A DNA stretch of 10,327 nt, from NCBI GenBank assembly GCA_039589315.1, contig JBDHHQ010000135.1, positions 1 through 10,327 of the forward strand, written 5' to 3'. Made by a program: the position numbers and the translations under genes. Origin of the DNA: Gemmatimonadota bacterium. GTDB taxonomy: Bacteria; Gemmatimonadota; Gemmatimonadetes; Longimicrobiales; Gaopeijiaceae. Below the pieces are notes generated by a model. That model saw only the letters and a list, made by a program, of their open reading frames with translations, did no database searches and had not been told where the DNA came from. Numbering within the stretch: the stretch's first letter is position 1; each line of letters begins with the position of its first letter. Of this stretch, positions 1 to 10,327 are shown piece after piece.

Positions 1-2
1 GG

Positions 3-62
3 GTGCCGGCGAGTGGTCGAGGGGACGAACCCGACTCGGTGGAAGCGAGCAGGCTGGACTAA
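3..62 (+). CDS. Possible 3' end of an upstream gene (partial, unknown product)
   Basis: Frame 3 reads VPASGRGDEPDSVEASRLD-TAA(60-62) with mostly G/C-ending codons and stops 22 nt before the ATG at 85. Too short to identify. Confidence 0.25.
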   Translation: MPASGRGDEPDSVEASRLD

Positions 63-84
63 CGACCCGCAGACGGAGCGGTCC

Positions 85-2151
85 ATGAAGCTCACTCGAG
101 GATCGATGAGGTCCAGCCGGTTCAGCGGCAGCCGCGAGCGGGCCTCGGCGGCTCGCCGGCCCGGTCCGTCCGAATCCGCACGGCGGGGCGTGGCCCAGCT
201 GGCCCTCCTCTTCACGACAGCCGGCACCATCGGGGTCGCGGTGCCTCCGGTGCCCGCAGTGGCCCAGGACACCGAAGAGATCCTCTCGTACGACGTCCGC
301 ATCGAGATCCCCAACGGCGCCGCGATGGTGGTGACCGAGGAGATCCGGGTGCGGGCGTTGGGGGCCGAGATTCGGCGGGGCATCTACCGCGACTTCCCCA
401 CCAGCTTTCCGAGGTCCAGCGGCCTCGGCAGGATCGAGGCGCCGTTCCAGGTCCTCCGCGTGCTACAGAACGGCCAACCTGCGCGCTACGAGCTCCTGAG
501 CATCGGTGGTGAGTTCGGCCGCGGCGGGATCCAGGTCCGCATCGGGGACCCGGACGTCTTCCTCGAGCCTGGCGAGTACACCTACACGATCGAGTACGAG
601 ACGGAGCGGTGGGTGACCTTCGGCGAGGCGTCGGATCAGCTCTACTGGAACGTCACCGGAAACGGATGGGCGTTTCCGATCCTGGCGGCGTCGGCTCGCG
701 TGCACGTGGCGGGCCTGGAGCTGGCCCCCGGTCTCGAGGCTTGGACCGGGCCCGACGGATCCACCGAGAGCCATGCCGAGATGTCGTGGGACGAGGCCCG
801 GGAGGAGGCCGTGTTCCGCACGACCCAGGCCCTGGGAGCGCGGGAGGGACTCACCATCCGGGTGACCATCCCCAAGGGCGTGCTCGCCCCGCCGTCGGAA
901 GAGAAGCAGGCCGAGTGGTTGCGGCTGGACTGGGGCGGCTACATCGACGCGGGCTACCTGGTCATGTTCCTGATCGCCATGTATGCCCTCATGTGGGTCA
1001 GCGTCGGACGCGACCCGGCCAAGCGGTCCACCGTGGTCCAGTACGAGCCGCCCGAGGGGTTCTCACCGGCCGCTCTCGGATACCTGCAGGAGCAGGGCTA
1101 CGACGACAGCCAGTTCGCGGCCGCCCTGGTGAGCATGGCCGTGAAGAGCGCCGTGCGGATCGAGAAGGACGACTGGCGGTGGACGCTACACAAGGGCCCC
1201 AACGCCCGGGGCCTCACTCCCGACGAGGAGAAGGTGTTCGAGGGGCTGCTCGCCGGTAGGAGCCACCTGGATCTCGAGCAACGGCACCACAGGAGGATAC
1301 GCAAGTCGATCAAGAGCCTGAAGCACAAGCTGTCTCGCCAGCTCGAGCGGGAGTACTTCGTCTACAACCGGAAGTGGTTCGCGGCCGGGCTCGTCGTGAG
1401 CATCCTGGGATTTCTGATCCTGGTCTGGCGGGCCCGCTTCGGCGTCTCGCCGGGCGCCTGGTTCCTCGGGCTCTGGCTCACGGGGTGGACGGCCGGCGTG
1501 GCGACCATGATCTACCGGGCGTTCAAGGAGCTCGAGACCGGCCTCAGAGGTGGCGGCGTCGTTGCCCTGGTCGGCGGTGCCTTCGTGCTGCTGTTCTCGA
1601 TCCCGTTCGTGGGCGCCGAGCTGTTCGTCAGCTACATGCTCCTCCAGATGGTGCCGACCCACCTGATGCTGGCGGCGCTGGCCATCGGGGTTGTGAACGT
1701 GGTCTTCTACCACCTACTGGAGCGTCCCACGCTGCGGGGACGAGGCGTGCTCGATCACCTGGACGGATTTCGCACCTTCCTCGCAGCCACCGACGAGGAT
1801 CGGCTGGACCGCATGGTGGAGCCGGAGCGGACGCCCGAGCTCTTCGAGCGCTTTCTGCCACACGCAATCGCGCTGGGCCTGGCGAATCGATGGGCGGAGG
1901 GCTTCCAGGACGTGCTCACCGCGGAGGTCGTCGCTGCCAGGGGAAGCGGTGCGCTCTCATGGTACCAAGGGAGCTCGGACGGCTTCGACGCGTCGGGCTT
2001 CGCGTCGTCGTTGGGCGCGAGCCTCCCGCACACGCTCTCATCGTCATCCAGAGCGCCGGGAGGTAGCGGCGGAGGCAGCGGTGGGGGCGGTGGGGGGGGT
2101 GGGGGATCCTCTGGTGGCGGGGGTGGCGGCGGTGGTGGGGGCGGTTGGTAG
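85..2151 (+). CDS. DUF2207 family (YciQ-like) predicted membrane protein, about 688 aa
   Basis: ATG at 85 preceded by GGAG (75-78); GTG at 190 is an alternative start. Signal-like segment ending AVA-QD. N-terminal extracytoplasmic domain with EILSYDVRIEI, GIYRDFP, YTIEY and LYWNVTGNGWAFPI; QYEPPEGFSPA; several TM helices; GFRTFL and FERFLPHAIALG..RWA..F; Gly-rich tail ending GGGGGGW. All are typical of DUF2207. Confidence 0.9.
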   Translation: MKLTRGSMRSSRFSGSRERASAARRPGPSESARRGVAQLALLFTTAGTIGVAVPPVPAVAQDTEEILSYDVRIEIPNGAAMVVTEEIRVRALGAEIRRGIYRDFPTSFPRSSGLGRIEAPFQVLRVLQNGQPARYELLSIGGEFGRGGIQVRIGDPDVFLEPGEYTYTIEYETERWVTFGEASDQLYWNVTGNGWAFPILAASARVHVAGLELAPGLEAWTGPDGSTESHAEMSWDEAREEAVFRTTQALGAREGLTIRVTIPKGVLAPPSEEKQAEWLRLDWGGYIDAGYLVMFLIAMYALMWVSVGRDPAKRSTVVQYEPPEGFSPAALGYLQEQGYDDSQFAAALVSMAVKSAVRIEKDDWRWTLHKGPNARGLTPDEEKVFEGLLAGRSHLDLEQRHHRRIRKSIKSLKHKLSRQLEREYFVYNRKWFAAGLVVSILGFLILVWRARFGVSPGAWFLGLWLTGWTAGVATMIYRAFKELETGLRGGGVVALVGGAFVLLFSIPFVGAELFVSYMLLQMVPTHLMLAALAIGVVNVVFYHLLERPTLRGRGVLDHLDGFRTFLAATDEDRLDRMVEPERTPELFERFLPHAIALGLANRWAEGFQDVLTAEVVAARGSGALSWYQGSSDGFDASGFASSLGASLPHTLSSSSRAPGGSGGGSGGGGGGGGGSSGGGGGGGGGGGW

Positions 2152-2239
2152 GGGGTTCAGCCAGGGCCGTCGATCCCGGGACTCGAGCGCGGACTCGCGA
2201 GCCGGGGAAGGGAAGGCCTCGCGGCAGGGTGGCGGCCCT

Positions 2240-2917
2240 TCAGCGCCCCAGCCCAAGTCCCAGGCCCACCATGAACGACCACGACCTCCACTTGGCGGTA
2301 TCGTCGGTGGCCGCCTCGGAAAGCCCGAGCTGGTAGCGCAGGTCGCCCGTCAGGATCAGAGCGCCCAGGGCCAGGTCCACACCGCCGCCAAAGGCCAGAG
2401 AGGTCTGGGTCGCGTTCGTGTCGAGCTGAAAGTCCGGGCAGTCCGTGGCGGACAGCCCGGATTCGGCTTCGATGCGGCAACGAGTCTCGAACGAGAGGAT
2501 CGGACCGCCGTAGACGAACGGGCTGATGGCGCCCGGGATCAGCCGGAGGCCCAGGAGCGCGGCGAGGTCGGCGAAGTCCGTCTTCAGCTCCGCCGTGTCT
2601 CCATCCGACGTACCGCGGACTCGGCGGCTCGCATACAGGAGCTCGGGCTGCAGAAAGACGGACCGGCTGAGTCCGAACTGCGCGTAGGCTCCGGCCACGT
2701 AGCCGGCACGGCTCTCGGTGTCATCCAGGTCGGAGAGGCTGGATCCGTTGACACCACCCTTGAGCCCCACCGTGATGCCCTGGGCCGCGGCTGGCGCGGC
2801 CGCCAGGAAGAGGAAGAGGCAGGCGACGCGGATCGCCGCCGGAGGGGAGAACGTGCATGCGCCAGAGCCACCACGCGTCGCGGCGTGGATCGGCGGCATG
2901 AGTGTCGCACGGGACAT
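2240..2917 (-). CDS. Outer-membrane beta-barrel protein (porin/PorT-like, OMP_b-brl_2 type)
   Basis: GGAG about 10 nt before ATG 2917 (ATG 2899 and TTG 2926 are alternatives). Signal peptide ending AAA-QG; motifs GLKGGVNGSSL, FLQPELLY, PFVYGGP, FGGGVD, DLRYQLGLS and a terminal amphipathic strand WSFMVGLGLGL; a Cys pair in a loop. Confidence 0.85.
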   Translation of the reverse strand: MSRATLMPPIHAATRGGSGACTFSPPAAIRVACLFLFLAAAPAAAQGITVGLKGGVNGSSLSDLDDTESRAGYVAGAYAQFGLSRSVFLQPELLYASRRVRGTSDGDTAELKTDFADLAALLGLRLIPGAISPFVYGGPILSFETRCRIEAESGLSATDCPDFQLDTNATQTSLAFGGGVDLALGALILTGDLRYQLGLSEAATDDTAKWRSWSFMVGLGLGLGR

Positions 2918-3129
2918 CGTATCCAAACTCCGGAGCGCGGCGTCGGTTCGGCCATCCGACCGCTGGCATCTTCGGCCGGCGAGCGGGTGGATTGAAACGG
3001 GTCAGCCTGTCTCGAAACGGGCGAAGCGAGTCGGATCTGACAGGGGGGGCCAGCGCCCCCCGGGTCGGGGCTGCGCCGCCTGCCCCGGGCTCCCCTGCAC
3101 CCCGGTTCGTCCGCTGACGGGCCCGATGA

Positions 3130-3170
3130 AACACGCCCCCCGGCCGCGTGGAGCCACCGGGGGGCGTGTT
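3130..3170 (-). terminator. Probable intrinsic terminator of the 3227..3688 gene
   Basis: Perfect 14-bp inverted repeat AACACGCCCCCCGG (3130-3143) / CCGGGGGGCGTGTT (3157-3170) with a 13-nt loop; reads into GTGTTTCAT on the minus strand; about 56 nt after the stop codon. Confidence 0.7.
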
Positions 3171-3226
3171 CGGGAGCCGACGGCAGAGCGGCTTGGTTCA
3201 CGAGCTCTGCCGATCCGGCGCGAGGG

Positions 3227-3688
3227 TCAGTTGGCGGACTCGTCGCCCTTGACCTCGACCGTCGCCGTGCAGGTGCCGTTCTCACCCAGCAGCGTGACCT
3301 CGAAGCTGCCCGGAGTGGCCTCGAAAGCGTTCAGCCAAACGACGAACGTGTTCGCCTCGACTGCTTCCTCGGCCGCCATCTCGGTCACCTCGGCGGCAGC
3401 CGCATCTTCAGTGTTGGCCATCTCTTCCACCGGAACGTCCTCGGGCGAGACGATCAGGAGGCCGCTGCCCTCGGGGGACTGGAGACCGTCGATGGTGCCG
3501 ATGTCCTGGGTGAGCGTGGCCTTGACCTTGACCGCGGCCTCGCCGGCCGGGATCAGGGCGGGGGTCAGCACTGCCGTGCAGGGCTGGATCTCCTCGACCG
3601 CGGCCTCGGCCTCCTGAGCCGTTGCAGCGCCGGGAACGAGCGCAGCCAGGAGCGCCAGCGGAAGGATGTGGGACGGGTTGAAACGCAT
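3227..3688 (-). CDS. Hypothetical secreted acidic protein, 153 aa (possible beta-sandwich with one disulfide)
   Basis: GGAGG RBS 8 nt before ATG; Sec signal peptide (MRFNPSHILPLALLAALVPGAATA-Q); GC-biased third positions; two Cys near the ends of the mature chain; own promoter and terminator. Confidence 0.85.
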   Translation of the reverse strand: MRFNPSHILPLALLAALVPGAATAQEAEAAVEEIQPCTAVLTPALIPAGEAAVKVKATLTQDIGTIDGLQSPEGSGLLIVSPEDVPVEEMANTEDAAAAEVTEMAAEEAVEANTFVVWLNAFEATPGSFEVTLLGENGTCTATVEVKGDESAN

Positions 3689-3763
3689 TTGCCTGCCTCC
3701 AACGGTAATGAAAGGTAAGTCGTCTGCGCACCCGCGAGCGTCGCCGGCGCGCCCCGGAGAAGG

Positions 3764-3778
3764 GCAATACGCGTGCCA
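3764..3778 (-). promoter_or_regulatory. sigma54 (RpoN) -24/-12 promoter for the 3227..3688 gene
   Basis: Minus strand TGGCACG-CGTA-TTGC matches consensus TGGCACG-N4-TTGC with exact GG-N10-GC spacing; intergenic and correctly oriented, about 75 nt before the ATG. Confidence 0.8.
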
Positions 3779-3841
3779 CGGGTTGGAACCCAGAGGAACC
3801 GGCTCGCAAGGGGGGCGGCGAGGGGGTGGAACGCCCGTGCC

Positions 3842-5371
3842 TCAGCCTCCGCCCGGACCTGCGCCGAAGATCTCCAGGCTCCTGACCTCCTCCACGCCGC
3901 TGTCGCCTGGGTGGCGCTGGCGGAGGAGGATCCTGGGCCGGGCCGCACGGAAGTAGGCGTCGGTGTTGGAGAGCCCGCTGGCCACGTTGATCCGGAACGC
4001 CTCGTAGACCTCGCCAGCCACCTCGAGCTGCTCGATAGCCCGGACGTCGTACCGATCGGTCATGACGTCCCCGCTGGCTGCGTCGAAGGTGGCCAGCTCG
4101 ACGCTTCGGCCGACGAGAGAGTCGACCGCCAGAGTGCCGAACGCCAGGTGCCGGACCTCCCTCAGGACGATACCGGGCGGCAGGTCCCGCTCCAGCTCCT
4201 GGACCCGCCCGGTCTCGTCACGGATCAGGCCCCGCACCTTGTAGCCGTCGAAGCGAAGATCGTACGATGCCTCCTCCCACACCTCACCCGTCCACCGGGC
4301 GGTCTCTCCCCGCGTGGAGATGGGCTCGAGCCCGTTCCGGTGGACGAGCGTGCGGACCCGCTCCCGACGGACCGTTTGCGGCGTGCCGAAGGGCCCGCTG
4401 GTCCGGGTGGTTTCTCCTTCCAGGTATCGCTCGATGCGCGGCTCACCACCCCCAACGGTCTCGATGATCCGGTAGGTGACGCGCGTCCGTCGCCACAGGT
4501 CCTCGCCGATCCGGACCTCCATCTCCACGCTGTAGCCGCCGAACTCGCTCACGTCGAACAGGAGGCCCCGGTTCACCGCGTTGCCGGCAGAGGAGAGCGG
4601 GACCCTCGTGGGATCCGCGGGGGAAGGCGTGGGACGCAACACGGCCACGGGCTCTCCGTCCATGTTGGCCAGGAGCCCCCGCGCGTAGTTGATGGGCAGC
4701 GCGAAGTTCAGATTCTGCCCGGAGGGCATCTGCGACGAAGCGATTCCTACCACGTGCCCCGTTCTCGAGAGGACCGGGCCGCCGCTCGAGCCCACGGAGG
4801 CGGGCGCGCTGATCTGCAGGAGCTGGTATCCCTCGGACTCCTGCCTCCGGCCGCTCACGATCCCGGTCGTGACCGTGTTCTCGAGCCCCAGCGGGCTGCC
4901 GATGAGGACGACCGGGTTGCCGATCTTGATGCTGTCCGAGTTGCCCAGCGGAAGGGACGGCAGGTCGAAGCCGGCGATCTGGAGCACCGCCATGTCGCGC
5001 CGCTCGTCCGTGGCCAGGATCTGCACCACGTCGTATACGTCGCCCGAGGCCAGCCTCACCTGAAGGCTCTCGGCATTCCGGATCACGTGCTGGTTGGTGA
5101 GGATGCGGCCGCTGGCGTCGACGAGAAACCCGCTGCCCTGCCGCGTGGCGGCGGCGGTCGTGACGTCGATCCGCACGACAGCGCGCGTGGCTGCGGCGGC
5201 GAGCTCCACCAGGGTGTCCTGGGCCTGAGCCGACACCGCGGCGAGCGACGCCACCGGCACCGGCGTCACGGCAGCCTGAGAGGGCGCGGCGAGCAGAATC
5301 GCCGGCAGCAGAAGCGCCGCCGGTAAGCCGGCGGAACGATGGCGCCCGCGCGTACGGTCCGAAGTAAGCAT
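3842..5371 (-). CDS. Exported trypsin-like (S1C/HtrA-type) serine protease without PDZ, with a C-terminal DUF3108-like beta domain, about 509 aa
   Basis: GGAGG upstream of ATG 5371; hydrophobic signal segment; GSGFLV, ILTNQHVI (His), DMAVL (Asp), IGSPLGLENTVTTGIVS, GSSGGPV (Ser) and NLNFALP motifs. The C-terminal EQLEVAGEVYEAFRINV resembles the DUF3108-type E-x-V-x-V-PAG-x-F-x-A motif. Confidence 0.9.
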   Translation of the reverse strand: MLTSDRTRGRHRSAGLPAALLLPAILLAAPSQAAVTPVPVASLAAVSAQAQDTLVELAAAATRAVVRIDVTTAAATRQGSGFLVDASGRILTNQHVIRNAESLQVRLASGDVYDVVQILATDERRDMAVLQIAGFDLPSLPLGNSDSIKIGNPVVLIGSPLGLENTVTTGIVSGRRQESEGYQLLQISAPASVGSSGGPVLSRTGHVVGIASSQMPSGQNLNFALPINYARGLLANMDGEPVAVLRPTPSPADPTRVPLSSAGNAVNRGLLFDVSEFGGYSVEMEVRIGEDLWRRTRVTYRIIETVGGGEPRIERYLEGETTRTSGPFGTPQTVRRERVRTLVHRNGLEPISTRGETARWTGEVWEEASYDLRFDGYKVRGLIRDETGRVQELERDLPPGIVLREVRHLAFGTLAVDSLVGRSVELATFDAASGDVMTDRYDVRAIEQLEVAGEVYEAFRINVASGLSNTDAYFRAARPRILLRQRHPGDSGVEEVRSLEIFGAGPGGG

Positions 5372-5759
5372 CTCGCGTCCATCCTCCAATCCCGGCGGGC
5401 CCATGGCGACGGAGACAACATATGTTTACGTGGCCCGCCAAGGCCAGTCTGACGATTCCATTGGCCCGGACCAGCGGTTTCTCCCCTGGGGCCGGTTTGC
5501 TCTCGTCATCGATCCCGGCGGCTCCGTTCGATGAGGCAGCGACCCCGGCAACCCGGGGGCGCTCCACCCTGCCCGAAGACGTCGGGCCCAAGTGGACCGC
5601 AATGGTCGTGCCGGGTCGGACCCGCGGGGCCGGATCCATGCTCTCCCTGTGCGAGCCAGCCGCCTCGATCTCGGACCGAGACTTGCGCGTCCGGGCCCCA
5701 GCGTAAACGCTCGAGGCCTGCATTCCATCTCTCCTACGACACCGCACAGAGGAGACACG

Positions 5760-6365
5760 ATCGACGCGGAGCGCGCGGGATCGGATGCAACGGCGATACG
5801 GGGCTGGATCGAGGCCGCTCAGGCGGGCGACGCTGACGCCTTCGACCACCTCGCCCGGCACGCGCTGCCGTCGCTCCGCCGGTGGGCGCTGGTGCGGACC
5901 GGCGATCCCGACGACGCCGACGACGTGGTCCAGCGGACGCTCGTGAGAGCGTACACCGCCATCGACTCCTTGCGCGGCGCCCAGGCCTTCCACGGCTGGC
6001 TGTACGCGATCATGCGGAACGTGGCCAGCGAGCTGGGCCGACGGGCGCGGTCGAGAGACCGTACCCTGAAGCGACTCGAGGCCGCCCACGCGCCGGATGC
6101 TGCGCACGAGGTGGGGGGCCGGAACCCGCAAAGCAGCGAGTCCACGGAGTTGGCGGACCTGGTGCGGACGTTTCTGGAAGAGCTGAGCGATCAACAGAGA
6201 GCGATCATGGATCTCGTGGATCTTCAGGGCATGACCCCGACCGAGGCCGGGAAGGTGATGGGTCTGAGGCCCAGCACCGCCCGGGTTCACCTGCTGCGCG
6301 CGCGGCGGCGGATCCGGGCCCGGATCCTGGCGGTCCGGCCTTCCATCGTGGAGGACCTCTCGTGA
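5760..6365 (+). CDS. ECF (sigma-24/RpoE-type) RNA polymerase sigma factor; start uncertain (ATC 5760 favoured; GTG 5592 or 5649 are the canonical alternatives)
   Basis: AQAGDADAF; region 2 DADDVVQRTLVRAY and FHGWLYAIMRN; region 4 LSDQQRAIMDLVDLQGMTPTEAGKVMG...STARVHLLRARRRIR. SD AGAGGAG (5748-5754) lies 5 nt before an in-frame ATC. Confidence 0.92.
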   Translation: MDAERAGSDATAIRGWIEAAQAGDADAFDHLARHALPSLRRWALVRTGDPDDADDVVQRTLVRAYTAIDSLRGAQAFHGWLYAIMRNVASELGRRARSRDRTLKRLEAAHAPDAAHEVGGRNPQSSESTELADLVRTFLEELSDQQRAIMDLVDLQGMTPTEAGKVMGLRPSTARVHLLRARRRIRARILAVRPSIVEDLS

Positions 6366-6919
6366 CGCGTTGCGAAGATGCGCGCGCTCTGCTCCTCGAG
6401 GCCGACCTGGGTGAGCTGCTCGGAGAAGGTCCGTCGGAGCTGGCGGTCCACGTCCGCCAGTGTGCCGCATGCGCCGAGCTGGGCCAACGGATCCTGGACG
6501 GACAGGCGGCCCTTTCCGGAGCGCTGGGGGAGATGGCGGAGCGCGTTGCGGTGGATGCGGATCCGGCCCGGGCGCGGTCCGGGGTGGCGGGGCTTCCGGC
6601 GGGAGCGGGGCGGAAGGAGGAGGCCGCAGGTGCTCGGCCGAGGGCAGTGGCACTCCCGTCGGGAGCCGAGTCGGCCGTGCGGAAGAAGCGTCTGGTCTGG
6701 CGCGTCGCGCTTCCGCTGGCTGCCGCGGCCGCGGCCGCGCTGGCGCTGTTCCAGCTCCCCGGTCCGACGGGGACCGGTGTCCCTTTCGTCCCGCCGGAGT
6801 TGGCGCAGCGGGGGATGGAAGGCGGCGGTGGGCTGGTGGCGGCCGCGAGCCCGGAGACGAATGTCGCCGTGCTGCCGACGGACAACCCGGACATCACGGT
6901 GGTCTGGTTCATTCGATAG
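6362..6919 (+). CDS. Zinc-binding (ZAS / zf-HC2) membrane-anchored anti-sigma factor, 185 aa
   Basis: GTG 6362 overlaps the sigma stop codon (GTGA) with GGAGG at 6350-6354. N-terminal Cys4 plus HVRQCAAC (HxxxCxxC), basic stretch RKKR, TM helix VALPLAAAAAAALALF, short exported tail ending NVAVLPTDNPDITVVWFIR. Confidence 0.88.
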   Translation: MTRCEDARALLLEADLGELLGEGPSELAVHVRQCAACAELGQRILDGQAALSGALGEMAERVAVDADPARARSGVAGLPAGAGRKEEAAGARPRAVALPSGAESAVRKKRLVWRVALPLAAAAAAALALFQLPGPTGTGVPFVPPELAQRGMEGGGGLVAAASPETNVAVLPTDNPDITVVWFIR

Positions 6920-6945
6920 GGCGTAGCCCAAACGGAGAGAGACAC

Positions 6946-7656
6946 ATGCTCACGAAGATGGGGATCTGGTGGAAGACGACGGTGGCGGGCCTCGTGGGAG
7001 CCGCGGCTCTCTTGATGGGATGCGAGCCGGAGCTCGAGGTCAGGACCTTCGAGCTGCAGCGCCTCGAGGGCTCGGAGGCGGCGGCGCTGATCTCACCCTA
7101 CGTATACTCGGACCGTGAGGGCGCGGCGGGCGACATGAGCCACGCCGAAGGGGTGCTCACGGTGCGAGAGATGCCCGAGAACCTGGACCGCATCGCCGAG
7201 GTGTTGGCCACTTATGACCGGGCTCCGGCCGCGGTCACGCTCAACTTCCAGCTGATCGAGGCGAACGGATTCAGCGGGGGTAACGACGCCTTCGCCGAGG
7301 TGGAGGCCGAGCTGCGCAGCCTGCTCCGCTATGAGGGCTACCGCATGGTGGGTGACGCGGTGCTGCAGGTGCGCGAGGGCGGTCGGGCGACCCTTCAGAT
7401 CGACCGCATCGGCGACGAAGGGCCCCAGGAAGAGCCGCCGTACCAGCTGGAGGTGTGGGTCGCGCAGATCACGGGCGACGGTGGGGACGCCGCGGCCGAC
7501 ATCGCGGTGTCACTCAACCATCCGTGGTACGACAACCTGCTCGACACCCGCGTACACGTGGGCAACGGCAAATCCATGGTCCTGGGCACCACGTCTGCGG
7601 GGCAGGGTGACGCCGAAGCCATGATCCTGGTGGTGCGGCCCACGGTGGGGCAGTAG
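6946..7656 (+). CDS. Lipoprotein with a secretin N-terminal (NolW-like) domain and a reduced secretin-like beta domain, 236 aa
   Basis: GGAGAG RBS then ATG 6946; lipobox LMG-C26. Residues about 31-94 (VRTFELQRL...AAALISPY...LTVREMPENLDRIAEVLATYDRAP) match the secretin N-domain pattern; the C-terminal DTRVHVGNGKSMVLG...MILVVRPTV matches secretin core strands. Confidence 0.8.
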   Translation: MLTKMGIWWKTTVAGLVGAAALLMGCEPELEVRTFELQRLEGSEAAALISPYVYSDREGAAGDMSHAEGVLTVREMPENLDRIAEVLATYDRAPAAVTLNFQLIEANGFSGGNDAFAEVEAELRSLLRYEGYRMVGDAVLQVREGGRATLQIDRIGDEGPQEEPPYQLEVWVAQITGDGGDAAADIAVSLNHPWYDNLLDTRVHVGNGKSMVLGTTSAGQGDAEAMILVVRPTVGQ

Positions 7657-7677
7657 AGCCAGGCACAGTAAAGCAGA

Positions 7678-7712
7678 GAGCCGTGGTCGCCGTCATCAAG
7701 GCGCCACGGCTC
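7678..7712. terminator. Hairpin between convergent genes, probable terminator (U-richer tail on the minus strand)
   Basis: GAGCCGTGG (7678-7686) / CCACGGCTC (7704-7712) plus inner CGCC/GGCG with one bulged T and an 8-nt loop; the minus strand continues TCTGCTTTACT. Confidence 0.6.
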
Positions 7713-7733
7713 ACGCCCTTCAGGCTTCGGCCA

Positions 7734-8834
7734 CTACGGGACGAAGGCGATCCCGAACGGGTTCAGCCCCACCGTGGCGCTCACCAGGAAGCTCGGGACA
7801 CCCTTCTCGGCAACGAAGAGGCTGAGCTTGTCGGCCGTCCCTCCCGAGTGTGTCACGGCGATGCGACGTCCGTTCCGGGACACGGCCACGTTGTGAGGCA
7901 CCGGGAACGGCGTACTAAGCACGTCTCCTGTCAGTGCGAGCCCCTTGGTATCCAGCGTGAACAGCGCGTCCGTGCCTGCGCCAGGCAGGTTGGTGACGTA
8001 CAGGTGTTTGCCGTTGTTCGACATGCCGACGCCGTGCGCTCCAGGCAAAGCGATATCGGTGATCGACGCCAGCGAAATCCGGTCGACTACGGAGAGCAGG
8101 TTACTGTTCTGCGCCGCCACGTAGAGGCGCCCATCGTTCCTGTTCAGCGAAACGTGCGGATCCTGGCCAACGGCGGCGCGGTTCACTTCAGCAAACGTGG
8201 CTGTCTCGAACTGGACCACGTAATCGTCAGGGCCGGCGAGCCCCAGCATGCTCACGTAGGCCCGACTGCCGTCATACGACAGGATCACGTCGTGGGGCTT
8301 GCCGCCCGAGGCCACCAGATCTGCCGGCATCGGAACCGTGGCTACGGTGGTCAGGGTCACCGGATCGATGACGCTCGCGGTGTTGTCGATGTCGTTGTTG
8401 ACCCAAAGCTGCGTGCCCGTACCGCTGACCCACATGTGGAACACGCCCTGCCCTGCCGAGGCCGTGCCGAGGACCGAATAGTCGGCAGCGTCGAACGCGA
8501 CCACACGATCATTGGCTCGGTCTCCGACGAGGACGCTGTTGTTCAGGGCCACGTAGACCACGTACATCGGCTCGGGCGGGTTGTCGGAGGCCGACTGCGG
8601 AAGGGCGTAGGTACCCGATACGCTGCCGTCGCTCGCCGACACCACCGAGATGGTACCGCTGGCGCGGTTCGCGGTGACGAAGGTGCCTGGGCTGCCCCCT
8701 CCCATGATCAATTCGGGGTGCAGCGCGCTCGGGCCCGCGGGGCCAGACGAATCCGGACTGCAAGCCGCCAGGAAGGCTGCGAGGGCGAGCAGTCCGATGA
8801 GTGAGGATGAATGGCGCATGTGCAGACTCGTCAT
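7734..8834 (-). CDS. YVTN/YncE-type seven-bladed beta-propeller lipoprotein, 366 aa
   Basis: GGAGG 5 nt before ATG 8834; lipobox LAA-C; repeated blades (FVTANRASGTISVVS, LWVNNDIDNTASVID, LYVAAQNSNLLSVVD, LYVTN) and terminal VGLNPFGIAF. Confidence 0.9.
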   Translation of the reverse strand: MTSLHMRHSSSLIGLLALAAFLAACSPDSSGPAGPSALHPELIMGGGSPGTFVTANRASGTISVVSASDGSVSGTYALPQSASDNPPEPMYVVYVALNNSVLVGDRANDRVVAFDAADYSVLGTASAGQGVFHMWVSGTGTQLWVNNDIDNTASVIDPVTLTTVATVPMPADLVASGGKPHDVILSYDGSRAYVSMLGLAGPDDYVVQFETATFAEVNRAAVGQDPHVSLNRNDGRLYVAAQNSNLLSVVDRISLASITDIALPGAHGVGMSNNGKHLYVTNLPGAGTDALFTLDTKGLALTGDVLSTPFPVPHNVAVSRNGRRIAVTHSGGTADKLSLFVAEKGVPSFLVSATVGLNPFGIAFVP

Positions 8835-9191
8835 GATCGCCTCCGTTGGTGACAACCGGGTCGGCCGCGGCAGCGTGGGGCCCCTCGACCGGGTCGGAGC
8901 GGGCGGGCCCGAAGGCGCTCCTGAGTAGGGTCGGCGGCAGTACCGAGAATGTTGCGGCTCCCATCCACGAGGACAAGGACGGTGGGGGTCCGCCTCAGAA
9001 GTCCGGACTGTGGGTAGCTCACGCTTCTCCTGGACCAGGTCCTGTCACGAAATGAAGCAACCGTCTACGGCTCGAAGTAACGAATGTCCGCATCTTGTGC
9101 CGCCATCCGGCGATCTGCCCATCCCTTGGGAATCGCCCTAGGTATTAGACTGGCAGGCACTTACACTTGTAGAGGCCATCCACCGGCAGCG

Positions 9192-9207
9192 TGGCATGCC
9201 CGTTGCT
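9192..9207 (+). promoter_or_regulatory. sigma54 (RpoN) -24/-12 promoter for the 9305..10090 gene
   Basis: TGGCATG-CCCG-TTGCT with exact GG-N10-GC spacing, about 97 nt before an ATG that has a perfect SD. Confidence 0.78.
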
Positions 9208-9304
9208 CAAAATGCTGGCTCGGCTCCCGCAGATCCACCGCATCGGGTCGCTCGTATCCCGGACGCGCCATGCGTCCAGGGCGACCCGCAAGGAGGTGAG
9301 TCTC

Positions 9305-10090
9305 ATGGGTACACGCAGGTCTAAAGAGCTACTCACGGTAGTGGGCGCGGTGAGCGTGTTGGCACTAGGCTGTACGGCCGCCGAGTCCAAGGACAATCCT
9401 GACGGCGATGCCATTCCTGCTGCCGAGCAGCCGGCCGAGGCACAGCCCGCTCAGGAGCGGATCGCGGAGCAGCCCCCGAGGGAGCGGCCCGTGGCAAGCC
9501 AGCCTCCCGCGAGCCAGCCCGCGCCGAAGCAGCCTGCGGCCGAGCCGCCCACGATGCCCACCCCCACGGTCTTCGCTCCGGCCGGGACCCGGATGACGTT
9601 CCGCCTCACGGAGTCACTCTCCACCAAGTCGACCCGGGTGGGCGACCGCTTCCAGGCCACGCTGACCGAGGACGTGGTTTCGCCGCGAGGCGAGGTGCTG
9701 GTCCCGCTGGGGTCGGTGGCTCAAGGGGTGGTGGTCCAGTCGGAGGAGAGCCAGGGGTCGGACCAACCGGCCGTCCTCGCCCTGCGCATGGAGATGCTGG
9801 CGGTGCGTGGCGACACCCACCCGCTCGAGGCCACGATCGTAGAGGCAGACGCCAACGCGGACACCCGGGACAGCGGTGGCGAGACCGCCGTGAAGATCGC
9901 GGCCGGAGCAGCCGCAGGCGCACTGCTGGGTCGCGTCATCGGCGGCGACACGGAGGGAGCGCTCGTTGGGGCCGGTGCCGGAGCGGTGGCCGGGACGGTC
10001 TTTGCCGTCACCACCAAGGGTGGTCACGCCGAGATGGGCGAGGGATCGACGCTGACCGTGCGCCTGGACGAGCCGCTGCCGCTTCCCTAG
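9305..10090 (+). CDS. Lipoprotein with Pro/Gln-rich linker, VirB10/TrbI-like domain and glycine-zipper hairpin, 261 aa
   Basis: AAGGAGGTGA SD then ATG 9305; lipobox ALG-C23; PAAEQP/ASQP-rich linker; PAGTRMTFRLTESLST, FQATLTEDV, VLVPLGSVAQG and GSTLTVRLDEPL; glycine zipper AAGAAAGALLGRVIGG...GALVGAGAGAVAG. Confidence 0.85.
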   Translation: MGTRRSKELLTVVGAVSVLALGCTAAESKDNPDGDAIPAAEQPAEAQPAQERIAEQPPRERPVASQPPASQPAPKQPAAEPPTMPTPTVFAPAGTRMTFRLTESLSTKSTRVGDRFQATLTEDVVSPRGEVLVPLGSVAQGVVVQSEESQGSDQPAVLALRMEMLAVRGDTHPLEATIVEADANADTRDSGGETAVKIAAGAAAGALLGRVIGGDTEGALVGAGAGAVAGTVFAVTTKGGHAEMGEGSTLTVRLDEPLPLP

Positions 10091-10188
10091 GGAGGGGACA
10101 AAGGGCAAACGGTGGGGCGGCTCCCGCGTGCCCGACGGGGGCATCGAGGCTGCTCCTGGCCAGCTCACTCGGGTGGATCGAGGTTGGC

Positions 10189-10327
10189 TTACTCTAGCGG
10201 CTCGAAGCCGGCCACCACGAAGTGGTGATCGAATGCGAATGCCCGGGATAGTCGGAGCCTGCGCATGACCTCGAAGCTCACCGCGTTGGTCAGGGAGAAG
10301 CGCTGATCACCGAACCGGTCCAACCAC
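10189..10327 (-). CDS. vapC: PIN-domain protein (VapC-like toxin), C-terminal 45 aa; the gene begins beyond the window
   Basis: Manual minus-strand translation from 10326: WLDRFGDQRFSLTNAVSFEVMRRLRLSRAFAFDHHFVVAGFEPLE-TAA, matching the VapC pattern D-x-x-FSLTD-x-x-SF-x-VM...AF-x-FD-x-HF-x-x-AGF. Not in the ORF track. Confidence 0.85.
   Translation of the reverse strand, partial: WLDRFGDQRFSLTNAVSFEVMRRLRLSRAFAFDHHFVVAGFEPLE

Follow-up and report, generated by a model that had tools for sequence, protein, structure and literature searches.

What does a secretin-like protein do in an operon with an ECF sigma factor and its anti-sigma factor? The question is raised by a 10,327-nt stretch of Gemmatimonadota DNA (hereafter, the window), which is the entire contig JBDHHQ010000135.1. 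A sequence-only reading of the window had proposed a trans-envelope signalling system in which the third gene product is the envelope partner of the anti-sigma factor and reports lipoprotein sorting or ring assembly to the sigma factor. Here, we compare the operon with its relatives in other genomes and weigh this proposal against alternatives.

Organization of the operon

The features of the locus are as follows (window coordinates).

5703-5731 (+), predicted autoregulatory ECF promoter: -35 GTAAACG (5703-5709), 16-nt spacer, -10 CATCTC (5726-5731)
5750-5754 (+), AGGAG, Shine-Dalgarno-like, preceding a non-canonical ATC start (read from the sequence)
5760-6365 (+), ECF sigma factor, 201 aa: sigma2 and sigma4 only, no extension (Pfam, NCBIfam)
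6362-6919 (+), anti-sigma factor, 185 aa: C4...H30xxxC34xxC37 zinc-type motif, transmembrane helix, short linker, C-terminal tail
6833-6913 (+), conserved periplasmic anti-sigma tail, residues about 158-184, putative docking element
6946-7023 (+), signal peptide with lipobox-like L-M-G-C (Cys26) (read from the sequence)
7033-7227 (+), secretin N3-like ring-building domain, residues about 30-94
7228-7656 (+), trimmed secretin core: beta-sandwich plus one conserved helix at the lip position of secretins
7678-7712 (no strand), GC-rich hairpin between the operon end and a convergent beta-propeller gene, no U run

Three co-directional genes thus encode the sigma factor, the anti-sigma factor and an exported protein of secretin fold (6946-7656), followed by the hairpin. 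The GTGA overlap between the sigma stop and the anti-sigma start and the 26-nt gap (6920-6945) before the third gene, both described in the earlier reading, were found on the sequence as described. The hairpin that it took to close the operon is real, with an MFE z of -3.9 and none of 200 shuffles folding equally well, but it is not among the predictions of a terminator scan of the window; it is a possible terminator and sits just before the stop (7734) of the convergent gene. The closest relative found was locus L001 from a Gemmatimonadota MAG, whose third protein is 94% identical.

The sigma factor is matched by Sigma70_r2 (E 1e-12), r4_2 (E 2e-10) and TIGR02937 (above its cut-off). Its start at 5760 is ATC, which is not a common start codon, 5 nt after AGGAG, and the same ATC start is present in L001. 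The next common in-frame start, at residue 45, would remove 44 residues. A common sigma start codon was present in 75 of 78 loci with the promoter.

Linkage and distribution of the three genes

A single-sequence search with the third protein returned 95 relatives, and 400 cluster representatives were found at E<=0.001, nearly all of 200-290 aa among the matches listed. Fifty-five loci were taken from a species-genome collection (52 labelled Gemmatimonadota or unassigned, and three Pseudomonadota). Absence of linkage between the third gene and ECF/anti-sigma pairs had been named beforehand as the outcome that would count against the proposal; linkage was found, with the sigma gene upstream in 52/55 loci and the other three cut by the contig end less than 520 bases upstream. 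A profile of the family, hereafter mini-secretins, matched 64 of 301 genomes of the phylum. The operon is present in about one in five sampled genomes of this poorly cultured phylum. Fifty further loci, some of which repeat earlier ones, were cut from the 64 matching genomes, the window's own genome included; sigma and anti-sigma genes were present in 48, the exceptions being one contig edge and one lone fragment. After 12 rows were dropped (8 near-duplicates and 4 frameshifted or truncated), 89 pairs remained, of which 72 are full-form and 17 core-only; alignments A3 and A4 hold 88 rows, one further pair having been left out. No conserved fourth gene was seen in the neighbourhoods of the module loci.

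The operon was found in three Pseudomonadota-labelled MAGs (L050, L054 and L055), whose sigmas fall within the Gemmatimonadota set; the copies reflect either transfer or binning error, and two of the three have a lipidated core-only form. In another genome (G182, L104:3063-4118, minus strand), a lone core fragment, a decayed copy, sits where the module is normally found, next to a tRNA-deaminase-like gene and clpB.

The third protein is a trimmed secretin

The secretin origin that had been assigned to the third gene is borne out by the family. Secretin_N was detected at E<=0.1 in 70/82 homologues, and the top structural matches are secretins. In the window copy, the Secretin_N match (E 0.029) and the zf-HC2 match of the anti-sigma factor (E 0.19) both fall below the Pfam cut-off, so that the secretin and zinc-type labels of this copy come from family-level evidence. 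As in known secretins (f1 pIV, GspD/XcpQ/PulD, InvG, PilQ and RcpA; PF03958 plus PF00263), N3 precedes a core with the double beta-sheet fold. However, the protein has 236 aa, compared with 438-585 aa for the secretins encoded elsewhere in its genome (PilQ and RcpA), and has none of the lip, amphipathic helical loop, gate hairpins and S domain of secretins. The lip segment is 25 residues long (63-100 in the genome's own secretins), the amphipathic-loop segment 12 (40), and the gate segments have medians of 10 and 12 (30-41 and 24-29). The amphipathic-loop motif was found in 0/237 mini-secretin family proteins and is present in both true secretins of the genome, and a median of 7 residues follows the last strand. 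Without these four elements, the third protein makes no pore. A search of the genome with PF00263 left the mini-secretin unmatched, and the protein has neither a barrel nor a Pfam STN match. The helical segment in place of the lip hardly varies from its length of 25 residues and ranks with the best-conserved parts.

The membrane anchor varies within the family: a lipobox, a Cys-less hydrophobic N-terminus, a cleavable signal peptide, or direct fusion to the inner-membrane anti-sigma factor. The strict lipobox pattern is present in 56/72 full-form members; in seven full-form members, reading by eye showed a hydrophobic N-terminal segment and no Cys, and the 15 core-only members L086-L100 have no lipobox. 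Since Cys-less variants exist, lipoprotein sorting, one of the two signals suggested earlier, is unlikely; the other, ring assembly, is possible.

True secretins are not the neighbours of mini-secretins. A scan of 122 loci centred on the module gave no true-secretin hit, and the 30 neighbour clusters that recur most often include no gene of the T2SS, T3SS, pilus or phage-export type. The reported absence of T2SS, T3SS and type IV pilus genes from the window also held: Pfam and NCBIfam scans of nine window proteins showed no component of a secretion system or pilus. Elsewhere in the genome, a true secretin was present in 25/25 module-bearing genomes tested, compared with 12/14 genomes without the module.

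The anti-sigma tail occurs only with the mini-secretin

The anti-sigma factor has one transmembrane helix (residues about 112-131), and a hydrophobic 19-mer above 1.6 was found in 81/88 anti-sigmas. C4, H30, C34 and C37 are at least 90% conserved in alignment A2, and HxxxCxxC is present in 66/72 full-form anti-sigmas compared with 2/17 core-only ones. By its HX3CX2C motif and upstream Cys, the protein would be of the ZAS (class I) type, as had been proposed, and zinc binding and sigma inhibition are predicted.

A linker (median 23 residues) leads to the tail, whose consensus is V-x4-G-x2-VAVF-x-T-x-NPDI-x-VVW, with P176 and W182 invariant or nearly so. The pattern is present in 83/88 anti-sigmas. 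A tail-only profile run over the 301 genomes (E<=1e-3) gave 59 matches, all 59 of them followed within 528 nt by a mini-secretin gene and none elsewhere, with a gap between their scores and the next. Conversely, 7 of 66 mini-secretin family matches have no tail match, namely one divergent tail, one shortened tail, two fragments and three fusions. Comparison of the tail with known families gave no convincing match, no FecR domain was found in the 88 anti-sigmas, and covariation analysis gave no signal for binding of the partner to the anti-sigma C-terminus.

Fused and core-only architectures

Three genomes (G225, G228 and G036) have an anti-sigma factor whose zinc motif and membrane helix continue in frame into N3, encoded behind a sister sigma with the same promoter. 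Genome-wide searches of the three found no tail and no core. A fusion profile was then searched against 251 genomes of the family to which the three belong, and gave 11 matches, ten with a fused N3-like region and one without. The ten include two already known, one cut by a contig end and one frameshifted. Together with G225, 11 genomes of one clade encode the zinc motif, membrane helix and N3 as a single chain (L175:3120-3791, L176:3257-3928, L177:3246-3911 and L183-L190). The fused N3 is homologous to the family N3 (hhalign probability 97%, E 2.6e-11). With the family N3 profile, which does not detect the genome's true secretins, 8/11 fusions score 16-42 bits; the remaining three were picked up only with the fusion profile and by visual inspection. 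Since one cluster of fusions comprises 14 members, the fusion is no assembly error. Two cysteines flank the fused N3 domains and could form a disulfide. One genome (G475, L191) has the same sigma and, in place of N3, a proline-rich tail only.

The sigmas of fusions form one clade, sister to the triad sigmas, which indicates one fusion event, in either direction. Triad and fused sigmas together form one branch apart from the genome's 13 other ECFs (100 local support, fast tree), and a quick tree gave the same split for 23/24 paralogues.

The reverse arrangement was found in 17 non-duplicate loci that keep tail and core and have no N3; 15 of these also have no zinc motif. These core-only forms keep the promoter. 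In one of them (L097:2968-3957, minus strand), a CarboxypepD_reg domain takes the position of N3. Tail and core are thus gained and lost together, and the N-terminal domain may be fused, lost or replaced. The exclusive pairing of tail and mini-secretin (59/59), together with fusions that lack tail and core at once, indicates that the third protein is very probably the partner of the anti-sigma tail, as judged from gene linkage. In this respect the earlier proposal is supported; its outer-membrane, trans-envelope role is not, given that the membrane-inserting parts are missing, the anchor varies and the linker is short.

Promoter and regulon

The motif GTAAACG-N16-CRTCTC was found upstream of the sigma gene in 79/86 usable loci, compared with 0-1 in shuffled regions, and autoregulation of the operon by its sigma is predicted. 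The window site is the top-scoring match in its genome, and other sites were not enriched in the rest of that genome. Across 58 module-bearing genomes, 42/58 matches to the promoter pattern lie at the module, and the remaining 16 compare with 11 in the reversed control. A wider conserved regulon was sought across module-bearing genomes and none was found.

Among the extra sites checked that lie just upstream of a gene, the genes behind them encode exported proteins. In G273, the motif precedes two separate S41-type peptidase genes (L178:721-1922 and L123), one of which heads the sigma operon and is confirmed by Pfam, the other being read by eye. It also precedes a beta-propeller-like lipoprotein gene in G205 (L115) and a gene for a secreted protein of no known type in G152. 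In G267 (L122:2170-2767), a truncated mini-secretin, a decayed copy, lies directly behind the promoter. Separately, a secreted 168-aa unnamed family (L121:1251-1757, minus strand, and L133-L162), present in 74/301 genomes, is frequently preceded by an ECF-like promoter of the TCCAAACC-N16-CATCTCA type, which is related to the module's but distinct and probably belongs to another ECF regulon.

Comparison with known systems

In RseA-RseB-RpoE (ECF02), the gene after the anti-sigma gene likewise encodes a periplasmic partner, which protects the anti-sigma factor from degradation. The fold of RseB is unrelated to the secretin-type partner described here, and no large envelope regulon was detected for the present sigma.

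An ECF sigma, a single-pass anti-sigma and an exported partner are also combined in FoxA-FoxR-FoxI and FecA-FecR-FecI, according to the parts of PMC11637429 consulted, where a secretin-related periplasmic domain of FoxA binds the C-terminus of FoxR and protects it from proteolysis. Those systems use an STN domain carried by a TonB-dependent barrel, together with a FecR-type anti-sigma; the present one has a barrel-free partner made of N3 and secretin core, and its anti-sigma combines a zinc-type motif with a tail of about 27 residues. The closest layout is that of PUMA3 (VreA-VreI-VreR) of Pseudomonas aeruginosa, a three-gene ECF module. In the sections of PMC2729926 consulted, VreA is a small (about 238 aa), mostly soluble periplasmic receptor without a barrel, composed of STN and a TolA-like domain, and its gene is not induced by its sigma. 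The present module differs in the fold of the partner (N3 and secretin core) and in its predicted, conserved self-promoter. The main-text passages and the part of the supplement of PMC7826278 that were covered contain neither 'secretin' nor 'GTAAAC', and a targeted literature search, with most subscription journals outside its coverage, gave no description of the system, which is apparently undescribed in print.

A proposed mechanism and its alternatives

The module is a real and conserved variant of the sigma/anti-sigma/periplasmic-partner design with a repurposed fold. For its mode of action, we give somewhat better than even chances to a three-part autoregulated ECF module whose partner shields the anti-sigma tail until a signal arrives. 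The zinc-motif anti-sigma would hold the sigma at the inner membrane, as expected from its family, and its periplasmic tail would dock on the trimmed secretin core. This contact may serve as a non-covalent hook that places N3 beside the anti-sigma factor on the periplasmic side of the inner membrane, a placement suggested by the anti-sigma-N3 fusions. At rest, the bound partner would keep periplasmic proteases off the tail, in the way that the signalling domain of FoxA protects FoxR. A signal from the envelope that engages N3 or the core might then free the tail, and regulated proteolysis of the anti-sigma would release the sigma to transcribe its own operon and, in a few genomes, genes for exported proteins such as S41 peptidases.

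By analogy with FoxA and FoxR, we favour protection over activation. The same docking could have the opposite sign, with the partner as an activating transducer and N3 oligomerisation or ligand capture triggering cleavage of the anti-sigma through its clustering or exposure, on the model of classical FecA-FecR. Every linkage result would fit this equally well, the fusions keep N3 on the anti-sigma as a permanently attached input domain would be, and N3 is described in the portions of PMC6155069 consulted as a ring-building motif essential for secretin oligomerisation. Nevertheless, core-only forms without N3 still keep tail, core and promoter, and an activator transcribed together with its sigma would create a positive feedback that is difficult to turn off, so that we consider activation rather unlikely.

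Given the ring-building role of N3, secretin assembly is the boldest candidate for the signal. The poreless subunit, or a fused N3, might co-assemble at the inner membrane with unassembled or mislocalised true secretins and so free the tail, an idea we regard as improbable, though not far-fetched. If true, evolution would have turned a pore subunit into a modular sensor that monitors how members of its own protein family are made, and the module would be the ECF equivalent of Psp, the secretin-stress response. The co-occurrence of true secretins with the module bears neither for nor against such a signal.

Less probable again is that the third gene is an output, the sigma producing a poreless secretin subunit that caps, poisons or chaperones PilQ and RcpA rings under stress. 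The operon's own promoter is nearly the sole conserved target, every module-bearing genome tested has a true secretin, and the window's own genome has PilQ and RcpA; however, true secretins are nearly as frequent without the module and absent from the module-centred loci, and this reading explains neither the tail that occurs and vanishes only with the core nor the fusion of N3 to the anti-sigma. Finally, a lipoprotein of the outer membrane that forms an envelope-spanning ring or channel, with lipoprotein sorting or ring assembly as its signal, would suit the lipobox of the window copy and most full-form members and the retained N3 and core, the ring-forming parts of secretins, but is very unlikely in view of the reduced lip, loop and gates, the members without Cys or lipobox and the short anti-sigma linker.

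If the shielding model is right, the secretin fold has given rise to a new class of anti-sigma partner, and a pore subunit can be pared down to an adaptor for signalling. The module is compact and self-contained, and its predicted promoter and three natural architectures (full, core-only and fused) make the sign of regulation and the signal directly accessible to experiments in a laboratory host. Studies of secretin folding and evolution could also use the trimmed protein as a natural model of a secretin core that lacks membrane elements.

Genes around the operon

A divergent gene (3842-5404, minus strand) encodes an exported HtrA-like trypsin protease with an unrecognised C-terminal half; it was not seen to recur beside the operon in other loci. 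The convergent gene (7734-8855, minus strand), which shares the hairpin with the operon, encodes a YncE- or lactonase-like beta-propeller lipoprotein. Many core-only operons (L086-L100) have same-strand genes for 6-bladed beta-propellers (DUF5128-like) downstream, to which the G205 gene with the promoter motif (L115) is similar, and the L097 mini-secretin also has the apparent start of a TonB-receptor N-terminus. The window further encodes a DUF2207 membrane protein (13-2151, plus strand), a small outer-membrane beta-barrel (2240-2926, minus strand), an exported 153-aa protein with no Pfam match (3227-3688, minus strand) and a glycine-zipper lipoprotein (9191-10090, plus strand), and the contig overall is rich in envelope genes.
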